Positions 1 through 64,000 of a stretch of 64,000 nucleotides of DNA are shown here, in pieces. Under the pieces are notes generated by a model. The model was not told the DNA's origin. It made no database searches and worked only from the letters and a program-made list of their open reading frames with translations. The stretch lies in sequence record OR424388.1, one strand, 5' to 3'. Numbering within the stretch: position 1 is the first letter of the stretch; each line of letters opens with the position of its first letter. The stretch comes from Escherichia phage HEMP5. The translations under genes and the position numbers were made by a program.

Positions 1-140
1 TCGACAGAACCATCTGCGTACATCATAAATGAATGTACAACAACTTCTGTAGACCATGGTTGCAATTCATATTTCTTCATTACATGCCGTGAAATGATAA
101 TATCTAAATCTTCATTTGGTTTAATCCAACGATTTAACAT
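1..140 (-). CDS. hypothetical protein, N-terminal part only (gene runs off the window start)
   Basis: Minus-strand ATG at 138-140 with GGAG RBS, open to position 1; N-term MLNRWIKPNEDLDII...; sits just downstream of an early promoter (167-196). Confidence 0.5.
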   Translation of the reverse strand, partial: MLNRWIKPNEDLDIIISRHVMKKYELQPWSTEVVVHSFMMYADGSV

Positions 141-166
141 AGTGCTCTCCTCTATAAGATAATTCT

Positions 167-196
167 ATTATACCATACTCATTTTGGAAAGTAAAC
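167..196 (-). promoter_or_regulatory. T4-early-type promoter (-35 GTTTAC, 18-nt spacer, -10 TATAAT)
   Basis: Minus-strand GTTTAC (191-196) and TATAAT (167-172); drives the partial gene at 1-140; immediately follows the soc terminator hairpin (PeSL-like arrangement). Confidence 0.6.
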
Positions 197-205
197 CGGT
201 AGAAT

Positions 206-231
206 GAAAAAAGGACTCCCGAAGGAGTCCT
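206..231 (-). terminator. rho-independent terminator (GGACUCC-UUCG-GGAGUCC hairpin plus U-run) after soc
   Basis: Perfect 7-bp GC-rich stem with UUCG tetraloop on the minus-strand transcript, followed by a U6 tract. Confidence 0.6.
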
Positions 232-238
232 TGAATTA

Positions 239-475
239 TTAACCACCTATTTCTGTGGGCGTAAACATTGCAGCATTCTTAGTTTTCCAAGTTGCTGCAT
301 CGGAAACTACATCAGAATAAGCTGCTTTTTCTGACGGAAAGATTTGATAATGAGAATCTGCAATACGATGCTCGTTAGAATAGATTTCAAACGGAACAGA
401 AACTTCCATACCTTTAACTTCTTTGCCTTCACCTGCTGGATGAGTAAAGGTCTTGATGTTAACGAAACCACCCAT
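239..475 (-). CDS. soc: small outer capsid protein Soc
   Basis: 78 aa; conserved VNIKTF and HYQxFPSEKAAYS motifs of Soc; AAGGAG RBS; resembles RB69-type Soc more than T4 Soc (recall). Confidence 0.85.
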   Translation of the reverse strand: MGGFVNIKTFTHPAGEGKEVKGMEVSVPFEIYSNEHRIADSHYQIFPSEKAAYSDVVSDAATWKTKNAAMFTPTEIGG

Positions 476-506
476 AATAAACTCCTTTATTGTTTAATTA
501 CAGGTG

Positions 507-514
507 TATTTATA
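507..514 (-). promoter_or_regulatory. T4 late promoter TATAAATA for soc
   Basis: Exact TATAAATA on the minus strand about 32 nt upstream of the soc ATG. Confidence 0.6.
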
Positions 515-516
515 AC

Positions 517-657
517 TTACAATTTAGCGGCTTTCCAGAGTTGTTCAATAATCTCTTGGTCTATTTCTTTAGTTATTTCATTACGTAATAAAGCAGTAAG
601 GGCTTTCGCCCTTTTCTTATTCAACTTTTTGAGTTGACGTTTATTTAAACGAGCCAT
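517..657 (-). CDS. small basic hypothetical protein (46 aa)
   Basis: ATG overlaps the gene 56 stop (TAATG coupling); MARLNKRQLKKLNKKRAKALTALLRNEITKEIDQEIIEQLWKAAKL; occupies the position where T4 has segF. Confidence 0.4.
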   Translation of the reverse strand: MARLNKRQLKKLNKKRAKALTALLRNEITKEIDQEIIEQLWKAAKL

Positions 658-1175
658 TAATAACCTCGGTCTTGACGTGCGAAATTTTCAGCATTTTTCA
701 GGTAATAAAGTTTAAAGATTTCTTCTGCTGTAAGACCAAGACCTTGGAACATGTTCAGAACGAAATGGAGAATATCAATCATTTCAAACTTAATTTCCAG
801 TTGGTCTTGTGGAGACAAATCAGTAATCAGAGTTTCACGACGTTCACCATGCTGCGACTTCCAAGGTTTCCATACAGCAGATGCGTCTTTTTCACCATTA
901 CTCATACCACCAAGAGAAGTTAGAAGTTCACGGAATTCATCGTCAATATAATCTTTCTGATTACGCAACCAATCAACAACTTCACCGGCAGTAGCCAAAT
1001 CATCAGGATGACGATTATATTCAGGTTTATCTTTAGCTAAACGAATCTGCAGAGATTTCTGCATGTCAAGCATTACCTGCAACGGGTCTTTTTCATCACC
1101 GAGAATATCCCAGTATTCATTTTGAGCTTTATCAGCGCCTTCAATCAGTTGTGAACATTCATTAAAGTATGCCAT
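657..1175 (-). CDS. 56: dCTPase/dCTP pyrophosphatase gp56 (MazG-like)
   Basis: 172 aa from internal ATG (MAYFNECSQLIEGADKAQNEYWDILGDEKDPLQV...); the six-frame ORF is extended upstream through the promoter region. Confidence 0.9.
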   Translation of the reverse strand: MAYFNECSQLIEGADKAQNEYWDILGDEKDPLQVMLDMQKSLQIRLAKDKPEYNRHPDDLATAGEVVDWLRNQKDYIDDEFRELLTSLGGMSNGEKDASAVWKPWKSQHGERRETLITDLSPQDQLEIKFEMIDILHFVLNMFQGLGLTAEEIFKLYYLKNAENFARQDRGY

Positions 1176-1209
1176 TATTTTTCCTTTCAATTCATGGGTT
1201 AGTAGATTA

Positions 1210-1234
1210 ATTATACAATAAATATATAAAGCAA
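1210..1234 (-). promoter_or_regulatory. MotA-dependent middle promoter for gene 56 (MotA box TGCTTTA, 12-nt spacer, -10 TATAAT)
   Basis: Minus strand reads ..TTGCTTTATATATTTATTGTATAAT.. about 35 nt upstream of the gene 56 ATG. Confidence 0.5.
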
Positions 1235-1246
1235 TAAGGAGGACAT

Positions 1247-1447
1247 ATGGTACAAAAATTAATGGCACTTGTTAATGCCATCAAAGGTAATAAAAAGCGT
1301 ATAGCTTTTACTATTTCTGCTATGGTAGGAATTTTACTCTGGAACTTTATTTTATCACCTGTTGCAATTGCACATGGTATTAATATTCCAGTAGTTACTC
1401 TTGATACATTCGTAGATTTAGCATTCGCTTTAGTTGGGTTAATTTAA
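1247..1447 (+). CDS. possible small membrane protein on the opposite strand (66 aa)
   Basis: Plus-strand ORF with strong AAGGAGG RBS 4 nt before ATG; two hydrophobic segments; lies in the 56-61 intergenic region, convergent with primase; no clear promoter. Confidence 0.3.
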   Translation: MVQKLMALVNAIKGNKKRIAFTISAMVGILLWNFILSPVAIAHGINIPVVTLDTFVDLAFALVGLI

Positions 1448-2472
1448 ATCTTAGCATATTTAGATAACCGCATTTTAGCCATCAACCCCTGAGCAATATT
1501 ATTTTTCATATATTCCATAATTTGTTCAGTGGTTGCACCTTCCTTTCTAATCATATCATTAACATCTTTTGATTTCCAGGGAGATTTATCCCAAAACATA
1601 ACCCTTTCTCCTGCATCAACTAATTTAGTCATTCGCTTAATAGTGTCAGGATGACGAGGTTCATTATCTAAAACCCACACACGTCTATCTTTAAATGGAA
1701 CAACTTCTAGGTCTAATTGACCACCTGTAATAGCTATACCATTTTCAATAAAAAGCGAATCTATAGGTCCTTCTAGAACATATACATCACCATCTTTGAC
1801 TCGTTCGACTCCATAGATTTTTGTTGCCTCAGGATAAGCTTTGATGGTGATATATTTTTGAGGAGCATCTTTCTTTAATGCACGTCCTTGAAAAGACTCA
1901 GCTTTTCCGTTAGCATTATAAATTGGAATAACAAGACGAGGCTCAGGTGTTTCCTTTTTATATGTTCCTGGAGCTATACTATTAACTAATTTAGGCCATT
2001 CAGTTGTAAACCAAAGATATTTCCATTTATCCTTTGGAATACAACGAGCTTTTACATATTTTATAATTGGATGGTCTTCCGCCAATTTATCTAATCTGAT
2101 GCATGACGGAAGAGATTTAATTATTTTCTTCTCAGGTTGTTTAGGAAGTTCTTTAGGTTTTTCTACTGGACGACTTTTACCTTTTTCTTTTCTTATTTCA
2201 AAGATATACTCACGATATAAATCAGGTTCAAACTCCTTTAAATATATTCCGATTGGTGCATGATAGTTACAGTTATAACAATGAATATTTCCTTCATTAT
2301 TATCGCCATAATACCATCCACGGGCTTTATTTTGATCGGTTTTTGAATCTCCACAAACGGGACATCTAAACCGTAATTTAAAAGTTGAACTATTATTTAC
2401 TTGTGCGAATTTAGGTAAATGAGCCAATGCACGGTATGCAAACTCATTATCAATCCAAGGTATTGATGACAT
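1444..2472 (-). CDS. 61: DNA primase gp61
   Basis: 342 aa; zinc-ribbon CPVCGDSK...CYNC plus TOPRIM-type core; same length as T4 gp61. Confidence 0.95.
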   Translation of the reverse strand: MSSIPWIDNEFAYRALAHLPKFAQVNNSSTFKLRFRCPVCGDSKTDQNKARGWYYGDNNEGNIHCYNCNYHAPIGIYLKEFEPDLYREYIFEIRKEKGKSRPVEKPKELPKQPEKKIIKSLPSCIRLDKLAEDHPIIKYVKARCIPKDKWKYLWFTTEWPKLVNSIAPGTYKKETPEPRLVIPIYNANGKAESFQGRALKKDAPQKYITIKAYPEATKIYGVERVKDGDVYVLEGPIDSLFIENGIAITGGQLDLEVVPFKDRRVWVLDNEPRHPDTIKRMTKLVDAGERVMFWDKSPWKSKDVNDMIRKEGATTEQIMEYMKNNIAQGLMAKMRLSKYAKI

Positions 2473-2474
2473 TT

Positions 2475-2639
2475 TTACTCTTCTTTTTCTTTAGATTCCT
2501 CTTTTTTCTTTTTAGGAATCTGTTCAGGACCTTTATTTACTACAGCACCTGACGTTGTTCCAGTGGAGATATTTTCAGGATTACCACCTGAATCTCCAGC
2601 TACCATATCTTCTTTAATAAATTCTTTATATGTTTTCAT
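2475..2639 (-). CDS. small protein with internal-protein-type capsid targeting sequence (54 aa; T4 61.1 position)
   Basis: MKTYKEFIKEDMVAGDSGGNPENISTGTTSGAVVNKGPEQIPKKKKEESKEKEE; N-terminus matches the MKT(Y/F)xEFIxE CTS of IPI/IPII/IPIII; stop 5 nt before the primase start. Confidence 0.5.
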   Translation of the reverse strand: MKTYKEFIKEDMVAGDSGGNPENISTGTTSGAVVNKGPEQIPKKKKEESKEKEE

Positions 2640-2640
2640 A

Positions 2641-3267
2641 TTAACCTCTATTCATAAAAGCATTAAAAATTTGGTCATCAATAGAAACATCTACTTTAGA
2701 CTGTTTTTCTGATGGTAATTCATATCCACATATTACAATTTTGTGATCAATATCAAAATACACAGAAGCAATATGATTAATGATGTTTTCAGTAAAGTCT
2801 AAATCAACATCAATATCTTTTTGACCACAGCCCAAAGGATAAATAATGCGAGTAATTCGATTATCTTTAACAAAGATTCCACCGACATACTCTGTGCTGC
2901 GTTTAAAGTCTACACGCCAACGAAATGAAAAATATTCAGGCTCTTTATGAGCTCTGCTCATAGGACACAACGAGTAACTAGAATAAGAGATGTCAAATCC
3001 TACGCCTTCAATATGAGCCAAAGTATCATGATTAAACCAATTATAATCGTACGCCAAATCCATTAGATTATAATATGTAAAAGGCACCGGATTAACGTCA
3101 TTAATCACAAGCATGTAATTAGCAACTGCTATAATTTCATTGTTTTTAACGAATACAAACCGTGATTGATGCGAATGACCTGGACCCGCGTTTTCACGAT
3201 TAATGATATAACACTGGGCACCTTTATATTTGTATGTATCTTTGCACTTGTGCATTTGATAGAGCAT
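2641..3267 (-). CDS. hypothetical protein at the T4 61.2 position (possible AdfA-like anti-DarT factor by synteny)
   Basis: 208 aa; TAATG overlap with sp; assignment to the AdfA family rests on position and recall only, no motif confirmed. Confidence 0.7.
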   Translation of the reverse strand: MLYQMHKCKDTYKYKGAQCYIINRENAGPGHSHQSRFVFVKNNEIIAVANYMLVINDVNPVPFTYYNLMDLAYDYNWFNHDTLAHIEGVGFDISYSSYSLCPMSRAHKEPEYFSFRWRVDFKRSTEYVGGIFVKDNRITRIIYPLGCGQKDIDVDLDFTENIINHIASVYFDIDHKIVICGYELPSEKQSKVDVSIDDQIFNAFMNRG

Positions 3268-3560
3268 TATTCACCTACCACTTCAGCGATGATATTTTTA
3301 TTATTAAAGTTTTTATCGCAATACAGAACATAATTATACTGCATTACACCACCAGACTTAAGCTGTTTTTGCACTTCAGCTTTCATTTCGGGGCGATCGC
3401 GCTCAACGATATTCATAATATCTGCTTCAATTTGAGTTTCAACCTCAGTCTGATCCGCAGTCATAGACCATTCGCACAAATCTTTATCATAGCCTGCCAT
3501 GGCAGGTTGAGCAGCGCAAGAAGCTAAAGCAAAAATTGCAGCAAAGATAAATTTTTTCAT
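3267..3560 (-). CDS. sp: Spackle periplasmic protein (inhibitor of gp5 tail lysozyme; superinfection exclusion)
   Basis: 97 aa; signal peptide with lipobox-like LASC; GAGG RBS; matches recalled T4 Sp length and sequence. Confidence 0.85.
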   Translation of the reverse strand: MKKFIFAAIFALASCAAQPAMAGYDKDLCEWSMTADQTEVETQIEADIMNIVERDRPEMKAEVQKQLKSGGVMQYNYVLYCDKNFNNKNIIAEVVGE

Positions 3561-3620
3561 GATAATCTCCTCGGTAGTTTATGTTTATATAATATCTCAA
3601 TTTCCAACAAAAGTAAATAG

Positions 3621-3878
3621 TTATTTTAAAACTTCTGCGTAATCACATGTTACAAACTGTTTCTCTAGCTTGACGATTTTACGAAAGTATCTTTTGCATT
3701 GGCGAATCTGCCTCTTCGTAGGACGTACAGCAAACTTAATAAATTCCACTCGACCAAATGGAGGACTTTCTTCTGCTGGAATATCTAACACCAATTCCCA
3801 CGTATCTGCAACAAGTGCTTTGAATTGCGTATTTTTCCTGACATTATACGGAGTAGGTTTAAATAAAACAATATGCAT
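3621..3878 (-). CDS. hypothetical protein (T4 61.4 position)
   Basis: 85 aa; ATG with GAGGA RBS. Confidence 0.7.
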   Translation of the reverse strand: MHIVLFKPTPYNVRKNTQFKALVADTWELVLDIPAEESPPFGRVEFIKFAVRPTKRQIRQCKRYFRKIVKLEKQFVTCDYAEVLK

Positions 3879-3879
3879 A

Positions 3880-4062
3880 TTATCCTCGGCAATCTACTTC
3901 ACATACTTTCTTGTCATCAATGAAAGCTTTAACTAATGCTTTATTAACTTCAGCATACTGAGTAGTAACCCATTGAACATCATCTTTCATCATTGTGGTT
4001 TCTTTAGTAAACATGCTTTCATTCTTAAACCACCCCATAAAAACTACCTTTACCAATTCCAT
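3880..4062 (-). CDS. dmd: Dmd antitoxin (inhibitor of host RnlA/LsoA toxins; T4 61.5)
   Basis: 60 aa MELVKVVFMGWFKNESMFTKE...; GGAG RBS; matches recalled T4 Dmd. Confidence 0.85.
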   Translation of the reverse strand: MELVKVVFMGWFKNESMFTKETTMMKDDVQWVTTQYAEVNKALVKAFIDDKKVCEVDCRG

Positions 4063-4120
4063 AACAATCTCCTCATTTAACCAACAAGACTACTATACCA
4101 TAGTCTTGTCAGCTTGTAAA

Positions 4121-5548
4121 CTAAAATTTTAATTCATTCGCCAAAGCATCTAACTGAGCTCGAGTGGATTCATTTCTTTGATAGCGATTCTGTTCAGCCT
4201 GAATCTGTTGTGAACCTGCTACTTCACTCACTTCGGTTGGAGTAGAATCTTGTTCAATTTCTACCCATTTTTGATTTCCTTTTTGAACACCCATCAAAAA
4301 CTTATTCCACTTATTCTTATCACCATATCGTGATTTGATTTGCTTAATAAGTTGTTGTTCAGCAGCTGCCAACTCCTCGGTTTCAATGACCGCAAGCATA
4401 AAATCAGCTGTCGCTGGAAGACCAGCAGATTCTGCGATATCACTCATGTTAACATCGGAAGAGTCCCAAGCTTGTTTACCGACCTGTGCTGCAGTCCAAA
4501 GAACAGTTTCGGTTTCAACAGCAAGAGCACGCAATTCCTCTGCAATAGCTTTAACAGTTGTGTAACTATTTTCTGAATAAACTCTAATGCGGCAAGATTT
4601 ACAAATACCTAGATAGTCGACAATAATGATTGTTGGAACAAAATTCTTCTTGAGCTTCAATTCATTCAAGAGAGACCTGAATGTGTTAGCATCTGCCCCA
4701 CCAGTGGGATACTGTTTAACGATTAAACGACCAAGAGTAGATTTCTCACGCCATTTTTCCATTTTTCCTTTATACTCAGCGTAAGAAATATGCCCATCAT
4801 CAATGTCATCAAGAGAAACATCAAGCATATTAGCATCAATACGCTTAGCACAGACTTCTTCTGCCATTTCCATGGAAATGTAAAGAACATTATGTCCGAG
4901 CTGCAAATAATCTGCTGCCAATGAACAAAGTCCTAATGATTTACCAACGTTAACGCCAGCCATTAAAACGTTCAGTGTCCCAGTCTCAGCTCCGCCTTTA
5001 GTAATTTTGTTTAGAATTCTGAGTTTAAATGGAACCTTACGAGCTTTATTCATATAAGATAGCCAACGTGCTTCGTAGTCATCCATCCAATCATGACCAA
5101 CGTAACTATCAAATGAAATTGATAATGCTTGGCGCATGATGTCAGGAATAGCACCAACGTCCGGCATTTTCTTATTTCGTTTTTCCGGAGGAAGCTCAGC
5201 ATTAGTTTGAATTTCGATTATTTTAGACGTAGCATTAAACATCGCCCTTTGCTGAACATATTTTTCTGTTTCTTTTACTAACCAGCTGTGGTCTTCCGGA
5301 GAATCAGCTAGTTTTGAAATAAGTGTTTTTACACCAGAATATTCTGTTTCAGTAAATGAACTATTTTCTAATGCAACATTTAACGCATTAATAGATGGAA
5401 CGCTATGGTACTCGTTAACATGAGATTTAATTAATTTGAACGTATTTTTAGCTGGACCACTTTCAAAATATTCTGAATCCATATATGGCCAAACTTTTGA
5501 AAAATAAGCTTGATCAAATATGAGATGAGAAAGAATAATTTCTACCAC
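4121..5548 (-). CDS. 41: replicative DNA helicase gp41 (DnaB-like)
   Basis: 475 aa; Walker A GVNVGKS; initiates at GTG 5 nt after AAGGAG; start overlaps the gene 40 stop. Confidence 0.95.
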   Translation of the reverse strand: MVEIILSHLIFDQAYFSKVWPYMDSEYFESGPAKNTFKLIKSHVNEYHSVPSINALNVALENSSFTETEYSGVKTLISKLADSPEDHSWLVKETEKYVQQRAMFNATSKIIEIQTNAELPPEKRNKKMPDVGAIPDIMRQALSISFDSYVGHDWMDDYEARWLSYMNKARKVPFKLRILNKITKGGAETGTLNVLMAGVNVGKSLGLCSLAADYLQLGHNVLYISMEMAEEVCAKRIDANMLDVSLDDIDDGHISYAEYKGKMEKWREKSTLGRLIVKQYPTGGADANTFRSLLNELKLKKNFVPTIIIVDYLGICKSCRIRVYSENSYTTVKAIAEELRALAVETETVLWTAAQVGKQAWDSSDVNMSDIAESAGLPATADFMLAVIETEELAAAEQQLIKQIKSRYGDKNKWNKFLMGVQKGNQKWVEIEQDSTPTEVSEVAGSQQIQAEQNRYQRNESTRAQLDALANELKF

Positions 5549-5557
5549 ACTTACTCC

Positions 5558-5902
5558 TTAAAAGAATTTAAACTTTTTCTTTGACCTTTTATTAAATGCA
5601 TCTTGTAGTTGCATTGTAATACATTTTTCTACATGAGGAGCTAACTCAGCTTTTCTTTTTTGGTCAAGAACAGCAAAGTCCATTACGACTTTTCCATCAA
5701 CCCAATCTAATTTTGTCACATACACAATATGTGTAGAACCATCTTCTAGTTTAATGACAATCTCCTGGATAACATTTTCCATGGCAGATTTAATTATTTT
5801 AAGAGATTCATTAAAAAGACGTTCTTTTCTTTCTTCTTCCCCCTCCGAAGAGGGGGATTCATCGATAATTTCTAGATCTAAATCTAAATCATCTTTATTC
5901 AT
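5558..5902 (-). CDS. 40: gp40 head vertex assembly protein
   Basis: 114 aa from ATG overlapping the uvsX 3' end; the six-frame ORF begins at an upstream GTG. Confidence 0.8.
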   Translation of the reverse strand: MNKDDLDLDLEIIDESPSSEGEEERKERLFNESLKIIKSAMENVIQEIVIKLEDGSTHIVYVTKLDWVDGKVVMDFAVLDQKRKAELAPHVEKCITMQLQDAFNKRSKKKFKFF

Positions 5903-7076
5903 TAAATTCTTCCATATCACTTAACTGCTCGAGGTCAGTTTCTAAATCAGCAGCTGATTTACTTTTACTTTCTGGAGATTTAAATTTTTCAACCTTTGAG
6001 TTAATCAATTCATCAACTTCAGCTTCAACAATTTCATTACTATCAATAGCACCTAACTGATAAGCACGTTTAATAGCATCTCGGAATGGTTGATGCTTAA
6101 ATAAAGGACCCCAGAATGTAGTGCAGTTAGTATCTTTTGCACGCCAAGATTTTTCTTCGCGAATCATCTCGCCGGTTTCTTCGTCAAGAAATTCACGAGC
6201 ATACCAACCATTCTTAGGTTTTACTACAAATCCTAATTCTAGAGCCATATCTAACAATCCAGAATAAGGATCGATACCACCGTCAAATTTAACATCAATA
6301 AAGAATTTACTTTTTTCTTTAACGGTACGAGATTTTTCTACATTTAGAACAAATTGATACCCCTGAAGATCAGAACCATCTTTAATCTGACGTTTACCGA
6401 TAATGAATACAGTATCAGCCGAATACATTACGCCTGTACCACCTGTCATCACGGTTTTACTAAACATTTCAATTGTTTCAATTGTATGGTTAACCGCAAC
6501 ACACGGAATATTTTTAATGCTAAAATAAGGAGTAACGATACGGAATAATGACTTCAGTGATTTAGCACGAGTCATATCTGCAACAGATTTTTCATTCAAG
6601 GCATCTTCCGTTTCTTTCTTAGAAGCCATATTACCGATTGAGTCGATGAATACAATAACCTTTTCGCCACGCTCAATAGCTTCAAGCTGATTCACCATGT
6701 CAATTTTCAGCTGTTCAACTGACTGAATCGGCGTATGAATTACTCGTTCCGGGTCAACTCCCATGGATCGCAAATAAGCTGGAGTAATACCAAATTCGCT
6801 ATCATAGAATAGACAAACCGCGTCAGGATATTTGTTCAAATATGCCGCAACCATAGTCAAAGACATATTTGATTTAAAGTGTTTAGAAGGCCCTGCGAAA
6901 ATAGTTAAACCAGACTGCATACCGCCATCAATCGCACCAGAAATAGCAATATTCAGCATTGGAATTTTTGTACGGATTACATCCTTTTCATTAAAGAATT
7001 TAGATGTAGTCAGTTCAGCAGTCATTTTAGAAGTGGAAGCTTTAATCAAACGGGATTTTAAATCTGCAATAGACAT
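5895..7076 (-). CDS. uvsX: UvsX recombinase (RecA-like)
   Basis: 393 aa; Walker A GPSKHFKS; near-identical to recalled T4 UvsX. Confidence 0.95.
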   Translation of the reverse strand: MSIADLKSRLIKASTSKMTAELTTSKFFNEKDVIRTKIPMLNIAISGAIDGGMQSGLTIFAGPSKHFKSNMSLTMVAAYLNKYPDAVCLFYDSEFGITPAYLRSMGVDPERVIHTPIQSVEQLKIDMVNQLEAIERGEKVIVFIDSIGNMASKKETEDALNEKSVADMTRAKSLKSLFRIVTPYFSIKNIPCVAVNHTIETIEMFSKTVMTGGTGVMYSADTVFIIGKRQIKDGSDLQGYQFVLNVEKSRTVKEKSKFFIDVKFDGGIDPYSGLLDMALELGFVVKPKNGWYAREFLDEETGEMIREEKSWRAKDTNCTTFWGPLFKHQPFRDAIKRAYQLGAIDSNEIVEAEVDELINSKVEKFKSPESKSKSAADLETDLEQLSDMEEFNE

Positions 7077-7153
7077 TCATTTTTTCCATAGGCATCATTA
7101 TATTTTCCTCACTGGTTAAAGATAGAATAATTATAACACAATAAATTTAGGCA

Positions 7154-7996
7154 TTAATCAACTGCTATTGGATGAATAGCATTAAACTTATGAAATGCTT
7201 CTGATTTTTCTTTACGTGAAACGCACATGCGAAGAACCTTTAATGGCTCGTCTTCTTCACCCAACGATTTTCGTTTTTCAATATTAGAAGTTTTCCAACG
7301 AGCTTGCTCTGGAAACTCTCTATTGATTTGCTCAAGCGCTCTATTATGTTTAGAATTACTACGAATTGAACTGCACCCGCCAGGAGCTTGTGCTTTTCCA
7401 GATACAACCAGATATTTGAACAAGGCCAAATGCGGATAACCTTGATTAATTAAATTGAGAAATGCATACATATCTTCGCACAAATCAATTTTTCCATACC
7501 CAATTTGTTCTGTCGTAAGTTTTCCGAGGTCATACCATGTATTCGTGAATCCATATGAGTTTTCACGATAATTACCCCAAGATGAAGTAATTTTAAAAAT
7601 TGGTAGGCGAGCATGACCGTGATAATACCCGCAATCCATGGCATCTTCGACGTATTGAATCAATTCATAGAACTGTTCATGAGTCAATTGATTGACTTTA
7701 TCTACACAACGACGGTCATCTCTTTTTCGCATTGAACTCATACGAATAGTAGTATCATCGTCAATCATCCAGATTCGTTGACCTGCATACATATCAGTAA
7801 TTGCTTTACGAGTACCGGCAATTCCGTTTACATCATCAGGAATAGTTACAATTTTAGCTCTAGACCCATAGGCATCATAATAAGCTTTTTCTTCATGTTC
7901 ACGCACTACAATATGGGGTTCATAATCAGTCGGAAACATATCAAGGGCAGAAACTGCCCCGACACGCTGATAACTTGGAATTACGAATTGAATCAT
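7154..7996 (-). CDS. glycosyltransferase with DxD motif, T2/T6 beta-alpha-gt type rather than T4 beta-gt
   Basis: 280 aa from ATG overlapping the gene 42 stop (ATGA); IWMIDDDTTI DxD motif; no similarity to recalled T4 beta-gt although it sits at the beta-gt locus. Confidence 0.75.
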   Translation of the reverse strand: MIQFVIPSYQRVGAVSALDMFPTDYEPHIVVREHEEKAYYDAYGSRAKIVTIPDDVNGIAGTRKAITDMYAGQRIWMIDDDTTIRMSSMRKRDDRRCVDKVNQLTHEQFYELIQYVEDAMDCGYYHGHARLPIFKITSSWGNYRENSYGFTNTWYDLGKLTTEQIGYGKIDLCEDMYAFLNLINQGYPHLALFKYLVVSGKAQAPGGCSSIRSNSKHNRALEQINREFPEQARWKTSNIEKRKSLGEEDEPLKVLRMCVSRKEKSEAFHKFNAIHPIAVD

Positions 7997-8733
7997 TTCC
8001 ACTCACCTTTATAGTCTTTTTTCACAATATGAGTTTCGCCAGTATTCCACCAATGATCAACCAAGTAAAAATGACGAGAATATACATGAAGACTTCCGAC
8101 ATTCCATATAATAGAACCTGCTTTATACTGACGAGTTGAATCGCCGGCATTCAAATCAGATACTAATTTATCTAATACGTATTTTTGCCATGCATAATCA
8201 TTGCGGAATCCGAAGACCACGTCATTTGAGCGCATGCTTACTACTGCATTTACTTTCTTATCACGAATCAGGTACTGTACTGTATTAGTACACATGAAAT
8301 CTGACATACCATCTTTATTGTAGTCAAATTGCATGGATGGACGAGTATAAATCATGATACCACGCCGAGAATCAGGATTTTGACCAAGTTCAGCTAAACA
8401 CATATCATACTGGGCATAGTTATCTTCTGACCAAATAGCCCAACCATAATTCGAGTTAATTTCGCCTTTAGAAGATGCTACCTGCTGCCAAATCTTTGGT
8501 GTTTCACCTGGAATATCTTTAACAAACAAGCTCTTAGATTTATACCATTCAAGTTCGCGCTGAATGTATTCATCATTAAGAGCGCCAAAAATAAACGGTT
8601 CATCTGCTACAAATGATGCGCCAATAATTTCAATAGTTTTAACACCGGTTTTATCAACTACGAAATCTTTTTCTTTTAATGCAAGCCCCAAATGAAGACG
8701 GATTTCTTCAACTGTCATAGAGTCACTAATCAT
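7993..8733 (-). CDS. 42: dCMP hydroxymethylase gp42
   Basis: 246 aa; thymidylate-synthase-like fold; matches recalled T4 gp42. Confidence 0.95.
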   Translation of the reverse strand: MISDSMTVEEIRLHLGLALKEKDFVVDKTGVKTIEIIGASFVADEPFIFGALNDEYIQRELEWYKSKSLFVKDIPGETPKIWQQVASSKGEINSNYGWAIWSEDNYAQYDMCLAELGQNPDSRRGIMIYTRPSMQFDYNKDGMSDFMCTNTVQYLIRDKKVNAVVSMRSNDVVFGFRNDYAWQKYVLDKLVSDLNAGDSTRQYKAGSIIWNVGSLHVYSRHFYLVDHWWNTGETHIVKKDYKGEWK

Positions 8734-8740
8734 TTAAACC

Positions 8741-8890
8741 TCAATTGATACATTCATATTTAACTTGTAACAGTAATAAGCTCCAACCTAAAATAATAGT
8801 TGGAATCATAAGAGGAACCGTTACACTATAGTATATACTTATTATAATCATCAAGATTAAAAGCAACACTGTTATAATTTTGCTTTTCAT
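8741..8890 (-). CDS. small hydrophobic protein (49 aa; imm.1-like)
   Basis: ATGA overlap with the imm stop; MKSKIITVLLLILMIIISIYYSVTVPLMIPTIILGWSLLLLQVKYECIN. Confidence 0.45.
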   Translation of the reverse strand: MKSKIITVLLLILMIIISIYYSVTVPLMIPTIILGWSLLLLQVKYECIN

Positions 8891-9138
8891 TCCTTCTCTC
8901 TGATGATAATTACCTGATTTGGTTGTGCAGACTTTTTAGTTTCACCCGCAATTGACCAAATAAATGTAATAAACCAACCAATAATTGACCAGTTAAACAG
9001 TAAAGACGTGAAAAAGATTCCTACTGTTGATTTTGACCCACGCATCAAGGCGATGAACCATGGAAGCATGTATATAATAATAGCCAACACACCTGAAACT
9101 AAAACCATAAAAATTGAACCTGCTACTAAAGTTTCCAT
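8887..9138 (-). CDS. imm: Imm superinfection immunity membrane protein
   Basis: 83 aa; two transmembrane segments; matches recalled T4 Imm. Confidence 0.9.
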   Translation of the reverse strand: METLVAGSIFMVLVSGVLAIIIYMLPWFIALMRGSKSTVGIFFTSLLFNWSIIGWFITFIWSIAGETKKSAQPNQVIIIREKE

Positions 9139-9145
9139 GTTTTCC

Positions 9146-9526
9146 TCACTTAGTCAAATTTTTTACACATGAATTATAAGAATTCACTACATACTCCATC
9201 GGAGCATTTTTACCAGTACGCCATTGGTAATTATTAGCCCAATTAGCCCAAATTTCGGCGCAGTAGTTTTCAATTTTTTCTTCGCGTGTAATTACATCAG
9301 AATTACGATATGCTTGAGCAGATTCATCTGGACGAATAGCTTCGTCAAAATTCGCCTGCATTTGTTCGACTGTTTGCTTTGGAGCTTCTTTATAACACTT
9401 GACATTAGGATTATAAAACTTGCTTGAACAGTTTACAATTTTTCCTGCATCAGACTGATTTACTACCGGTCCTTGAGCTACACAACCAGTAAGACCTAAT
9501 GCAATAACCAAAATAGCGATTTTCAT
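9146..9526 (-). CDS. putative lipoprotein
   Basis: 126 aa; signal peptide with lipobox LTGC; GAGGAAA RBS. Confidence 0.7.
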   Translation of the reverse strand: MKIAILVIALGLTGCVAQGPVVNQSDAGKIVNCSSKFYNPNVKCYKEAPKQTVEQMQANFDEAIRPDESAQAYRNSDVITREEKIENYCAEIWANWANNYQWRTGKNAPMEYVVNSYNSCVKNLTK

Positions 9527-9536
9527 AATAATTTCC

Positions 9537-9773
9537 TCAAATGCAAGTAGTAATTACTCCAGTAGTGCTTATGCAGGTATTACCCATTTGCACACCTAAA
9601 GATCCATTTGTATTCGCATGAAGATTATCATCAATTTTAACTGATATTTTACCATTAGTGTGAATAACAGTGCTAGATTCAATCACAGGTTGAGTATCAT
9701 TTTCAACACTAACAAATGGAACTGCTGCTAATGCAACTAAACAAACTGCTAAGCATCCCATAACAATTTTCAT
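9537..9773 (-). CDS. small secreted/membrane protein
   Basis: 78 aa from internal ATG with GGAG RBS (MKIVMGCLAVCLVALAAV...); the longer six-frame ORF start lies inside the upstream promoter. Confidence 0.6.
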   Translation of the reverse strand: MKIVMGCLAVCLVALAAVPFVSVENDTQPVIESSTVIHTNGKISVKIDDNLHANTNGSLGVQMGNTCISTTGVITTCI

Positions 9774-9810
9774 TTTATTCTCCAAATCCGTATCAGTAGT
9801 TGATAGTTGT

Positions 9811-9840
9811 ATAGTACCATGGAAGAACATTCTTGTAAAC
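9811..9840 (-). promoter_or_regulatory. T4-early-type promoter (-35 GTTTAC, -10 TACTAT), one copy of a repeated promoter-leader cassette
   Basis: About 45 bp nearly identical to cassettes at 34905-34959, 36345-36399 and 50970-51038. Confidence 0.55.
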
Positions 9841-9922
9841 AGTTTTGTGAAAATTTTTTAGTGAATTCTAAATGTCCAGAATCATCTGTTTTTCATAAGT
9901 ATAGATTTATATTACTTGTATG

Positions 9923-9943
9923 AAAAAGGGACCCGGAGGTCCC
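9923..9943 (-). terminator. terminator hairpin after gene 43 (GGGACC-UCCG-GGUCCC plus U-run)
   Basis: 6-bp GC stem with tetraloop followed by U5 on the minus-strand RNA. Confidence 0.55.
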
Positions 9944-9956
9944 TAGATTTATTCTA

Positions 9957-12653
9957 TCAGCCAAACAGGAAGTCTAACGAAGCTTTTTCTTCATAGTCCA
10001 TACCAGCTGATTCACACATGCCCGCAAGCGGTTTAACAAACGATTTTTGGAACAAAGTTGAGTAGTCAATCCAAGACAGTACGTCAGAACGAATTTCTTT
10101 TGGAAGTTCTGTACCCGACGGCCAAGCAATGCATTTGTCACCAAATGGATTTCCTTCACGCAATGGAAGAACCATTACTTTATTTCCATCCAAAATTGGA
10201 GCTACACCTAAACCGCTAACAGCTCGACGATAAGTTAGCACACCACGAATATGGAACGGACATTTAAATCCTGGCCAACCTTTATCATCATATTTCGCTA
10301 TATCGTTCGCAGTTTTTACTTCAGCAATAACTTTATAGTCGAGTTGACGATATTCTTTCTCGAAGTTCTTGTAATATTCTTGGACAGACTCTTCACCTTC
10401 CTGAAGAATACGACGAATACTTTCTTCGAGAGCTTCTTGGACCGCTTTGGGCGTTGAACTCTGCTGAGTTTCCATACCCATGATTTTTAGATGCGGTTCA
10501 GCAAATCGCTTATCTTCCATATCATAAACGTTCAGAGCATAACGCTTTTTCGCTTTCCAAAATCCACCAACGCCCTTTGAACCAAGTGGAGGGCAAGAAA
10601 TAGCTTCACGGTCCATATGCATCAGATGCTCGCGGTTATTCATATAATCACATAACTCACGATATGCAACATCAATCATAGGTTCCATCTTTTTCTTACC
10701 GAACTGATTCATGAATTCAACTAAATCGTTCTGCTCTTTGAATCGGTCAAGACCAACTTTTTCAATAACTTTATCTACACAAACATATACCGAATCAGTA
10801 TCACCTGCTGCGATGAAATCTTCGCCATTGGTTCCGCATACTTTATTCAGATATTCATTAATTTTACGAGCAATCCACTGAATACCAACTTGGCCGAAAA
10901 TTGTGATAGCAGTAGCATTTCGTAAATCATAGTAACGGAAATGAATATTACCAAGAGCACCATAAAGACTGTTAATAAGAATTTTACGGTTCAGCTGATT
11001 TGTATTAGCAAGTGTAGCCGCTTTTTCACATTCCTCAATCAGACTATTGAGAACAGATTCAGTATAATTCGATAGTTCATTTAAGAAATCATCACTGAAC
11101 TTAACATATCGTTCAACTTCAGGTTTAGTTGAACAAGACCCTGCGCCTTTCATAATAATCTTTTTAATAGCTTCGGCATTCATTTCTTCAGCGAACATTT
11201 TCTTTTTCCAATCTTTACGCTGGAAAAATACTTTAGCGATTTCCTTTGGAATGATACCTTCTTGATGCTTATCATACATCCATCCATTCGGAGAACAAGA
11301 ATATTCATCACTCGGTTTAGGAGCTGTTCCTGCGATATATTCATGAATTGGATGAACTTTAAACTGACCACGAATAGTCTCAGGACTAATGTTAACCTGA
11401 CGAATAATGCTAGGATACAGAGACGTCAAGTCAAAACTCATAATATATCGACGAGCAATTGGTTTAGGTTCAAATACAAATGCACCTGGAAAACTTTGTT
11501 TAACGTGCGAACCTTGTTGAGGAATAACCTTATGTTCACCTTTCAATGAGTTAAAAATAATAGCATCCCAGGTTTTAATAGGACTCATTACACCAGAAAA
11601 AGGCATTTTAGCGTAATAAGACATACTTAAAACTAGATCGATAAACCCGCGAATTTTATCAATTGCTTGAACTGATTCTACGTCAATGATGTTATAACTA
11701 ATATATCGTTGATGATTAGTCTCACGAAGTTTATTAATAGGACCGTCGTATGGTAATTTGCCCTTTTTAGTTTCATGCTGAGCAACTGATTCCAAAGAGA
11801 ATGACGGCAAATTAGTAAATGCGAATTTCTTATACAAATCTAAATAATCAAGAATAGATACGCCATCAATAGAATAAATTTCTTTGCTGCCGTACATATT
11901 TTGAATTAGTTTAGATTTTACCCGACCGATTGGAGAGAAGCGTTTCATACTGCGTTCACCGAGAACCATTTTAACGCGATTCATGATATACGGAACGTCA
12001 AATCCCTCAATATTCCAACCAGTAAAAATAGCAGGTCGTTTCTGTTCCCAAAGATTGATATATTCCATGAGCATATCGCGCTCATTATCGAATGGCATAT
12101 AAATTACTCGGTCAAGAATTTCTTGAGGAACTTCATCACCACCTTCACAGTCAAGCTTAGCAGCTAACTTTGCATCCCATTTTGATACTGAACCGTACAT
12201 TGAATTCAAAAGGTCGAAAACATAAAAACGATCATCAATTGAATCGTAATGAGTGATAGCATCAATTTCATATTCAGCTTTCATTGGGTCAGGAAATTTA
12301 TCACCAGTAACCTCAATGTCACAGTTAGCTACACGAACAAATTTTCGGTCATAAACAATTTCCGAACCATATGTATCACTGATATAAGCGAGTTTAAAAT
12401 CGTTCATACCGAGAGCTTCGAGACCGATGTCTTCCATTCGTTTCATCCAATCTCGAGCATCTTTCATTGATGGAAATTTTTGAGGAGCACAATTTTTACC
12501 ATAGATGTCTTTGTATTTTGACTCTTCCTTACAATGCCTAAACATAGTCGGAAGATATTCTACTTCACGAGTACGTTCCTTTCCGTTTTCATCAATATAA
12601 CGTTCAACAATGTTATTTCCGACTGTTTCAATAGAGATATAAAATTCTTTCAT
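9957..12653 (-). CDS. 43: DNA polymerase gp43 (family B, with 3'-5' exonuclease)
   Basis: 898 aa; exo and polymerase motifs (DTDS); essentially identical to recalled T4 gp43. Confidence 0.97.
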   Translation of the reverse strand: MKEFYISIETVGNNIVERYIDENGKERTREVEYLPTMFRHCKEESKYKDIYGKNCAPQKFPSMKDARDWMKRMEDIGLEALGMNDFKLAYISDTYGSEIVYDRKFVRVANCDIEVTGDKFPDPMKAEYEIDAITHYDSIDDRFYVFDLLNSMYGSVSKWDAKLAAKLDCEGGDEVPQEILDRVIYMPFDNERDMLMEYINLWEQKRPAIFTGWNIEGFDVPYIMNRVKMVLGERSMKRFSPIGRVKSKLIQNMYGSKEIYSIDGVSILDYLDLYKKFAFTNLPSFSLESVAQHETKKGKLPYDGPINKLRETNHQRYISYNIIDVESVQAIDKIRGFIDLVLSMSYYAKMPFSGVMSPIKTWDAIIFNSLKGEHKVIPQQGSHVKQSFPGAFVFEPKPIARRYIMSFDLTSLYPSIIRQVNISPETIRGQFKVHPIHEYIAGTAPKPSDEYSCSPNGWMYDKHQEGIIPKEIAKVFFQRKDWKKKMFAEEMNAEAIKKIIMKGAGSCSTKPEVERYVKFSDDFLNELSNYTESVLNSLIEECEKAATLANTNQLNRKILINSLYGALGNIHFRYYDLRNATAITIFGQVGIQWIARKINEYLNKVCGTNGEDFIAAGDTDSVYVCVDKVIEKVGLDRFKEQNDLVEFMNQFGKKKMEPMIDVAYRELCDYMNNREHLMHMDREAISCPPLGSKGVGGFWKAKKRYALNVYDMEDKRFAEPHLKIMGMETQQSSTPKAVQEALEESIRRILQEGEESVQEYYKNFEKEYRQLDYKVIAEVKTANDIAKYDDKGWPGFKCPFHIRGVLTYRRAVSGLGVAPILDGNKVMVLPLREGNPFGDKCIAWPSGTELPKEIRSDVLSWIDYSTLFQKSFVKPLAGMCESAGMDYEEKASLDFLFG

Positions 12654-12690
12654 AGATATTCCTTAGTTTATAGCCCGAGTTATTAGGCTC
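12654..12690 (-). promoter_or_regulatory. gene 43 translational operator (hairpin with AAUAACUC loop adjacent to the RBS)
   Basis: Minus RNA reads GAGCCUAAUAACUCGGGCUAUAAACUAAGGAAUAUCU-AUG; matches the known autogenous repression site of T4 DNA polymerase. Confidence 0.7.
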
Positions 12691-12713
12691 TTGATATATT
12701 ATACTCCAATTAA

Positions 12714-12727
12714 GGGGCCGAAGCCCC
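12714..12727 (-). terminator. GGGGC-UUCG-GCCCC hairpin in the regA-43 intergenic region
   Basis: Perfect 5-bp stem with UUCG tetraloop on the minus RNA; weak U-tract, so may be a stability element rather than a terminator. Confidence 0.45.
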
Positions 12728-12731
12728 TTGC

Positions 12732-13100
12732 TTAATTACCAATCGTATATTTAGGAACGAGTTTCCATTCATGTTTTTGTTTAAAAGAAATAACTCGGAA
12801 ATTATTAGTTAAATCTTTCATAAAAGTTCTTTGACCAGGAACGATTTCAATCAGTCCCCAATCTTCTAACAACCATGCAATCGAATCACGACGAACTTCA
12901 TCTTCTTCTGTCATTTCAACCTGGCGACCATCCATACGAAGCATTTCTTTAAAATGAACGATATAGTATAGTCCTTTTTTCTGAAGAATATGACAGGACT
13001 GATACAGAACTTTATCTTTATTATTAGCAATTCCCATACGAGTCAAAGTTTCTTTTACTTTCAGAAAATCTTCAGGTTTTTTAAGAGTAATTTCAATCAT
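12732..13100 (-). CDS. regA: RegA translational repressor
   Basis: 122 aa; matches recalled T4 RegA. Confidence 0.95.
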   Translation of the reverse strand: MIEITLKKPEDFLKVKETLTRMGIANNKDKVLYQSCHILQKKGLYYIVHFKEMLRMDGRQVEMTEEDEVRRDSIAWLLEDWGLIEIVPGQRTFMKDLTNNFRVISFKQKHEWKLVPKYTIGN

Positions 13101-13101
13101 T

Positions 13102-13665
13102 TTACCATTCCAATGCTAGTTTTTTGAGTTGTTTCTGTTCTTTTACGTTCTTAGTCACTTCTTTCAAAAAATCATCCGTGACTAATCCTTTAAGTTCTTT
13201 TAATACTAAAGGTAGTTTTCCATTTTTAGTAAGAATTGATTTATAGTTAATTGCATCATTTGTATTAACTTGATAACGCTTAGCAAGTAACTTAATAATC
13301 AATACTTCGGTGGAATCTTCAACTAGTTTTGCCCATTTACCATATCTTTTACCACGAGGAACTGCAGCCATTAGATAATTAAAATGAGCTTCATCACTTA
13401 ATCCAGAACCGATTAAATTCATAGCATATACAGCTGGCATGCACTCTGGAAATTGTGATAATGCATTTTCAACCATGAATTTTGAATAATCTTTTTGAGC
13501 AATAGAGCATTTAGTTTTATTATTAATAGCTCCAATTATTTCAAAAAACTCATTTTCAGCTTTTTCTTTAAAAGAATCAGCAGCGGATTGGACAGCCGTC
13601 CAATCTTTTGAATACCAAGCAACTTGATGCTCGTTTAATTGAATATCATCTTCAAATAAGCTCAT
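13102..13665 (-). CDS. 62: clamp loader small subunit gp62
   Basis: 187 aa from ATG ([14 protein letters not shown]...); the six-frame ORF starts at an upstream GTG. Confidence 0.9.
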
Positions 13666-13666
13666 A

Positions 13667-14626
13667 TCACTTCCACTGCATTTCACATGCTAACTGAATG
13701 AAAAGATAAGCTAAATGCAATTCAGTATTAGCTGCAATACCATGATACTGATTATTTTCGCCGACAATTTCGTACATACGAATAATACTCTGTGGAGTTA
13801 CACGTGAATAGATTTCTTCGGCAAGTTTACCCACGAACCACGAATAATCGGCTGCATATTTTGGTGCTAAAGCTCTGAGTTGTTTAACATCTTTATTTTT
13901 GAGAGACTCAAGAACATCATCAATAGCACCACGATCGTTAGTAACCAGTGATAAAATACCAGCATCCAAAACACCCTTAGATGAATAACTATCGAGCTCG
14001 CCAATAGTTTTACGAAAATCAGGAAAATTCTTTTTAACCAAAGCTGCTACAACTTTCATATCAGCTATAGCAATTCCTTCATGCTTGCAGATTTCAGTCA
14101 ATCGACGAATCATCTGCTTCATCATTTCAATTTTATCTTCATCGGTCGGTTGACCGAATGTAATAACTCGGCAGCGTGACTGAAGTGGTTTAATAATACC
14201 ATCAATATTGTTAGCAGTAATAATAATACTACAGTTTGAACTATAAGCTTCCATAAAGGAACGAAGATGTCGCTGAGACTCTGCTAACCCTGAACGGTCA
14301 AATTCATCAATAACGATTACTTTTTGACGACCGTCAAATGAAGCTGCGCTGGCAAAATTAGTCAAAGGACCACGAACGAAATCAATTTTACAATCTGATC
14401 CATTCACAAACATCATATCAGCATTTACATCATGACACAATGCTTTCGCTACAGTTGTTTTACCTGTTCCTGGAGAAGGAGAATGAAGAATAATATGTGG
14501 AATCTTACCTTTACTTGTAATAGATTTAAAGGTTTCTTTATCAAAGGCGGGAAGAATACATTCATCGATAGTAGATGGACGATATTTCTGTTCAAGAATG
14601 TGTTCTTTTTCATTTACGGTAATCAT
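13667..14626 (-). CDS. 44: clamp loader ATPase gp44 (AAA+)
   Basis: 319 aa from ATG ([11 protein letters not shown]...); Walker A SPGTGKTT; the six-frame ORF starts at an upstream TTG. Confidence 0.95.
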
Positions 14627-14661
14627 AATTTCCTCATTCAAGTTTTAGTGTAAATTATAAA

Positions 14662-14673
14662 GGGCCGAAGCCC
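14662..14673 (-). terminator. GGGC-UUCG-GCCC hairpin between genes 45 and 44
   Basis: 4-bp stem with UUCG loop on the minus RNA followed by a U/A-rich tract. Confidence 0.4.
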
Positions 14674-14677
14674 TCTA

Positions 14678-15364
14678 TTAAAAATCGTGGGTAGAATCAG
14701 CTTCAAGAGCTACTACATAATTCGCATGTTCACCTTCAAATTTAGCAGCACCTTGTTTACCTTTTGCCCAGAGCAGAAGTTTATAATTTCCTGGTTGCAT
14801 TTTCATATTTGCCATATTGATAATGAAATTAAATGTATTTTCACCATCATAATCACCAAGAGTCAAAGAATATTTAACACGGGTCAAAGCAGAATCTTCT
14901 ACTTTATTAAAACCGTTAATTACGATTTTACCTTCTTTTACCGTGATAGCAATTGTATCAATTTGCAGACCACGAGATACACGCAACAGTTGTTGAAGGT
15001 CTTCAGCTTTAATTTCAGTAACAACAGATGCTACCGGGAATGGAATTGGTTTATTAGGAGCAACTACTGTACTCGGATCGGCTGCTGGCCAAAAAATTGT
15101 TGAGCGGGCATCAGCAATTTTAATATTTCCATCTTCTGACTGGGAAATTTCTGCATCATCATTAACTAGCGACAGAATACCGAGAAAACCGTTCAAATCG
15201 TAAATTGCTACATCAAAATCAATAACGTCAGAAATATTCGCTTCTGCATAAGTTGTACCATTAACCGCACGAGTCATAATAAATTGACCGGATTTAAGCA
15301 TAATACCAGAGTTAATAGTAGCGAAATTTTTCAGCAGAGCAGTAGTATCTTTAGACAGTTTCAT
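14678..15364 (-). CDS. 45: sliding clamp gp45
   Basis: 228 aa; matches recalled T4 gp45. Confidence 0.95.
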   Translation of the reverse strand: MKLSKDTTALLKNFATINSGIMLKSGQFIMTRAVNGTTYAEANISDVIDFDVAIYDLNGFLGILSLVNDDAEISQSEDGNIKIADARSTIFWPAADPSTVVAPNKPIPFPVASVVTEIKAEDLQQLLRVSRGLQIDTIAITVKEGKIVINGFNKVEDSALTRVKYSLTLGDYDGENTFNFIINMANMKMQPGNYKLLLWAKGKQGAAKFEGEHANYVVALEADSTHDF

Positions 15365-15393
15365 GTAATTTCCTTCAATTCAAATGAGATTTA

Positions 15394-15420
15394 ATTTTAT
15401 AACTAATTAAATAAAGCAAT
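15394..15420 (-). promoter_or_regulatory. MotA-dependent middle promoter upstream of gene 45
   Basis: Minus strand reads ATTGCTTTATTTAATTAGTTATAAAAT (MotA box TGCTTTA, 12-nt spacer, -10 TAAAAT). Confidence 0.5.
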
Positions 15421-15809
15421 TAACGATTAAAATCAGCTGCGATTGTTTCGGCAACAATTTGAGCAGCAACAATTAGACGTTCATCTGCATTACCGCAATA
15501 TTCATCTTCAAGGCGTTCACCACATGAAGTCATAATAAATTTAGCACCGGCGTTTAGAGATTCTGTAGTATGTTTGCGCATTAGTTCAATCCATTTATTA
15601 CTTACTTCATGATCGATAGCTTCATAATACGCATGACGAGCAGGTGCAGATTTAATTTTGTTCTGAATAACTTCCATTGCGTTATCAGAAAGAGACAAAA
15701 CCCATGCTCGACGAATTTTATTTTGGTTTTGTGGATTTGATTCAGAACGCACGTGTTTTGGCTGAATATCTTTTACATCAACAGTATAATTCACAGTAAT
15801 TTTAGTCAT
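15420..15809 (-). CDS. rpbA: RNA polymerase binding protein RpbA
   Basis: 129 aa; same length and position as T4 rpbA. Confidence 0.85.
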
Positions 15810-15818
15810 AATACACCT

Positions 15819-16007
15819 TTAGTCATAATAATCAGTAACAGTCCAAGCTTCATTTCTATTGGACATTATTTTTGTATATTCTGCTTTAAATGCATTCCTA
15901 AGCATAGATTCAGTAACTATATGCTCTTCATTAGAAAAATTATTTCTCAGAATATATCGTTTTATTTCAGGAATAGTTAATAGATGTTGTCCAGTTGAAT
16001 ATTCCAT
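15819..16007 (-). CDS. hypothetical protein (T4 45.2 position)
   Basis: 62 aa; strong GGAGG RBS. Confidence 0.65.
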   Translation of the reverse strand: MEYSTGQHLLTIPEIKRYILRNNFSNEEHIVTESMLRNAFKAEYTKIMSNRNEAWTVTDYYD

Positions 16008-16062
16008 GTTTTTCCTCCACAGAGATTATACTCTAATAAATTAAAGCATAATCTCTTATAAA

Positions 16063-17745
16063 TTAAACCATTACAGTAAATCGACCAACTTTCTTCATTT
16101 GAAGGTGCTGACCATATGCTTGTGGGTCATGATCTCTATGCGAAATAACAAAAACATTAGTATTTTTTAAACTATCTAAAATAGTTGAAATAGCTTTTAC
16201 ACCTTCAACATCGGTCGCTGAATCAAAAACTTCATCAAGAATTAGTGTGTTTATTTTAACACCTGAAACTTTTTCAGCAATATCACGCCAAGTAAATAAA
16301 AGAGCAATATCAATTCGTGCTTTTTCACCTTGACTGAATGAAGCATAACTAAAATCTTCACGACCACGGGATTTAATTGTCTCATTAAATTCTTCATCTA
16401 ATGTAAACACATAATCCGCTTCCATTATTTTAAGATAATGGTTAATCTGCTTATTAAATAATGGAATGTACTTTTTAATAATAGCACCTTTAATACCAGA
16501 ATCTTTGAGCATATCAGTCAAAATTCCTCGGTGGTATTTTTCCATTACTAAATTAGTTTTTGTCTTAACAATTTTATCAAGTTCTTCTTGAAGCAGTGCT
16601 ATTTCATCAGCATGGTCAATAAACTCAGAAGATGCTTTTTCTATAGCCGCTTTAACTTTTTTAGCTTTATCTACCGTCGTGATTAGAGATTGCTTTTTAT
16701 TGCGAATATCATTTGCCAACGACTGCTGGGTTTTAATATTATCTCGGTATTCATCAACAAGAACTTTTAAATTATCACGATGTGTTGAAAGCTGTTCAAA
16801 CGAATGCGTGCATTCAGAAACTTTATCTTTAATTTTAGAAACAACTTTATCACCGGAACTTAATTGTGACAAACAGGTTGGACATAATCCACCTTCGTGA
16901 TACATATTAATGACTTTATTATACGAGTCAATTTTTGATTTAATTAAAAATGCTTCTTGACCGATTTTATTAAATGCATCAGTCGGGTCTTCATCTAAAA
17001 CAATATTAACTAATCTTTCATTAGCTTCTTCTATTTCCGATTTTAGCGTTCTAGCTTCTTTTGCCAAATCATCATACATATTTTGAAGACGAGTAAGGTT
17101 GTCACCCGTTAATTTTTTCTGGCGTTCAACGTTATCATTATATATTTTAATTTGTTGGATAATACTATCTTTTTTAACATCAAGCACTTGGTTTTGTGAA
17201 TTTAATTCACGTATTAGTGCTTTATTAAGCTTATCCATTTCAGCTAATGTTCCTACCTCAAGCAGGTCTTCCACAAGCTTTCTTCGTGCAGGGGTCGACA
17301 AACCCATGAAAGGGGTATACCCTGCTGTACCAAGGACAACAATCTGCTTGAAACTGGCATATGACATTCCGATAAGCTGTTCAAATTCTGCTTGGAAATC
17401 TTTACTGCTGGCAGATTCATTAAGACGTGTACCGTTAACGGTGATTTCGAAAACGTTTGGTTTTTGTCCTCTTTTGATATAGTACTTTTTCTCATCATAT
17501 TCCATCCACAGTTCAACTAAAAGTTCTTTCTTATTTGTGCTGTTTATTAATTGACCTTTCTTTACATCACGAAATGGCTTACCAAAAAGCCCAAATGTGA
17601 TGGCTTCTAGCATAGTAGACTTACCACCGCCATTTCGTCCAGTAATAAGAGTTTTTTGAACCTTATCTAATTGAATGTCAATAGGATTTCCACCTACTGA
17701 CATTATATTTTGATACCTAACTCGGTTTAGTTTAAAATTCTTCAC
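16063..17745 (-). CDS. 46: recombination endonuclease subunit gp46 (Rad50/SbcC-like)
   Basis: 560 aa; Walker A GRNGGGKST and zinc-hook CPTC; initiates at GTG overlapping the upstream stop (GTGA). Confidence 0.95.
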   Translation of the reverse strand: MKNFKLNRVRYQNIMSVGGNPIDIQLDKVQKTLITGRNGGGKSTMLEAITFGLFGKPFRDVKKGQLINSTNKKELLVELWMEYDEKKYYIKRGQKPNVFEITVNGTRLNESASSKDFQAEFEQLIGMSYASFKQIVVLGTAGYTPFMGLSTPARRKLVEDLLEVGTLAEMDKLNKALIRELNSQNQVLDVKKDSIIQQIKIYNDNVERQKKLTGDNLTRLQNMYDDLAKEARTLKSEIEEANERLVNIVLDEDPTDAFNKIGQEAFLIKSKIDSYNKVINMYHEGGLCPTCLSQLSSGDKVVSKIKDKVSECTHSFEQLSTHRDNLKVLVDEYRDNIKTQQSLANDIRNKKQSLITTVDKAKKVKAAIEKASSEFIDHADEIALLQEELDKIVKTKTNLVMEKYHRGILTDMLKDSGIKGAIIKKYIPLFNKQINHYLKIMEADYVFTLDEEFNETIKSRGREDFSYASFSQGEKARIDIALLFTWRDIAEKVSGVKINTLILDEVFDSATDVEGVKAISTILDSLKNTNVFVISHRDHDPQAYGQHLQMKKVGRFTVMV

Positions 17746-18005
17746 AAAAGATTCCTTTTAATGTATCTTTTAGACCATTCTATCATATCATCATAATCTA
17801 AAAAGTATTCATCAAATTCAGCCACGCAAACAACGCCTTGTGCTGTTTTTGATGTAATATAAATTATTCCAACATATCTAGAATCTTCTTCGGTATAATC
17901 AATATTTGCTATGAATTCATCATTAATGTCAAATGTCGAAAACTTCACAGTATGCATCCTTAATACAAGATACAGCCATATCTTGTAATGATTTAGGTGT
18001 GTCAT
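17742..18005 (-). CDS. hypothetical protein (46.1-like)
   Basis: 87-aa six-frame ORF; start uncertain (alternative ATG at 17957); overlaps the upstream ORF. Confidence 0.55.
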   Translation of the reverse strand: MTHLNHYKIWLYLVLRMHTVKFSTFDINDEFIANIDYTEEDSRYVGIIYITSKTAQGVVCVAEFDEYFLDYDDMIEWSKRYIKRNLL

Positions 18006-18192
18006 TATCTAAAATGTTGAAGTTAAAAGATACAGCCCAGTCAGTGCAGACCGTAACCTTTTTAATACAATTATCTTCAACCTCTAGCGGTTCAAACCAA
18101 TATTCAATAATTTCTTTATGACCAATATCATCTTTTACTTCGCATTCAAAATGCTGACTCATCATAACATTTTTAAATTCATCAAAAGTCAT
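17929..18192 (-). CDS. hypothetical protein (46.2-like)
   Basis: 87 aa; ATGA overlap with the gene 47 stop; GAGG RBS. Confidence 0.6.
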   Translation of the reverse strand: MTFDEFKNVMMSQHFECEVKDDIGHKEIIEYWFEPLEVEDNCIKKVTVCTDWAVSFNFNILDNDTPKSLQDMAVSCIKDAYCEVFDI

Positions 18193-19208
18193 TGTGTTGC
18201 CTCTACATATAGCTGATTCGCATATTGAATAAGTGCTTCACGGTCAGAATCAGTGATGTCTGGAATTGCATTAATGTATTCTTCCATCAACGTCTGAAGA
18301 GATTGAACTTCAACTTCTTCACTTTCATCTGACTCGACAGAGTTATCAATTTTTGACACAACTCGTAATGAATGCACAACTTTTTCTAGTTCAGATTCGA
18401 ACTTCGTCAGATTTTTGTCTACCTCAGTTACTATAACACGTACTGATAGATTTGTAAAATCTTTATAGTCAATTTTTCCTTTAAATGGATAATGAATTCT
18501 ACGATGCCAGGTAGTATTGTTTGGAATAAATTCCATTCGTTCTGTTTCTGTATCAAACATCCAGAACCCACGAGGGTCATTCTCGTCACCTGCAGTTAGT
18601 GTCCATGGTGTCCCAATATATCTGACGTTAGCAGCCTCAGAGATAGTATGGAAGTGACCAGACCACACTTCCTTATAAGTCTTAAGGAAATCAGGTTCAA
18701 GACCGTGAGATTTCATTCCTTTATAAAAATAAAATCCGTTCAGTTCCCAGTGACCAACGCAAAAAGAAGCAGATGAAGTTTTGATGTGTTCAAGAATTTC
18801 ACCAGTATTTTCTTCACACATCCAAGGAATTAAATCAATTAAACATCCGTCAAAATCTACTGTAGTAGGCTTATCATATACTTTAACATTAGGATATTTA
18901 GCCAAAAGCTCAGTAGAGGCATTTGGAGTTAAAGTATTTTTAAAGTGCATATCATGGTTTCCTACAACAGTATGTAGGGTAATACCAGCATCATCAAGCA
19001 TTTGAACTATTTCACGAGCGAACTCCATAGTTTTATGCGTGATTGCTTTTCGCACATCAAAAATATCGCCGTATTGAATCCATGTAGTAATTCCATTTTT
19101 CTTAGAATATTCTATTGCTTGTTTAATTCCATCCAACTGAATGGATTGAACCCACTCATCATCGGCTTTAACGCCTAAATGCCAATCACCTAAATTTAAA
19201 ATTTTCAT
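18189..19208 (-). CDS. 47: recombination endonuclease subunit gp47 (Mre11/SbcD-like)
   Basis: 339 aa; calcineurin-like phosphoesterase motifs (GDWH, GNHD). Confidence 0.95.
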   Translation of the reverse strand: MKILNLGDWHLGVKADDEWVQSIQLDGIKQAIEYSKKNGITTWIQYGDIFDVRKAITHKTMEFAREIVQMLDDAGITLHTVVGNHDMHFKNTLTPNASTELLAKYPNVKVYDKPTTVDFDGCLIDLIPWMCEENTGEILEHIKTSSASFCVGHWELNGFYFYKGMKSHGLEPDFLKTYKEVWSGHFHTISEAANVRYIGTPWTLTAGDENDPRGFWMFDTETERMEFIPNNTTWHRRIHYPFKGKIDYKDFTNLSVRVIVTEVDKNLTKFESELEKVVHSLRVVSKIDNSVESDESEEVEVQSLQTLMEEYINAIPDITDSDREALIQYANQLYVEATQ

Positions 19209-19345
19209 ATATCAAGAACCGTCATTGAAATGCAAAATAAAATTATTGAAATAAACCCATCTGGAGTGCTAAAGAACCCAATCCAACATGCTCTAGTGAA
19301 TAGATAAAATGCAAGAAAAAGTATCACATATCCAAGAAATATCAT
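19205..19345 (-). CDS. small hydrophobic protein (46 aa)
   Basis: ATG with GGAG RBS; stop overlaps the gene 47 start (ATGA); MIFLGYVILFLAFYLFTRACWIGFFSTPDGFISIILFCISMTVLDI. Confidence 0.4.
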   Translation of the reverse strand: MIFLGYVILFLAFYLFTRACWIGFFSTPDGFISIILFCISMTVLDI

Positions 19346-19384
19346 TATATCAAACTCCGTATAAAGCTAAAGGGCCAAAGCCCT

Positions 19385-20587
19385 TTATTTTGTAATAATG
19401 TCAAACTGTTCTTTAAAGCAGAAGCTTGAATCTTGATGCTGATACAAAAATTCATAAGCTTTTTCGCGTTCGCGGTCATAAAGAGTTCGATCAGATGACA
19501 GTTCTTTAATACGTTCAAATGTTGATTCCATGTCATTTTCATCAAACCAAATGATACCGCTATCATGCGAGGTCAAAGGAGTATTATCAACACGGAATTT
19601 TAAATTTTCGCCAGTAGATTTCCAAAATACCGGAATTGTTCCACATGCACCAAGCTCGAGATGAGTATATTCTAAAGAACGTTGTAGATATTTTTTATCC
19701 AACTTACTCAACTGATAACCAAAACCGGATTTACTCATACGTTCAAGCATTTCGCTATTTACATAACGGTCAAGAATTTGCGTTGGCAAATTAGAAGCAA
19801 TTTTAATTTGGTCTACTTGATGAAGACGATAATACTCGTATGGAATTCCTTTTTCTTTAATAGGAATGAACGCTGGAGAACGTTCCAGACCTTCCATAAT
19901 AGTACTTAGTCCTGCAGGTTTAAGATGTTTTTCATGAAAATCAAACATCTGATAAAAACCTTTCCATGTGGTCGTACGACCAATCCAACGGTTGATATTC
20001 ATGTTAATTTCAGAAACATCTTTCCAGTAGGTTGACCGAACCTTCGCAATATCCATAGGAGGCTGAAAGTTATATACTGTCGGTGCTTCTTCAATATCAT
20101 CAAACAGAGAAACTGTTTCAGGATACCATTCTTTCATCAGAACTTTATTAAAATCACCATTATCAGAATGGCTAAAAATAACATCAGCTCGACGAACAGT
20201 TTCTTCTAATCCCAAATTTCGGCGCAAAGAAAGAGAAGAATGGTCATGTTGATAAACTACAACACGAACAGAAGGTTTAATGTTATCAATAATTTTTTTA
20301 TAGTTATTAATAGTGTCTTCTTCAACCGAAGTAGCAGGAACTGAATTGATAATTAGAATATCACAATCATTTACCAGCTTAAGTGTTTTATCATATTCTT
20401 TTGCCAATAAAACCGGAATTGAAAATGATTTATAATCATGCGCGCAATTACGAGTAAATGATTTATCTTTAGCATAAACCAAAGTTACTTCATGACCATT
20501 CTTAATAAACCAATCACGTTGCTCAAGAGAAAATTTAGTTACACCACAACCTTCAAGACCTCGAGCCATAAAAATACATACTTTCAT
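19385..20587 (-). CDS. a-gt: DNA alpha-glucosyltransferase
   Basis: 400 aa; near-identical to recalled T4 alpha-gt. Confidence 0.95.
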   Translation of the reverse strand: MKVCIFMARGLEGCGVTKFSLEQRDWFIKNGHEVTLVYAKDKSFTRNCAHDYKSFSIPVLLAKEYDKTLKLVNDCDILIINSVPATSVEEDTINNYKKIIDNIKPSVRVVVYQHDHSSLSLRRNLGLEETVRRADVIFSHSDNGDFNKVLMKEWYPETVSLFDDIEEAPTVYNFQPPMDIAKVRSTYWKDVSEINMNINRWIGRTTTWKGFYQMFDFHEKHLKPAGLSTIMEGLERSPAFIPIKEKGIPYEYYRLHQVDQIKIASNLPTQILDRYVNSEMLERMSKSGFGYQLSKLDKKYLQRSLEYTHLELGACGTIPVFWKSTGENLKFRVDNTPLTSHDSGIIWFDENDMESTFERIKELSSDRTLYDREREKAYEFLYQHQDSSFCFKEQFDIITK

Positions 20588-20653
20588 TTAATATCCTCTT
20601 TGTTTTGGTTTATTTTACCAAAAATTTATAAAGCAATATAGGAGCCGAAGCTC

Positions 20654-20827
20654 CTATCCACATAATACGCCATACAGAGGCTCGTTAGAACTTTTAAATT
20701 TTATGCGCTTATATTTTATAGTTCCTTCTGCTTTAGCTTTATCATGAGACTCTTTAAAGCGTCTCATCATTTCCTCTTTAGAGGAACGAATTTTATTATA
20801 ATCTATTTCAGAAGTCTGGGTGTTCAT
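20654..20827 (-). CDS. possible small basic protein (57 aa)
   Basis: Hand-translated ORF downstream of the next gene; weak RBS; overlaps a GGAGC-UUCG-GCUCC hairpin. Confidence 0.25.
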   Translation of the reverse strand: MNTQTSEIDYNKIRSSKEEMMRRFKESHDKAKAEGTIKYKRIKFKSSNEPLYGVLCG

Positions 20828-20830
20828 CTT

Positions 20831-21034
20831 TCATAACTGCCACCATTTTTTGACTTGATAAGAATCAACCCACACTTTCATATTAGGGTCTGCTCTTACA
20901 ATAGGAGGATTAACTTCTTTAATTGAACTATCATGGTATTCTTTTTCAGAAATTTTCACACAAAGATGACCATTCAAAGATTCAGTAAATCCTGCATTAA
21001 TTTTAAGACGCTTGAATTTTACGTGTGTAAGCAT
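20831..21034 (-). CDS. hypothetical protein
   Basis: 67 aa from ATG with GAGGA RBS (the six-frame ORF starts one codon upstream at TTG). Confidence 0.55.
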   Translation of the reverse strand: MLTHVKFKRLKINAGFTESLNGHLCVKISEKEYHDSSIKEVNPPIVRADPNMKVWVDSYQVKKWWQL

Positions 21035-21320
21035 CAATCATATCCTCAATTTGCGATCTAGTAGTCTTCCAAAGAATACTGATGAGTTCATCGTTATATG
21101 GCTGTTTTAGAATATCCCGACTTTTCTTGATAGCATATTCGTATTGAGCAAAATTATTGTTTTCAGCTGCAGTCTGAGCGTGCTTATAAAGACGATTCAG
21201 TTCGCGTTTGTTTTTAGACAATAACTTATTTGCTTTTCTTTCTGCTTCAAGACGGTTCTTTTCTTCAATAGAAGAAATAAGCTTTTCCACTTCATCATTA
21301 ATTTCGGGTTTATCAGTCAT
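21003..21320 (-). CDS. hypothetical protein (coiled-coil rich)
   Basis: 105-aa six-frame ORF with ATG start. Confidence 0.65.
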   Translation of the reverse strand: MTDKPEINDEVEKLISSIEEKNRLEAERKANKLLSKNKRELNRLYKHAQTAAENNNFAQYEYAIKKSRDILKQPYNDELISILWKTTRSQIEDMIDAYTRKIQAS

Positions 21321-21321
21321 A

Positions 21322-21540
21322 TTATTTCTCTAATATAAAATAAAAATCATCATCTGTTAAATGATACCTGTAATTTAATTCTACACCATTAGATTTAAAA
21401 GCGGTATCATACGGATTTTCTGGATCAATATCAATGTCAAGAGCTAAAACTTCCCTGAGATACATTTTAAGTAAATAGGGAATAGCTTCAACTTCAGGTA
21501 TTTCTTCCAAGAATCCGGAGAGGTTAATCGTTAGCCTCAT
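21322..21540 (-). CDS. hypothetical acidic protein
   Basis: 72 aa; start overlaps the gene 55 3' end. Confidence 0.6.
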
Positions 21541-22081
21541 ATAAAAAATCCAAACTAGGAGAATCGTCTACAACACTTTTCTTTTCAGCCCCCGGTGTTC
21601 TATAGGTTGATTCTTCGTAATGCGTCATTTTATCGTAGATGTCTTGAATAAAAGTTTCATCTACTAACGCAACCATATCGTCGTCACGACTGTCATAGAC
21701 ATTGTGAACGAAGTAACTATATTTCTTTGCAACTTCCTTACGTTCTTTTTTAATACGTTGGACGAATGCATTAAAACAAGCTTGAGTTATATATGCATGT
21801 GGGTTTTTATATTTCGTTTCATCAAAATTGTGAAGCCCCTTAATAGAAGCTTCTATACCATCTGCAATCATTTCTTGTTTCCAAGACTGGGTGTATCCTG
21901 AAAAGTTGAAACGCTTAGATAAGCCTTCTGCAATAAGCATAATGGCTAATCCGATAGTATCATTCTGACGAACTACTTTATTTGGGTCTTTATTATTTGC
22001 TAATTCTGTTTTCCAATCAATAATAGCTTGTAAAAGCTCTTTATTGTTTACGTAATTATATTTAGGCTTAGTTTCTGACAT
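21524..22081 (-). CDS. 55: late sigma factor gp55
   Basis: 185 aa from ATG ([18 protein letters not shown]...); matches recalled T4 gp55. Confidence 0.93.
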
Positions 22082-22159
22082 TTTCACCTCTTAGCTCAAT
22101 TCATAGATCTATTATATCATAATATTTGAAGATCTATCTTAAAGCATAGAGGATATCAG

Positions 22160-22429
22160 TTATCTAAGTAAACAGTATGCTTGGAATACTTTCTCCATCA
22201 TCTTTTTAAATTCATGAATATCTATATAATGACTAGTTAGATCAGCATGATATAAAAAGTCTAAAAACTTTTCATGTGTACTAACATATTCACTTTCATT
22301 TAATTCAGAAACATGGCTTTCCCAATATCCAACACCAGTCTTATTTGGGAAAAATGAAATTTTCATGTATTGGTCAACATAGAAAATGCCATAATTTTCA
22401 ATAGTAATAGAAATATTAATAAATTTCAT
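22160..22429 (-). CDS. hypothetical protein
   Basis: 89-aa six-frame ORF, ATG start, in the 55.x block. Confidence 0.6.
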   Translation of the reverse strand: MKFINISITIENYGIFYVDQYMKISFFPNKTGVGYWESHVSELNESEYVSTHEKFLDFLYHADLTSHYIDIHEFKKMMEKVFQAYCLLR

Positions 22430-22641
22430 ACATTCATCAACTTAGCCGCTCCAAGAGCTGCATCTAGTGAATCAAATTGGTCAACATATTCAATCAATTC
22501 GCCGTAATTGGCATATAACCACCATTGGCTAAATTCATACTCAAGGATGAATCCATTTCCTTCAATTTGAGTTAAACCATTGCCGTTTGTATTTACTTCA
22601 TATCCGGCAAGACGCAAATCGTTAATAAGAGCTTCGTTCAT
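22426..22641 (-). CDS. hypothetical protein
   Basis: 71 aa; ATG start overlapping the downstream gene. Confidence 0.6.
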   Translation of the reverse strand: MNEALINDLRLAGYEVNTNGNGLTQIEGNGFILEYEFSQWWLYANYGELIEYVDQFDSLDAALGAAKLMNV

Positions 22642-22643
22642 AA

Positions 22644-22970
22644 TTATACCTTAGTAATTTTCAGGTCTGCAAATTTTTTCTTGCGTTGATTTTTCATGCG
22701 ACGAATAGTTTTATCGGAAATTTCATGCTTTTGATAAGCTTTAGATTCTACACCAAAAGCTTTAACATCAAATTCTGACAAGATATATTGAACCAACAAT
22801 TCACGGACAGTATTGCGTCCAATCTTCTGATCATTCTGTTTCATCATTTGATGAAGCTCTTTTTCCCATTTATCCAAAATTTGAGGAGTTACAATATCGC
22901 CTTTTTCTAGCAAAGAAACTACTTTATCATATGCGTAAGAATTGATGGCGTTTTTAATTTGAATAGTCAT
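22644..22970 (-). CDS. hypothetical protein
   Basis: 108 aa; ATG start. Confidence 0.65.
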   Translation of the reverse strand: MTIQIKNAINSYAYDKVVSLLEKGDIVTPQILDKWEKELHQMMKQNDQKIGRNTVRELLVQYILSEFDVKAFGVESKAYQKHEISDKTIRRMKNQRKKKFADLKITKV

Positions 22971-23005
22971 ACATTATCCTCAATTGCGTTAAAATTTTAT
23001 TATCC

Positions 23006-23022
23006 AAAAAGGGCCGAAGCCC
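23006..23022 (-). terminator. terminator hairpin GGGC-UUCG-GCCC plus U5
   Basis: Immediately 3' of the stop of ORF 23023-23223 on the minus RNA. Confidence 0.55.
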
Positions 23023-23223
23023 TTAGCTAAACTTTTTGGCACCCTTCCAGCCTTCGTACATCATTGCGACTGACAATGACAAAGCTCCTTCGCATGCTGT
23101 GTACTTATTATTCCAGAACCAATTTAGAAAAACTTCGTCCTCAATACCATTGTGTTTCATGTTCTGGAAAAATTTGGCGCGTTCTTCACGAAGCTTTTGC
23201 GATAACATAGATTCAGGATTCAT
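23023..23223 (-). CDS. hypothetical protein
   Basis: 66 aa; ATG start. Confidence 0.6.
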   Translation of the reverse strand: MNPESMLSQKLREERAKFFQNMKHNGIEDEVFLNWFWNNKYTACEGALSLSVAMMYEGWKGAKKFS

Positions 23224-23355
23224 TTAAATTTCCCAATTACCATTTTCATCAATGAATTTAATCCAGTCATTTACTGACCACTTAGTTGTATCGCCTTTTG
23301 GAGTAACATTTAAAGTGTATAACCCCTGCTTAAAAAGCATTCGTTTGATATTCAT
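23224..23355 (-). CDS. small hypothetical protein
   Basis: 43 aa from internal ATG with GAGGA RBS; the six-frame ORF extends to 23439 via a TTG, so the start is uncertain. Confidence 0.4.
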   Translation of the reverse strand: MNIKRMLFKQGLYTLNVTPKGDTTKWSVNDWIKFIDENGNWEI

Positions 23356-23362
23356 ATTTTCC

Positions 23363-23656
23363 TCAGCTGTAACGATAACACTCGTTTGATTTGCGCTTAG
23401 CAACTCGTTGAGATGTATTATAATCAAAATCATCGTCAATGTAAACTGATTTTTTCAACTTTCTTACTTCACCACGCAGTTGACGATTCAATTCATTCTT
23501 AACCTCTGAATCAACACCTCGCATACGTCGCCATTTATCTGAACGAAAAATGTTTTCAACCATATCTTTATGACTTACCCCATCAGGAGCTTTACGCTTT
23601 CCGAAATAGTCATAATCACGAACTTTCAAGTCTTTACGACGATACGTTTTACCCAT
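23363..23656 (-). CDS. hypothetical highly basic protein
   Basis: 97 aa from ATG (MGKTYRRKDLKVRDYDYFGKRK...); start chosen by RBS. Confidence 0.55.
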   Translation of the reverse strand: MGKTYRRKDLKVRDYDYFGKRKAPDGVSHKDMVENIFRSDKWRRMRGVDSEVKNELNRQLRGEVRKLKKSVYIDDDFDYNTSQRVAKRKSNECYRYS

Positions 23657-23831
23657 GGAGTTTAATTTCCTTAGCAACTGAACTAAATACAGCACGATCA
23701 CAAATCATGTGTTTATGTAACTTAAGTATAAGATAATAAACATCATAACCATTTACGTAAGTAACACGAACAACATTACCATTAATAAAATAATATTGTC
23801 CCTTTTTAATTTCTTTATCAACCACAACCAT
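23649..23831 (-). CDS. hypothetical protein
   Basis: 60 aa; ATG with GAGGA RBS, directly downstream of an early promoter. Confidence 0.6.
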   Translation of the reverse strand: MVVVDKEIKKGQYYFINGNVVRVTYVNGYDVYYLILKLHKHMICDRAVFSSVAKEIKLHG

Positions 23832-23861
23832 ATCAATTCCTCAAAGGTAATTCATATGTTA

Positions 23862-23891
23862 ATAATACCACGGTTTGAACTTGTTGTAAAC
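23862..23891 (-). promoter_or_regulatory. T4-early-type promoter (-35 GTTTAC, 18-nt spacer, -10 TATTAT)
   Basis: Minus strand; about 30 nt upstream of the ATG at 23831. Confidence 0.55.
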
Positions 23892-23962
23892 AACTTTGTG
23901 AAAAATATTTTAGGGAATGACAAGAAGGGAACGATAGCTTAGAATGGTAATATACAGAATGT

Positions 23963-23985
23963 AAGAAAGAAAGGCCCAGAGGGCC
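23963..23985 (-). terminator. terminator hairpin (GGCCC-UCU-GGGCC plus U-rich tract) after nrdH
   Basis: 5-bp GC stem followed by UUUCUUUCUU on the minus RNA. Confidence 0.45.
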
Positions 23986-23989
23986 CGTC

Positions 23990-24361
23990 TTAGTCTTCTA
24001 TGATATCTCTATCATATCCAAGTGAAATGAGAGTTTCTTTGAAGTGTTTAATGTTCTTTTGTCTAGAATCATTGATGAAAATGACTGGATAACGAATGTT
24101 AAGAGATGTGAATCCAGCGCGTTTAGCAAGAGATACAATCAGTGGACGATCATACTCAATCTTACCATTATTTGTAAGAACTTTATAGAAAGTAAAAGGA
24201 GCATTAAGCTCCTTTAGAAGTTTTGTAACTGATTGACATCCAGGACAACGACCTACTTCATCTGGAATTCCATAGACTTCAATCTTATTCTTTAAGTTCG
24301 AGTTTTGTTCCACGAGAAATAATTCCTTGATAAGCCCAGTATGGCGGGTTAACAGAATCAT
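23990..24361 (-). CDS. nrdH: NrdH-like glutaredoxin
   Basis: CPGC redox motif in a thioredoxin-fold context (KIEVYGIPDEVGRCPGCQSV); start ambiguous (ATG at 24361 or GTG near 24313) because of overlap with the upstream ORF. Confidence 0.7.
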   Translation of the reverse strand: MILLTRHTGLIKELFLVEQNSNLKNKIEVYGIPDEVGRCPGCQSVTKLLKELNAPFTFYKVLTNNGKIEYDRPLIVSLAKRAGFTSLNIRYPVIFINDSRQKNIKHFKETLISLGYDRDIIED

Positions 24362-24596
24362 CGCCAGAATTTTCTTCAGGAAAATAAACCTGGATAACAA
24401 ATCCAGATGCATCAAAGGTAAAATAAACCGTAGGTAATTCACCTAACAATTCAGCGCGGTTATTAATTTCTTCAAGTTCTCGTTCTCGTCCAGCCCAAAA
24501 ACTAGGATTTAGACTACATTCATAGAAATAATAGTCATTACCGAACATATCAAAACCCTTCCAACTCTCTACCACATATCGCTCAAAACTAATCAT
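24285..24596 (-). CDS. hypothetical protein
   Basis: 103 aa; ATG start. Confidence 0.55.
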   Translation of the reverse strand: MISFERYVVESWKGFDMFGNDYYFYECSLNPSFWAGRERELEEINNRAELLGELPTVYFTFDASGFVIQVYFPEENSGDDSVNPPYWAYQGIISRGTKLELKE

Positions 24597-24598
24597 AA

Positions 24599-24814
24599 TT
24601 AGGCCTTTTTATCAAGAACAGCATTCAGTTTGTTAGTAATTTTATCCAGACGCTCATTGAACTCGCTAGAAGATAAGCCTTTTTCTGGAGAAATTAAGCT
24701 AATCACGAAAAATATAGCAATAAAAGGAATAAGAAAAATAGCACCAACTGCCATAAACAAAAAGAACGTTACAGTTGTAAGAAAATCAGCTAAACCTTTA
24801 CGAAATTTATACAT
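24599..24814 (-). CDS. small membrane protein
   Basis: 71 aa; one long hydrophobic segment. Confidence 0.6.
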   Translation of the reverse strand: MYKFRKGLADFLTTVTFFLFMAVGAIFLIPFIAIFFVISLISPEKGLSSSEFNERLDKITNKLNAVLDKKA

Positions 24815-24823
24815 ATTTTACCC

Positions 24824-24937
24824 TTAATTGATTAACCAAGCATTGATAAGCACTAAACTATATTGCGAATAAAATTCTGGACCAAAATGAAAAATCATAT
24901 CATTTATAGTATCCATAATGTAATTCAATTTAATCAT
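24824..24937 (-). CDS. possible small ORF (37 aa)
   Basis: ATG overlapping the nrdG stop; the six-frame ORF extends into nrdG out of frame. Confidence 0.2.
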   Translation of the reverse strand: MIKLNYIMDTINDMIFHFGPEFYSQYSLVLINAWLIN

Positions 24938-25400
24938 GTGTCCACACCCCATCGGTATTTGACCAAAGTCGCTGATTATCTGATCCTCGCCACAGCTTTT
25001 TGGTCGGAAGATTTTTCTCATACTTCCCATCAATAATAACATCAACATATTTAAGCATTTCTAGTTGTTTAATATCTTCAAACTTATATCCTGTCCACAA
25101 CCAAATGCTTTTATTGGGATAAAGATTTTTAATAGTTTGAACCACAGAGTGAATCACGTCTCTGTTATCAGGATAGAGAGGGTCACCTCCGGTTATAGTC
25201 AATCCTTCTATATAATCATTATTCAAACATTCAATTAATTGTTCTAGTGTTTCACCAGTGAATGGAACACCATTTCTAGCATTCCATGTTGATTTATTAT
25301 AACACCCTTCACATTTATGCAAACAACCTGTAACGAAAAGAACGGTCCTGCAGCCAGGACCATTAACAAAATCGCAAGGATAAAATCTATCATAATTCAT
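24930..25400 (-). CDS. nrdG: anaerobic ribonucleotide reductase activase NrdG (radical SAM)
   Basis: 156 aa; CxxxCxxC cluster motif (CLHKCEGC); ATGA overlap with nrdD. Confidence 0.95.
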   Translation of the reverse strand: MNYDRFYPCDFVNGPGCRTVLFVTGCLHKCEGCYNKSTWNARNGVPFTGETLEQLIECLNNDYIEGLTITGGDPLYPDNRDVIHSVVQTIKNLYPNKSIWLWTGYKFEDIKQLEMLKYVDVIIDGKYEKNLPTKKLWRGSDNQRLWSNTDGVWTHD

Positions 25401-27214
25401 TGGTGCTTAACCCTATGCATGATTTCTTTATTTTTGCCGAGATTAAATCCGCGTTCGTTCGGATTTCCCAAATAACCACATGTTCTTCTTATTGTGTTCA
25501 TCTTTTTAGGATCAGTTTCTCCACAAATAGAACAAACAAATCCGTTTTCAGTAGGAGTCATTTCATGGGTACTTCCACATGTAAAACATTTATCTACTGG
25601 CATATTAACACCAAAATAATCTAAATGTTGTGCAGCATAATCCCAGACAGCCTCAAGACCTTTTAGGTTATTTTTCATATCAGGAAGTTCAACATAAGAA
25701 ATGTGACCACCTGTCGCAATGAAATGATATGGGGCTTCGCGAGAAATCTTTTCAAACGGAGTAATATTTTCTTCTACTGAAACATGGAAACTGTTAGTGT
25801 ACCATCCTTTATCGGTAACATCTTTTACACTTCCATATTTTTCTGTATCAAGTTTACAGAAGCGATAACAAAGGTTTTCAGCAGGAGTCGAATACAAACT
25901 AAAAGCAAACCCAGTTCTTTCAGCCCACTGTTTAAGACGAGCATTCATTTTAGTTAAAATTTCTTGTCCAATATCACGACCGACAAGAATATTCAATTCA
26001 TGAATACCAATGTATCCTAAAGACACTGAACTTCTACCGTTTTTAAATAACTCAATTATGTCGTCATCAGGTTTAAGACGAACCCCGAATGCACCTTCTT
26101 GATAAAGAATAGGAGCAACAGTAGCTTTAACTCCTTTTAAGGAACTAATTCTACACATCAAAGCTTCAAAACATAAATCCATTCGCTCATTGAACAATTC
26201 GATAAATTTCTGTTCATTGAACTGTGTTCCAATATAAGAATCCAACGCAATACGAGGAAGATTCAGTGTTACAACACCAAGATTATTACGTCCATCAAGA
26301 ATTTCATTACCGGTTGAATCTTTCCACGCACTCAAGAAACTGCGGCAACCCATTGGAGAAACAGGAATAGATGAGCCGGTGATAGCTTTATTGTTCTTAG
26401 CTGAAATAATATCAGGATACATTCTTTTGCTTGCACACTCTAGAGCAAGCTGCTTAATATCATAGTTCGGATCGTCTTTATAAAGATTAACACCTTCTTC
26501 AACGAACATAACAAGCTTAGGGAAAATAGGAGTTATCCCATCACGACCGAGGCCTTTAATACGATTTTTCAGAATTGCTTTCTGAATCATTCGTTCAGTC
26601 CAGTCAGTTCCCGTACCAAATGTAATTGTTACAAAAGGAGTCTGTCCGTTTGAACTAAAGAGAGTATTTACTTCATATTCATAAGCTTGGAATGCATCGT
26701 ATACATCTTTTTCTGTTTTAGATTGAGCATAATTTAACGCATCAGCGATTTGCCATTTTTCTGCATCCTCAATATGTTTTGCATAGGTGCGTTTAACATA
26801 AGGAGAAAGTACTTTATCTACATTCGCAAAAGTCGTTCCGCCGTATTGGTGAGAAGCAACTTGCGCAGTAATTTGTGCCATAATTGCAGTAGCAACTCCA
26901 ATTGATTTAGGAGTTTCAATCTGTGCATTACCTAGCTTAAATCCGTTTTCAAGCATTCCTTTTAAATCTACTAAACAACAATTAGTAAATGGAAGAGCAG
27001 GGGAATAATCAATATCATGGAAATGAATAATTCCGCTTTCATGCGCTTTCATAATAAAAGACGGGACCATATTTTTGGCAATGTGTTTAGACACAATACC
27101 AGCCATAAGGTCCCGTTGAGTTGGAAAAACACGAGAATCTTTATTAGCATTCTCGTTTAAAAGGTCTTTATTAGTTTTATGAATCAATCCTTCAATTTCT
27201 TTTTCAATTGTCAT
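25397..27214 (-). CDS. nrdD: anaerobic ribonucleotide reductase NrdD (glycyl radical enzyme)
   Basis: 605 aa continuous ORF; C-terminal zinc ribbon and glycyl radical motif RRTCGYLG; no intron interrupts it. Confidence 0.97.
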   Translation of the reverse strand: MTIEKEIEGLIHKTNKDLLNENANKDSRVFPTQRDLMAGIVSKHIAKNMVPSFIMKAHESGIIHFHDIDYSPALPFTNCCLVDLKGMLENGFKLGNAQIETPKSIGVATAIMAQITAQVASHQYGGTTFANVDKVLSPYVKRTYAKHIEDAEKWQIADALNYAQSKTEKDVYDAFQAYEYEVNTLFSSNGQTPFVTITFGTGTDWTERMIQKAILKNRIKGLGRDGITPIFPKLVMFVEEGVNLYKDDPNYDIKQLALECASKRMYPDIISAKNNKAITGSSIPVSPMGCRSFLSAWKDSTGNEILDGRNNLGVVTLNLPRIALDSYIGTQFNEQKFIELFNERMDLCFEALMCRISSLKGVKATVAPILYQEGAFGVRLKPDDDIIELFKNGRSSVSLGYIGIHELNILVGRDIGQEILTKMNARLKQWAERTGFAFSLYSTPAENLCYRFCKLDTEKYGSVKDVTDKGWYTNSFHVSVEENITPFEKISREAPYHFIATGGHISYVELPDMKNNLKGLEAVWDYAAQHLDYFGVNMPVDKCFTCGSTHEMTPTENGFVCSICGETDPKKMNTIRRTCGYLGNPNERGFNLGKNKEIMHRVKHQ

Positions 27215-27684
27215 TTTAAACTCTTTCTAAGCTGCTTCTTAAATGAAGCTATTAATTGTGTTTTAGTGTCAGATTCATTATATTCAAATCCTCTTTGAAG
27301 CATCTCAGCCATCATTTCCTCTTTTCCTAAACGAGAAAATTCCTTTGATTTATCTCCAACAAAGTTAGGGTGAATATTATTTTGGGTGTAATCGGATTTT
27401 AAATAAGTAAGTAAATTTTCTAACCATTCAAGATAATCAACACCTTGCCCCTTTAAGCCAGAACGATTAAATTTATGTTTCATTTGACCTTCTGCGGCAT
27501 TGCAGAGATTACAAAGCAATCCACGTACCTTTCCTGCTTTTGGTCCATTTAATTCATGGTCATGATCAAGATGATTAGCTTGAACATCAGGATTTAGTTC
27601 TCGTTGGCAAATTAAGCATTTACCGTTTTGTGCATCATAAAATTTCTGTTTTTCTTCTTTGTATAATTTGCCAGTCAATAACAT
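27211..27684 (-). CDS. 49: endonuclease VII gp49 (Holliday junction resolvase)
   Basis: 157 aa; zinc-binding CxxC...CxxC and HNH-like core; matches recalled T4 gp49. Confidence 0.93.
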   Translation of the reverse strand: MLLTGKLYKEEKQKFYDAQNGKCLICQRELNPDVQANHLDHDHELNGPKAGKVRGLLCNLCNAAEGQMKHKFNRSGLKGQGVDYLEWLENLLTYLKSDYTQNNIHPNFVGDKSKEFSRLGKEEMMAEMLQRGFEYNESDTKTQLIASFKKQLRKSLK

Positions 27685-27725
27685 AATAAACCCTTACCTT
27701 AAATAGATAAGGGTATTTATTATTT

Positions 27726-28211
27726 TCAAGTATTGTAAAACATTTGATTCAATCGCTTATATTGCCGAATCTTTTGGTCAGAAAAAGAAATTTGGGTTTC
27801 AAGCCATTCAATATATTCTGCCGCAGCTTGCATCAAATTTCCTTCATAGCCATCGTTATTTTCTTGTGCAGCTAATTTAGCTAATGCATATGAAATACGT
27901 TCACCTTGAAAATCGGCTTTAGGCTTCTGAACAACTTGATTAGTTCGCTCTACAACTTCTTCAATTTCGCCATTTTCTACTGATTCAGTATTCCACAAGC
28001 ACCAATACGTAATTGGCTTATCGTAGATGTTAATAATCTTTCCATCAGAAAGTTCAATTTCAATAATTCCAGTATCAGGCTCTATATCATCTTCACATTC
28101 TTTTGCAAGTTCACGAACTTTAAAGACAGTACCTGCACTAAGTTCCGGCCAGTAATTACACAGCCCTGTATCAGCACGATTAATTCTAAACCACTTATCT
28201 ACTGTAATCAT
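27726..28211 (-). CDS. pin: PinA-like protease inhibitor
   Basis: 161 aa from ATG (the six-frame ORF begins at an upstream TTG); same position and length as T4 pin. Confidence 0.7.
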   Translation of the reverse strand: MITVDKWFRINRADTGLCNYWPELSAGTVFKVRELAKECEDDIEPDTGIIEIELSDGKIINIYDKPITYWCLWNTESVENGEIEEVVERTNQVVQKPKADFQGERISYALAKLAAQENNDGYEGNLMQAAAEYIEWLETQISFSDQKIRQYKRLNQMFYNT

Positions 28212-28251
28212 GTCCCATCTCCATATCAATTAAGTCATTTATCGTTGGTTC

Positions 28252-28281
28252 ATTATATATTGTTTCTTCATCAGTGTAAAC
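28252..28281 (-). promoter_or_regulatory. T4-early-type promoter (-35 GTTTAC, 18-nt spacer, -10 TATAAT) upstream of pin
   Basis: Minus strand; consensus hexamers. Confidence 0.55.
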
Positions 28282-28334
28282 CGGTTCTTCCGGCTCTGGC
28301 TCTACAGTTTCCCATCTAGCCGCCCACCAAGGTT

Positions 28335-28655
28335 TTATAGCGTAATCCATTCTCGTACTGTCTGAGTTACTACACGTTCATGGGGCTCGACTAGTTCAAC
28401 AGTCGGAACTGCATAATACCAGTCAGAATGATAAGAACCTGACCGAGATTCATTTACAGCCACATGTACATTATGTTTTGGACTAAAGTAAACACACTGA
28501 CGATATTGACATTTACCATCTTGCACCCAGTCTTCTATTTCGACAGGTTTAAGATAATCGGAAAAATCGAAATCATAGTTTTCCGAAAATGCATCATGGT
28601 CTTCAATGATTTCGCTCAGAACTGCATCAACATCTAATTTATTTTCAATAGTCAT
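28335..28655 (-). CDS. hypothetical protein
   Basis: 106 aa; ATG start. Confidence 0.65.
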   Translation of the reverse strand: MTIENKLDVDAVLSEIIEDHDAFSENYDFDFSDYLKPVEIEDWVQDGKCQYRQCVYFSPKHNVHVAVNESRSGSYHSDWYYAVPTVELVEPHERVVTQTVREWITL

Positions 28656-28665
28656 TTTTCACCAA

Positions 28666-28836
28666 TTAATTTCGCAATTTATTAAGTTCTTCATCATCAA
28701 TCCAGGATTCTAGTCCTGATGGCAGGTCACATTCAATTTCCCAAAGAAGTTCTTCAATTTTCTGAAGACGATCTAGTTCTTCGGCTGGAATAGTAACCAT
28801 TGACGGAGCTCGTGATACATTAATATCGTAAATCAT
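28666..28836 (-). CDS. hypothetical acidic protein
   Basis: 56 aa from internal ATG; the six-frame ORF starts at GTG 28875. Confidence 0.5.
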   Translation of the reverse strand: MIYDINVSRAPSMVTIPAEELDRLQKIEELLWEIECDLPSGLESWIDDEELNKLRN

Positions 28837-28838
28837 AT

Positions 28839-29054
28839 TTACCCCAGTTTGACCATGCAATCGCCGTATTTCCACTTAGAAATAGACTTTTCGCCATTAG
28901 AATAATAAACTTCGAGTTTAGCACGATTATTTTTAATTTGAATAACCTTGGCTGTCATCAAAGTTCCATACCCATAATAAACTGCAACTTCATCACCTAC
29001 ATATACCGCGCTTCCGCGGTAATCATGAATATAGTCAGTTCCTTCGAGCATCAT
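28839..29054 (-). CDS. hypothetical protein
   Basis: 71 aa; ATGA overlap with the nrdC stop. Confidence 0.6.
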   Translation of the reverse strand: MMLEGTDYIHDYRGSAVYVGDEVAVYYGYGTLMTAKVIQIKNNRAKLEVYYSNGEKSISKWKYGDCMVKLG

Positions 29055-29314
29055 TTAAAATATTCTCGCAGTTGGTCAAATCCACCAATATGACTTCCAT
29101 TAGGAGCAAATACCTGAGGCATTGTCAAGCCGATTTGAGTATCACGACCTAGTTTAGTCAGAAGCTCAGCGATTTTCTCATCATCAAAAACACCTTTTTC
29201 CGGCATAATGTTGATAAATTCAAACGGCTGTTTCTTCACAGTCAAAAGACGTTTTGCATTATCGCAATACACGCATTTATGAATGTTGCTATCATAACCA
29301 TATACTTTAAACAT
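29051..29314 (-). CDS. nrdC: thioredoxin/glutaredoxin NrdC
   Basis: 87 aa; CVYC active site; matches recalled T4 NrdC. Confidence 0.9.
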   Translation of the reverse strand: MFKVYGYDSNIHKCVYCDNAKRLLTVKKQPFEFINIMPEKGVFDDEKIAELLTKLGRDTQIGLTMPQVFAPNGSHIGGFDQLREYFK

Positions 29315-29315
29315 A

Positions 29316-29558
29316 TTATTCCTTAATTCCTAGTACTTGTTTAAAAGTCTCGTCGTAATCAAGACTTTGGCCCGTTTGTTCTTTATGTTTGTATATAATA
29401 TCACTTACTTCTGATAGCATATTTTTATATGAACGAGTTAAAGCAGATTTAAGCACGCTGTATCTATCAGGAAATTTACCGTGTTCATTATAATAAGCTA
29501 TTGCTAATTCACGGACTGCCTTTTCAGCAGCCTCCATATATTCTTTACGCTTGGTCAT
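29316..29558 (-). CDS. hypothetical protein (nrdC.1 position)
   Basis: 80 aa; ATG start. Confidence 0.65.
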
Positions 29559-29560
29559 TT

Positions 29561-29950
29561 TTAATCCAAAATATTATTAGGCATTGGTTGAACACTCACA
29601 AGTTCTTTAAAGAACTCAGTAGAGTCAGGCAATTTAACCATTTCCGGAGCATGCTTACTGAATTTATGTTTACATTGACGGCATTTATATTCAAGCTCTG
29701 GTTTACGCCAGTTAATCAACTGAACTTGTTCAGTACCGCATTCAGGGCAATTAGGAACGTTTTTAGAAGCTCTTTCACGTCGTTCAACCATAGCCATAAT
29801 AGCATCCCATGCTGGAGGTTTAAAATCTAAATCGTCGCAGCCGTGAATCTTTCCACGCATTTCCATATCATCTTCCTCACCAGCCATAATAATTTTAATT
29901 AAACTGGAATTACTTGAAGCTGCAATGTCTTCTAATAAACGCTTTTTCAT
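29561..29950 (-). CDS. zinc-ribbon protein (nrdC.2 position)
   Basis: 129 aa; CPECG...CRQCKH zinc ribbon; ATGA overlap upstream. Confidence 0.7.
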
Positions 29951-30876
29951 TTCAATACCTCAATAGCATTACGTAAACCATTTGCTTTTGCATTAAGAGC
30001 TTTTAACAATTTGGTGTGTTCTGCAATTTGGGCTTCAACTTCAATCAAACGGGCATTGAGATATTCACGTTCTTCACTCAGATTATCAACCTTTTCTACT
30101 TTAGGCTCTTTTACAACTGTCTTATATGTATTAGGGTTCTTCAGTTTAATTAGAATGCGTGAACTGTATAACATTGAACCATTATCTTCGGTTTCGTCAT
30201 ACATTTCCACTACGTCCATAATTTTTAACATCATGCGGAGTTTATAAGACAACGAACGAATAGTTTTGTTGTGCTTATTAATTTCTTTAGCTGTCATGGT
30301 GCCAAGATTACGTGAGTAATAATAAGGAACCTGGATATTAATTAATACTGATGAACCACCTGGCTTGTGTGTTACTTCATCAGCAATAACCCAGTCCTTA
30401 ACATGAACTGTATTTGTACGGTCATCGCCCGCGGTAAATAGTTTGCGAGCATGCTTAAAAAGCATATTCACTTGGTCATTGAATTGACAAGCAAATTTAT
30501 CAGCAAATTTAGTTTCAGGAATGGTAGAAAACCAATCAGCCAAATGAGTCTTTTTAACATCATTAACAATAGTAAATTCAACCAAATCGGTTATAGATGT
30601 CTCAGATTTAATGAAGCTCGGCTTCATAAAGTTTTTAATGTTCTCATGAGCTACAGTAGAAGATAACATACGAGAACGTTTAAACCATTCAAGCAAATTG
30701 CCTAACGAATGAGAATAAGCGTTTTGAGTATCTTTACAGATATGATTTTCCTGACCAACATATTGAAGGAAATCACGAAGAATATTATTGATTACTGCTC
30801 TGTGCCCGATCTGATAATTACGGTGTTTAGTAATAAGACTGTCAAAATAATCAATATAATGTTTACGAGTTTTCAT
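29947..30876 (-). CDS. hypothetical protein, paralog family member A with C-terminal coiled coil
   Basis: 309 aa; about 45-aa heptad-repeat tail; central motif KIMDVVEMY shared with neighbours. Confidence 0.75.
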   Translation of the reverse strand: MKTRKHYIDYFDSLITKHRNYQIGHRAVINNILRDFLQYVGQENHICKDTQNAYSHSLGNLLEWFKRSRMLSSTVAHENIKNFMKPSFIKSETSITDLVEFTIVNDVKKTHLADWFSTIPETKFADKFACQFNDQVNMLFKHARKLFTAGDDRTNTVHVKDWVIADEVTHKPGGSSVLINIQVPYYYSRNLGTMTAKEINKHNKTIRSLSYKLRMMLKIMDVVEMYDETEDNGSMLYSSRILIKLKNPNTYKTVVKEPKVEKVDNLSEEREYLNARLIEVEAQIAEHTKLLKALNAKANGLRNAIEVLK

Positions 30877-30928
30877 ATTCTTCTCACTTGGTTAATGGTT
30901 TATACTCCGAGCCATCCTTGGCTTTAAA

Positions 30929-31930
30929 TTACTTAATTAACTGTAAAGCTTGTTCAAGACGATCAAGACGATTAACGGATTCTTCCCAAATCTTTTTAGC
31001 CTGCTCATATTCTTTCTGCGCTTTATTAGAAATTTCTAGAACTTCTTTATAAGCTTTTTCTAGTGCAATAACTTCTGGACGAATTTCTACTGGTTCAGGC
31101 GAATCGTCAAGACATTCCATTAGTTCCTCGAGGGTAGTTTCTTCTTTAGGAGTATTCACAATTTCATCACATTTTTGTTGGTAAATTTCTTTATCAGTCG
31201 GTGAGTACGCACACTTTACTCCACGGAGACTAACTACAATTTTATATCCTTCCCAACCGCATATATTCTTAAAAGGATAAGTATGAATATTTTCTACTGT
31301 TTCCATACAAAGTAATGCGGTCTCTAACTGACGAGTTATATCGCTAGCAATTGAGAAAAATTTATTAATGTTCTTTTGATTAGCTTCTGGTGTAAAAAAT
31401 TCATAATTCACAAAAATAGCTGCTTTATTTTTATCAAGCTCATATTCTTTTATGATAATCATATCAGAAGCCCAAGGATGGATTTGACGATAATCACCAT
31501 AGCATAATTTAGAAGCTGATTTTAGAATTTGCTTCTTGAAAAGTCTAAAATTACTAATCCAACGACGAGTAAAAATATTCTCAGGGTCTTCTTTATTATT
31601 AAGATGATAAGAATTAACATCACCGAACCAACTGTATCCTACTACATCTTTAGTTCGTTTAATTTCTTTCCCAAATTTACCAAGAATATCTTGATTAACT
31701 AAATATGAAAGAAGACGAGAACCTTTAAAAGTTTCCTTAATATCATCTTTATATTCGCGACTAGAAATTTTATGAACTTCATGAATAAATTTGCTTGAAG
31801 AAACAATACTTGCATCAATATTATTGAGCCATTGATTGATAATGGAAATAACACTATTCTGACTAAACACAGGTTTAACTTTATCATCAATAACGCTATT
31901 GAATGATTTGATATATTCGTTACGAGTCAT
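30929..31930 (-). CDS. hypothetical protein, paralog family member B with C-terminal coiled coil
   Basis: 334 aa from ATG with GAGGAG RBS (the six-frame ORF starts at an upstream TTG). Confidence 0.75.
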   Translation of the reverse strand: MTRNEYIKSFNSVIDDKVKPVFSQNSVISIINQWLNNIDASIVSSSKFIHEVHKISSREYKDDIKETFKGSRLLSYLVNQDILGKFGKEIKRTKDVVGYSWFGDVNSYHLNNKEDPENIFTRRWISNFRLFKKQILKSASKLCYGDYRQIHPWASDMIIIKEYELDKNKAAIFVNYEFFTPEANQKNINKFFSIASDITRQLETALLCMETVENIHTYPFKNICGWEGYKIVVSLRGVKCAYSPTDKEIYQQKCDEIVNTPKEETTLEELMECLDDSPEPVEIRPEVIALEKAYKEVLEISNKAQKEYEQAKKIWEESVNRLDRLEQALQLIK

Positions 31931-31987
31931 ATTAATCTCCTCAGTAGAAAGTAAGAACATTATACCACATCCTTGTGGCAAAGTAAA

Positions 31988-33007
31988 CTAGTTTAGTGCA
32001 TTTAGTGCATTGTTCAGTTTAGAACGTTGCTTCGTAAGATTTTTGACTTTTTCTTGAGCTTTTTCTAGCATCTTTTCAGCTTCTAACACTTCATTAGTTG
32101 CTTTAACGAGTTCATCATCTACTGCCTTGATAGACTTCTCAATCGCATCCGCGTGCCATTTTTCAACAGGTTTAAAACTCGGATTTTCAACAGGAAGAAA
32201 ATTCACTTTATTGAATTTCCATGTATCTTTATTACCTGAACTATACATCCAAAATTTAGGATCGTTTGATGAGTAATTGGATAAATTTAAGATATCTTGC
32301 ACTTCCTGCTTTTTCTCTTGCGGGACTTCGTCCTTTCTCAAAAAATCGTATTTAAATGAAACGATCATATCAAGTTCATACGTTGTTGTATGTTCCCAAT
32401 TTCGCTCAAAATGAGGTAAAATCTTAGACTGAACCGCGGCAACTACATCCATATACTTAAATGCTTCTGTCAACTGTGATTTAAGGCATTCACAAATTGA
32501 AAGAGAATTTTTTGTATTAGGTTTAAAGCTAATTCGTGCAGTTCTGTTATTTTCTTTTAATGGTCTTACTTCCATCTGAAGAGTATAACCATCAAATTTC
32601 AGATTCTTTAAGTTAATATCAGAACCTTTTAATCGACTAGCCGTCGACAAAATTTGCTTTAATTGTTTACGGAATAGAGCAATAAATCTCCACTCAATAC
32701 GATAATGATTTGGATTGAAAAATCCAGATGATAAATCGACCTTACTCTGACCAACACCTTGAACAAATAGAGGATTTTTATAATCAATAGTTTTACAGAA
32801 ATCAGTGAGCTGCTCACGAGCAGTCATTTGTGTAATATACCCCGCTTTACTAAAATGACGTAATAATTCACTGCTATTTAGATATTTAAAGTGAATAGCA
32901 CGATTAACTTTATCAGGGTCTAAATTATTTTCACACAAAAATGTCATAACATTACGAGTATCGCTGCCAGTACGAACCATATCTTCAATTTGAGAACGAG
33001 TTTTCAT
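31988..33007 (-). CDS. hypothetical protein, paralog family member C with C-terminal coiled coil
   Basis: 339 aa; AAGGAA RBS; motif KYMDVVAAV. Confidence 0.75.
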   Translation of the reverse strand: MKTRSQIEDMVRTGSDTRNVMTFLCENNLDPDKVNRAIHFKYLNSSELLRHFSKAGYITQMTAREQLTDFCKTIDYKNPLFVQGVGQSKVDLSSGFFNPNHYRIEWRFIALFRKQLKQILSTASRLKGSDINLKNLKFDGYTLQMEVRPLKENNRTARISFKPNTKNSLSICECLKSQLTEAFKYMDVVAAVQSKILPHFERNWEHTTTYELDMIVSFKYDFLRKDEVPQEKKQEVQDILNLSNYSSNDPKFWMYSSGNKDTWKFNKVNFLPVENPSFKPVEKWHADAIEKSIKAVDDELVKATNEVLEAEKMLEKAQEKVKNLTKQRSKLNNALNALN

Positions 33008-33015
33008 GGTGTTCC

Positions 33016-33903
33016 TTAAGATTTAAGTAAATCAACAATTTTAATTAACTTTTCACGCTCAGATTTAGCTTTACTACTCAGTCCAGATAGTCTGAAAATT
33101 TCATCATCATATTGTTGAATAGAAATATTCAGCTCTTCAATCTGTTTATTAAAATAATCAATTTGTTCAGAATGTTTTTCGTTACTACGAACTGGTACAG
33201 GTTTTGTAGGCAATTTAGTTGAACTGGATTCATCCGGGCGATAAATTAAAACACAACTTGAACCAATAGGGCATTTTGCACCAGATGAATATTCTAATGT
33301 TCCAGCTTCTTTTAAAACTTCAAAAGCTAAACAGAGATGATGCCCCATATTAACATAATCTGTAGAGCGAGCTCTGATGTAATAATCATCGCCGCGAATA
33401 CTAAATTTAAAGCATTTAAGGTCTTCTGTATTATTGGTCTTAAAAATCATTTGTTTATCTAGACCTTTAGCTAATCGAGCGCCTAATGCTAATAATCGTC
33501 TTTGATTTTCCCACAAATCCGCAATCATTTGATCGAATGATAATTTTGGCATTAGTCGACCATAAAGGTCATATCCTTTATTATAATTACGAAGGATTTC
33601 ACTCGCATTAATACGAGACAATGCTCCAATTTTATTAAGGGCTTTCATAATGCGATTAGATAAACTCATTCCAGATCCGTTTGTTCGCTGCAAATGTTTT
33701 TCTAATCCAAATCCAATATCAACTTTAAACTTATCTAAAATTTCTGCATGAACATCTCTGTCAATAACATTCAAATCCAAAGTTGAGTTAAATCTATGAA
33801 AAAATTTATCTGGCTCTGCACTGCGAAATACAGTCCATTCATTTAATTTTTTATTAACTAAAGATTTAATTACTGCATTGACATTATTAATTACTACTGA
33901 CAT
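33016..33903 (-). CDS. hypothetical protein, paralog family member D with C-terminal coiled coil
   Basis: 295 aa from ATG with GAGGAAA RBS. Confidence 0.75.
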   Translation of the reverse strand: MSVVINNVNAVIKSLVNKKLNEWTVFRSAEPDKFFHRFNSTLDLNVIDRDVHAEILDKFKVDIGFGLEKHLQRTNGSGMSLSNRIMKALNKIGALSRINASEILRNYNKGYDLYGRLMPKLSFDQMIADLWENQRRLLALGARLAKGLDKQMIFKTNNTEDLKCFKFSIRGDDYYIRARSTDYVNMGHHLCLAFEVLKEAGTLEYSSGAKCPIGSSCVLIYRPDESSSTKLPTKPVPVRSNEKHSEQIDYFNKQIEELNISIQQYDDEIFRLSGLSSKAKSEREKLIKIVDLLKS

Positions 33904-33910
33904 ATTTTCC

Positions 33911-34318
33911 TCACTCAATTTCAATTTTACTAAATATACAGAATAAGATGGAACAGACTATATAAGCACCACACACAGATTGAACTAATACCATTCCAAA
34001 GAACCAAACAATATTATCAAACAATGTCTGTTTTACGTCGAAAGGACGTAAACTTACAGTAATATTATCACCTTTTTCTATTGAAGAATACATCTCTGGG
34101 GAAATATATTCACTAAATCTATAACCATCTTTGAGTTCATATACGGCAATAAACGATAAACTAGACCCTTTTCCTTGTGTTCCTGTAATGGTATTAACTA
34201 CAGTAACATCATAATCTTTATAATGCATATAATCATTAATTGCGTAATAACCATATGCAATTACTACACATAAACAACATATCAATAAATTCAATCTTTT
34301 AATTATCAACTGTTTCAT
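33911..34318 (-). CDS. membrane protein
   Basis: 135 aa; N- and C-terminal transmembrane helices. Confidence 0.7.
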   Translation of the reverse strand: MKQLIIKRLNLLICCLCVVIAYGYYAINDYMHYKDYDVTVVNTITGTQGKGSSLSFIAVYELKDGYRFSEYISPEMYSSIEKGDNITVSLRPFDVKQTLFDNIVWFFGMVLVQSVCGAYIVCSILFCIFSKIEIE

Positions 34319-34373
34319 AATAATCTCAATTAAAAGGGCTTAGAACCATTATACCATCCTTGGTATAAAGCGG

Positions 34374-34901
34374 TTATGCGAGTACCGTCTTTAACCGTTC
34401 TTCAAACTTCCGAAGAGTATTTTGGCGTTCAGCTCTTTGCTTTTTGTAAGTTTCAATACGCTCTGAAATGAGAGTGTATCGTTCATTTACTGATTCTTTC
34501 ATAAAATCAGGAATTTCACGAGAAGCTTTAATCTCGTCAAATTTATCAATAACAGCTTGCTCTTCAGCAATTAAGTTATCATACATTAAAATATCTTTCT
34601 TGATAAACTCAATATCTTCTTGAGTTACACGAGATAATTTAGATGCTTTATCCTTTTTGTACTGTTCGTTAGTATCACGAGACCAGTGTAATGTACGATT
34701 TTTATTCGTATTTTTGTAAATTTCTACAATACCGATCTCATCGATAATAACGATCCAATTCCAACGGGATTTGTAAATTTGTCCTCCATCAACAGTGATT
34801 TCACCTCCGATTGAGATGTCATTAAAGAACTTGCTTTGCGCTTCAGATTTAAATTTACCATCGTTGTAATTTACTAAGTTGAAAATATCTTTAGCGTTCA
34901 T
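34374..34901 (-). CDS. hypothetical protein
   Basis: 175 aa; GGAGG RBS; directly downstream of an early promoter cassette. Confidence 0.7.
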   Translation of the reverse strand: MNAKDIFNLVNYNDGKFKSEAQSKFFNDISIGGEITVDGGQIYKSRWNWIVIIDEIGIVEIYKNTNKNRTLHWSRDTNEQYKKDKASKLSRVTQEDIEFIKKDILMYDNLIAEEQAVIDKFDEIKASREIPDFMKESVNERYTLISERIETYKKQRAERQNTLRKFEERLKTVLA

Positions 34902-34929
34902 TTTCTGTTCCTCCGTAGTTGATAGTTGT

Positions 34930-34959
34930 ATAGTACCACAGAGGAACAGTCTTGTAAAC
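34930..34959 (-). promoter_or_regulatory. T4-early-type promoter (repeated promoter-leader cassette copy)
   Basis: -35 GTTTAC and -10 TACTAT with 18-nt spacer on the minus strand. Confidence 0.55.
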
Positions 34960-34961
34960 CA

Positions 34962-35264
34962 CTAAAAGAAACTTCTTTCACAATTTTTTCCACTGAACCA
35001 TGCGCTTACCGCTTTCTTAGTCTCAGGAGCAGTGTTATCCATAAACCATTCAAAGGCAGCCTTTTTATGATTCTGGAGGGCTTCTCGGGCTTTAATCTGC
35101 TCACGGTCTATTAACACTAACATATGAGCCTTTCTTGTCACCATGGGCTTCTTATGATTTTTTGAATACTCCCAGTCATTTGTCCATCGCATTGTCGTTG
35201 CGAACTTAAATACTGCTTCTTTAATTTTAGTTTCGTAAATTTCACGAGCCTTTGAGTATAACAT
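34962..35264 (-). CDS. hypothetical protein
   Basis: 100 aa from ATG with GGAGG RBS (alternative starts 1-4 codons upstream). Confidence 0.6.
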   Translation of the reverse strand: MLYSKAREIYETKIKEAVFKFATTMRWTNDWEYSKNHKKPMVTRKAHMLVLIDREQIKAREALQNHKKAAFEWFMDNTAPETKKAVSAWFSGKNCERSFF

Positions 35265-35365
35265 CATTACCTCCATTCACCAGTTTAATTCTAGTCATCT
35301 TTTTAATGGCAGTCCATATAATCTATTTCTGAACTGCCTTTTTGTCATAGAAGTCCTCTTATGAA

Positions 35366-36334
35366 TTATTTCAGAAGAGTAACCTCAGCAATTTCTTCCC
35401 AACCGTTTTTGTCGGTCATAATAAAGTCAGCAAGATAAAGAGCAGTACGCAGTGAAACATTGCGTAAACGATTAACATTAACTTTCATCCATGATAATGC
35501 TTTATAAGTTTCTTCATCAGAAAGACCGCGCTTTTGCATCATGTCAGTTGAAAGAATAACATCTTCAACCCTGACCATAATTTCTTCATTAGTGTGAACA
35601 CCCAAATCCAAATAAACCGAGCGGGACACTAATGCTTGTAAATGTGGAGCAAGTTTAGTACCACGGTCTAATTCGCGGTCAATGTCAACGTTTGTGATAA
35701 AAACAATCGTTCCTTTAAATTCAAACTCACGCTCAATGCCTTTTTCTTCTAAGTAAGAAGACGCAGTGCTCCAGCAGACTTTACGGGTCTCTCCGGTGTC
35801 CAGAGCAGCTTTCAGAAGATTAAGAATGTCCATATCAGAGAAAACATCCACATCATCAATCAAAAGGACAGAATTCTCTTCACGATTATTCCAAAGCTGT
35901 TCATAAAGACCAATACCAGAGATTTTACCATTAATGCTTTTATATTCAATGTATCCAATATCATTTGCTTTATTTAAAGCTTTATCTAAAGAATACGTTT
36001 TACCAATGCCTGCCGCACCAGAGATAATTAATGAACGAATGTTTCCGTTAATAATACCATTCGTCATCATTCCCATAACATTAAATCTTTTATTAATGCG
36101 GGTTTTCATATCTTCATACGATTCTTTAACTTCTTCAACTTTTACACCATCATATGAAATGTCTGATTTGTAAACCCAAACACCGCGACGTTTACCGTCA
36201 ATTTCAACAAAAACTTTACCATCTCCTTGTGCATCTACTGGAGCATTATCTGGGAACCATTCGCCTAAGAGCTCAAAAGTTCCAGAGATTTCTTTACCGA
36301 AGTAGATACCCTTATTGATAGTTACAGTTTTCAT
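35366..36334 (-). CDS. P-loop ATPase (Walker A GAAGIGKT, Walker B VLLIDDVD)
   Basis: 322 aa from ATG with GGAG RBS (MKTVTINKGIYF...); the six-frame ORF N-terminal extension is promoter read-through. Confidence 0.8.
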   Translation of the reverse strand: MKTVTINKGIYFGKEISGTFELLGEWFPDNAPVDAQGDGKVFVEIDGKRRGVWVYKSDISYDGVKVEEVKESYEDMKTRINKRFNVMGMMTNGIINGNIRSLIISGAAGIGKTYSLDKALNKANDIGYIEYKSINGKISGIGLYEQLWNNREENSVLLIDDVDVFSDMDILNLLKAALDTGETRKVCWSTASSYLEEKGIEREFEFKGTIVFITNVDIDRELDRGTKLAPHLQALVSRSVYLDLGVHTNEEIMVRVEDVILSTDMMQKRGLSDEETYKALSWMKVNVNRLRNVSLRTALYLADFIMTDKNGWEEIAEVTLLK

Positions 36335-36369
36335 TTTATTCTCCAAATCCGTATCAGTTGATAGTTGTA

Positions 36370-36399
36370 TAGTACCATAAAGCTTTATGCTTGTAAACA
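36370..36399 (-). promoter_or_regulatory. T4-early-type promoter (repeated promoter-leader cassette copy)
   Basis: -35 GTTTAC, -10 TACTAT; leader nearly identical to the 9781-9830 copy. Confidence 0.55.
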
Positions 36400-36423
36400 A
36401 TTTTGTGAAAAAATTTTTGAAAT

Positions 36424-36447
36424 AAAAAAGGGAGCCCGAAGGCTCCC
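36424..36447 (-). terminator. terminator hairpin GGGAGCC-UUCG-GGCUCCC plus U6
   Basis: 7-bp stem with UUCG loop immediately 3' of the nucleotidyltransferase gene stop; with the adjacent promoter forms a PeSL-like cassette. Confidence 0.6.
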
Positions 36448-36449
36448 TA

Positions 36450-37463
36450 TCATTTATAATAACTTCGGTGGTTTTCAAGATAAACCTGTTCGAGGAAATT
36501 ATTCCAAAAGCTCATATCTACTGTTTTAGGCATACCATTCTTAGAAGCTTCAGTAGATGCTGCTTCTACTTGATCGACCACATCTTCCAAAAACTCTTGA
36601 ACTGTTTTAAATGGATGTTTACCCAACTTCACGTCGAGAATAAATGGAGCATCTTGGAGTGGATAAACCAAGTCACCAGTTTTGTAAATTTCCAATAGTT
36701 GAAGTCCACCACGACAAGCATGACTCAGAGCTTTCCAGTCAATACCTTCATTGGCTTCGGCCTTACGAGCACGTTCACCATATTCAGCATCTAATTTGTT
36801 CAGTGACTGCTTAAGCTCAATAAGAGAAAGCGTTGTCTGATATTTACGACCCAACACTGTGTAGAACGTTTGTGGACCTGTTTTCTCATGATTATGGAAC
36901 ACCCATTCACAGAATTCGTTTTCTGGAAGACGATGCTTAATATCTTCAACTTTAGTGCGACGCTGCTTAATAGAACCATCTTCTTGGTAATCAACCCATT
37001 GCTCAGGGATTTGATTAACTACTTTCAATACATCACGTAATGCAGCCAAACGAGAACCCTTGACACCGTATTTAGAAGCTTGCTTGCGGACATATCCTAA
37101 ATATGATTTCATGTTAGTCGTATAAAAACGAGAACGGTTGTCTTGAATAAACTTCCACACATCAGGCAAATCAGATTTAACCACTAGTTCAGGTGGAGTG
37201 TGAAGCATATCCAACGCTACAGTTTCACCATCTGCCGCTAATTTAAAGAAATACTTAAGACTGTATAGTTCATGGTCAATATCATCTTTAGTGTTTTTAG
37301 ATGATGTGTTGTTAGTGTTTTTACTCATGTGCTCTTTGACATTTCCGATAAGAATATCGCGAGCAGGAGGAACAAAGATTTCTTTAAAATCTACATCAGA
37401 TTCTGGGGTAGAAGTTCCATAAAGATGACTACCAAAATAGCTTTTCATTACTGTTTTCATCAT
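36450..37463 (-). CDS. Pol-beta-superfamily nucleotidyltransferase
   Basis: 337 aa; GS-x9-DxD motif (GSHLYGTSTPESDVDF) and a downstream acidic residue (ALDMLH); ATGA overlap with the upstream gene. Confidence 0.8.
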   Translation of the reverse strand: MMKTVMKSYFGSHLYGTSTPESDVDFKEIFVPPARDILIGNVKEHMSKNTNNTSSKNTKDDIDHELYSLKYFFKLAADGETVALDMLHTPPELVVKSDLPDVWKFIQDNRSRFYTTNMKSYLGYVRKQASKYGVKGSRLAALRDVLKVVNQIPEQWVDYQEDGSIKQRRTKVEDIKHRLPENEFCEWVFHNHEKTGPQTFYTVLGRKYQTTLSLIELKQSLNKLDAEYGERARKAEANEGIDWKALSHACRGGLQLLEIYKTGDLVYPLQDAPFILDVKLGKHPFKTVQEFLEDVVDQVEAASTEASKNGMPKTVDMSFWNNFLEQVYLENHRSYYK

Positions 37464-37921
37464 TCAGCCTTATATTCAATAACAGGACATACTTTAGCTT
37501 TACGCGCTTTTAAAAATTCGACGATAATAGATTTCTTGGGTTGAATAGGAGGTAAACCTTTATACGCCCTATCAATATTTTCTACATGTAAAGCATAATC
37601 CTTTTTCCATTTATAATCTTTATATTTTTCATGCAGTTGTGCAGGAATAACAAATGAACCAATAATAAGTAAAATAAGCAAAATGGCAAGTATAAATGCT
37701 GATGGAATAAGAGTCCATAAACTACCAAAAATAAGCCATTTCTGTATGATTTCTGCACAGATAATAGTTAGACCTGCGAGTATAGTACATCCGAAAAAAG
37801 AAACGAAAAATGTAGGGATAACAATAGACCAAAAGTATGCACACAGTGTCTTAGGTCGTTTCCATTCGTCGTTAAACAGTTTGAATAATTTATAGTGCCA
37901 AGAGTTTTCATTAATAATCAT
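37460..37921 (-). CDS. membrane protein
   Basis: 153 aa; 3-4 predicted transmembrane helices; AGGA RBS. Confidence 0.7.
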   Translation of the reverse strand: MIINENSWHYKLFKLFNDEWKRPKTLCAYFWSIVIPTFFVSFFGCTILAGLTIICAEIIQKWLIFGSLWTLIPSAFILAILLILLIIGSFVIPAQLHEKYKDYKWKKDYALHVENIDRAYKGLPPIQPKKSIIVEFLKARKAKVCPVIEYKAE

Positions 37922-37923
37922 AA

Positions 37924-38445
37924 TTATCCTTTCATTGAAGGTGTAACAGTTGTTAAATACTTAATCATAGCTTCAGCTTCTGATTTTGATAATGAAATTT
38001 CTCCATTGTTTTGACGAATAGAAATAAAATCCGGATGACGGTCACCACCAGCTTTTAAAACACACATATAAGTATCAGTTTCATCTTCAATATCTGAAAT
38101 GATTGAAGCAGTTCCACATGAATGTGGTTTTTGATAAATCAATACAGCTTTTCTTCCACCGTTTGACTGTTCATAAACTTTTAACACATCAAACAAATCG
38201 CTTCTTTTATCAATAGCTAAGATGTTGTTTTCATCTTCAATATTAAATCCTTCGGATACTTCATAAAGTGTCACCCATAAATCACCAATATCAATAACAG
38301 CGTTCACTTTTCCATGACTTTCAAGAGCATTACAAATTTTCTTAATTTCATCATAACTCATTTTAATAATATCATCTCCTTGAATAAGGAAGATGTCATT
38401 TTTAAATTCAACGCGAATTAAACCACTTCCACTTGAAATAAACAT
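37924..38445 (-). CDS. hypothetical protein (tandem paralog 1)
   Basis: 173 aa; C-terminal motif EAEAMIKYLTTVTPSM shared with the next gene. Confidence 0.7.
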   Translation of the reverse strand: MFISSGSGLIRVEFKNDIFLIQGDDIIKMSYDEIKKICNALESHGKVNAVIDIGDLWVTLYEVSEGFNIEDENNILAIDKRSDLFDVLKVYEQSNGGRKAVLIYQKPHSCGTASIISDIEDETDTYMCVLKAGGDRHPDFISIRQNNGEISLSKSEAEAMIKYLTTVTPSMKG

Positions 38446-38451
38446 ATTTCC

Positions 38452-38985
38452 TCACTTTGAAATCATAGTTGGAATGACAGAATCAAGATAAGTCTTTAGC
38501 GCAATAGCTTCGTCTTTGGTAAATGTGACAATATGCGATCGAAAATCATCAATTTGACGAATAGTTAAGACATCTCCATCTTCATAACATTTTGATACGT
38601 TTAAAACAGTTTCATCATTATGATTGCAAGCGTTAGTAATAATAGCATTGCAATTTTTAAACCATTTTAAACTATGTTTTCTTTCATTAGAATAATAAAA
38701 ATATTTAATCTTATCTATAAAACTGTCCCAATGAATAACTGATAGGCATATTGACTCGCTTTCAATATTAAATCCTGGGCATGAAGAATAAAAATGAATT
38801 TTGTGCTCATCATTGATGCTTACTATTTTATCAGTATAAGGATATTCAATTTGGGTTAAATGAATGATTTCACTAGGCGTAAAATATAGCATATCGTCTT
38901 CTTGTGTCAAACGATACATATTATTTACTTTTTCTATAGCTAATTCACCAAAAAGCGGACTAACTTCTAATACTAATCGTTTCAT
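38452..38985 (-). CDS. hypothetical protein (tandem paralog 2)
   Basis: 177 aa from ATG (the six-frame ORF starts at an upstream GTG); C-terminal EAIALKTYLDSVIPTM. Confidence 0.7.
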   Translation of the reverse strand: MKRLVLEVSPLFGELAIEKVNNMYRLTQEDDMLYFTPSEIIHLTQIEYPYTDKIVSINDEHKIHFYSSCPGFNIESESICLSVIHWDSFIDKIKYFYYSNERKHSLKWFKNCNAIITNACNHNDETVLNVSKCYEDGDVLTIRQIDDFRSHIVTFTKDEAIALKTYLDSVIPTMISK

Positions 38986-39149
38986 ATTGATTCTCTTCGA
39001 CTCACCCACAATTACATACTCCTTTGAATAATATCAATAATGTTGTTCACCAGATTATAAGTAAACATTGGATAATTATATTGAATCATCACATACACAA
39101 CAAACAAAACTTTCATTCTCTTCTCCTTGGCAGTTGACAAGATTACTAT

Positions 39150-39350
39150 ATCATAACCTTGCCAACTTGTAAACCATTAAATGACGTTTTCAATAAAATT
39201 CTGAAGCTTTGTGTGAGCATCAACCATGATTTTCATTTCTTCCTTTGCGAAAGCTGTACCTCTTTCCCTAGCAGAATACTCATAGTCAGAAACTGCATTA
39301 GCATATTCTTCAATTAGCTTCATTAAAAACATCTGCTTTTCAGTTTTCAT
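39150..39350 (-). CDS. possible small protein (about 57-66 aa)
   Basis: Hand-translated ORF (MKTEKQMFLMKLIEEYANAVSDYEYS...) filling a 330-bp gap; not in the six-frame track, so my reading may contain an error. Confidence 0.3.
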
Positions 39351-39534
39351 TATTCCACCTAATCATTTCAAGATATTGAACTAACTTAGCTTTGGATTTA
39401 TCCAAATCCTTTTTAGCTGCTTCTATACCATCGTATGAGTATCCTTCACAATGCTCAACTGCTAATTGATATGAATCTATTTCAACATCACGTGCTAATT
39501 TAATAATTTTTTCAAACTGTTCACGTGTTAGCAT
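39340..39534 (-). CDS. hypothetical protein
   Basis: 64 aa; ATG start. Confidence 0.55.
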   Translation of the reverse strand: MLTREQFEKIIKLARDVEIDSYQLAVEHCEGYSYDGIEAAKKDLDKSKAKLVQYLEMIRWNNEN

Positions 39535-39536
39535 AC

Positions 39537-39740
39537 TTAAACTCTCGTATTATGATCGATAATTTCATCAAGAAACATATCTAAAGCTTCTACAGCATTA
39601 TCAACTTTAGCTTCAAATTTTTCAATACCTTTATTTGCAATGCCTGCCGAAAACCAAGCAAAGTCACTAAGTTCCTCATCTGCTTTGCGAATTAAAGCTA
39701 CCAATTCTTTAATTTTATCTGCTTGTTCAATTCTAGCCAT
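39537..39740 (-). CDS. hypothetical protein
   Basis: 67 aa from ATG with GGTGGA RBS (the six-frame ORF starts at an upstream GTG). Confidence 0.55.
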   Translation of the reverse strand: MARIEQADKIKELVALIRKADEELSDFAWFSAGIANKGIEKFEAKVDNAVEALDMFLDEIIDHNTRV

Positions 39741-39928
39741 TATTCCACCACATATGAAAGAGAGAATATTGCACACGCCATATGAGTTGCAGCTTCATCA
39801 CACATATCATAACGTTTCTTAAGAAGTTCTACAAGTTCTTCACTAGTAACTTCATCCATGTCGACGAAAAAATCACCATTAATGATGACGTAGATATTTC
39901 CTTCTTGATTGAGTGCTTCAATTTTCAT
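39740..39928 (-). CDS. hypothetical acidic protein
   Basis: 62 aa from ATG just downstream of an early promoter; the six-frame ORF extension is leader read-through. Confidence 0.55.
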
Positions 39929-39956
39929 GATGTTCTCCTCTTTATCCGATGGTTGT

Positions 39957-39986
39957 ATAGTATCACAGCTCAAATTGAAAGTAAAC
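39957..39986 (-). promoter_or_regulatory. T4-early-type promoter (-35 GTTTAC, -10 TACTAT)
   Basis: Minus strand; adjacent to the terminator hairpin at 39997-40018 (PeSL-like cassette). Confidence 0.55.
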
Positions 39987-39996
39987 TGGTAAAATG

Positions 39997-40018
39997 AAAA
40001 AAGTCTCCCGAAGGAGAC
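39997..40018 (-). terminator. terminator hairpin GUCUCC-UUCG-GGAGAC plus U6
   Basis: Immediately 3' of the rI.-1 stop on the minus RNA. Confidence 0.6.
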
Positions 40019-40023
40019 TAATG

Positions 40024-40410
40024 TTATTCGAGGGAAAGAAGATATTTGCTCTGGTAAAACATCCCAGTAATATCATCTATCGTGCTTTGAATAGCTGGAG
40101 GCATTTCTTTATAAATGCTGTTAGATTGGTCTAGTATGTGATCAATCATTCTAATTGTGTCGGTAGGAAGTTTACTGGCATCTGGAATAGAAGGCGTGTA
40201 TTTTCTACCAGAATACCCCAAATATTGCTCACCAAATTTATCAATCAAATCTGGCAACTCAGAGAAAATAAAATCGTATGCTTTGTGTCTAGCATAACTT
40301 TTAGTTTCAAAATGCGCAGAATGAAAATAAGCTTGTGCAGCCATTAATAAACCTAAGTATTCATCTGCCTTTGAAGGTTTTCCACTTTGTGAAAAGTCGC
40401 TGAATTTCAT
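40024..40410 (-). CDS. hypothetical protein (rI.-1 position)
   Basis: 128 aa; ATGA overlap with the rI stop. Confidence 0.75.
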
Positions 40411-40700
40411 TCAGTCTCCAATTTAATGTTCATAATTCTAGCGTATGATTGTGCCATCTCCGCGCCTCGTTCTATACATTCAAAATCGGAAGAGCACGGG
40501 TCATTTTTATAAGTCGTTCGCATAAAACTATAGAACTGTTCAGATGATTCTACGCTTTTATTTTCAAAAAGCATATAAACGTGTCTAATACCAGATTCCA
40601 TAAATTTATCAAAATGAGGATCGACATTCGCTTCAATTGGTGGAGATAAAGCAAACGCTAATCCTAGCATGGCAAATAGTGCCGTTGCTTTTAAGGCCAT
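40407..40700 (-). CDS. rI: antiholin RI (lysis inhibition)
   Basis: 97 aa; signal-anchor N-terminus; GGAGG RBS; near-identical to recalled T4 RI. Confidence 0.93.
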   Translation of the reverse strand: MALKATALFAMLGLAFALSPPIEANVDPHFDKFMESGIRHVYMLFENKSVESSEQFYSFMRTTYKNDPCSSDFECIERGAEMAQSYARIMNIKLETE

Positions 40701-40712
40701 AAAGGCCTCCTA

Positions 40713-40925
40713 TCATTTTTGTCCTGTATTTACTTTATGCCGATGCACGGCCTTAACTTTATCAAGGTATTTTTCAAAATTTCGCAATCTAGTATAGTCT
40801 GCCGGAGATTGGTTGAGTGATACTTCTCGACGCAAAGCTGAAATGATATTTCCAACTTCCCTACGAATTTCATCTAATTGAAGAACAGTAAGATTGCGAA
40901 GTTGCTTTTCAGTTAATTGTAGCAT
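40713..40925 (-). CDS. hypothetical protein (rI.1 position)
   Basis: 70 aa; ATG start. Confidence 0.7.
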
Positions 40926-40967
40926 ATATACCCCTTTAGTTAGATAAACCTATTTATAACTTTTGCA

Positions 40968-41549
40968 CTAACCGAGCTTTTTAGTTAATTCATTCCAATG
41001 TTTTCTACACAAAGAAACATAAATTTCATCACCAATACAGATTTGATTACCTTCTTTAACTGGTGTTCCATCTTCCATTAATCGAGCTGTCATAATAGCT
41101 TTTTTACCACAATGACAAACTGCCTTTAGTTCAATAAGTTTATCTGCAATCGCCAAAAGTTCTTTAGAACCTTCAAATAATTTTCCAGCGAAATCAGTCC
41201 TTAGCCCATAAGCCATAACAGGAACATTATATGTATCAACAATTCGACTTAATTGATGCACCTGTTCAGTTTTTAAAAACTGAGCTTCATCTACAAATAC
41301 ACAATGAATATCTTTTTGTGCTTCAGCCCATTTATAGAACTCAAAAATATCCATATCATCCGTAATAATATTCGCTTCCTGCTTAATTCCAATGCGAGAA
41401 ACGACTTCACAGACAGAATCGCGAGTATCAATAGCAGGCTTAAGAACTAATACACCCATTCCGCGTTCTTTATAATTATGTGCAGCAGTCAAAAGAGAAG
41501 CAGATTTTCCAGCATTCATTGCTGCGTAAGTAAAAATTAAACTCGCCAT
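40968..41549 (-). CDS. tk: thymidine kinase
   Basis: 193 aa; P-loop GKSASLL and zinc ribbon CHCG...C. Confidence 0.95.
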   Translation of the reverse strand: MASLIFTYAAMNAGKSASLLTAAHNYKERGMGVLVLKPAIDTRDSVCEVVSRIGIKQEANIITDDMDIFEFYKWAEAQKDIHCVFVDEAQFLKTEQVHQLSRIVDTYNVPVMAYGLRTDFAGKLFEGSKELLAIADKLIELKAVCHCGKKAIMTARLMEDGTPVKEGNQICIGDEIYVSLCRKHWNELTKKLG

Positions 41550-41558
41550 ATCACCTTC

Positions 41559-41744
41559 TTAAAGCATATTCACATAAGCTATTAATTCGTTTTCTTTCTT
41601 ATCAAACCGATCAGCAAATTCTTCCTGGTGTTCGGGAGATAGCGGGCCGTATTCATCATAAAAGGTGTTTGCTTCTGTATGCTCATCTAGAAGTTCATGG
41701 ATAAGCTCAAACAATTTATCTTTTTGTTCTTTACTCAGACTCAT
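41559..41744 (-). CDS. hypothetical acidic protein (tk.1 position)
   Basis: 61 aa; ATG start. Confidence 0.6.
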   Translation of the reverse strand: MSLSKEQKDKLFELIHELLDEHTEANTFYDEYGPLSPEHQEEFADRFDKKENELIAYVNML

Positions 41745-41914
41745 ATATTAATTTCCAGAAGTTTTAAAATAATTCGCTTTTGCTTAAATATTTCCATAGT
41801 TAAATGATCAGTATCTTTTTGACCAATTCCGATGGCAAAACCTTTATTAACAGCGAGTTCAATTAAATTATCAAGCTCACGTAACACTTCATATTGTAAC
41901 TCAGAACTATTCAT
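41741..41914 (-). CDS. small hypothetical protein (57 aa)
   Basis: ATGA overlaps at both ends with neighbouring genes; MNSSELQYEVLRELDNLIELAVNKGFAIGIGQKD... Confidence 0.45.
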   Translation of the reverse strand: MNSSELQYEVLRELDNLIELAVNKGFAIGIGQKDTDHLTMEIFKQKRIILKLLEINI

Positions 41915-42117
41915 TTTGGTTTACCTTCTTTAACAAAATCGGGATAAGGATAAAATCCTGAATAAAATCCTTCACCTTTATGATTAATGCATCCTTTATT
42001 AGAGCAATAGCACCAATAATCGAAATCACAAGCCATTTCATCATTGCATAAAGCAAAAACAACTGGCCATTTACACTTTTCACAATGTGCATTTTTAAGA
42101 ATGCTAATTTGGCTCAT
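41911..42117 (-). CDS. cysteine-rich small protein
   Basis: 68 aa from ATG overlapping the upstream stop (ATGA); 9 Cys (CEKCKW...CNDEMAC...CYCSNKGC). Confidence 0.55.
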   Translation of the reverse strand: MSQISILKNAHCEKCKWPVVFALCNDEMACDFDYWCYCSNKGCINHKGEGFYSGFYPYPDFVKEGKPK

Positions 42118-42326
42118 AACCATGTAACCTTTAAGCAATATTCTTCTACATGCTGTTTACGACCTTTCTTATCAATAAAGGTATATTCAACGAATGTTCC
42201 AATATAGTCTTTATCTACATCATGTGGACTATTAATTGGGCATTTAGTACGGCAAATGCGTTCCCATTGACGAATAATTTCCACTTTGTTTTTAGGATCA
42301 AACGGATGCGGGTAATGTGCTTTCAT
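42114..42326 (-). CDS. hypothetical protein
   Basis: 70 aa; ATG start. Confidence 0.6.
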   Translation of the reverse strand: MKAHYPHPFDPKNKVEIIRQWERICRTKCPINSPHDVDKDYIGTFVEYTFIDKKGRKQHVEEYCLKVTWL

Positions 42327-42777
42327 AATCCACCACTATTAAATCAATATCAGGAGTAAACATGTCGATTAATTTAGAAACCTTATCCCAATCACCGCCA
42401 GCAATACCACAACCTATGCGTGGAATGTAAATTACTGGTTTAAACAAAAGGGTTTCTGCCTGTAGATTTAATTCTATCATGCAGTTTACTAAAGCACCAT
42501 AATCAAGATTAGGACCTGGTTCGTATTGTGTATACAGGTTATAGCATATACCAAATCCTGTAGGATTATGTTTAAAAACAATAGACATATCACCTAATTT
42601 ATCACGAGAACCGTACTCAGTAGTGGTTTTATCTATTTCTAAAATTTTAGGATAGGCCCTTGCTAATTGACCTGCTACACCTGAACCCATAGTATGAAAG
42701 CAGTTGCACCCATGCGCAATAATATTACCTTGAAGAAATAGGGCGACAATATCGCCCTTGATATATTTTACAATCAT
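42298..42777 (-). CDS. macro-domain protein (predicted ADP-ribose binding/hydrolase)
   Basis: 159 aa; macro-domain-like motifs KGDIV...IIAHGCNCFHTMGSGVAGQLA and IPRIGCGIAGGDW; ATGA overlap upstream. Confidence 0.8.
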   Translation of the reverse strand: MIVKYIKGDIVALFLQGNIIAHGCNCFHTMGSGVAGQLARAYPKILEIDKTTTEYGSRDKLGDMSIVFKHNPTGFGICYNLYTQYEPGPNLDYGALVNCMIELNLQAETLLFKPVIYIPRIGCGIAGGDWDKVSKLIDMFTPDIDLIVVDYESTLPASV

Positions 42778-43115
42778 CTAGTACTCAATCCTCGATTATA
42801 AGAATCTACCAAACGGTCAACCATTGAATGACAAGCGGCTTTATCTTTCTCCTCCGCAACTGAACATTCTAAGGTATTCCACTTTTTAGCATATCGTTTT
42901 AATAAAGTATCATTTTTGTATCTGCTTGATTTATCTCTTTCTCCGTCTTTATATGCATATATTAATTTCTGCGCAAATTCAGCTTGGCATGCTTTATTTT
43001 TCCCGCAATAATCCGCGGCAGTACGGTTTACATACTCTCTAATTTCAGTATATGATGTATTTGCTAACGCAGAAAATGAAATTAATCCTATACATAAAAC
43101 CAAAATTTTAGTCAT
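42774..43115 (-). CDS. secreted protein (signal peptide)
   Basis: 113 aa; N-terminal signal peptide MTKILVLCIGLISFSALA; 4 Cys. Confidence 0.7.
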   Translation of the reverse strand: MTKILVLCIGLISFSALANTSYTEIREYVNRTAADYCGKNKACQAEFAQKLIYAYKDGERDKSSRYKNDTLLKRYAKKWNTLECSVAEEKDKAACHSMVDRLVDSYNRGLSTR

Positions 43116-43653
43116 TTACTATTTCCAGTAGTTTATTATTTTTAAGGTAGTTAGCCTTTTCTAGGACTTCAGAAGCATATTTAGAACCTGCTTTAACATT
43201 CCATCCCGAATTATAAGAGGATATTGCCTTTCTTATATCACCCTTATGTATATTTAACCAATAAGAAAGTTCAATGTACGCCCAGGAAGCTGAATTGGAC
43301 CGTTTATTCAACATTCTTTTTATTTCAGCATCGGTCATATTATAACCAAGTTCCTTAACTCTTGCTCGCATTGTCGGCAAATAATTTTGGAACATTCCGT
43401 AGGCATGATGCTTTGGTTTAGATTTTAAATTAACTCCGGCAGAGCTTTCTTGCCATAAAATAGCAGCCATTATATGACCTAATCCGCTCTTGTGGATATT
43501 TTTGTGTGTTTTATATTTTCCATCCTTAGAAAATTGTTCCCCGAATTGATACGCGTAACGCATGTTATCGAGTTGGACATTACTGAAAGTATGCTCGGAG
43601 CTATGCGCCATCATTGAAATGGCCAATAGACCAGCGAGTAGTGCTTTTCTCAT
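43108..43653 (-). CDS. periplasmic lytic-transglycosylase-like protein
   Basis: 181 aa; signal peptide; SLT-type motif ILWQESSAG...YGMFQ. Confidence 0.75.
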   Translation of the reverse strand: MRKALLAGLLAISMMAHSSEHTFSNVQLDNMRYAYQFGEQFSKDGKYKTHKNIHKSGLGHIMAAILWQESSAGVNLKSKPKHHAYGMFQNYLPTMRARVKELGYNMTDAEIKRMLNKRSNSASWAYIELSYWLNIHKGDIRKAISSYNSGWNVKAGSKYASEVLEKANYLKNNKLLEIVND

Positions 43654-43660
43654 GCTTACC

Positions 43661-44122
43661 TCATTGAGTTTTAATTACTGCTTTAGAAGCCTTTCCTGGT
43701 AAACGACGACTGTTAATAATTGCCATCCTGCACTGAAGTGACGGGTCTTTGAACTTCGCATTAGGTTTACAAACTGTAAATCCAAGCCAAAGATTTCCAT
43801 CTGTGATTTCTAAACGTCCAGGACGATATTCAACCCCATCAATAAAATCCTCATTAATGTCAGGACGCGGAGGCATACTTAGGAATTCATTAACTTCTAA
43901 AACATGGTCTTTTATTTTATGGAATAATTCAAAAACATATGTCTCATCAATCTCCCGTTGAATTGCACGATCAAGAAGATGTTGAGAATATTTTAGATGA
44001 AACGATGAGACCCCTGCTGCTTTTGATGCCTCACGAATCTCATTGTTAATTTGACGAAACTCCGACTCAAAGTGACGACGGAGCTTATTTCGACGGATAA
44101 AAACTTCTGTGTTGATAGTCAT
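43661..44122 (-). CDS. regB: RegB endoribonuclease
   Basis: 153 aa; near-identical to recalled T4 RegB. Confidence 0.93.
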   Translation of the reverse strand: MTINTEVFIRRNKLRRHFESEFRQINNEIREASKAAGVSSFHLKYSQHLLDRAIQREIDETYVFELFHKIKDHVLEVNEFLSMPPRPDINEDFIDGVEYRPGRLEITDGNLWLGFTVCKPNAKFKDPSLQCRMAIINSRRLPGKASKAVIKTQ

Positions 44123-44149
44123 GTTATTCTCCTCTTAACTGATAGAAAA

Positions 44150-44179
44150 ATTATACCACAGTCAAGAGGAAAAGTAAAC
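44150..44179 (-). promoter_or_regulatory. T4-early-type promoter upstream of regB (-35 GTTTAC, 18-nt spacer, -10 TATAAT)
   Basis: Minus strand; consensus elements about 25 nt upstream of the regB ATG. Confidence 0.55.
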
Positions 44180-44181
44180 AG

Positions 44182-44463
44182 TTATTCTTTAAATCTAATC
44201 AATTTATTCATAGACTTTGAAACTTCTGCACGAACCTCATGTAGGTTTTTAAGCTGTTCAAGACGCTGCTCATAGTAAGCAATTTCATCTTCTTCGAGAC
44301 AGTCCTGTGAATCTTCTTTAAGATAACTCGCATAATCCTGGAAAGCTTTACGAACTACTTCCTGGAAGTCATCAAGACTTTGAATTTTCTTAGGAGCAAC
44401 AGATACACGACGAGGGGCAGCAGTATAATACTCATAACCAAACCCTGCGCTTAATTGAGCCAT
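44182..44463 (-). CDS. hypothetical protein
   Basis: 93 aa from ATG overlapping the upstream stop (TAATG); the six-frame ORF starts further upstream. Confidence 0.6.
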
Positions 44464-44729
44464 TAATATTTTTCCTCTGGTTGGAACACAGCACGACAAG
44501 CCCACATACTGGCTTCTTTGAGTTTCGTTTTAGCAATAGTTAACTGATCGAGGCTTTCAGCATAATTCTTCGCGAATTCACAGTCTTCACAATTATCTAG
44601 TGCTTCCCAGAATTCATCATATAAAGCGTCAAAGATAAATCCTAAACGAACTTCAGCATCTTTGATAGCATTTACTTTACCGATTTTTTCGTCGGTATGT
44701 GGCTTATAACCTTTAACATCTTCAATCAT
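44463..44729 (-). CDS. hypothetical protein
   Basis: 88 aa from ATG with GAGGAA RBS (the six-frame ORF starts at an upstream TTG). Confidence 0.6.
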
Positions 44730-44943
44730 ATTTGACTTCCTCACCAGTACATAAATCGTATTCAACTAAACGAATAGGTTCATGAATGCCATATCCCTGA
44801 ACAGAAATTTCTGTCGTAGGATAAATTCCATTAATATCACCCATGTTCCACGCTTCATTAAATTGCTGTTCGCCTGAATTACTAAACCACTCGGCGAAAG
44901 CATTTAGCACATCTTCAGAACCTTCAATAATTATCTTTGCCAT
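44722..44943 (-). CDS. hypothetical acidic protein
   Basis: 73 aa; TAATG overlap with the next gene. Confidence 0.6.
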   Translation of the reverse strand: MAKIIIEGSEDVLNAFAEWFSNSGEQQFNEAWNMGDINGIYPTTEISVQGYGIHEPIRLVEYDLCTGEEVKYD

Positions 44944-45305
44944 TACAGACTCTCAGTAAAGGTACGAGCGATAACGTCGCGCTGCTGTTCCGGAGTCAGA
45001 GAGTTAAAGCGAACTGCATAACCGGATACACGGATGGTCAGCTGCGGATATTTTTCCGGATGCTTAACTGCATCTTCCAGAGTTTCGCGACGCAGAACGT
45101 TAACGTTCAGGTGTTGACCACCTTCAATTTTAACCGTAGGCTGTGGTTCAATTTCAATTTCACGGGCATGCAAACCATAGAAAATTTCTGGGTCTACAAA
45201 AGAGTCCTCTTTAAAAGTTTTAGAGACAATAATTCGTGCTTGAATACCATCTTCAAAATAAATAGTACCTTTATGCGTGCCTTCAAGAATTTGATATGCT
45301 TTCAT
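44943..45305 (-). CDS. autonomous glycyl radical cofactor (GrcA/YfiD-like, T4 Y06I-type)
   Basis: 120 aa from ATG with GAGAGG RBS; C-terminal about 60 aa matches the E. coli GrcA/PflB glycyl radical domain ([39 protein letters not shown]). Confidence 0.88.
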
Positions 45306-45313
45306 ATAACCTC

Positions 45314-45694
45314 TCAATTAGAAAATAAATTTATCCAAGATTGTTCTTTAATTAAAAATGGCTCAGAATCATATGCCATTAAACTTTGGGTGATTAGTCC
45401 TTTAAAAGGTCCATCAATAAATTCCATGGTAAAATATGGAATTTTATTCATTAATCTTGCATTAGGAGCAGTACACAAAACTCTGCATCCTTTGAATACA
45501 CCTTTTTGTAATTTGTATTGCTTAGGATAAAATTCGCTCAAGACGTTGTTATTTGCCAAAATTTCAAAATGATTCACCAATTTATTTTTAATAGTTTTTG
45601 GCGAAAAATAAAGATATTCGAAAAGTTGCGTATCTGTCATCATTGCATCCCAATTACGAAAAACTGTGGACGAGTAATACCACCAATGCAACAT
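45314..45694 (-). CDS. hypothetical protein
   Basis: 126 aa; ATG start. Confidence 0.65.
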
Positions 45695-46209
45695 TTACTA
45701 TTGCAGCAGTAATGTACAGTGTCAATATGGACACTATAAATTTTATCCATATCGGGAGCTTTAACAGGCTCATCAATTATATACAAAATTCGCGAAAGCA
45801 ATAAACCCCTGAACTTGCTTCCTTTATTGCCAATAAAACTGCGCACAGAATCAGTAAATAAGCGGAATCGAATATCATCATTAGAATAACGCGAAAATTC
45901 TTTTTTAATGTGGCCCGCAGAAATTTTAGCGTAAGCTGAAGTATTAGAAAGAACAATAACTGTTCCGCCATCATACAGCCAATTAGCAGCGAAGTTAGTC
46001 ACAGCAGTTGATTTACCGGATTGACGTCCACCATCTAGTCGAAGTGTGCAATACTGTTTGAGTAAGTCTTCAAATGGTGGGATATAATCGTTTTTACAAA
46101 TTTCTTCTACTCTAGCATCAGAATGGTGTGTAAAAGCATTCATCAGGGATAGATAAGGACCAGTTAAAAATGTTTTCATTTTGTTATCTCTAAATTTGGG
46201 CCATTCCAT
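45640..46209 (-). CDS. P-loop NTPase (Walker A GGRQSGKST, Walker B ILYIIDE)
   Basis: 189 aa (or 179 from the second ATG); no recognisable RBS. Confidence 0.65.
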   Translation of the reverse strand: MEWPKFRDNKMKTFLTGPYLSLMNAFTHHSDARVEEICKNDYIPPFEDLLKQYCTLRLDGGRQSGKSTAVTNFAANWLYDGGTVIVLSNTSAYAKISAGHIKKEFSRYSNDDIRFRLFTDSVRSFIGNKGSKFRGLLLSRILYIIDEPVKAPDMDKIYSVHIDTVHYCCNSKCCIGGITRPQFFVIGMQ

Positions 46210-46336
46210 GGCGCATGAATTGTCCGTTTCTGTATTTACCCATTACCGCACTTGGGCTCGACCTTATTACAGGTTGGCGGGAATCCCTCACAGAATCATG
46301 AGGTCCAGCTTGTTCCCATGTTATTTGAATGTAAAT

Positions 46337-46354
46337 AGGCCTAAGTATAGGCCT
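46337..46354 (-). terminator. terminator hairpin (AGGCCUA-UACU-UAGGCCU) after ipIII
   Basis: 7-bp stem, 4-nt loop, U-rich tail on the minus RNA. Confidence 0.5.
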
Positions 46355-46356
46355 TA

Positions 46357-46935
46357 TTAATTACCACGGGCTGCATTAGCAACGGCATAAGCGTACTGAA
46401 CATTAGCGTCCTTAAACGTACCTTTAGAGGTATCTATTTCTGCCTTAAAGCCGCCTTTAGCCATAACATCGGCAAATTCTTTACGGAAAGCCATTGCATC
46501 AAGACCTTTCCATGATGATTTGTGCTTAGCGAATTCAAGACCAGCGTAGTTGACAGCCTTAGCTAATTTGTTATCAATAACCCATTTACCAGCTTTAGGC
46601 ACAAACACCGGGCCTTTCTGTTTAGAGAACAGTTTTAAATTCCAGCGACGAAGATCACTGTCGGCTTTAACAAAAGCTGCGTCTAAGTTACTAGCAACAA
46701 CATCCTGAATATGGCCAAATTTAAGCCCATCAACTTCAATATTTAGATCGGTACGCCAGCGAAGTCCTTCCCAAGCGAAGGCTTTAAAATCAGAAGCTTT
46801 TGTAGCTAAGTATCGTTCAATAGGGGCTGTTTTAGGGTCAAAGCCGTTTCCACCACGATAAGTCCACTCGTCCTTATTAATGCCTTGAGCTTTTCCTGCA
46901 AAGGCCTCGGCGATAAATTCTTTGTATGTTTTCAT
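46357..46935 (-). CDS. ipIII: internal protein III (capsid-targeted, CTS MKTYKEFIAE)
   Basis: 192 aa; N-terminal CTS; size matches T4 IPIII. Confidence 0.85.
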   Translation of the reverse strand: MKTYKEFIAEAFAGKAQGINKDEWTYRGGNGFDPKTAPIERYLATKASDFKAFAWEGLRWRTDLNIEVDGLKFGHIQDVVASNLDAAFVKADSDLRRWNLKLFSKQKGPVFVPKAGKWVIDNKLAKAVNYAGLEFAKHKSSWKGLDAMAFRKEFADVMAKGGFKAEIDTSKGTFKDANVQYAYAVANAARGN

Positions 46936-46965
46936 TTTTGTTTCCTTGTTTGTTTTGATAGAGTA

Positions 46966-46995
46966 ATTATACTATATTAATACTTAAGCGTAAAC
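46966..46995 (-). promoter_or_regulatory. T4-early-type promoter for ipIII (-35 GTTTAC, 18-nt spacer, -10 TATAAT)
   Basis: Minus strand; about 30 nt upstream of the ipIII ATG. Confidence 0.55.
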
Positions 46996-47060
46996 TGTTT
47001 AAGCTTTACCGCCAGAAATAATTCCAAAGTTGTTAAAATCGTATCCAATATCGTCAACAT

Positions 47061-47162
47061 CTACTTTAGGACTGCACCAAATACGCGTGGTAATTCACGA
47101 TACTCAGCCATAAGATGTTGGTCGGTCAGTTCAGAAACAAGTGTTAAATTGATACGAGTCAT
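47061..47162 (-). pseudogene. denV: denV (endonuclease V, pyrimidine dimer glycosylase) remnant: first 30 codons then premature stop
   Basis: [31 protein letters not shown] matches the recalled T4 DenV N-terminus, then LK-stop; the remaining roughly 100 codons are absent. Confidence 0.6.
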
Positions 47163-47189
47163 AATTTCCTCCAAGTAGTTGATGAATGT

Positions 47190-47219
47190 ATAGTATCAAA
47201 ACCCTTGGAGGAAGTAAAC
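47190..47219 (-). promoter_or_regulatory. T4-early-type promoter (-35 GTTTAC, -10 TACTAT) upstream of the denV remnant
   Basis: Minus strand; 18-nt spacer. Confidence 0.5.
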
Positions 47220-47221
47220 AA

Positions 47222-48462
<1,241 letters not shown>

Positions 48463-48466
<4 letters not shown>

Positions 48467-48825
48467 TTTAATTTCCTGCAATCACTCACAAACTCTTTCA
48501 TTGATTCATTTTCAATATAAGACATGTAGCTATTATATTCCTTTAATTGTATTTTGTAATCCTTTTTTCTTTGCCAATTTATTTTAAAATTATCATAATG
48601 AAAATATAAAATGATACCAAAGAATGAAAACAATGAAATAATTTTAGTATAACAAAGCTCACTCCAAACTTCTGTTATATTTACTGTGCCGTCGATGTTT
48701 AAAATAAGACAGTCAATTAACAATCCAAAAAGACTACCCGCAAGAGCTGCAGCCAACGCCACAGCAAAAATTAAAAATGACTCAGGAAACGAATATTTGA
48801 CTTTATTTAATTTTGGCTTTTGCAT
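48463..48825 (-). CDS. membrane protein
   Basis: 120 aa; two hydrophobic helices; AAGGAA RBS. Confidence 0.65.
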
Positions 48826-49199
48826 CGTGATTCCTTAACAAATTTCATAATTTCATTAAATTCATACATATCAAGTTTAAGCTGATGCTCCTTTTTAATC
48901 TTTTTGCATTGGGCTTTCCAATCGCGTACACGTTTACGATAATGTCTTCCTTGATACCAATATCCTATCCAGTTTACAGGTACTAATAAAAATGGAACTA
49001 TTAATGGAAGAATTAGCATTAACACAAGTATTTCGCCAGAATCAATATCAGTCATAACATCTAAAACACCTCCAATAATCAATAGAATTACAAATGATAT
49101 GAGTATAACAGGACCTATTAATACATCAGTAGAAATTATCTGACGCTTTGGCTCATACTTCAAAGGTTTACTTGGAAGGTATAGTGATGGTTTTGACAT
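48807..49199 (-). CDS. membrane protein
   Basis: About 130 aa from internal ATG (MSKPSLYLPSKP...); two transmembrane helices; the six-frame ORF starts at TTG 49220. Confidence 0.6.
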   Translation of the reverse strand: MSKPSLYLPSKPLKYEPKRQIISTDVLIGPVILISFVILLIIGGVLDVMTDIDSGEILVLMLILPLIVPFLLVPVNWIGYWYQGRHYRKRVRDWKAQCKKIKKEHQLKLDMYEFNEIMKFVKESRCKSQN

Positions 49200-49779
49200 A
49201 TTCTCTGCATTCCTTAACAAATTTTTCTAGTAATAAATCACTTTCAAAATTAGGATTTTCCACTAATTTATCAAAAAGATCATCAACAATATTCAAGATA
49301 TTTCTTTTACTAAGAATACGTTTATTTTCATGTTTCGTTTCAGAATCAACTATAAGAGTAAAGAAATATTTCTTTCCCTGAAATTTTACTGTAGTATCAA
49401 TATAGAACAAATTTGACTTTTGTAAATTACGTTTAAACCATGCGTCACTTAAACTATAAACACCGAGATAATCAAAATCGTCGTTTAAATAACAAACTGT
49501 CCATTCAGGAGAAATGAAATCAGTAAATTCAACGTCAAAATCGCATGTTAATAAATGAATTGATTCAATACTGTTAATAAGTATTCCAGGACGTATTAAA
49601 GACTTTTTACCTCTAGAAAATCTTCCAGAAAGACTTTCATCAGTTTCATATGAAGAACCCCAATAATAATTACGCCCTTCTGCCATACGTTTAAGAGCAT
49701 TTAGCAATTGGTCTGGAACATCAACTTGTCTTTGGAATTCTTCAAACATTGAATTGAAATCAATTTGCATTCTTCTCAT
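49168..49779 (-). CDS. hypothetical protein
   Basis: 203 aa; ATG start with GGAG RBS. Confidence 0.65.
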   Translation of the reverse strand: MRRMQIDFNSMFEEFQRQVDVPDQLLNALKRMAEGRNYYWGSSYETDESLSGRFSRGKKSLIRPGILINSIESIHLLTCDFDVEFTDFISPEWTVCYLNDDFDYLGVYSLSDAWFKRNLQKSNLFYIDTTVKFQGKKYFFTLIVDSETKHENKRILSKRNILNIVDDLFDKLVENPNFESDLLLEKFVKECREYVKTITIPSK

Positions 49780-49800
49780 TCCTATTTACTCCAAGTAATA

Positions 49801-49814
49801 GGGGCCGAAGCCCC
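49801..49814 (-). terminator. GGGGC-UUCG-GCCCC hairpin
   Basis: Perfect 5-bp stem with UUCG loop 3' of the coiled-coil protein gene. Confidence 0.45.
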
Positions 49815-49820
49815 TTATCA

Positions 49821-50414
49821 TTATTTCAGAGAATTAATATATTCCTGAACATCGGCAGAGGTAGTTTCAACCCCAGAAATATTGCCATTAAAGGTTTCAA
49901 CTCGGGCAAGAGTATCTTCAATATCAACTTTAGTCAGTGCTGCAATTTCAACTACATCATCAGCAGTACTAATTCCAAGGGCATTCGCAGCACGAGTTTC
50001 ACGGATATATTCCAATTTAACTGCAAGTTCTTGGCGAGCATCATCTAACTCAACTACTTTCTTGGCGATTTCAATTCGCATTTCAGCATAACCATCAGCT
50101 TTAGTAGTCAACTGTTCAGCTGTTCGACGATATAGCAAGCCGAGTTTAGCATGCATTGTTACATCTTGACCTTCAGAAAGAAGCTTGCGAATTTCACGCT
50201 CTTTTGATTCGGCTTGCTTATTCTTTTCGACAATAAGTTCACGAATACGCTTTTCTTCATTAATAGATTTAACGGAAGCAGTTTTTAGATCTTTAATCTT
50301 ATCAAGTAGTTTTGCTGCCGCAGCAGTATACTGTTCTTCAACAGATAGATTTTTAGCCATAGCAGAACCAAGTTTAGTGCGAATAAACTCAACAATTTTC
50401 TTCAGTGTGTTCAT
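49821..50414 (-). CDS. coiled-coil protein (possibly PspA/IM30-like)
   Basis: 197 aa; long helical heptad-rich sequence; AAGGAAA RBS; the PspA resemblance is by eye only. Confidence 0.7.
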
Positions 50415-50456
50415 AGTATTTCCTTAGGTTAATTAAGATTTAAAATCCATGAGATA

Positions 50457-50633
50457 TTATACTCCGGATAGGTTGTAAACTATTTCAACATCGCCTTTTG
50501 CTGCTTTATAACCTTCAGCCCAAGATACAACCGAGTTTTTATCCGAAGATTCAAATTCTGGCATTGGGCTTTCGCCAATGTTCACGCAGTATGTTTCTTC
50601 ATTTTCGTCGAACCAAATAATTAAAGTAGTCAT
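50457..50633 (-). CDS. small acidic protein (58 aa)
   Basis: Hand-translated; ATG with GGAG RBS; MTTLIIWFDENEETYCVNIGESPMPEFESSDKNS... Confidence 0.35.
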   Translation of the reverse strand: MTTLIIWFDENEETYCVNIGESPMPEFESSDKNSVVSWAEGYKAAKGDVEIVYNLSGV

Positions 50634-50701
50634 TTATTTCTCCGTTTCTGTATTTGTTTTGATAAGTCTATAATAACACCGTCCTTGGTGTTTGTACACA
50701 A

Positions 50702-50965
50702 TTATTTCATATTATTGAAATATTCTTCTGCGATTTCGTCGTTATCATGGTAAACTTTAGAAGACAGTTTAACATAACTTTCAGCAGTGAACATGTTAAT
50801 CACAACCTTTACAGTATACCACTGACCATCTTCATTACCCATTACTGCGTAAGTTTCAAACATCGGATGGTCAGGACCGATAACTTTAATATCATTCACT
50901 GTACGACCAAAATCTTCTGAAACACATTTCATAAAGAAGTTGAACAGTTCACCGTAATTATCCAT
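50702..50965 (-). CDS. hypothetical protein
   Basis: 87 aa from ATG with GGAG RBS downstream of an early promoter cassette. Confidence 0.6.
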   Translation of the reverse strand: MDNYGELFNFFMKCVSEDFGRTVNDIKVIGPDHPMFETYAVMGNEDGQWYTVKVVINMFTAESYVKLSSKVYHDNDEIAEEYFNNMK

Positions 50966-51008
50966 TTTATTCTCCAAGTTGTTTTCTGTATCAGTAGTTG
51001 ATAGTTGT

Positions 51009-51038
51009 ATAGTACCATGGAAGAACGGGGATGTAAAC
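51009..51038 (-). promoter_or_regulatory. T4-early-type promoter (repeated promoter-leader cassette copy)
   Basis: -35 GTTTAC, -10 TACTAT, 18-nt spacer. Confidence 0.55.
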
Positions 51039-51172
51039 CGTTTTGTGAAAAATTTTTTAAAAAGTTTTGGGGGAATTCTAGGGCAGGGAGGGGCAATTAA
51101 AGGATAGGATAATATATTATAAAGGATAGAAACTAAATGATGCCTAGAGAGGCCCAGAAAGGTCTAGATGCC

Positions 51173-51199
51173 AAAAAGCCCCAACCTTTCGGAAGGGGC
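51173..51199 (-). terminator. rho-independent terminator at the distal end of the tRNA/stable RNA transcription unit
   Basis: GCCCC...GGGGC stem with an inner CC-UUUC-GG hairpin, followed by U5 on the minus RNA. Confidence 0.55.
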
Positions 51200-51500
51200 T
51201 AAGCCTTGCGGCAACCTTGTCGGGGTTCCACCTGCTAAGGCAAGTGTTTGTACGAAACGCCGGGATTCGAACCCGATTATTAAGTAGTTGACGCTACTCA
51301 ATATTTTTAAAAGGCCATATCTCGACCATATCCGAACGTTCCGTCAAAAACGCTACTCGGCTTACGGCAAAGATATTTCCTCGAATCGATAATTCGGTGC
51401 GCCGTTTCTGCTGTGATATAAGGGGGCATTAACAAAACATAAAGATTTATTAATGCCAGTCCTTAAACAGGGAACATCAGTCCGACGACTTGCCGGTAGC
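51200..51500 (-). ncRNA. region likely encoding the small stable RNAs that follow the tRNAs in T-even phages (RNA C/D-like)
   Basis: No ORF; contains a tRNA-like T-arm (CGGGUUCGAAUCCCG at about 51261-51276) without a matching acceptor stem; boundaries approximate. Confidence 0.35.
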
Positions 51501-51516
51501 GACCCGGCTTCTTGTT

Positions 51517-51591
51517 TGGTATCCCGCCCTGGGATCGAACCAGGACCGCAAACTTAGAAGGATCGTATGCTATCCATTACACCAGCGGGAC
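51517..51591 (-). tRNA. tRNA-Arg (anticodon UCU), CCA encoded
   Basis: Hand-folded cloverleaf: 7-bp acceptor stem, T-arm CCUGG-UUCGAUC-CCAGG, anticodon loop CUUCUAA. Confidence 0.8.
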
Positions 51592-52213
51592 GTAATTTAT
51601 TTAAAAGACAAGACAAATCGGAAATCTCATCTTTTTCTAAAACTACCAAATTTTCTAAAGCTTTCCATTTACAAAGATCTCTATCTCTTTTATATCCTTT
51701 GACTTCTATATAAAAATCATAAGTGGGTAAATAAAAATCAGGAAAATAGAGATGTTCTGAACCTTCCCATTCGTAAGGAATTGGCTTTATTTTATTAGTA
51801 TATTTGATATTGTGTTCTTTTAAAAACTTAGCAACTTTTAATTCCCAGGTCCCTTTAAATTTAAACCCGTCAAACTCATATGTTTTTACTCGACCAGAAA
51901 CATTAGAAGCAGAATATGAATCAGGATTATCAAGAACAGCTTGCCGCATTCTTTTAGAATGTGCTTCTTTGCGTTCATTAGACCATACATATCCAGTATT
52001 GGCTTTTCTAAGTTTTTCTCTAGTTTTATCAGAGACTTTTATTTCTTTACCTAGTTCTTTGGCTTTGGTAAATTGATTACTACCTTTAAGACCATAACGA
52101 GGGTTATTAGGGCCGCTCATATCTAATCTATTTGGGTTAGATTTGCACCGTTTTTCATGCTGCTTTAGTGAATTTAAATTTTTACATTCTTTAGAACAAT
52201 ATTGACAAAGCAT
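51554..52213 (-). CDS. putative nuclease with N-terminal C2HC zinc finger and C-terminal PD-(D/E)xK-like motif; possible free-standing homing-type endonuclease
   Basis: 219 aa from ATG with GGAG RBS; CQYCSKECKNLNSLKQHEKRC and HLYFPDFYLP...DFYIEVKGYK; the last about 12 codons overlap the 5' end of tRNA-Arg; no GIY-YIG motif. Confidence 0.65.
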   Translation of the reverse strand: MLCQYCSKECKNLNSLKQHEKRCKSNPNRLDMSGPNNPRYGLKGSNQFTKAKELGKEIKVSDKTREKLRKANTGYVWSNERKEAHSKRMRQAVLDNPDSYSASNVSGRVKTYEFDGFKFKGTWELKVAKFLKEHNIKYTNKIKPIPYEWEGSEHLYFPDFYLPTYDFYIEVKGYKRDRDLCKWKALENLVVLEKDEISDLSCLLNKLRPAGVMDSIRSF

Positions 52214-52282
52214 AATTTTCTCCATGAATTTTATATAGATATTTATTCATGGAGAAGTTGACTGCTCTACCTAATCAAAATA

Positions 52283-52356
52283 TGGCCCAGACCAGATTTG
52301 AACTGGTAACCTTTCCCTTATGAGGGGACTGCTGCTAACCATTGAGCTACAGGGCC
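52283..52356 (-). tRNA. tRNA-Ile (anticodon CAU, lysidine-type; formally could be Met)
   Basis: Cloverleaf with T-arm ACCAG-UUCAAAU-CUGGU and anticodon loop CUCAUAA; one U-U mismatch in the acceptor stem. Confidence 0.75.
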
Positions 52357-52362
52357 TTGATA

Positions 52363-52435
52363 TGCTGATTGACGGAATCGAACCGCCGACCTTCTCATTA
52401 CAAGTGAGTTGCTCTACCTACTAAGCTAAATCAGC
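52363..52435 (-). tRNA. tRNA-Thr (anticodon UGU)
   Basis: Cloverleaf with T-arm GGCGG-UUCGAUU-CCGUC and anticodon loop CUUGUAA. Confidence 0.8.
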
Positions 52436-52440
52436 AAAAC

Positions 52441-52530
52441 TGGCGGAGGCGATAGGATTTGAACCTATGAGTCGCCGGAGCGACTGCCGGTTTTCAAGAC
52501 CGGTGCATTAAACCACTCTGCCACGCCTCC
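52441..52530 (-). tRNA. tRNA-Ser (anticodon UGA), class II with long variable arm, CCA encoded
   Basis: 90 nt; acceptor GGAGGCG/CGCCUCC; anticodon stem CCGGU/ACCGG with loop CUUGAAA. Confidence 0.85.
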
Positions 52531-52532
52531 AG

Positions 52533-52606
52533 TCTCCATACAAGGATTTGAACCTTGGACCTCCTGATCCCAAATCAGGCGCTCTACCAAACTGAGCTAC
52601 ACGGAG
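52533..52606 (-). tRNA. tRNA-Pro (anticodon UGG)
   Basis: T-arm CAAGG-UUCAAAU-CCUUG; anticodon stem CCUGA/UCAGG with loop UUUGGGA. Confidence 0.85.
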
Positions 52607-52616
52607 TAAATTAAAT

Positions 52617-52690
<74 letters not shown>

Positions 52691-52695
52691 AAATT

Positions 52696-52782
52696 TGGTG
52701 CGAGAAGTGGGACTCGAACCCACAAGGAAATCATTCCGCAGCATTTTAAGTGCTGTGCCTTTACCAATTTGACCATTCTCGC
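52696..52782 (-). tRNA. tRNA-Leu (anticodon UAA), class II, CCA encoded
   Basis: 87 nt; acceptor GCGAGAA/UUCUCGC; anticodon stem CAGCA/UGCUG with loop CUUAAAA; first gene of the cluster. Confidence 0.85.
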
Positions 52783-52788
52783 GCTATA

Positions 52789-53397
52789 TTATTTATTACG
52801 TGAAAAAGACTGTTCTATCAATTCTGGACACTTTCGTTCTATCCATTTTCTAGCTTTTTGTGGGCTTATACCTATTATTTTAGCAGCTTTACTAACCCAT
52901 CCAAATTTAGAATAATCGATTTTAACTAATTCTTCGTAAATTTCATCAGTTAAAATCTTTTCATTAATATTTACCAGTAAATGATATAATTTATTATCAT
53001 TAGCAATTTTAATGAATCTTTTATAGTTTCCGCCTTTACTTAAACCTAATGAAGTAATTGCAGATGATATAGTAGCCGAATTTAATAGTGCGTTTAAAAT
53101 TTCTTCATCACTAACATTATAACGCTTTCTATTATTTTTAATATTTTTACCAGCAAAAGTATCAGTTTGCGAATGGCAATTTGGACATAATAATCTTAAA
53201 TTTGATTTAAGATGATTTTTGTTATTTCCATCAATATGGTCTAATTGTAGAACAATATGCTTATTTTGCCATTTTGAAATTTTACAAATTGCGCACTCAT
53301 ATGGAAAAATATTTTCTTTTATTATTTTGTCTTTCAGCTTTCCTGTACTAAAATTTGGATGTTTTCCTTCAAAAATTTCAGCTAATTTAGTATCCAT
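52789..53397 (-). CDS. HNH-family endonuclease (free-standing homing-endonuclease-like)
   Basis: 202 aa from ATG (the six-frame ORF begins at an upstream TTG); HNH motif HLDHIDGNNKNHLKSNLRLLCPNCH; stop abuts the tRNA-Leu 5' end. Confidence 0.8.
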   Translation of the reverse strand: MDTKLAEIFEGKHPNFSTGKLKDKIIKENIFPYECAICKISKWQNKHIVLQLDHIDGNNKNHLKSNLRLLCPNCHSQTDTFAGKNIKNNRKRYNVSDEEILNALLNSATISSAITSLGLSKGGNYKRFIKIANDNKLYHLLVNINEKILTDEIYEELVKIDYSKFGWVSKAAKIIGISPQKARKWIERKCPELIEQSFSRNK

Positions 53398-53496
53398 AAT
53401 ATGATTCCCAATTATTAACAAAGGCTCTCAAACAAGAACCCTTGATGATAGAGGGTATTAATCAGTGCGGTATGAGTTAATAATAACAAATAATTC

Positions 53497-54012
53497 TTAA
53501 AGCAAATTAAACATTTTAACGGTAGGCAAAACAATTTCTTCTTCTATATAAGAGTATTTAACACTCTCAACTACACGCAAAAAATCATAATCATAATACT
53601 CAGAAGCATTACCTAAAATATTAATAAGTCCTTCAAGCACTTTATTACCATTCACAAAGAATAAGTCAAATACACGTTCTTCATCTTCTTCAGATTTATT
53701 ACCAAGATCAACTTCTATGCGAAAGACCTTTTTAATGAATTCTGGATAAAGCTGGTCTGAGAACAGTCCTTCAACTAAGTATTCATAAATAAAAAGAGAT
53801 TGCTCGCTGAACAAACCATTACCACAATAGCGCTCAATTTTAGTACTAGAATATCTGCTTTTAAACTTCTTTAAAAGATACTGAAATTGTAAGATTTCAT
53901 GCTCTTCTACGCCAAACAGTGTTTTGGTTTTATAGTTGTCACCATCATTTTCCCAGGTAGTGACATCAATTACGTAGCCCTGCGGAATTGTAGTACCTAA
54001 ACAAATATTCAT
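53497..54012 (-). CDS. hypothetical protein
   Basis: 171 aa; ATG start. Confidence 0.65.
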   Translation of the reverse strand: MNICLGTTIPQGYVIDVTTWENDGDNYKTKTLFGVEEHEILQFQYLLKKFKSRYSSTKIERYCGNGLFSEQSLFIYEYLVEGLFSDQLYPEFIKKVFRIEVDLGNKSEEDEERVFDLFFVNGNKVLEGLINILGNASEYYDYDFLRVVESVKYSYIEEEIVLPTVKMFNLL

Positions 54013-54015
54013 TTT

Positions 54016-54306
54016 TCACCACGCTGCGTTAATGTAAGTATATTTAATACATTCAAGACCCAAAGGATTCTTGAAAATATCATATTCAAGAGGACCTTTT
54101 TCTGTTTCAATAAAGAAATCAAAATTTACTGTATTAAATTTACGGTCTTCCTTCACTAATTTAACTTGTGAAGATGAACGGTCAATGTAAACCTTTTCAA
54201 CTTCAAAACATGTTAAAATGCCATAATCATCAATCAAGGCTTTAGCTGCTTCTTGATCATATTTATATCCATTTTCAATGGATGATACTTTAGCATAAAG
54301 AATCAT
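54016..54306 (-). CDS. hypothetical protein
   Basis: 96 aa from ATG (the six-frame ORF starts 2 codons upstream at TTG). Confidence 0.6.
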   Translation of the reverse strand: MILYAKVSSIENGYKYDQEAAKALIDDYGILTCFEVEKVYIDRSSSQVKLVKEDRKFNTVNFDFFIETEKGPLEYDIFKNPLGLECIKYTYINAAW

Positions 54307-54308
54307 TA

Positions 54309-54710
54309 TCAACCTTCATCAACAACAGTATGCGTATTGGCATTTACGATTTGCCACCAATCAAAGCGATTAGAACCATACATCGGTTTGTTTTCATTTT
54401 CTTTGATAATGTCACGGAGTTCATCTTCAGAGAATGCTTTAGCGATTAAATCGGTATACCCACCACGTGGATAATAATTATCACCTGCAAACAAAAGGAA
54501 ATTTACCTTCCCGGAAGGAACATACGCTTCCTTAGGATACTTGTTTCCTGCGTGGTCAACCACTTCAATATAACGGTAAGGAATATCGGTTCTTTCAACC
54601 CATTGCCATGCCGCTGCAGGGGAATCGAAAGCATCTACACCTAAACGATTATCTTCATCTTTAGACGGATTATTTTCGTAATCCGCATATACATAATATT
54701 CAACGTTCAT
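54309..54710 (-). CDS. hypothetical protein
   Basis: 133 aa; GGTGA RBS. Confidence 0.65.
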   Translation of the reverse strand: MNVEYYVYADYENNPSKDEDNRLGVDAFDSPAAAWQWVERTDIPYRYIEVVDHAGNKYPKEAYVPSGKVNFLLFAGDNYYPRGGYTDLIAKAFSEDELRDIIKENENKPMYGSNRFDWWQIVNANTHTVVDEG

Positions 54711-54895
54711 TATTCACCTTTAGAAATTTTATCCATAACGATAGCAATTAAACCAATTAAAAATGCTACTACAAGTGAAAAAACATTTTCTGCCGTAGTC
54801 AATAATCCGCATATAAATCCAACAAACATTGAAAAACTGAAAGCGGAAGCAGAAATTGCAATAGCAACATTTCGAATTAATTCACAGCGTTTCAT
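54710..54895 (-). CDS. small membrane protein
   Basis: 61 aa from internal ATG (MKRCELIRNVAIAISASAFSFSMFVGFICGLL...); the upstream six-frame extension is promoter/leader. Confidence 0.5.
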   Translation of the reverse strand: MKRCELIRNVAIAISASAFSFSMFVGFICGLLTTAENVFSLVVAFLIGLIAIVMDKISKGE

Positions 54896-54923
54896 TTTAT
54901 TCTCCTCAGTAGTTGATAGGGTA

Positions 54924-54953
54924 ATAGTATCACTACCCCATCTAAAAGTAAAT
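54924..54953 (-). promoter_or_regulatory. T4-early-type promoter (-35 ATTTAC variant, -10 TACTAT)
   Basis: Minus strand; 18-nt spacer. Confidence 0.45.
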
Positions 54954-55187
54954 TTATTTTTTACGAAAAATTGATTTATTTTCTGCTGCCCATTTTTCAA
55001 TAACTGCAGCAGGACCAGTAACAACAATTTTATCACCGTAAACTTCTGCGGCGAGTTGACCGAAATTATCTAATGCATCACGAAGAACTCCATGAGGCAT
55101 TTCACCCATTTTATCTTTCTTGCCGGTGTAAATAAACTCAACTTTTGCATCAGAAGATTCAGCGATAAATTCTTTGAAAGTTTTCAT
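54954..55187 (-). CDS. internal protein (IPI-position, CTS MKTFKEFIAE)
   Basis: 77 aa from ATG; CTS N-terminus; body not obviously like recalled T4 IPI, so possibly a lineage-specific internal protein. Confidence 0.7.
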   Translation of the reverse strand: MKTFKEFIAESSDAKVEFIYTGKKDKMGEMPHGVLRDALDNFGQLAAEVYGDKIVVTGPAAVIEKWAAENKSIFRKK

Positions 55188-55224
55188 TTTAGTTTCCATT
55201 CGATTGTTTTGTTTTGATAGGGTA

Positions 55225-55254
55225 ATAGTATCACAACTAAAACCCTATGTAAAC
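55225..55254 (-). promoter_or_regulatory. T4-early-type promoter (-35 GTTTAC, -10 TACTAT)
   Basis: Minus strand upstream of the IPI-position gene. Confidence 0.55.
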
Positions 55255-55266
55255 AACTTTGTGAAA

Positions 55267-55524
55267 TTATTTTAAATCTTCTAATCGTTTCTTCATCTTA
55301 GAACCATTTTTAGCAATTTCTCCTGCATCGGAGCATAATGCTAAAAGTGCTTTAACTTTAGTTTGGTCTCCTTTAAAAGATGAAGGATCGACTGCAGCAG
55401 CAAGTTCTTTAATACGAGAGAAAAGACGCTCAGCTTCAGCTAAAGCCATTCCAAGCTTTACTTCCATACCGTGAGAAGATTCAGTGATAGTAGTTTTTGT
55501 AGCAAACTCTTTGAAAGTTTTCAT
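55267..55524 (-). CDS. internal protein, paralog of IPII (CTS-like MKTFKEFATK)
   Basis: 85 aa; clear similarity to the IPII-like gene at 47222-47503 (LAEAERLFSRIKELAA... vs LVEAESLLARISELAS...). Confidence 0.7.
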   Translation of the reverse strand: MKTFKEFATKTTITESSHGMEVKLGMALAEAERLFSRIKELAAAVDPSSFKGDQTKVKALLALCSDAGEIAKNGSKMKKRLEDLK

Positions 55525-55554
55525 TTTATTTTCCTAATTAATTTTGATGAGATA

Positions 55555-55584
55555 ATAGTATCACTATCTCATCAGCATGTAAAC
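55555..55584 (-). promoter_or_regulatory. T4-early-type promoter (-35 GTTTAC, -10 TACTAT)
   Basis: Minus strand; 45-bp block nearly identical to the 55225-55275 copy. Confidence 0.55.
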
Positions 55585-55596
55585 AACTTTGTGAAA

Positions 55597-56293
<697 letters not shown>

Positions 56294-56294
<1 letters not shown>

Positions 56295-57019
56295 TATAGT
56301 ACCTTTAGTGTATTTTTAATTTTAGAAAAAAGTTCTTCAAGAGAACCATCGTTTGTAATTACTAAATCGCCATCACGAATTGGCAATCCAGCTTCTGTAA
56401 TATGTGTATCATTGGATTTTTGACCAGGACGAACTACATGAATTACTGTAGCACCCATCGCCCTAGCCGCATCCATTTCATGATCTTGACGGGTATCAGG
56501 AACGATATAATAATCATAACCTGAGTTAAATTTATCAAGATAATCTAAAGCAAATAATTTTACCCAGTACATGCGGTCGAAGTTATTAACAATCAAATCC
56601 GTACCTAGGGCTTGCATCAGACGACGGACTGACCATTGATCTTCAATATTATTTATAACGTCAGTAATTTTGTTAAATGCTACGAAATTAACTGATTCTT
56701 TTCCTTCGTCGTCAAAAACAAACACGCCTTTAATCGGGCTTTTACTATTAAGATAGCAAAATGCTTGTTCCATAATCATAATTACTTCTAATTTAGTCAA
56801 ATTCAAATTAGTCTCACGATCATAGTCAATTCCTTCAAACTCTTTACGAGTTAAGCAAGGATAATCATTGTTTGCAGCAAATACACCCCATGCATAAGCC
56901 AATGCATCCTTAATAGGACCAGCAAGTTGATATTTAACTGCAGAATAATTATTCATGATAAAATCTGCAGTAGTATCTTTTCCACTACGCTTTACACCAC
57001 TTAAAAAGATTAGTTTCAT
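56294..57019 (-). CDS. 1: deoxynucleoside monophosphate kinase gp1
   Basis: 241 aa; P-loop GVKRSGKDT. Confidence 0.95.
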
Positions 57020-57068
57020 GTGTTTCTCCTCAAATTTAGTTAAGATTATAACACATGAAACTGAAGCA

Positions 57069-57599
57069 TTAAACTTCTGCTATAATTTTGCCATCTTTTT
57101 CTACTTGAAAATACGTATAAGGAATCGTTGCTGTGCATACTAAAGCCGGGTCTGAATCTTCCGTGTAGCTAAATTCTACTTCAGACAGGTCAGAAACCCA
57201 GGGCTTATAAAAATTTATTGACATCACGATTTCAGTTTTACTATTATCTAAAATGTAAAGCGTAATGTATTCAGGACCTGTTTTTTGGGCAGTATTTTCG
57301 CCTGTAAGATAGTTACTAGTTCCTAACATCCATTCATACATTCCTATCCACGACTTAAGTTCTTCATCAACTATAAATCTCACAATGAGTGGATCATACT
57401 CAAATGTAACACCTGGACGTTGTGCTCGACCCAGGCCAAATGGCCCAGTCACGGTATCAGTAACAGGTATTCTAATTCCTGGAATAGGAACTGACTGAGC
57501 ATTTAAAGTAAAAGCAGATGTAGTATTACTATGTGGTATTGATACTACAAAGTTAGTTGTATTTGCTTGGTTAAAAATTTGTTGCAGAGCTTGCGACAT
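57069..57599 (-). CDS. 3: tail sheath stabiliser/tail completion protein gp3
   Basis: 176 aa from ATG; the six-frame ORF N-terminal extension starts at TTG. Confidence 0.9.
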   Translation of the reverse strand: MSQALQQIFNQANTTNFVVSIPHSNTTSAFTLNAQSVPIPGIRIPVTDTVTGPFGLGRAQRPGVTFEYDPLIVRFIVDEELKSWIGMYEWMLGTSNYLTGENTAQKTGPEYITLYILDNSKTEIVMSINFYKPWVSDLSEVEFSYTEDSDPALVCTATIPYTYFQVEKDGKIIAEV

Positions 57600-57705
57600 A
57601 TATTCCTCATAATGCTTTATAACTGTTGGTGGTATAATGGGTCTAAGTCCCTTCCATTCAATTCCATTTAGAACAAACAACAGAAAAGAATGGAAGATAA
57701 TAGAA

Positions 57706-58530
57706 TTAGATATTTGACCAGACTTTGTTTGCAGAGAAACGTTTTCCTTTTGAAACGAACTGCTGAAGTGGCATCAATACAACGTTCGCCCAGTCTTTCG
57801 GGGCGATTTCAACAAGGCTACCCATAATATTACCAGGTATATATGCCTTAATCATTTGGTCTGCGCCCCTAAATCCTTTCACTTGACTCCAATCAATTTT
57901 TAATTTCGTTTTATTAGTAATAGTAGGTGTATTTGCATATTGCTTTAAAAGCTCTTCTAGGAATTGCTGACGAGCTTTAGGTGGAATATAGTGCAAGTTT
58001 AATCCGTACATTAAGTTATGCTTACCTAAACCAAGATAAATTATCAAAGGAAATTTATCCCAGTAAGGAAGAGTTTCCTTGTGTTTAGCGTCATAAGCAA
58101 AAGCATATATTCGTCCCGGCTGCGGGCGAACAACTTTATGTCCTTTTACTTGCTTAATAGTTTCAGCAAACCATTTTCTGGTTTTATTATTAATTGCTGC
58201 ACCTTCATTACGAATTTTATCACGCAATGTTTGTCTGAATGAATTTATCATAAGCAGTTGTCTTTCTTGCTTATTGAGCTTATTCATTGGTTTTGATTCA
58301 AGCTTTTGAATCTTTTCAGCCGTTTTAATTCCTGAAGCATATTTTGACATTGCCGAAGTAAACGTAGAGTATTTGATTCCTCTTTCTTCAGCAAATTGCT
58401 TTCCTGTCATTCCTTTTGCTTTGGCCTTTTTATATTCAAGACCTATTTGAATCCATTTCTTTTCGTTTAATGATTGCTTAACCTTTGGAACTTGGGGAGT
58501 GCTTTCATTAATTATTTGAAAAATAGCCAT
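57706..58530 (-). CDS. 2: DNA end protector gp2
   Basis: 274 aa; TAATG overlap with gene 4. Confidence 0.93.
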
Positions 58531-58982
58531 TATGCCCCCTTAAAGCCAAGAGCTCGTAATCCATCTTCTGTTAGAATTCTAAATTTTATTCCACGCTTTT
58601 CAGCTAAAGCTTGCGCTGCTTTCCATTTGTCGGTATTAACGGAATATGTATAAATTTCATTCATAAATCTTTTCTTCGCTGCAGTTGTTAGATGTGCTGG
58701 TTTAACTGGTGGTTGTGTTTCTTTTTTAGGTTTTATTTCAATAAAAAATTCTTGTCCAGAAGAATCTTTCATCCAAATATCCATGAAGTATCTACGTTTT
58801 TTCCCTTCTGCATTACAAAAATAAGGAATTACTGCTGTTTCACTACCCCATGCAATAATTTCTGGATTTTTATCTAACCATTCAAAAAAGAATTTTTCCC
58901 AATTTGATCTATACGTAATTTTTTTAGGGTCACCTCTATATTTTGATATATTTTTAGGAACCCATTTTCCAGAATATGCCAT
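58530..58982 (-). CDS. 4: head completion protein gp4
   Basis: 150 aa; ATG start. Confidence 0.9.
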
Positions 58983-58993
58983 TGGATTCTCCT

Positions 58994-59001
58994 TATAAAT
59001 A
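58994..59001 (+). promoter_or_regulatory. T4 late promoter TATAAATA for gene 53
   Basis: Exact TATAAATA on the plus strand 29 nt upstream of the gene 53 ATG. Confidence 0.65.
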
Positions 59002-59008
59002 GATAATA

Positions 59009-59016
59009 TATTTATA
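59009..59016 (-). promoter_or_regulatory. T4 late promoter TATAAATA for gene 4 (divergent from the gene 53 promoter)
   Basis: Exact TATAAATA on the minus strand about 27 nt upstream of the gene 4 ATG. Confidence 0.6.
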
Positions 59017-59029
59017 AACAGGAGGGCCC

Positions 59030-59620
59030 ATGCTCTTTACATTTTTTGATCCGATTGAATATGCGGCCAAAACGGTGAATAAAAACGCGCCGACTATTCC
59101 TATGACAGATATTTTTAGAAACTATAAAGACTATTTTAAACGCGCTCTTGCGGGATACCGCTTACGTACTTATTATATCAAAGGTTCACCACGCCCGGAA
59201 GAATTAGCAAATACTATATATGGAAATCCACAGTTGTATTGGGTTTTATTGATGTGTAATGATAATTATGACCCGTATTATGGATGGATTACTTCACAAG
59301 AAGCAGCTTATCAAGCATCTATACAAAAATACAAAAATGTAGGTGGAGACCAAATAGTATATCATGTGAATGAGAACGGTGAAAAATTTTATAATTTAAT
59401 ATCATACGATGATAATCCATATGTTTGGTATGATAAAGGTGATAAAGCTAGAAAATATCCTCAATATGAAGGAGCACTTGCTGCTGTTAATACGTATGAA
59501 GATGCTGTTCTTGAAAATGAAAAACTTCGTCAAATAAAAATAATAGCAAAATCAGACATTAATTCATTTATGAACGACCTTATACGTATAATGGAGAAAT
59601 CTTATGGAAATGATAAGTAA
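59030..59620 (+). CDS. 53: baseplate wedge protein gp53
   Basis: 196 aa; GGAGG RBS. Confidence 0.93.
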   Translation: MLFTFFDPIEYAAKTVNKNAPTIPMTDIFRNYKDYFKRALAGYRLRTYYIKGSPRPEELANTIYGNPQLYWVLLMCNDNYDPYYGWITSQEAAYQASIQKYKNVGGDQIVYHVNENGEKFYNLISYDDNPYVWYDKGDKARKYPQYEGALAAVNTYEDAVLENEKLRQIKIIAKSDINSFMNDLIRIMEKSYGNDK

Positions 59621-61331
59621 TAACCTTAATTGGTTTGTTGGTGTTGTTGAAGATAGAATGGACCCATTAAAATTAGGTCGTGTTCGTGTTCGTGTGGTTG
59701 GTCTGCATCCACCTCAAAGAGCACAAGGCGATGTAATGGGTATTCCAACTGAAAAATTACCATGGATGTCAGTTATTCAACCTATAACTTCTGCAGCAAT
59801 GTCTGGAATTGGAGGTTCTGTTACTGGACCGGTAGAAGGAACTAGAGTTTATGGTCATTTTTTAGACAAATGGAAAACTAACGGAATTGTCCTTGGCACG
59901 TATGGTGGAATAGTTCGCGAAAAACCGAATAGACTTGAAGGATTTTCTGACCCAACTGGGCAATATCCTAGACGTTTAGGAAATGATACTAATGTATTAA
60001 ACCAAGGCGGAGAAGTAGGATATGATTCGTCTTCTAACATTATCCAAGATAGTAACTTAGACACTGCAATAAATCCCGATGATAGACCACTATCAGAGAT
60101 TCCAACCGATGATAATCCAAATATGTCAATGGCTGACATGCTTCGCCGTGATGAAGGATTAAGACTAAAAGTTTATTGGGATACTGAAGGATATCCGACA
60201 ATTGGTATTGGTCATCTTATCATGAAGCAGCCAGTTCGTGATATGGCTCAAATTAATAAAGTTTTATCAAAACAAGTTGGTCGTGAAATTACTGGAAACC
60301 CAGGTTCTATTACGATGGAAGAGGCGACGACTTTATTTGAACGTGATTTGGCTGATATGCAACGGGACATTAAATCACATTCTAAAGTAGGACCAGTCTG
60401 GCAAGCTGTCAACCGTTCTCGTCAAATGGCGTTAGAAAATATGGCATTTCAAATGGGTGTTGGCGGTGTAGCTAAATTTAACACAATGTTAACTGCTATG
60501 TTAGCCGGAGATTGGGAAAAAGCATATAAAGCCGGTCGTGATTCATTGTGGTATCAACAAACAAAAGGCCGTGCATCCCGTGTTACCATGATTATTCTTA
60601 CGGGGAATTTGGAATCATATGGTGTTGAAGTGAAAACCCCAGCTAGGTCTCTATCAGCAATGGCTGCTACTGTAGCTAAATCTTCTGACCCGGCTGACCC
60701 TCCTATTCCAAATGACTCGAGAATTTTATTCAAAGAACCAGTTTCTTCATATAAAGGTGAATATCCTTATGTGCATACAATGGAAACTGAAAGCGGACAT
60801 ATTCAGGAATTTGATGATACTCCTGGGCAAGAACGATACAGATTAGTTCATCCGACTGGAACTTATGAAGAAGTATCACCGTCAGGAAGAAGAACAAGAA
60901 AAACTGTCGATAATTTGTATGATATAACCAACGCTGATGGTAATTTTTTGGTAGCCGGTGATAAAAAGACTAACGTCGGTGGATCAGAAATTTATTACAA
61001 CATGGATAATCGTCTTCACCAAATAGATGGAAGCAATACAATATTTGTACGTGGCGATGAAACTAAGACAGTTGAAGGCAATGGAACTATCCTAGTTAAA
61101 GGTAATGTTACTATTGTAGTTGAAGGTAATGCTGACATTACAGTTAAAGGAGATGCTACCACTTTAGTTGAAGGAAATCAAACTAACACAGTAAATGGAA
61201 ATCTTTCTTGGAAAGTTGCTGGGACAGTTGATTGGGACGTTGGTGGTGATTGGACAGAAAAAATGGCATCTATGAGTTCTATTTCATCTGGTCAATACAC
61301 AATTGATGGATCGAGGATTGACATTGGCTAA
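59604..61331 (+). CDS. 5: baseplate hub / cell-puncturing protein gp5 with tail lysozyme domain
   Basis: 575 aa; OB-fold N-terminus, T4-lysozyme-like domain (DEGLRLKVYWDTEGYPTIGIGHL) and C-terminal beta-helix VxGxxxxx repeats. Confidence 0.97.
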   Translation: MEMISNNLNWFVGVVEDRMDPLKLGRVRVRVVGLHPPQRAQGDVMGIPTEKLPWMSVIQPITSAAMSGIGGSVTGPVEGTRVYGHFLDKWKTNGIVLGTYGGIVREKPNRLEGFSDPTGQYPRRLGNDTNVLNQGGEVGYDSSSNIIQDSNLDTAINPDDRPLSEIPTDDNPNMSMADMLRRDEGLRLKVYWDTEGYPTIGIGHLIMKQPVRDMAQINKVLSKQVGREITGNPGSITMEEATTLFERDLADMQRDIKSHSKVGPVWQAVNRSRQMALENMAFQMGVGGVAKFNTMLTAMLAGDWEKAYKAGRDSLWYQQTKGRASRVTMIILTGNLESYGVEVKTPARSLSAMAATVAKSSDPADPPIPNDSRILFKEPVSSYKGEYPYVHTMETESGHIQEFDDTPGQERYRLVHPTGTYEEVSPSGRRTRKTVDNLYDITNADGNFLVAGDKKTNVGGSEIYYNMDNRLHQIDGSNTIFVRGDETKTVEGNGTILVKGNVTIVVEGNADITVKGDATTLVEGNQTNTVNGNLSWKVAGTVDWDVGGDWTEKMASMSSISSGQYTIDGSRIDIG

Positions 61332-61341
61332 TATACTTCCA

Positions 61342-61860
61342 ATGAGCGCTGATTTAGGAGAATCCATGGAAGGTTCTTCTATCGACGTCACCTTTACCGC
61401 TCAATTAGAAACAGGTGAAACGTTAGTATCTATAAATATAACTAGTTACGAAGAAACTCCTGGGGTTTTAGTAGAAGAAAATCGCTTATACGGAACATAT
61501 GAATCTGTGTTTGGATTTGGAAATGACGCGTTGAAATATCGTTTAGGCGATGAATTTAAAACTGCTGCTTCATGGGAAGAACTTCCTACTGATTCTGATA
61601 CTCAGTTGTATTTATGGAAAGCTCCTCAAAACCTCCAGAAGACATTCACTTACGAAGTAACATTAATATATGACTACCAAGAACAAAGTGAATCTGGAGG
61701 TTCTGGCAGTAATTCTAGGTCATCTTCTGATACTACTGAACCGACAGATCCTCCTGCTCCAGTAAGAAAAACTCTCGTTAAAAATTATACTAAAACTATA
61801 GTTGGAAATTGGAGTCGTTGGGCTAATAAATTAAGAAGCTATGTGTATGAGAGGTCATAG
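61342..61860 (+). CDS. gp5.1-like protein
   Basis: About 172 aa from the first ATG after the gp5 stop; the six-frame ORF begins inside gp5. Confidence 0.7.
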
Positions 61861-62154
61861 ATGTCAGGATTAAGTTATGATAAATGTGTTACTGCTGGTC
61901 ATGAAGCATGGCCTCCAACAGTTGTGAATGCTACACAAAGTAAAGTATTCACTGGAGGAATTGCTGTTCTCGTAGCAGGTGATCCAATTACAGAACATAC
62001 AGAAATTAAAAAGCCATATGAAACACATGGCGGAGTGACACAACCCAGAACTTCTAAGGTATATGTCACTGGAAAGAAAGCCGTTCAAATGGCTGATCCA
62101 ATATCATGCGGTGATACTGTGGCTCAGGCATCATCTAAAGTATTCATTAAATAG
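61861..62154 (+). CDS. 5.4: gp5.4 PAAR-repeat spike tip protein
   Basis: 97 aa; PAAR-like motifs; ATG immediately after the upstream stop. Confidence 0.85.
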
Positions 62155-62162
62155 GATTTAAA

Positions 62163-64000
62163 ATGGCAAATACCCCTGTAAATTATCAATTAACAAGAAC
62201 AGCAAATGCTATTCCCGAGATATTCGTCGGGGGTACGTTTGCTGAAATAAAACAAAACCTCATTGAATGGCTTAATGGCCAAAATGAATTTTTGGATTAT
62301 GATTTTGAAGGCTCAAGATTAAACGTTCTGTGTGACCTTTTAGCTTATAATACATTGTACATTCAACAGTTTGGTAATGCTGCTGTGTATGAAAGCTTTA
62401 TGCGTACTGCTAACTTACGAAGTTCAGTTGTTCAAGCTGCACAAGATAACGGATATTTACCTACTTCAAAATCCGCTGCGCAGACCGAAATTATGTTAAC
62501 ATGCACCGACGCATTGAATAGGAATTACATTACTATTCCTCGCGGAACTCGCTTTTTAGCATATGCAAAAGATACTTCTGTTAATCCATATAACTTCGTT
62601 TCTACCGAAGACGTTATTGCTATTCGTGATAAAAATAACCAATATTTTCCGCGTTTAAAATTGGCCCAGGGACGTATAGTAAGAACTGAAATCATTTATG
62701 ATAAATTAACACCTATTATCATTTATGATAAAAATATTGATAGAAACCAGGTTAAATTATACGTTGATGGAGCAGAATGGATTAACTGGACAAGAAAGTC
62801 AATGGTTCATGCTGGTTCTACATCGACAATTTACTACATGCGTGAAACTATTGATGGAAATACTGAATTCTATTTTGGTGAAGGTGAAATTTCTGTTAAT
62901 GCTTCTGAAGGAGCTTTGACCGCTAATTATATCGGAGGTCTTAAACCTACTCAGAACTCTACGATTGTTATTGAGTACATCAGTACTAATGGTGCTGACG
63001 CGAACGGAGCAGTCGGATTTTCATACGCAGATACATTAACAAATATAACTGTCATCAATATTAATGAAAATCCAAACGATGACCCAGATTTTGTTGGGGC
63101 AGATGGCGGCGGTGATCCAGAAGATATTGAGCGTATCCGCGAATTGGGTACTATTAAACGCGAAACCCAGCAACGCTGCGTAACTGCGACTGACTATGAT
63201 ACATTCGTTTCAGAGAGATTTGGTTCTATTATTCAAGCAGTTCAGACTTTCACTGATTCTACTAAACCTGGTTATGCATTTATTGCTGCTAAACCTAAAT
63301 CAGGTCTGTATTTAACTACTGTACAGCGTGAAGATATTAAAAATTATCTCAAAGACTATAATTTAGCTCCTATTACGCCATCAATTATTTCTCCTAATTA
63401 TCTTTTTATTAAGACTAATTTAAAAGTCACATATGCTTTAAATAAGCTGCAAGAATCCGAGCAGTGGCTCGAAGGTCAAATAATTGATAAAATTGATCGT
63501 TATTATACCGAAGACGTAGAAATTTTTAATTCATCTTTCGCTAAATCTAAGATGTTGACATATGTAGATGATGCAGATCATTCTATCATTGGTTCATCAG
63601 CGACTATTCAAATTGTTCGTGAAGTACAAAACTTCTATAAAACGCCTGAAGCAGGTATTAAATACAATAATCAAATAAAAGATCGTTCTATGGAATCTAA
63701 TACGTTTTCATTTAATTCTGGACGAAAGGTTGTAAATCCTGATACCGGTTTAGAAGAAGATGTATTATATGACGTTCGCATAGTATCAACAGACCGAGAT
63801 TCTAAAGGAATTGGTAAAGTTATTATTGGTCCATTTGCTTCTGGCGATGTTACAGAAAATGAAAACATTCAGCCATATACAGGCAACGATTTTAACAAAT
63901 TAGCAAATTCTGATGGACGCGACAAATACTATGTTATCGGTGAAATAAATTATCCAGCTGATGTGATTTATTGGAATATCGCTAAAATTAATTTAACATC
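62163..64000 (+). CDS. 6: baseplate wedge protein gp6, N-terminal about 612 aa (gene runs off the window end)
   Basis: ATG at 62163 (MANTPVNYQLTRTANAIPEIF...) open to the end of the window; not in the six-frame track because no stop lies within the window. Confidence 0.9.
   Translation, partial: MANTPVNYQLTRTANAIPEIFVGGTFAEIKQNLIEWLNGQNEFLDYDFEGSRLNVLCDLLAYNTLYIQQFGNAAVYESFMRTANLRSSVVQAAQDNGYLPTSKSAAQTEIMLTCTDALNRNYITIPRGTRFLAYAKDTSVNPYNFVSTEDVIAIRDKNNQYFPRLKLAQGRIVRTEIIYDKLTPIIIYDKNIDRNQVKLYVDGAEWINWTRKSMVHAGSTSTIYYMRETIDGNTEFYFGEGEISVNASEGALTANYIGGLKPTQNSTIVIEYISTNGADANGAVGFSYADTLTNITVININENPNDDPDFVGADGGGDPEDIERIRELGTIKRETQQRCVTATDYDTFVSERFGSIIQAVQTFTDSTKPGYAFIAAKPKSGLYLTTVQREDIKNYLKDYNLAPITPSIISPNYLFIKTNLKVTYALNKLQESEQWLEGQIIDKIDRYYTEDVEIFNSSFAKSKMLTYVDDADHSIIGSSATIQIVREVQNFYKTPEAGIKYNNQIKDRSMESNTFSFNSGRKVVNPDTGLEEDVLYDVRIVSTDRDSKGIGKVIIGPFASGDVTENENIQPYTGNDFNKLANSDGRDKYYVIGEINYPADVIYWNIAKINLT

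Follow-up and report, generated by a model that had tools for sequence, protein, structure and literature searches.

The DNA analysed here, referred to below as the window, is a stretch of 64,000 nucleotides from Escherichia phage HEMP5 (OR424388.1). Gene 56, which encodes the dCTP pyrophosphatase (dCTPase), lies on the minus strand at 657-1174 and starts at 1174; to its right, also on the minus strand, is gene 61, which encodes the DNA primase (1444-2472). Both the sequence and the list of open reading frames place a small ORF between them on the plus strand (1247-1447), which opens with ATG, contains 66 sense codons, and ends with a TAA stop at 1445-1447; its translation is MVQKLMALVNAIKGNKKRIAFTISAMVGILLWNFILSPVAIAHGINIPVVTLDTFVDLAFALVGLI (66 residues). 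An earlier note on this DNA had described the ORF as antisense-encoded, but this is not so, as it occupies the intergenic gap and has only 4 nt in common with gene 61, with which it is convergent and overlaps at the stop codons. The same note's descriptions of an ORF that ends convergently at the primase stop, and of surroundings encoded on the minus strand, are both accurate; ORFs of at least 120 aa number 59 on the minus strand and 5 on the plus strand, three of the latter lying beyond 59 kb. The other two plus-strand ORFs of at least 120 codons are found in the early region, at 14726-15103 and 45060-45530.

The region around the small ORF is AT-rich (29% GC), and across bases 1100-1520 the window matches Shigella phage Sf21 and several other Tequatrovirus genomes with 100% identity. 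Under this match these records annotate dCTP pyrophosphatase (gene 56), a "hypothetical protein" and DNA primase (gene 61), which marks the window as DNA of a T4-like phage.

As the note had reported, the ATG at 1247 and the 66-codon plus-strand frame are preceded by a Shine-Dalgarno sequence, AAGGAGG, at 1236-1242 (+), separated from the ATG by the 4-nt spacer ACAT. This full seven-base match occurs only once in the 64-kb window when both strands are counted, and that single occurrence is the one before the small ORF; a strong Shine-Dalgarno sequence is present at the equivalent position in every orthologue that we examined. In 20,000 dinucleotide-preserving shuffles of 1175-1447, an ATG-initiated ORF of at least 60 codons appeared in 175, and in only 7 of the 20,000 was it accompanied by a 5-mer Shine-Dalgarno sequence. 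Given how few shuffles produced both a long ORF and a Shine-Dalgarno sequence, chance is an unlikely explanation of the small ORF.

Two leftward elements share this DNA. The first is a candidate MotA-type middle promoter for gene 56 at 1210-1236 (-), composed of the MotA box TATTGCTTTA at 1236-1227, 11 nt, and TATAAT at 1215-1210, and lying approximately 36 nt upstream of the gene 56 ATG. At the level of the motif it has the arrangement expected of such promoters, in which (a/t)(a/t)(a/t)TGCTT(t/c)A precedes a sigma-70-type -10 element by about 12 bp, and it also fits the pattern GCTT(N13-15)TATAAT quoted in the GenBank note of SA21RB, here as GCTT-N13-TATAAT; equivalents of the form GCTTTA...TA(T/G)AAT were found upstream in Mosigvirus and Gaprivervirus. 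Thus the promoter that the note had placed on the strand opposite the ORF is real as a motif, but it covers the Shine-Dalgarno sequence and leader (1210-1236), not the body of the ORF.

The second leftward element is a terminator-like hairpin at 1259-1284 (-), with 11 pairs followed by TTTTTGT, which falls inside codons 5-13 of the ORF and which is annotated in SA21RB as a rho-independent terminator. The gene 61 transcript may terminate at this hairpin, immediately ahead of the gene 56 promoter. The hairpin is found in T4 and is absent from other genera. It was considered as the cause of the conservation of the ORF, and was rejected because it is limited to one genus.

While the note had seen only the leftward promoter, the ORF carries a T4 late-type promoter-like element of its own. 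This element, AATAAATA, lies on the plus strand at 1217-1224, 30 nt before the ATG, and falls within the spacer of the leftward MotA-type promoter. The T4 late promoter consists of TATAAATA at -13 to -6, for which A(-13) is the commonest variant (PMC2988020, PMC1524935), and it is this variant that is present here; it is found in 9 of 50 listed T4 late promoters (PMC2988020). At the motif level, therefore, an element of the type that precedes T4 late genes is situated shortly upstream of the ORF.

The element is only 8 nt long, and is off consensus at -13 in most lineages. Of the 14 distinct upstream sequence types examined, 13 have NATAAATA at -21 to -30 from the ATG, and it is kept in T4, Mosigvirus, Gaprivervirus, Dhakavirus, Marfavirus, Kanagawavirus, Mosugukvirus and distant metagenomic T4-like phages. 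The form AATAAATA is shared by this window, Mosigvirus and JS98, while GATAAATA is found in T4, PM2 and one further genome (L018), and CATAAATA in Gaprivervirus, PEi26 and two others (L024 and L025). The perfect TATAAATA is present in Potts1 and Kosakonia phage 305, and the single exception is phage Moon, which has only ATTAAATA. The spacing of the element is kept relative to the ATG and not to the leftward promoter; indeed, in Gaprivervirus the element overlaps the MotA box.

The same persistence is seen in T4, where the element is retained despite the presence of dam, and of unrelated DNA, upstream. The T4 dam gene sits between gene 56 and the late-promoter element of the small ORF (L004 1847-2626, corresponding to 1175-1246 of the window), and a tblastn search with T4 Dam found no dam gene anywhere in the window. 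From these sequences, dam looks like an insertion, or a loss, directly upstream of the promoter of the small ORF.

On the plus strand of the window NATAAATA occurs at seven sites, two of which precede a Shine-Dalgarno sequence, an ATG and an ORF. One of the two is the site before the small ORF; the other, at 58994, lies before a 196-aa plus-strand ORF (59030-59620) that looks like baseplate gene 53. A copy of AATAAATA at 45257 falls within the plus-strand ORF at 45060-45530.

The direction of the ORF is also compatible with late expression. All T4 early and middle transcripts run counter-clockwise, and only the late ones run both ways (PMC2988020), and the small ORF is opposite in polarity to all of the neighbouring early and middle genes. 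Taken together, the conserved NATAAATA, the A(-13) variant and the rightward polarity lead us to infer that the small ORF is a late gene, with a predicted transcription start at about 1230 and a leader of 17 nt. Judged from these motifs, it would be transcribed rightward by RNA polymerase modified with gp55, gp33 and gp45, from a start that falls within the MotA-dependent middle promoter reading leftward into gene 56, so that both promoters would use the same DNA at different times. If so, T4-type phages can nest a rightward late promoter in a leftward middle promoter, with the same 30 bp serving different forms of the polymerase at different times. No plus-strand terminator was predicted between 1447 and 2700, and since there is no room for one the late transcript would probably continue antisense into gene 61.

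The distribution of the ORF among other phages is broad. A tblastn search with the 66-residue protein matched 692 phage records, with at least 80% coverage in 686 of them; identity was at least 90% in 502 and below 60% in the remaining 190. Nearly all of the matched loci carry the annotation "hypothetical protein" (for example RB32ORF030w in RB51), and products that are 100% identical are annotated in Shfl2, Sf21, CM8 and others. An intact or annotated ORF of 57-70 codons adjoins the primase gene in Tequatrovirus, Mosigvirus, Gaprivervirus, Dhakavirus, Marfavirus, Kanagawavirus, Moonvirus and Mosugukvirus, and each of these eight T4-like genera keeps at least one copy.

Orthologues in Mosigvirus and Gaprivervirus occupy the equivalent position, and are 65-66 aa long with 49-57% identity. 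A further 136 records belong to a second subfamily (B), approximately 20% identical to the first, which holds the position of the ORF in Dhakavirus (JS98), Marfavirus, Kanagawavirus, Moonvirus, Mosugukvirus and others, and distant metagenomic T4-like contigs have a member of 60-67 aa between gene 56 and gene 61. The upstream neighbour is variable: in this window it is gene 56, T4 has dam, and elsewhere homing endonuclease genes or small ORFs take the place; downstream there is nearly always the primase stop, gene 61 being the convergent neighbour in all of the T4-like lineages examined.

The T4 reference (NC_000866, AF158101) itself contains an intact 66-codon ORF at NC_000866 17738-17938, with both AAGGAGG and GATAAATA, situated in a 309-bp "gap" between dam and gene 61 where no CDS is annotated. 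Its GATAAATA lies at 17709-17716, and the predicted start, window position 1230, corresponds to about 17722 in NC_000866. The copies in JS98 and PEi26 are likewise without annotation.

Gapriverviruses carry two paralogues in tandem, subfamily A followed by subfamily B (L008 1495-1692 and 1701-1901). Copy B is intact in UPEC01, VR25 and VR26, and is split by frameshifts in DK-13, TH40 and a third genome (L016); in DK-13 the split copy is followed by a homing endonuclease gene. The disruption of copy B by frameshifts in some Gapriverviruses suggests that the two copies are redundant. In the UPEC01 record copy B is wrongly labelled "DNA packaging ATPase".

The earlier note had proposed that conservation of the ORF be compared with synonymous drift in related phages, and we carried out this comparison. 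Differences between the window and Mosigvirus at codon positions 1, 2 and 3 number 28, 12 and 42, respectively. Between genera pN was 0.30 and pS was 0.79, while within genera pN/pS was approximately 0.1-0.5. Across 22 diverse DNA sequences the mean entropy at codon positions 1, 2 and 3 was 1.21, 0.75 and 1.48 bits (p = 6e-10 for position 3 versus position 2), position 2 thus being the least variable. Length variants among the full-length homologues (P0025 and P0070) are in frame, and across the eight genera the frame stays open and the Shine-Dalgarno sequence is kept at protein identities as low as approximately 20%.

The note had offered two alternatives, a genuine small membrane protein or a chance ORF arising from the AT-rich context of the promoter, and it is the former that the conservation, the purifying selection, and the retention of the Shine-Dalgarno sequence and late-promoter element uphold. 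That the stretch is purely regulatory, serving as gene 56 promoter and as gene 61 3' end or terminator with an accidentally open frame, is highly improbable: the frame is short and the DNA is AT-rich, a middle promoter and a terminator-like hairpin are indeed present, and the curated T4 reference has no annotation here, but the distribution, the codon pattern of the substitutions and the in-frame length variants lead us to reject this reading, as the frame and Shine-Dalgarno sequence persist in eight genera, position 2 varies far less than position 3 with pN well under pS, the hairpin is confined to one genus, and homologues exist in prophages that lack gene 56 and gene 61. The ORF at 1247-1447 (+) is thus very probably a real, late-expressed gene for a single-pass inner-membrane protein. 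It would add a gene, probably a late one, to a block of the T4-type genome otherwise read as purely early and middle, and one that is missing from the T4 reference. As a sequence the ORF is already known, being a hypothetical protein in hundreds of genomes and a member of PHROG 2024; a literature search that included T4 ribosome profiling, start-site mapping and the ORF and gene names returned nothing on it.

Given that the late transcript would run into gene 61, it is also conceivable that selection has acted on the transcript as an antisense RNA that shuts down gene 61 mRNA late in infection, the peptide being secondary. The ORF adjoins or overlaps the gene 61 stop in nearly all lineages, no terminator is predicted on the plus strand from 1447 to 2700, and some regions of the T4 genome are known to be transcribed from one strand at one time and from the other at another (PMC2988020). 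However, the amino-acid sequence is under strong purifying selection and the Shine-Dalgarno sequence is conserved, there are family members without a primase neighbour, and in DK-13 a homing endonuclease gene lies between the ORF and gene 61 while the ORF is intact. We therefore regard a primary role as antisense RNA as very unlikely, although an antisense effect could operate alongside the protein.

An AlphaFold2 model of the protein built on a 26-sequence alignment (pLDDT 78) contains helices at residues 2-12, 16-42 and 52-63. The N-terminal helix is basic and amphipathic, while the central segment, with a maximum 19-residue Kyte-Doolittle hydropathy of 2.0, is hydrophobic enough to span the membrane at approximately residues 19-42. 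The C-terminal helix (52-63, approximately 12 residues) is hydrophobic and amphipathic but too short to span a bilayer; of the two hydrophobic helices that had been noted both exist, but only the one at about 19-42 crosses the membrane.

Lysine and arginine residues number five on the N-terminal side of the membrane helix and none on the C-terminal side, and the same bias runs through the family, with 4-8 on the N side in 9 of 10 members and 0-1 on the C side in 10 of 10. This bias predicts a single-pass inner-membrane protein with its N-terminus in the cytoplasm and its C-terminus in the periplasm, in which the basic amphipathic helix would lie on the cytoplasmic face and a tail of approximately 24 residues would follow the membrane helix in the periplasm. 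The most conserved residues, W32, N33, P38 (which is invariant), G44, P48 and an acidic residue (D/E) at position 52, map to the periplasmic half of the membrane helix and the loop that follows it. The pattern W32-N33...P38...G44...P48...(D/E)52 would be a likely contact site for a partner, either the protein itself or another membrane protein.

Small membrane proteins of this kind are easily overlooked. Because there is no lysine or arginine after residue 18, tryptic proteomics would yield at most one peptide here. Digestion would leave just LMALVNAIK and a hydrophobic fragment of 48 residues, so that a failure to detect the protein in earlier proteomic work would be uninformative.

By sequence the protein belongs to PHROG 2024 (E = 1.4e-31, residues 2-66 aligned with positions 1-65 of the 65-position profile). 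The Tevenvirinae hypothetical proteins of the RB32ORF030w type in this family are the same protein, with no difference, and no function has been assigned to the family. No characterised relative was found in Pfam (E<=10), in NCBIfam or by a PDB sequence-profile search. With Foldseek, BFVD returned only the protein's own family and the PDB gave no match to a characterised fold. When 1.84 billion representative proteins were searched exhaustively with a profile, only 16 members of 33-70 aa were recovered, none of them named and most from T4-like contigs, and a third homologue search with a broader alignment brought no new contexts.

The only hint as to function comes from outside the T4-like phages. 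Three of the 16 were found in temperate prophages of siphovirus type (L032, L033 and L021), which come from E. coli, from a Pseudescherichia MAG and from a single metagenomic contig; the E. coli prophage occupies the yegD site, and was present there in 25 of the 5426 complete genomes of this species. These prophages have neither gene 56 nor gene 61, and their homologues also match PHROG 2024. In each of them the homologue belongs to a shared module (L032 6636-9714, L033 2166-8174 and L021 534-6082) found past the tail-tip gene, where the late region ends; the module comprises a protein of approximately 180-200 aa, a protein of approximately 105-112 aa, and the membrane-protein homologue. The two companion proteins have no counterpart in the window and no informative family.

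In L032 and L033 the module is preceded by a DUF2730 protein, an opposite-strand lysozyme gene and a GIY-YIG (homing) endonuclease gene. In L021 the module follows a DUF2730-like coiled-coil protein with a transmembrane segment and an endonuclease VII gene, and no lysozyme was seen. A small coiled-coil protein with an N-terminal transmembrane segment therefore precedes the homologue in all three. The Mu gp25 "releasin", a regulator of lysis, is a DUF2730 protein (PMC9239132). On the evidence of gene order, then, the prophages hint at co-expression with late genes, in proximity to lysis genes.

A small, membrane-embedded and probably late phage protein might be a holin or pinholin, accumulating in the inner membrane until it forms lethal lesions that release the endolysin. 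The protein has the requisite small size and at least one transmembrane domain (66 aa, helix at approximately 19-42), there are polar residues inside the membrane helix (N33, and D27 in subfamily B), the prophage homologues lie within approximately 2 kb of a lysozyme of cytoplasmic type (though none was seen in L021), and the name "Holin" is attached to a UniRef entry from phage OE5505 and is encountered also through BFVD. However, that label has no visible experimental basis, and other features are not those of a holin. There is a single full membrane helix, whereas pinholins and SAR-type proteins have two, the first of them releasable, and here only a single segment has the length needed to cross the bilayer. 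The charged, hydrophilic C-terminal domain of holins is absent, the last 24 residues containing no lysine or arginine and two aspartates and being otherwise hydrophobic, with the rest of the family alike (0-1 K+R on the C side); a conserved dual-start motif is absent as well. Searches against holin family profiles gave no Pfam match (E<=10), and the sole PHROG match was 2024, whose function is unassigned. Moreover, phages of the T4 type already possess the T holin. A true holin is thus unlikely, if somewhat less so than an antisense RNA.

The T4 holin T and antiholin RI are late proteins that are associated with the inner membrane and extend in part into the periplasm, and their genes do not form a cassette but are dispersed over the T4 genome; T has 218 aa and a large periplasmic domain, while RI has a releasable signal-anchor and a globular periplasmic domain. 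Our family searches detected no sequence similarity to either, and the protein described here has only approximately 24 periplasmic residues. The class II holins and pinholins (S21 68 and T7 gp17.5) are closer in size (approximately 65-70 aa) and in hydrophobicity, and they too are late phage proteins, but they carry either a second membrane helix or a C-terminus that is charged and cytoplasmic, whereas here a single membrane helix follows a basic N-terminus and the C-terminus is hydrophobic and uncharged. The Mu gp25 releasin is likewise a small membrane protein with a single pass, one that regulates lysis but makes no holes (PMC9239132). In two of the prophages (L032 and L033) a DUF2730 protein is encoded a few genes before the homologue. 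Releasin belongs to a different family and has a long cytoplasmic coiled coil after its N-terminal helix, while this protein is almost without a soluble domain.

An alternative that fares better is that the protein is an accessory membrane protein of exclusion or counter-defence, which blocks the entry of DNA from a secondary phage or neutralises a host defence that acts at the membrane. The prophage homologue sits at the far end of the late region among genes of the moron type (lipoproteins and, in one contig, a protein with a RelA/SpoT domain), the site in T4-like phages is a variable accessory region that has received dam and homing endonucleases, and there are tandem paralogues of which one copy is decaying. 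On the other hand, the T4 exclusion genes imm and sp are early and on the other strand, while this gene has only a late-type promoter; the prophage copies are co-oriented and tightly packed with late genes, with no separate promoter; and seven diverse family members gave no match to PADLOC defence profiles (E<=1). Nor would a host-specific accessory gene usually be kept, in at least one copy, by all eight of the T4-like genera examined. T4 Imm itself, an early-gene product of 83 aa that acts on the envelope from the inner membrane, has two membrane helices, is encoded on the other strand and has no homology to this protein, the resemblance being that both are small inner-membrane proteins of T4-type phages. 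We accordingly consider a role in exclusion or counter-defence doubtful, but less so than that of a true holin.

We place first the proposal that the protein, without being a holin itself, modulates late envelope events in an accessory capacity, for example the timing of lysis or the control of the holin. This is a guess, and given that no characterised family matches, it leans on weak indications from the gene neighbourhood of three related prophages; in T4-like phages the small ORF has no linkage to any lysis gene. Ranked by plausibility, then, a modulator of late envelope events or lysis stands first, though itself only a tentative choice, followed by exclusion or counter-defence, a true holin, and lastly an antisense RNA.

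For T4, the most thoroughly studied phage of all, the corresponding proposition, slightly more speculative still, is that it would carry an unannotated late gene (NC_000866 17738-17938) whose product is an unrecognised component of late envelope control. In that case the protein might be a partner or regulator of the holin and lysis-inhibition machinery, or else a new late-acting membrane effector. Whatever its precise function, the family is common to the enterobacterial Tevenvirinae examined and to some temperate prophages, and since at least one copy is kept in all eight of the T4-like genera examined, a role in fitness is suggested for this small gene.

Scans of bacterial genomes found nothing with P0117 and one locus with P0118. 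P0118 itself, a distant family member (L023 129-1383), lies on a short metagenomic contig directly upstream of the RelA/SpoT-domain protein (352 aa), and its closest genomic relative, L033, sits in the prophage module instead.

Follow-up and report, generated by a model that had tools for sequence, protein, structure and literature searches.

[quoted passage not shown] Mutagenesis of the CTS with amber suppressors (Mullaney and Black 1996) assigned targeting mainly to residues 4 and 7 and processing to residues 8 and 10, and an Asp at position 10 of the IPIII CTS blocked processing (PMC9026906). In T4, the transcripts of ipI, ipII and ipIII belong to the early class of RNA (PMC9697503 supplement).

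The prohead protease gp21 also cuts the major capsid protein gp23, after Glu65, and the segment beyond the cut consists of the N-fist (residues 66-91) followed by the N-arm. Before the prohead expands, residues 66-105 form a disordered stretch inside the shell that is thought to contact the scaffolding core, and the head-length mutations A66D, A94V and G97S map to this segment; in the expanded head the N-fist is outside, touches four subunits and helps to form the Soc site (PMC9546572, PMC9958956, PMC7136217).

A third relevant system is the dmd/tifA/adfA region of T4, termed the 'anti-TA island', whose remaining genes have been called 'attractive candidates' (PMC9391042). Nolan et al. (2006) placed gene 61.1, located beside this region, in a small set of ORFs with no function that are conserved throughout T4, RB43, RB49, RB69, 44RR and Aeh1. 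This mention as a conserved ORF without function was the only one found for 61.1 or gp61.1 in the literature searched, which gave no functional account.

Gene 61.1 and its neighbours

The window, that is, the whole stretch of 64,000 nucleotides of Escherichia phage HEMP5 (record OR424388.1) analysed here, is a segment of a Tequatrovirus (T4-like) genome. Over positions 1400-4100 the DNA is the same, at 100% identity, as in Escherichia phage Paracelsus and several further isolates, and this region has matches at 80% identity or above in 540 phage records. The ORF under study encodes a 54-residue protein (MKTYKEFIKEDMVAGDSGGNPENISTGTTSGAVVNKGPEQIPKKKKEESKEKEE), which in a PHROG profile search matched phrog_1823 along its entire length (1-54/54, E 7e-34) and the C-terminal part of phrog_2086 (109-154, E 2.6e-16). 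Pfam and NCBIfam contain no family for this protein or for the longer form described below. The T4 61.1 protein (MKTFKEFIKEDMVAGDSGGNPENISIGTTSGAVVNKGPEQIPKKKKEESKEKEE) differs from the HEMP5 form in 2 of 54 residues, and the codon differences between both genes are five synonymous and two non-synonymous. By these matches, the ORF is identified as the orthologue of T4 gene 61.1 in its Tequatrovirus form. The gene was already known and annotated as hypothetical, and the locus itself is not new; in Paracelsus the identical DNA (100%) carries the label hypothetical protein. The features of the locus are as follows:

1444..2472, minus strand: gene 61, DNA primase (phrog_47, E 3e-107)
2475..2639, minus strand: gene 61.1 orthologue, ATG start, 54 codons and a TAA stop at 2475-2477 (ORF list and translation)
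2478..2525, minus strand: Lys-rich tail of gp61.1, EQIPKKKKEESKEKEE, codons 39-54, encoded by A-rich runs
2526..2609, minus strand: N-fist-like core, DMVAGDSGGNPENISTGTTSGAVVNKGP, codons 11-38, paralogue of gp23 66-93
2610..2639, minus strand: CTS-type decapeptide MKTYKEFIKE, codons 1-10, with a predicted gp21 site I8-K9-E10 / D11
2641..3267, minus strand: gene 61.2, AdfA (anti-DarT factor; PF23813, E 1.9e-134), the upstream neighbour, which starts the dmd/tifA/adfA block
2645..2648, minus strand: Shine-Dalgarno sequence GAGG for 61.1, within the final codons of 61.2 (direct reading of the sequence)
3267-3560, minus strand: spackle
3621-3878, minus strand: 61.4 / DUF7279
3880-4062, minus strand: dmd

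An earlier reading of this DNA made from its letters (the sequence-only reading) had placed the ORF in a block with the primase gene, 61.2, spackle and dmd, and this placement was confirmed. The genes are tightly packed: a single base separates the 61.2 stop (TAA at 2641-2643) from the 61.1 ATG, and the gene 61 ATG lies 2 nt past the 61.1 stop, the junction being GAAGAGTAAAAATG. Beyond dmd, the same minus-strand cluster continues with the gene 41 helicase, gene 40 and uvsX. No late promoter (TATAAATA) was found within 1.9 kb of 61.1. Gene 40, which is a head-assembly gene, is located in this early cluster 3 kb from 61.1, a precedent for a gene of that kind among early genes.

The claim that the protein begins with a capsid targeting sequence proved genuine. 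A scan of the 64 kb window in all six reading frames gave exactly four matches to MKT[YF]x[ED]F[ILV]x[ED], one in the 61.1 ORF and three in internal-protein genes located 44-52 kb away, which agrees with the distance of about 44 kb that had been given:

46357..46935, minus strand: IPIII-type internal protein gene, 192 aa, starting MKTYKEFIAE (phrog_5341 'internal virion protein', E 1e-117)
47222..47503, minus strand: internal head protein gene, 93 aa (phrog_3499, E 1e-46)
54954..55187, minus strand: internal virion protein gene, 77 aa, starting MKTFKEFIAE (phrog_8111, E 2e-49)

The decapeptide of gp61.1 is identical to the published T4 CTS at 8/10 positions and to that of the IPIII-type protein in the window at 9/10. 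It fits the form seen in CTS-bearing T4 internal proteins (MKT[YF]xEF[IL]xE), and the residues for targeting (4, 7) and processing (8, 10) are as in those proteins, since gp61.1 keeps Y4, F7, I8 and E10, all four positions found critical by mutagenesis. Its I-x-E end is the kind of site that gp21 cuts, as had been proposed, so that cleavage after Glu10 is predicted. A comparison with T4 61.1 had also been put forward as a check, and the T4 form does carry the tag (MKTFKEFIKE). No description of an internal-protein-type CTS on gp61.1 was found in the literature searched.

At the DNA level, the likeness between 61.1 and the internal-protein genes is confined to the 30-nt CTS segment. Recent recombination with an internal-protein gene was considered and rejected, as the flanks are unrelated and the likeness over 30 nt is what shared amino acids would give. 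Positions 40-90 kb of the Krischvirus Makalu genome contained no CTS-like ORF that could serve for a comparison of tag variation within that genus.

Cleavage after Glu10 would leave a mature product of 44 aa and 4.6 kDa with 6 Gly, 7 Lys and 7 Glu, a net charge of -2 and a pI of 5.0, whose predicted N-terminal peptide, starting at Asp11, is DMVAGDSGGNPENISTGTTSGAVVNK. The sequence-only reading had described a Gly/Lys-rich peptide of about 44 residues; the size holds, but the composition is Gly/Lys/Glu-rich and acidic overall, not basic. The literature searched contained no report of gp61.1 in proheads or virions, the accounts of T4 head composition that were consulted do not mention it, and in a time-resolved T4 proteome its protein class is given as 'NA' (not detected; PMC9697503 supplement).

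Similarity to the gp23 cleavage site and N-fist

The name 'major capsid protein' is given to 61.1 homologues in several records, and gene 23 of Acinetobacter phage 133 was the weakest match obtained by tblastn. Direct comparison by BLASTP with the gp23 of an identical phage aligned gp61.1 residues 2-38 with gp23 residues 57-93 with no gaps (16/37 identical, E 1e-8). When residues 1-117 of gp23 were searched with hmmscan against 38,880 PHROG families, they matched phrog_1823 (E 3.9e-10) and phrog_2086 (E 4.1e-8), and a profile of the long-form homologues aligned with gp23 62-101 at 96% probability (hhalign, E 3e-9). A PDB-wide profile search gave T4 gp23 chains as its only significant matches (E 5e-8).

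The register of the alignment places FIKE10/D11 of gp61.1 exactly on FLTE65/A66 of gp23 (...AFGSFLTE65/A66), and the counterparts of the four critical CTS positions are F59, F62, L63 and E65. The residues that gp61.1 has in common with the N-terminal region of gp23 (the end of the Δ propeptide, LTE65/A66, the N-fist and the start of the N-arm) follow the pattern GD.G..(N)I..G.T.GA...GP, and both segments would be disordered unless docked. The common part amounts to about 45 residues; gp61.1, with 54 aa and no Pfam match, lacks the HK97-fold body (P, A and I domains). Both families can be told apart by GDSGG in gp61.1 versus GDHGY in gp23, and by the K/R tail of gp61.1 versus MGMVRR and the capsid fold at the same place in gp23. 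By these alignments, the 61.1 core is a free-standing paralogue of the gp23 N-fist, the homology of gp61.1 as a whole spans gp23 57-101, and the tag and cargo of gp61.1 together look like gp23 56-101 with a Lys-rich tail replacing the capsid fold. In the literature searched, the relationship of 61.1 to the gp23 site and N-fist was not found described; it was visible only through the automated 'major capsid' labels.

Identity is 15/32 between 61.1 and gp23, 25/32 among gp23 orthologues and 20/32 among 61.1 orthologues; the lower value across families indicates that the duplication is ancient. In the 8 genomes compared, no significant co-variation linked the 61.1 core to the gp23 N-fist (same-genome identity sum of 126 versus 122.25 ± 2.4 for permuted pairs, P = 0.09). 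The 61.1 core of Vibrio phages has a 3-residue insertion that has no counterpart in KVP40 gp23. In cyanomyovirus gp23 the match starts no earlier than about residue 73-93, and cyanomyoviruses were not among the organisms that gave 61.1 matches.

Short and long forms of the 61.1 family

The sequence-only reading had called the ORF an orphan, which the database does not bear out: the 61.1 core was found by tblastn in 1,396 phage records, and the family spans the Straboviridae (~1,400 records), almost always directly upstream of the primase gene. Nine other T4-like genomes were inspected; in each of them 61.1 precedes the primase gene, which is the very next gene in six (RB43, Ac42, R11Z, Konradin, Muldoon and AsFcp_2). 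As for the other three, two small ORFs intervene in Makalu, a homing endonuclease comes next in STP4-a, and the next ORF in Ra_O-1 is unnamed. The spacing to gene 61 in RB43 is 150 nt.

In distant relatives, whose proteins have 150-170 aa, the match starts only at residue 8-10 of the short form. This long form (phrog_2086; RB43, RB69, Ac42, Aeh1 and KVP40 type) has the core, the hydrophobic-x-Glu site, the basic tail and the gene position seen here and is clearly orthologous. In place of the 10-aa CTS of the Tequatrovirus protein it has a helical N-domain of about 105 aa, so that its layout is N-domain, hydrophobic-x-Glu site, core and basic tail. It was found in RB43, Ac42, Vibrio phage R11Z (KVP40 type), Aeromonas phage AsFcp_2, Acinetobacter phage Konradin and Serratia phage Muldoon, as well as in Salmonella phage STP4-a, the RB69 type and Gelderlandvirus. 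The absence of the CTS from relatives had been named beforehand as a finding that would count against packaging, and it is what the RB43, RB69-type, Gelderlandvirus, Acinetobacter, Aeromonas and Vibrio members exhibit, with the ~105-aa N-domain in its place. The short form with a CTS-like start occurs in Tequatrovirus, Jiaodavirus (MKTYKEFVTE/MVAGD) and Krischvirus (MIGFKQFVEENKLKE/DM), and some short forms deviate at positions critical for targeting (MKSFKEVMNE, MTILQQYLDSLNE). The short form is taken to be the derived one, given that two groups within the Tevenvirinae, Gelderlandvirus and the RB69 type, have retained the long form and that its C-terminus is almost the same as in the short form. 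A third, unrelated N-terminal segment was found in P0098, a 112-aa protein from an assembled metagenome contig. The comparison shows that the segment upstream of the cleavage-type site is interchangeable between lineages, being a 10-aa CTS in T-even-like genera, a ~105-aa helical domain in most other genera or the P0098 type. A 61.1 family with two architectures was not found described in the literature searched.

The part downstream is more uniform. In the 119 members inspected, hydrophobic-x-Glu stands one or two residues ahead of (M/V)(V/I)(A/S)GD, with Asp as a rare exception to Glu at the cleavage position, and in virtually all of them GPxxL/I is followed by a K/R cluster. Short and long forms alike have eight invariant core residues (G, D, G, G, I, G, T, G). 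Among short forms the core stays conserved down to an overall identity of ~65-70%, and it is also conserved relative to the long forms; the tail of T6-type variants differs across the A-rich stretch. These eight residues, together with the five synonymous versus two non-synonymous codon differences from T4, point to purifying selection on 61.1. Taken together, the exchangeable module at the N-terminus, the protease-type site and the conserved peptide at the C-terminus make up the layout of a propeptide and its mature product, and gp61.1 can be classed, from its sequence, as a protein with the layout of a CTS-tagged gp21 substrate that carries a conserved capsid-derived peptide.

An AlphaFold2 model of the long form had a pLDDT of 65 overall, 73-88 over residues 1-70 and below 50 for the site and core, so that the cleavage-type site and core are predicted to be accessible and disordered. 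Foldseek found no fold match for the model in the PDB, and in BFVD matched only uncharacterised phage proteins with the same N-domain. The N-domain matched 588 records versus 1,396 for the core, and its family comprises ~1,700 clusters. Within ±8 kb of N-domain relatives at 80 IMG/VR loci, no homologues of T4 head or replication genes were detected except for one gp41-like gene; at one locus the relative lies among RNR, RNase H and DUF7207 genes. An origin of the N-domain as a copy of the gp23 Δ propeptide was discarded, as hhalign aligned the 40-column core only. Giant-phage head proteins (SPN3US, phiKZ) also have a long propeptide, a Glu-ending protease site and a mature part, a likeness to the long form that is of layout alone.

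Possible roles of gp61.1

The reading that we tentatively favour, with a probability of about 40%, is that gp61.1 is a gp21 substrate that enters the prohead in the manner of the gp23 N-terminus, is cut after Glu10 and then acts in head assembly or maturation. The protein would join the scaffolding core of the assembling prohead, as the gp23 N-terminus and the internal proteins do, and the cut by gp21 would free a 44-aa, intrinsically disordered, fist-like peptide. This peptide may act in assembly or maturation of the head, and could compete for, or fill, the contacts of the gp23 N-terminal segment with the core or with neighbouring capsomers. A role of this kind is considered the probable one because the mature peptide is conserved rather than diversifying; its homology to the gp23 site and N-fist points in the same direction, to capsid assembly rather than to an injected effector. 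In favour of this reading, the site of gp61.1 coincides in the alignment with a genuine gp21 site, and a tag of the Tequatrovirus kind is known to be enough for loading and cleavage. Early transcription is no argument against packaging of gp61.1, since ipI, ipII and ipIII are early genes too.

Several observations count against a role in the head. Some short-form lineages alter targeting-critical positions, which indicates that the internal-protein-type tag is not essential to the 61.1 family. The P1' residue in gp61.1 is acidic (D or E) versus Ala or Ser in gp23 and the internal proteins, and a few family members have at the cleavage position the Asp that blocks IPIII processing. A disordered peptide of 4.6 kDa could exit through the 14-17 Å pores of the prohead, as scaffold fragments do. 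The absence of a nearby late promoter, the non-detection in the T4 proteome and the lack of significant co-variation between gp23 and 61.1 also weigh on this side, as does the encoding of the long-form N-domain family in nucleotide-metabolism modules.

The resemblance to gp23 can also be read as mimicry exerted in the cytoplasm. As an early decoy, gp61.1 would imitate the N-terminal segment of newly made gp23 and titrate whatever binds it, with no need for packaging; candidate binders are a host protease, gp21 that has become active too early, or an immune sensor of the host that recognises the major capsid protein. The mimicry is specific to a gp23 segment, transcription is early, the gene lies at the anti-TA island and capsid proteins are known immune triggers (Gol-Lit and CapRel), all of which fit a decoy. 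We nevertheless consider it unlikely, given that 61.1 occurs in nearly all Straboviridae and keeps its synteny with the primase gene, a distribution unlike that of an accessory counter-defence gene, and that a decoy would explain neither the conserved hydrophobic-x-Glu site nor the swappable N-terminal module. Moreover, the homology ends at about gp23 residue 101, so the Gol determinant, at roughly residues 93-122, would not be included; a decoy directed at Gol/Lit was discarded because the homology stops about where that region starts.

Its constant position beside gene 61 raises another explanation, namely that gp61.1 is an accessory of the replication module that works with the primase/helicase, or with nucleic acid via its basic tail, the likeness to the CTS and gp23 being a relic. 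It is consistent with the gene order in the nine genomes and the 2-nt spacing here, with the conserved K/R tail, and with N-domain relatives that lie among RNR, RNase H and nuclease genes in environmental contigs. This explanation is doubtful, because conservation is strongest in the gp23-like core rather than in the tail or N-domain, and the Tequatroviruses lost the N-domain altogether; the spacing to gene 61 varies (150 nt in RB43, two intervening ORFs in Krischvirus), and adjacency is weak evidence where T4-like core gene order is broadly conserved.

The proposal of the sequence-only reading was a new injected effector: the CTS would load gp61.1 into the head, gp21 would remove the tag, and the 44-aa peptide would be injected with the DNA. 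Like the T4 internal proteins, gp61.1 is a small protein encoded by an early-transcribed gene, with a single gp21 cut after Glu10 (predicted for gp61.1). The CTS is bona fide, with all critical residues, and CTS-fused proteins are retained in the capsid; 61.1 adjoins the anti-defence genes dmd, tifA and adfA, and its Lys cluster may bind DNA. However, the mature part is hypervariable in the internal proteins, whereas that of gp61.1 is conserved even among distant genera. The internal proteins are highly basic and folded, whereas gp61.1 is acidic overall (pI 5.0) and predicted to be disordered, and most family members lack the CTS, unlike the internal proteins. The genes of the latter occupy plastic loci, whereas 61.1 is fixed beside the primase gene even where the locus has no anti-TA block (RB43, Ac42). 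With the T4 proteome and head-composition accounts also lacking gp61.1, the effector claim is poorly supported and quite improbable, and a role in the head is more likely than one in which an anti-defence activity reaches the next host. In this regard, gp61.1 shares with Dmd, TifA and AdfA a small size, an early transcription unit and a neighbourhood, but has no homology to them in Pfam, NCBIfam or PHROG, and in distant genera (RB43, Ac42) it stays beside the primase gene where those genes are not at the locus.

It is very improbable that 61.1 is a decaying remnant, left after loss of the N-domain and kept as a leader ORF to feed ribosomes into gene 61: the short form arose in Tevenvirinae from a long ancestor, its stop is tightly coupled to the start of gene 61 and the T6-type tail differs over an A-rich stretch, but core amino acids are conserved among short forms and against long forms, with synonymous differences prevailing (5 versus 2), and a leader ORF would need neither eight invariant residues nor a CTS.

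A bolder form of the head-assembly reading, to which we assign a low probability, is that gp61.1 is an unrecognised gp21-processed head component of T4-type phages, a free N-fist peptide that would tune head length, expansion or stability. Delivered by the CTS, or in most genera by the ~105-aa propeptide domain, the peptide would dock at sites of the gp23 N-terminus, on the prohead scaffolding core or in empty fist pockets at special vertices. As one corollary, the internal-protein CTS would derive from the ten residues that end the gp23 propeptide; the four critical positions are common to AFGSFLTE of gp23 and KTYQEFIAE of the CTS. As another, the widespread N-domain with its hydrophobic-x-Glu junction would be a general long head-targeting propeptide.

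These comparisons provide a concrete hypothesis for one of the handful of conserved T4-like ORFs flagged since 2006 with no function. If a role in the head is true, it would introduce a further component into a virus assembly pathway that ranks among the best studied, suggest an origin for the CTS, which is widely used to engineer T4 nanoparticles, and provide a natural case of a CTS that carries a conserved structural peptide and not a variable anti-defence protein. If false, a conserved mimic of the capsid arm still calls for an explanation, for example as a decoy or in replication. In either case, the label 'major capsid protein', given to small 61.1 genes in many records, is a misnomer, and this recurrent database error is corrected here.

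The gp23 propeptide end and CTS-like starts

The end of the propeptide of gp23, the major capsid protein, was set against the N-terminal capsid targeting decapeptides (CTS) of the internal-protein genes (window ORFs at 46935, 47503 and 55187) and of gp61.1 (ORF at 2639).

L002:8914-8943, gp23 residues 56-65, AQAFGSFLTE, the last ten of the propeptide

The four functionally critical CTS positions are common to AQAFGSFLTE, namely the aromatic residues at positions 4 and 7, Leu or Ile at position 8 and Glu at position 10. Judged from this likeness of sequence, the gp23 propeptide end may be the ancestor of the internal-protein CTS, with gp61.1 as the linking form. Another window ORF has a start that fits the CTS spacing loosely (aromatic 4, Tyr 7, Val 8 and Glu 10), a likeness that is probably due to chance:

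24285-24596, minus strand, 103-aa ORF of phrog_2749 (unknown function), start MISFERYVVES

In the Krischvirus Ec_Makalu_001, CTS-like ORF starts were absent throughout 40-90 kb (L089, MN894885.1 40001-90000), a region in which its endolysin and 57B-like genes lie. The dmd homologue of this phage is located at 59.3 kb and does not adjoin gene 61, and the N-terminus of its 61.1 product is still MIGFKQFVEE (L006).

The 61.1 core of a Vibrio phage (L090:1423-1902) carries a 3-residue insertion (GDAGDGSSSPESI), whereas the gp23 N-fist (L091, KVP40 gene 23) lacks it. Common to both proteins are AVV right behind the cleavage-site Glu and TTGAVTN.GP. These lineage-specific similarities between 61.1 and gp23 fell short of significance in the test of same-genome co-variation across eight genomes.

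Variant ends of gp61.1

The Lys-rich tail of gp61.1 is encoded by A-rich runs:

2478-2525, minus strand, Lys-rich tail of gp61.1, coding DNA CCTAAAAAGAAAAAAGAGGAA...

A 62-aa variant occurs in T6-type relatives, with the C-terminal end KKKKRNLKKKKSKNVINTLD as opposed to KKKKEESKEKEE (proteins P0002 and P0004). By its sequence, this difference looks like a frameshift within the A-runs; translation in the longer frame would extend across the gene 61 start. At the other end, a 69-aa variant (P0003) from a 530-bp ENA contig has MKTYK swapped for an acidic 25-residue N-terminus (MSEEIKRTEEAAEESSNFIH), with the junction at EFIKEDMVAGD. Either this protein is recombinant, or the fragment was annotated from an alternative start further upstream.

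The N-domain family of long-form gp61.1

The N-domain of long-form gp61.1 (70-105 aa) is what defines phrog_18642, a large and uncharacterised family of phage proteins with 1,719 clusters at 50% identity (E<=1e-3; proteins P0128-P0246, loci L009-L088, e.g. L044:7995-8573). Typical members have 180-350 aa, in which the N-domain is followed by a hydrophobic-x-Glu-Ser junction and a small beta-rich domain. In L044, L031 and L020 the gene immediately upstream of the N-domain gene is an ORF of 122-123 aa; the L044 copy, the one scanned among the three, is DUF7207, and RNR and RNase H genes are also nearby in that locus. Among cultured phages, the N-domain is essentially limited to T4-like 61.1 genes.

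Record names and a small ORF beyond gene 61

In many entries of GenBank and UniRef, 61.1 homologues of 51-170 aa carry the name "major capsid protein" or "major capsid domain-containing protein", and one is named "methyltransferase". These names are annotation-transfer errors that arose through N-fist similarity or from neighbouring genes. Example records are:

MN894885.1 11611-11787
MT612989.1 86894-87373
NC_054937.1

A small ORF lies between the dCTPase gene 56 and the primase gene 61 and shares 4 nt with the 3' end of the latter:

1247-1447, plus strand (opposite gene 61), 66-aa hydrophobic ORF

It is annotated as a hypothetical protein in the identical phage Paracelsus, and from its sequence the product looks like a small membrane protein.

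Follow-up and report, generated by a model that had tools for sequence, protein, structure and literature searches.

The locus between the spackle gene and gene 61.1 of Escherichia phage HEMP5 raises two questions: whether its 208-codon open reading frame (ORF) encodes the anti-DarT factor AdfA, and which toxin the product would act on. The window referred to below is the whole 64,000-nucleotide stretch of DNA that was analyzed (sequence record OR424388.1).

Identity and setting of the gene

A previous reading of the DNA from its letters alone (the sequence-only reading) had placed a 208-residue ORF at the 61.2 position and had called it AdfA-like by synteny only. The ORF was recovered at exactly the same coordinates, on the minus strand, which had been left out (Table 1), and the name was found to be correct on three grounds: full-length family membership, identity to the known proteins, and location in the slot between sp and 61.1. 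The product matched the Pfam family PF23813 (AdfA, Anti-DarT factor A) with residues 1-208 aligned to the whole profile (positions 1-211 of 211; E 1.9e-134; 446.1 bits for a gathering score of 27), and it matched PHROG 3781 (unknown function) over its full length. The alignment proposed as a check, to T4 61.2 and RB69 AdfA, was performed directly over the full length and gave 96% identity to T4 gp61.2 (NP_049650), which likewise has 208 residues, and 70% identity to RB69 gp61.2 (NP_861724), which is annotated with 212 residues. T4 61.2 is referred to as adfA (PMC9391042), and the strain "ΔadfA (61.2Δ65-196)" of T4 appears in PMC11257639. The window gene is adfA. It encodes an anti-DarT1 factor that has been described before, stands at the canonical position, has the T4-type His allele, and is not novel.

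Among 50,697 phage records searched with tblastn, homologues were found in 486, every one with at least 80% query coverage. All 486 were T-even-like phages of Escherichia, Shigella, Yersinia, Salmonella, and Citrobacter, and the gene was labelled "hypothetical protein" in nearly all of them. A protein 100% identical to that of the window was encoded by Yersinia phage PYps32T and Escherichia phage D5505.

The gene order 56/61/61.1/61.2/sp/61.4/dmd/41/40/uvsX was that of annotated T4 (NC_000866), with soc and gene 56 at the low-coordinate end of the same minus-strand series and gene 40, uvsX, and further genes beyond gene 41. The position of adfA between sp and 61.1 within the primase-helicase block was also as in annotated RB69. 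Over its first 8 kb, the window showed 97-98% DNA identity to many Tequatrovirus genomes, and there is nothing unusual in a T4-like genome carrying adfA in its customary slot. The GC content of the ORF was 33%, compared with 35% over the whole window. The TAA stop codon of sp and the ATG of adfA share one base (TAATG), an overlap that suggests translational coupling of adfA to sp, and 61.1 starts 1 nt past the adfA stop codon.

Table 1. Features of the adfA locus and of the related 118-residue gene (window coordinates, except in the last row, where each position is preceded by its locus).
Feature	Position	Strand	Remarks
gp61 primase	1444..2472	-	minus-strand neighbor below 61.1
61.1	2475..2639	-	adjoins adfA downstream; PHROG 1823; position and length as T4 61.1
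46-nt junction ATTGATGACCAAATTTTTAATGCTTTTATGAATAGAGGTTAATATG	2637..2682	-	encodes the adfA C-terminal tail IDDQIFNAFMNRG (last 13 codons), the stop, and the 61.1 start
adfA (gene 61.2) CDS	2641..3267	-	ATG to TAA; 208 aa, 24.3 kDa, pI 5.9
codon CAT (His165)	2773..2775	-	column of RB69 AdfA residue 164, from alignments
ribosome-binding region GGTAGGTGAATA	3268..3279	-	good Shine-Dalgarno, directly 5' of the adfA ATG
sp (spackle)	3267..3560	-	adjoins adfA upstream; Pfam PF25676 T4_Spackle, E 5.5e-45
sigma-70-type promoter-like site TTTACT-17-TATTAT	3589..3617	-	61.4-sp gap; 9/12 matches; candidate promoter for sp-adfA-61.1-61
61.4 = tifA (ToxN inhibitor)	3621..3878	-	Pfam DUF7279 and PHROG 2375; T4 61.4 position; PMC9391042
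dmd (RnlA/LsoA toxin inhibitor)	3880..4062	-	Pfam PF17587 Dmd, E 1.8e-44
T4 early-promoter-like site GTTTACA...TGGTATAGT	4092..4121	-	precedes dmd; transcription from it may read through into adfA
gp41 helicase	4121..5548	-	beyond dmd
118-aa PHROG-4122 gene	L003:2396-2752 (ime09), L006:1896-2252 (T2), L004:3260-3616 (teqhad), L005:2135-2491 (GiZh)		slot corresponds to window 2640

The region comprising dmd (anti-RnlA), tifA (61.4, anti-ToxN), and adfA has been named the anti-TA island (PMC9391042), and with tifA and dmd both intact beside adfA, the window carries the complete published island. Other differences in gene content were observed around it. Phage ime09 has two extra small genes between 61.4 and sp (one goF-like and one of 60 residues), and the window has neither. 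The dam and segF genes, present in T4 between 56 and 61, were missing and were replaced by a plus-strand ORF of 66 residues (1247..1447, also 1268..1444), the position and length of which are those of RB69ORF029w (annotated in ime09 and RB69). The window also lacks segA, which follows uvsX in T4. Past uvsX, a 282-residue ORF (7154..8002, minus strand) occupies the position at which the closest phages have an annotated beta-glucosyl-HMC-alpha-glucosyltransferase of the T2/T6 type and not the T4 b-gt, and this position suggests T2/T6-like DNA glucosylation.

The assignment of adfA to one operon with dmd and sp, made in the sequence-only reading, stood in part. The genes all point the same way with almost no space between them, and no terminator-like site was found on the minus strand from 4121 to 1284; the sole such site on the minus strand of 1200..5800 was located at 1284..1259, downstream of gene 61. 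However, two promoter-like sites split the region (Table 1). The number of promoter-like sites in the region was not above the shuffled expectation, and both sites rest on their position and on the T4 literature, in which dmd and 61.4 (tifA) form a locus of two genes under an early T4 promoter and a further promoter lies downstream of tifA (PMC9391042). Most likely, sp-adfA-61.1-61 would be transcribed as a unit from a promoter of its own, supplemented by read-through from the dmd promoter. No T4 late TATAAATA motif was found on the minus strand of 1200-5800, and the sole MotA box with a -10 element (1233..1210) was outside the adfA locus. An early-type, sigma-70 promoter-like context fits an action of AdfA before replication.

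Allele type and expected action

According to PMC11825919, AdfA was found via RB69 mutants that escaped DarTG1 hosts, in which the substitution R164H converts the RB69 protein from an inactive form to a neutralizer of DarT1. The escape mutations, which the sequence-only reading had mapped to T4 61.2, were therefore those of the RB69 homologue. In a bacterial two-hybrid assay with catalytically dead DarT1, the association was strong for AdfA-RB69(R164H), weak for AdfA-T4, and absent for wild-type AdfA-RB69 (PMC11825919), and AdfA-T4 rescued RB69 only under strong induction (PMC11825919). AdfA is described as having neither an enzymatic domain nor a structural homologue and is proposed to bind the toxin like a type II antitoxin (PMC11825919, PMC11257639). 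T4 AdfA naturally carries His at the position of RB69 residue 164, yet deletion of adfA does not sensitize T4 (PMC11825919, PMC11257639).

Residue 164 of RB69 is the R in TENNINRIASVYFD of the annotated 212-residue protein, and it was aligned with H165 of the window protein in TENIINHIASVYFD. This column is occupied by Arg in wild-type RB69 and by His in the escape mutant, T4, and the window; judged from these alignments, the window allele is of the T4 type. The sequence-only reading had considered no motif nameable, and the His/Arg position is the functional determinant it had missed. Asn was observed as a third natural allele in this column, in AdfA of phage GiZh (L005:1501-2133) and its cluster P0014 of 94 member sequences, beside the Arg cluster P0015 of 258 members; the portion of the AdfA literature covered makes no mention of an Asn allele.

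Compared with T4, 21 codon differences in adfA were synonymous and nine were non-synonymous, the latter being (window residue first) I55T, P62L, Y66D, T82N, A84V, W117R, C147F, S190P, and D193N. At four of the nine sites (P62, Y66, T82, and A84), the window has the RB69/consensus state. Differences outside position 164 also alter the potency of AdfA (PMC11825919). By analogy with AdfA-T4, we infer that the window allele would bind the tested E. coli DarT1 only weakly.

T-even phages counter DarTG1 mainly through AdfN (gp30.3), a NADAR ADP-ribosylglycohydrolase, and T4 adfA is dispensable for DarTG1 resistance even in the absence of adfN (PMC11257639). T4 ΔadfA ΔadfN is still resistant to DarTG2, so that DarTG2 resistance is explained by neither factor (PMC11257639). 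Two proposals of the sequence-only reading need revision on these grounds. A plaque assay on DarTG2 hosts is not informative for AdfA, which concerns DarTG1; and a lack of effect on DarTG sensitivity, which had been offered as a refutation, would not refute the identity of the gene, as T4 ΔadfA itself has no DarTG1 phenotype.

With high probability, the ORF is adfA, the T4 61.2 orthologue in a T2/T4-like Tequatrovirus, and encodes a DarT1-binding anti-DarTG1 protein whose His allele is expected to be weak and not the main factor. AdfA would be a small, non-enzymatic, early-expressed protein that binds the DNA ADP-ribosyltransferase DarT1 like a type II antitoxin. With DarT1 bound, phage DNA would not be ADP-ribosylated and replication would proceed. 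On the analogy with AdfA-T4, the window allele would be sufficient when over-expressed and would not serve as the main anti-DarTG1 factor of the phage, a role expected of the glycohydrolase AdfN, encoded outside the window. Gene identity, family membership, allele, and synteny were determined here; the binding of DarT1 and the part played by residue 164 are taken from the literature. Several points count against this explanation. The window protein differs from AdfA-T4 at nine residues, with potency being sensitive to differences outside position 164; the dispensability of T4 adfA implies that the physiological target may differ from the tested DarT1; and the case for direct binding of DarT1 comes from the bacterial two-hybrid assay rather than from a structure or work with purified proteins.

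Alternative targets and roles, and the variable slot

The second of these points leads to a possible, if not probable, reading within the same family: T4-type AdfA, the window allele included, may be tuned to another DarT homologue or to another DNA or protein ADP-ribosyltransferase toxin, and its weak binding of DarT1 would be cross-reactivity. T4 ΔadfA shows no phenotype even in the ΔadfN background, and neutralization of another DarT homologue is what the authors propose (PMC11257639). The existence of three natural alleles (His, Asn, and Arg) at the specificity column points in the same direction, as does the non-synonymous share of changed codons relative to T4, 9/30 in adfA versus 1/39 in gene 41, which fits an arms-race interface. 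However, no alternative target is known, His is the allele that binds DarT1 in RB69, and AdfA-T4 does rescue when over-expressed (PMC11825919). This reading refines the explanation preferred here rather than excluding it.

Relatives of AdfA and its fold bear on a further reading. A word-indexed search retrieved 16 clusters (at 90% identity), each of them in PF23813 and at least 68% identical. When 1.84 billion representatives were searched exhaustively with a profile, the yield was one full-length cluster together with fragments or chimeras (P0017-P0021). One of the latter, the metagenomic P0020 (102 residues), joins an AdfA fragment (residues ~103-131) to unrelated sequence and is probably an assembly or gene-calling chimera, not a true relative. 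Neither search found AdfA relatives outside T-even-like phages. No enzymatic domain was detected, AdfA being the sole Pfam family at E<=0.1. The single sequence had no match in the PDB at E<=1, and the profile search against the PDB gave noise only (dCMP deaminase, E 0.25; EF-P, E 1.2).

An AF2 model built from a 16-sequence alignment was of moderate confidence (mean pLDDT 72, pTM 0.56), and its search with Foldseek against the PDB yielded no significant match (best E 0.15), a weak negative for a model of this quality. A BFVD fold search returned only AdfA itself and one viral protein of 118 residues. The PURA repeat, the top PDB match, has the beta4-alpha x2 topology in common with the AdfA model, but the match is statistically meaningless and was not accepted as evidence. 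An antitoxin of the NADAR/macrodomain (AdfN) type was not indicated by any second Pfam family, PDB sequence match, or significant fold match of the pLDDT 72 model. The possibility of a DNA mimic was discarded, since such proteins are strongly acidic and AdfA is only mildly so (pI 5.9), with its net charge of -5 concentrated in the C-terminal half (pI 4.7).

The model consists of two halves, the first with strands in residues 18-62 and a helix at 65-76 and the second with strands in residues 112-157 and a helix at 160-170, and H165 is predicted to lie within this second helix. Conservation within the family is highest in HIEGVGFDISYSSYSLCPMSRAH (residues ~85-107; window 2947..3015), which was modelled with the lowest confidence (pLDDT <50 at 89-94 and 105-108) and could be a binding loop that becomes ordered on the target. 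Both halves have in common the strand-strand-strand-strand-helix order and a motif FV(F/-)VK(N/D)N(E/R)I. When they were aligned with each other using hhalign (residues 6-54 versus 107-146), P was 4e-4 with a probability of ~30% over 40 columns (FVFVKNNEI versus GIFVKDNRI). Internal duplication is thus possible in AdfA, the evidence being suggestive and not convincing.

The slot between sp and 61.1 was observed in three states: adfA only (window and T4), a gene for a 118-residue protein only (T2 and ime09), and both in tandem (teqhad and GiZh). The 118-residue gene was found in 333 phage records, compared with 486 for adfA, and is absent from the window. The GiZh annotators had already labelled it "similar to gp61.2". 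The C-terminal half of AdfA gave a weak match (E 3.3e-7) to PHROG 4122, to which this gene belongs, and the 118-residue protein scores above the Pfam AdfA gathering threshold (34 bits versus 27; profile positions 114-211). Most of this signal came from a common 14-residue tail, SIDDQIFNAFMNRG, and with the tail removed the match fell to E 0.03; true homology of the two proteins is uncertain. The tail was also matched at 100% by tblastn in the more distant T4-like phages JS10 and dhabil. The 46-nt junction at the adfA 3' end (Table 1) was DNA-identical at the 3' end of the 118-residue gene in ime09 and teqhad, and by its sequence it is probably the recombination boundary of an exchangeable cassette. 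Where the two genes stand in tandem, the stretch forms a direct repeat, through which recombination could delete or swap cassette members.

In its widest form, this view would take AdfA as two beta4-alpha modules of ~100 residues with the 118-residue protein as a single-module relative, and the slot as a hypervariable anti-toxin cassette that is swapped via the 46-nt junction, each allele or half-size form having its own DarT-like toxin. We consider this unlikely as a whole. If it were true, potency or target could be other than those of AdfA-T4 in the window allele, which has four RB69-like reversions by comparison with T4.

A primary role outside defense, such as that of an accessory protein in replication or ssDNA binding, for which the association with DarT1 would be indirect or incidental, is highly improbable. 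The location of adfA within the primase-helicase block, the two beta-beta-beta-beta-alpha halves of the AF2 model, and the ssDNA/RNA-binding PURA repeat of the same topology as the top PDB match (non-significant; E 0.15, probability 0.05, TM 0.10-0.14) would agree with it, and an association seen in the two-hybrid assay in vivo is compatible with bridging. Against this, R164H alone switches on both DarT1 association and phage rescue (PMC11825919), the neighbors dmd and tifA are dedicated anti-toxin genes (PMC9391042), and the PURA fold match carries no statistical meaning. The absence of adfA from T2 and other viable phages means that it has no core replication role. Finally, a chance ORF or a decayed pseudogene without a product can be dismissed almost entirely, given the full-length conservation in 486 phage records, a length intact relative to T4, a good ribosome-binding site and start, and the excess of synonymous over non-synonymous changes, which places adfA under purifying selection.

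Annotation and relation to known systems

With the gene identified as adfA, the window gains a correct annotation for a published counter-defense gene that is mostly "hypothetical protein" in the deposited records, and the gene could be renamed adfA in phage records, with its allele (His, Asn, or Arg) stated. Carrying adfA, even in its His form, is no predictor of DarTG1 resistance, because that task falls to AdfN. Polymorphism at the slot (adfA, the 118-residue gene, or both) provides natural material for finding the true target of T4-type AdfA, a question already posed in the literature.

The closest known systems are AdfA of T4 and RB69, which belong with the window protein to PF23813 and occupy the same sp-61.1 slot; T4 AdfA also agrees in its length of 208 residues and in the specificity His. 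AdfN (T4 gp30.3) likewise counters DarTG1 in the same phages; however, it does so enzymatically, by taking ADP-ribose off DNA, and without binding DarT1, whereas AdfA is a toxin binder without an enzymatic domain. A tblastn search of the window with T4 gp30.3 did not find AdfN (best E 0.42), as expected from the T4 map, on which 30.3 is ~110 kb away. The 118-residue protein of PHROG 4122 (T2, ime09, and RB32ORF033c) has the same slot, the common 14-residue tail, and a weak likeness to the C-terminal half of AdfA, but it is half the size of AdfA and has no equivalent of the AdfA TENIINHIASVYF helix sequence. Dmd and TifA (T4 61.5 and 61.4) are, like AdfA, small early toxin-binding proteins of the anti-TA island (PMC9391042), whereas their targets (the RNases RnlA/LsoA and ToxN) are different and their sequences are unrelated. 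AdfB (gp145 of Vibrio phage ICP1) has less than 15% sequence similarity to AdfA (PMC11481870) and is predicted to resemble the DarG C-terminus, a resemblance not found for AdfA. It is likewise small and phage-encoded, with a presumed inhibitory action on DarT through direct contact, and its active and inactive natural alleles are one residue apart (PMC11481870).

Follow-up and report, generated by a model that had tools for sequence, protein, structure and literature searches.

The beta-glucosyl-HMC-alpha-glucosyltransferase genes of phages T2 and T6 were reportedly first cloned by Winkler and Rueger, in work said to have appeared in Nucleic Acids Res in 1993, and it has long been known that the two phages differ in gentiobiosyl content, at about 5% in T2 versus about 72% in T6. 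The TET-associated glycosyltransferase (TAGT) family, in which these enzymes are placed, has founding members linked to TET/JBP dioxygenases, by which hmC is formed in DNA. Gentiobiosyl-hmC is present in both T2 and T6 (PMC6024577). Deletion of the gene (ba-gt) from T6 leaves only alpha-glucosyl-hmC and increases the sensitivity of the phage to the Brig1 glycosylase (PMC11078745), and T6 deletion mutants in which the gene is called g-gt lose the second glucose, and their DNA becomes a substrate of BapA (bioRxiv 10.64898/2026.02.25.707755). Gentiobiosyl-hmC is neither cut by Brig1 nor deglucosylated by BapA, but GmrSD-type enzymes such as BrxU still attack it (PMC13390438, bioRxiv 10.64898/2026.02.25.707755, PMC11078745, PMC13216743).

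The chemistry of this system has also been described in ten new Tequatrovirus isolates that carry alpha-gt and a TAGT gene and have no beta-gt, in which HPLC/MS revealed hmdC, alpha-glc-mdC and alpha-gentiobiosyl-mdC, and no beta-glc-mdC (PMC13390438). In seven of the ten, NR1 among them, roughly one third was hmdC and two thirds gentiobiosylated, and the other three showed proportions of roughly 1:2:2; the presence or absence of dam separates the 1:2:2 group from the ~1:0:2 group (PMC13390438). The combination of alpha-gt and ba-gt is the majority state among T4-group phages and within Tequatrovirus, with T4 and a few phages closely related to it as the exception (PMC8056088, PMC13216743). 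TAGT homologues also occur alongside beta-gt or in the company of no primary glucosyltransferase at all, and their function in those settings has been called unclear (PMC13216743, PMC8056088).

We analyzed a 64,000-nucleotide stretch of Escherichia phage HEMP5 (record OR424388.1), hereafter the window, in which the minus-strand ORF at 7154..7996 encodes from an ATG start a protein of 280 aa plus stop (MIQFVIPSYQR...IWMIDDDTTI...HPIAVD), as seen both in the ORF listing and in the raw sequence. The local gene order is uvsX (5895-7076; PHROG 97), ggt (7154-7996) and gene 42 (7993-8733), which bears out the earlier note's description of a 280-aa gene between uvsX and 42 carrying the motif IWMIDDDTTI, here placed at residues 75-84. 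We regard it as very probable that this ORF is orthologous to the gene for the T2/T6 beta-glucosyl-HMC-alpha-glucosyltransferase (ba-gt, ggt or g-gt; TAGT family, GT-A type) and that it gives gentiobiosyl-hmC by the pathway proposed below. Orthology, synteny, the intactness of conserved residues, the partner genes and the absence of a T4 beta-gt were computed here; the chemistry and the defence phenotypes come from the literature.

In a mechanical ORF call the gene begins with the GTG at position 8002 and is 282 aa long. The ATG at 7996, two codons downstream, is the start annotated in T2, NR1 and Bas36, and a Shine-Dalgarno-like AAGGTGA lies about 6 nt upstream of it. This start overlaps the stop of gene 42 in an ATGA tetranucleotide (7993..7996, minus strand; minus-strand sequence ...AAAGGTGAGTGGAAATGATTCAATT), an arrangement also annotated in T2, NR1 and Bas36. 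Because of this stop/start overlap, the locus suggests a translational coupling of hmC synthesis with the second glucosylation enzyme. A promoter consensus scan around ba-gt yielded 11 promoter-like sites against 9.1 +/- 3.1 in shuffled sequence, which is no excess, and the sole terminator-like hairpin returned by the scan falls within coding sequence. Small plus-strand ORFs of 40-78 aa overlap the gene and were taken as chance ORFs in AT-rich sequence.

Homology searches place the protein in a large and well-populated group. A tblastn search of 50,697 phage records found a match in 688, with 471 at 95% identity or more, the bulk of the latter being Escherichia, Shigella and Yersinia Tequatrovirus phages, many of them annotated with the name beta-glucosyl-HMC-alpha-glucosyltransferase; to hundreds of Tequatrovirus genes so annotated, the identity of the window protein is 98.6-99.6%. 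A second band of homologues, at 60-80% identity in the same search, comprises T4-like phages of Klebsiella, Enterobacter, Salmonella and Citrobacter. The PHROG family that bears the enzyme's name (PHROG 842) is matched at 3e-89 over residues 1-275, and the Pfam TAGT model (PF20691) at 38.4 bits versus a gathering score of 27.5, with residues 3-207 covering profile positions 2-205 of 205. Given the PHROG 842 match and the 688 phage records with tblastn matches, the ORF is not a chance ORF. Neither ba-gt nor alpha-gt has a model in NCBIfam, and a PDB sequence search with the ba-gt protein had as its best result an unrelated PNPOx-like protein (E = 1.5), with no close relative in the copy searched. 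At the level of the genome, the window shares, over 25 kb, 99.3% identity with the Yersinia phages PYps32T and PYps47T and 99.1% with the BASEL phage Bas36 Paracelsus, whose record annotates both an 'hmC beta-alpha-glucosyltransferase ba-gt' and an 'hmC alpha-glucosyltransferase a-gt'.

A search of 1.84 billion cluster representatives (50% identity) yielded 335 relatives at E <= 0.001; from 159 retrieved sequences, 142 homologues of 235-345 aa were aligned with the window protein to give 143 sequences in total. The positions R11 (140/140 non-gap rows), R63 (134/143), D79 (141/143), D80 (143/143), D81 (134/143), E174 (119/143), D175 (143/143), G186 (139/143), G206 (141/143), G207 (143/143) and R212 (137/143) show 83-100% conservation across the aligned sequences, and the window protein has every one of them. 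With its full-profile match to the Pfam family and with R11, DDD, ED, GG and R212 in common, the protein is a TAGT member. It differs from the founding members of that family in that hmC in this phage would come from a nucleotide-level dCMP hydroxymethylase and in that the acceptor would be a sugar already on hmC.

An AlphaFold2 model of the protein, built on a 10-sequence alignment, has a mean pLDDT of 68.7, with residues 1-80 mostly above 84, a weak C-terminal (acceptor) half and values below 50 at residues 126-151. Its N-terminal half consists of alternating strands and helices, and the strand at 74-77 is followed by D79-D81 (WMIDDDTT); the DxD motif recognized in the earlier note lies after this predicted strand, in the nucleotide-binding half, and is invariant across the family. 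The best Foldseek matches to the model are GT2-family GT-A enzymes (TarP 6H2N, TarS 5TZI and K4CP 2Z87), at E ~2e-3, TM 0.2-0.38 and 12-18% identity, with the C-terminal half at low confidence. Since that half is of low confidence and these matches are marginal, the assignment of a GT-A fold leans chiefly on the half that binds the nucleotide, together with the literature.

Roles for two of the conserved motifs can be proposed from the enzymology of inverting GT-A/GT2 transferases. The DDD triad would bind a divalent metal and the UDP pyrophosphate, and D175, within an 'ED' motif, would act as the catalytic base activating O6 of the alpha-glucose. Going from UDP-alpha-glucose to a beta-1,6 product calls for inversion, in keeping with these roles. 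The cellular GT2-family GT-A enzymes are the best structural match to the nucleotide-binding half, share with ba-gt the DxD motif and a downstream ED-like acidic motif, and are likewise expected to invert (PMC13216743); they differ from ba-gt in acceptor, which for ba-gt would be glucosylated DNA.

Comparison with the named relatives supports the earlier note's reading of a T2/T6-type enzyme, for which it had proposed an alignment. The T2 protein (AYD82639.1), the T6 protein (AXN58083.1) and the Bas36 protein (QXV83184.1) resemble the window protein in length (280 aa), in sequence (276-278/280 identity), in position between 42 and uvsX, in the ATGA overlap and in having an alpha-gt partner, and the order 42-ggt-uvsX of the window is found in T2, T6, NR1 and Bas36 alike. 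Relative to the window, the two T2 records carry R11H, V50I, H106R and P251S (4/280), NR1 carries D24N, V50I and H106R (277/280 identical) and Bas36 carries V50I and H106R (278/280 identical), and T6 MH550421 carries Y40N, V50I and D55G (3/280) together with a nonsense codon at position 10 that is specific to that record. The window gene thus differs from those of T2, T6 and Bas36 by point differences only, and has neither the nonsense codon nor the deletion of the two T6 records.

In the T6 record MH550421, codon 10 of ggt is changed from CAG to an amber TAG (3028-3030 of the compared stretch), and because of this amber codon the CDS is annotated from Met20 (261 aa). In the T6 record AP018814, one GAT is missing from GAT-GAT-GAT (around 4735-4745 of the compared stretch), leaving WMIDDTTI in a protein of 279 aa; this 3-nt deletion removes one Asp from the invariant DDD motif. 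These apparently damaging changes, different in each of the two independent records, may be mutations of the stocks or errors of sequencing or assembly.

In T2, both records (MH751506, 4286-5128 of the compared stretch; AP018813, 4283-5125) read CAT in place of CGT at codon 11 of ggt, giving R11H; the corresponding window codon is at 7964-7966. Arginine occupies this position in the window, T6, NR1, Bas36 and all 140 family representatives with a residue there, and an exact-pattern scan of IMG/VR for the context of codon 11 found the His allele in 0 contigs and the Arg allele in 5. We offer, tentatively and as a possibility more doubtful than not, that the allelic state of ba-gt sets the ratio of mono- to di-glucosylation in T-even DNA, that R11H, by making the enzyme hypomorphic, simply explains the low gentiobiosyl content of T2, and that the window phage, having R11, would be T6-like. 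This hypothesis is a by-product of the comparison and confers nothing unusual on the window gene.

The existence of natural or laboratory ggt alleles with lesions (T2 R11H, the T6 amber at codon 10 and the T6 loss of one Asp from DDD) lends some plausibility to a different expectation, namely that the window allele is itself weak or inactive and that the DNA carries essentially only alpha-monoglucosyl-hmC, in a T2-like pattern or lower. V50 and H106 do look private to the window when set against the I50 and R106 of T2, NR1 and Bas36. However, both columns are variable among the aligned homologues (I/V at 50; H/R/K/Q/W at 106) and T6 itself has H106; the window ORF is full length with all family-invariant residues intact; and the enzyme of NR1, whose DNA is about two thirds gentiobiosylated, is only three residues away. 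We therefore consider a weak allele improbable, and prefer the reading of an intact T2/T6-type transferase.

The genes that would supply such a transferase with its acceptor are also present in the window, as the earlier note had observed for alpha-gt and gp42. Gene 42 (7993..8733, minus strand) matches PHROG 160 at 4.9e-67 and the Pfam model Thymidylat_synt (PF00303) at 58 bits, and the syntenic T2, T6 and Bas36 records name its product dCMP hydroxymethylase; this enzyme makes 5-hm-dCMP, the base that is glucosylated later. The DNA alpha-glucosyltransferase gene alpha-gt (19385..20587, minus strand), whose product alpha-glucosyl-hmC is the ba-gt acceptor, matches PF11440 (782.8 bits) as well as PHROG 2888 (4.5e-221), and its protein does not differ at any residue from the 'hmC alpha-glucosyltransferase a-gt' of Bas36. 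Gene 56 (657..1268, minus strand), for a dCTPase/dCDPase that excludes unmodified C from DNA, matches PHROG 173 at 7.2e-46. This match begins at residue 32 of the ORF, and the real start is probably near 1175, which would give 172 aa, the length annotated in Bas36 (519 nt, 'dCTPase / dCDPase enzyme').

In the pathway that we propose, gp42 would produce 5-hm-dCMP and gp56 would remove dCTP, after which the phage polymerase would put hmC into DNA. Alpha-gt would then use host UDP-glucose to put an alpha-linked glucose on about three quarters of the hmC, and ba-gt, as a metal-dependent inverting transferase of GT-A type, would attach a second glucose in beta-1,6 linkage to the alpha-glucose and so yield gentiobiosyl-hmC, with D79-D80-D81 serving as the DxD and E174-D175 probably forming the 'ED' motif of the catalytic base. 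The DNA would be expected to contain mostly gentiobiosyl-hmC and unglucosylated hmC, with some alpha-glucosyl-hmC and no beta-glucosyl-hmC. The intact window allele and the measurements on NR1 make a T6-like pattern, in which gentiobiosyl-hmC predominates, the likeliest one for this phage. The exact ratio of mono- to di-glucosylation is not predictable from sequence: related Tequatrovirus phages with the same gene set stand at either ~1:2:2 or ~1:0:2 (hmC : glc : gentiobiosyl; PMC13390438), and T2 has only about 5% gentiobiosyl. The dam gene was not used to predict the ratio for this phage, since the correlation comes from ten phages only.

That the TAGT family is functionally heterogeneous (PMC13216743, PMC8056088) raises the further alternative that the window enzyme has a specificity other than that of T2 and T6, using another sugar donor or acting on bare hmC or another acceptor. 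Such a change is very unlikely in a protein that is 98.6-99% identical to those of T2 and T6 and shares their synteny and their alpha-gt partner, and by LC-MS ten close relatives show only hmC, alpha-glc-hmC and alpha-gentiobiosyl-hmC (PMC13390438). The T2/T6-type activity remains our preferred reading, and the earlier note's prediction of a glucosylation unlike that of T4 matches the published LC-MS on close relatives, including NR1 (PMC13390438).

In T4, the equivalent interval from 42 to uvsX is occupied by beta-gt (351 aa) together with segA, which encodes a homing endonuclease. T4 beta-gt belongs to PF09198 and has a GT-B fold (PDB 1JG7; PMC13216743). According to the literature it resembles ba-gt in its UDP-glucose donor, its beta linkage and its hmC DNA target (PMC13216743), in addition to the equivalent position; it differs in its GT-B fold, bare hmC acceptor and segA neighbour, whereas ba-gt has a DxD motif and a probable GT-A fold, would take alpha-glucosyl-hmC as acceptor and has no segA beside it. 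A BLASTP comparison of the window protein with T4 beta-gt (NP_049658) gave only fragments of 10-35 residues, the best (10 residues) at E = 0.28; a tblastn search of the whole 64-kb window with T4 beta-gt gave nothing at E <= 10; PF09198 had no match at E <= 1 in the Pfam scan of the ba-gt protein; and a search for segA in the 64-kb window returned noise only. The earlier note was therefore right to call the protein unrelated to T4 beta-gt, and from these searches the phage has alpha-gt and ba-gt, without beta-gt, within the 64 kb examined. That the ORF might be a divergent T4-type enzyme placing beta-glucose directly onto hmC, as its position at the T4 beta-gt locus and the loose labels of some database records ('putative beta-glucosyltransferase' or gene name 'b-gt') could suggest, is extremely improbable, an identity refuted by the BLASTP result and opposed by membership in PF20691 instead of PF09198, by a DxD motif and probable GT-A type versus a GT-B fold and by relatives without beta-glucosyl-hmC (PMC13390438).

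The enzyme identified here decides whether phage hmC bears one glucose or two, and with it the sensitivity to sugar-specific defences; the identification is accordingly of use for annotation and for predicting defence sensitivity. The consequences for restriction that the earlier note expected would agree with the changed Brig1 and BapA responses of T6 deletion mutants (PMC11078745; bioRxiv 10.64898/2026.02.25.707755). Its emphasis needs correction, in that the locus is not unusual and it is the alpha-gt and beta-gt pair of T4 that is the rarity (PMC8056088, PMC13216743). The window phage carries the standard Tequatrovirus modification kit, not T4's unusual pair. The gene is an already annotated, already characterised and routine Tequatrovirus component whose sequence, context and conservation are as expected, and the finding is ordinary because alpha-gt with ba-gt is usual in T4-like coliphages. 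LC-MS of nucleosides of the kind that the note proposed has in effect already been published for NR1, in whose enzyme 3 of the 280 residues are different.

Some further features of the region are recorded here. The ggt-uvsX intergenic region spans 77 nt (7077-7153; minus strand, AATGCCTAAATTTATTGTGTTATAAT), in which, read on that strand, a TGCCTA element precedes a perfect TATAAT by 12 nt. The pair resembles a T4 MotA-dependent middle promoter, which as a putative element would serve uvsX; the listing from the generic sigma-70 scan does not include it. In T4, the dam gene sits between genes 56 and 61. In the window, gene 56 and the primase gene 61 are separated by only 176 bp (1269-1443), a gap that leaves no dam methyltransferase gene between them. 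Compared with its close relative Bas36, the window comes out about 940 bp shorter over the first 25 kb; Bas36 additionally has a small ORF on the plus strand in the interval from 56 to 61, as well as a putative homing endonuclease ORF beside gene 46 (1404-1671 and 16290-17006 of the Bas36 stretch compared).
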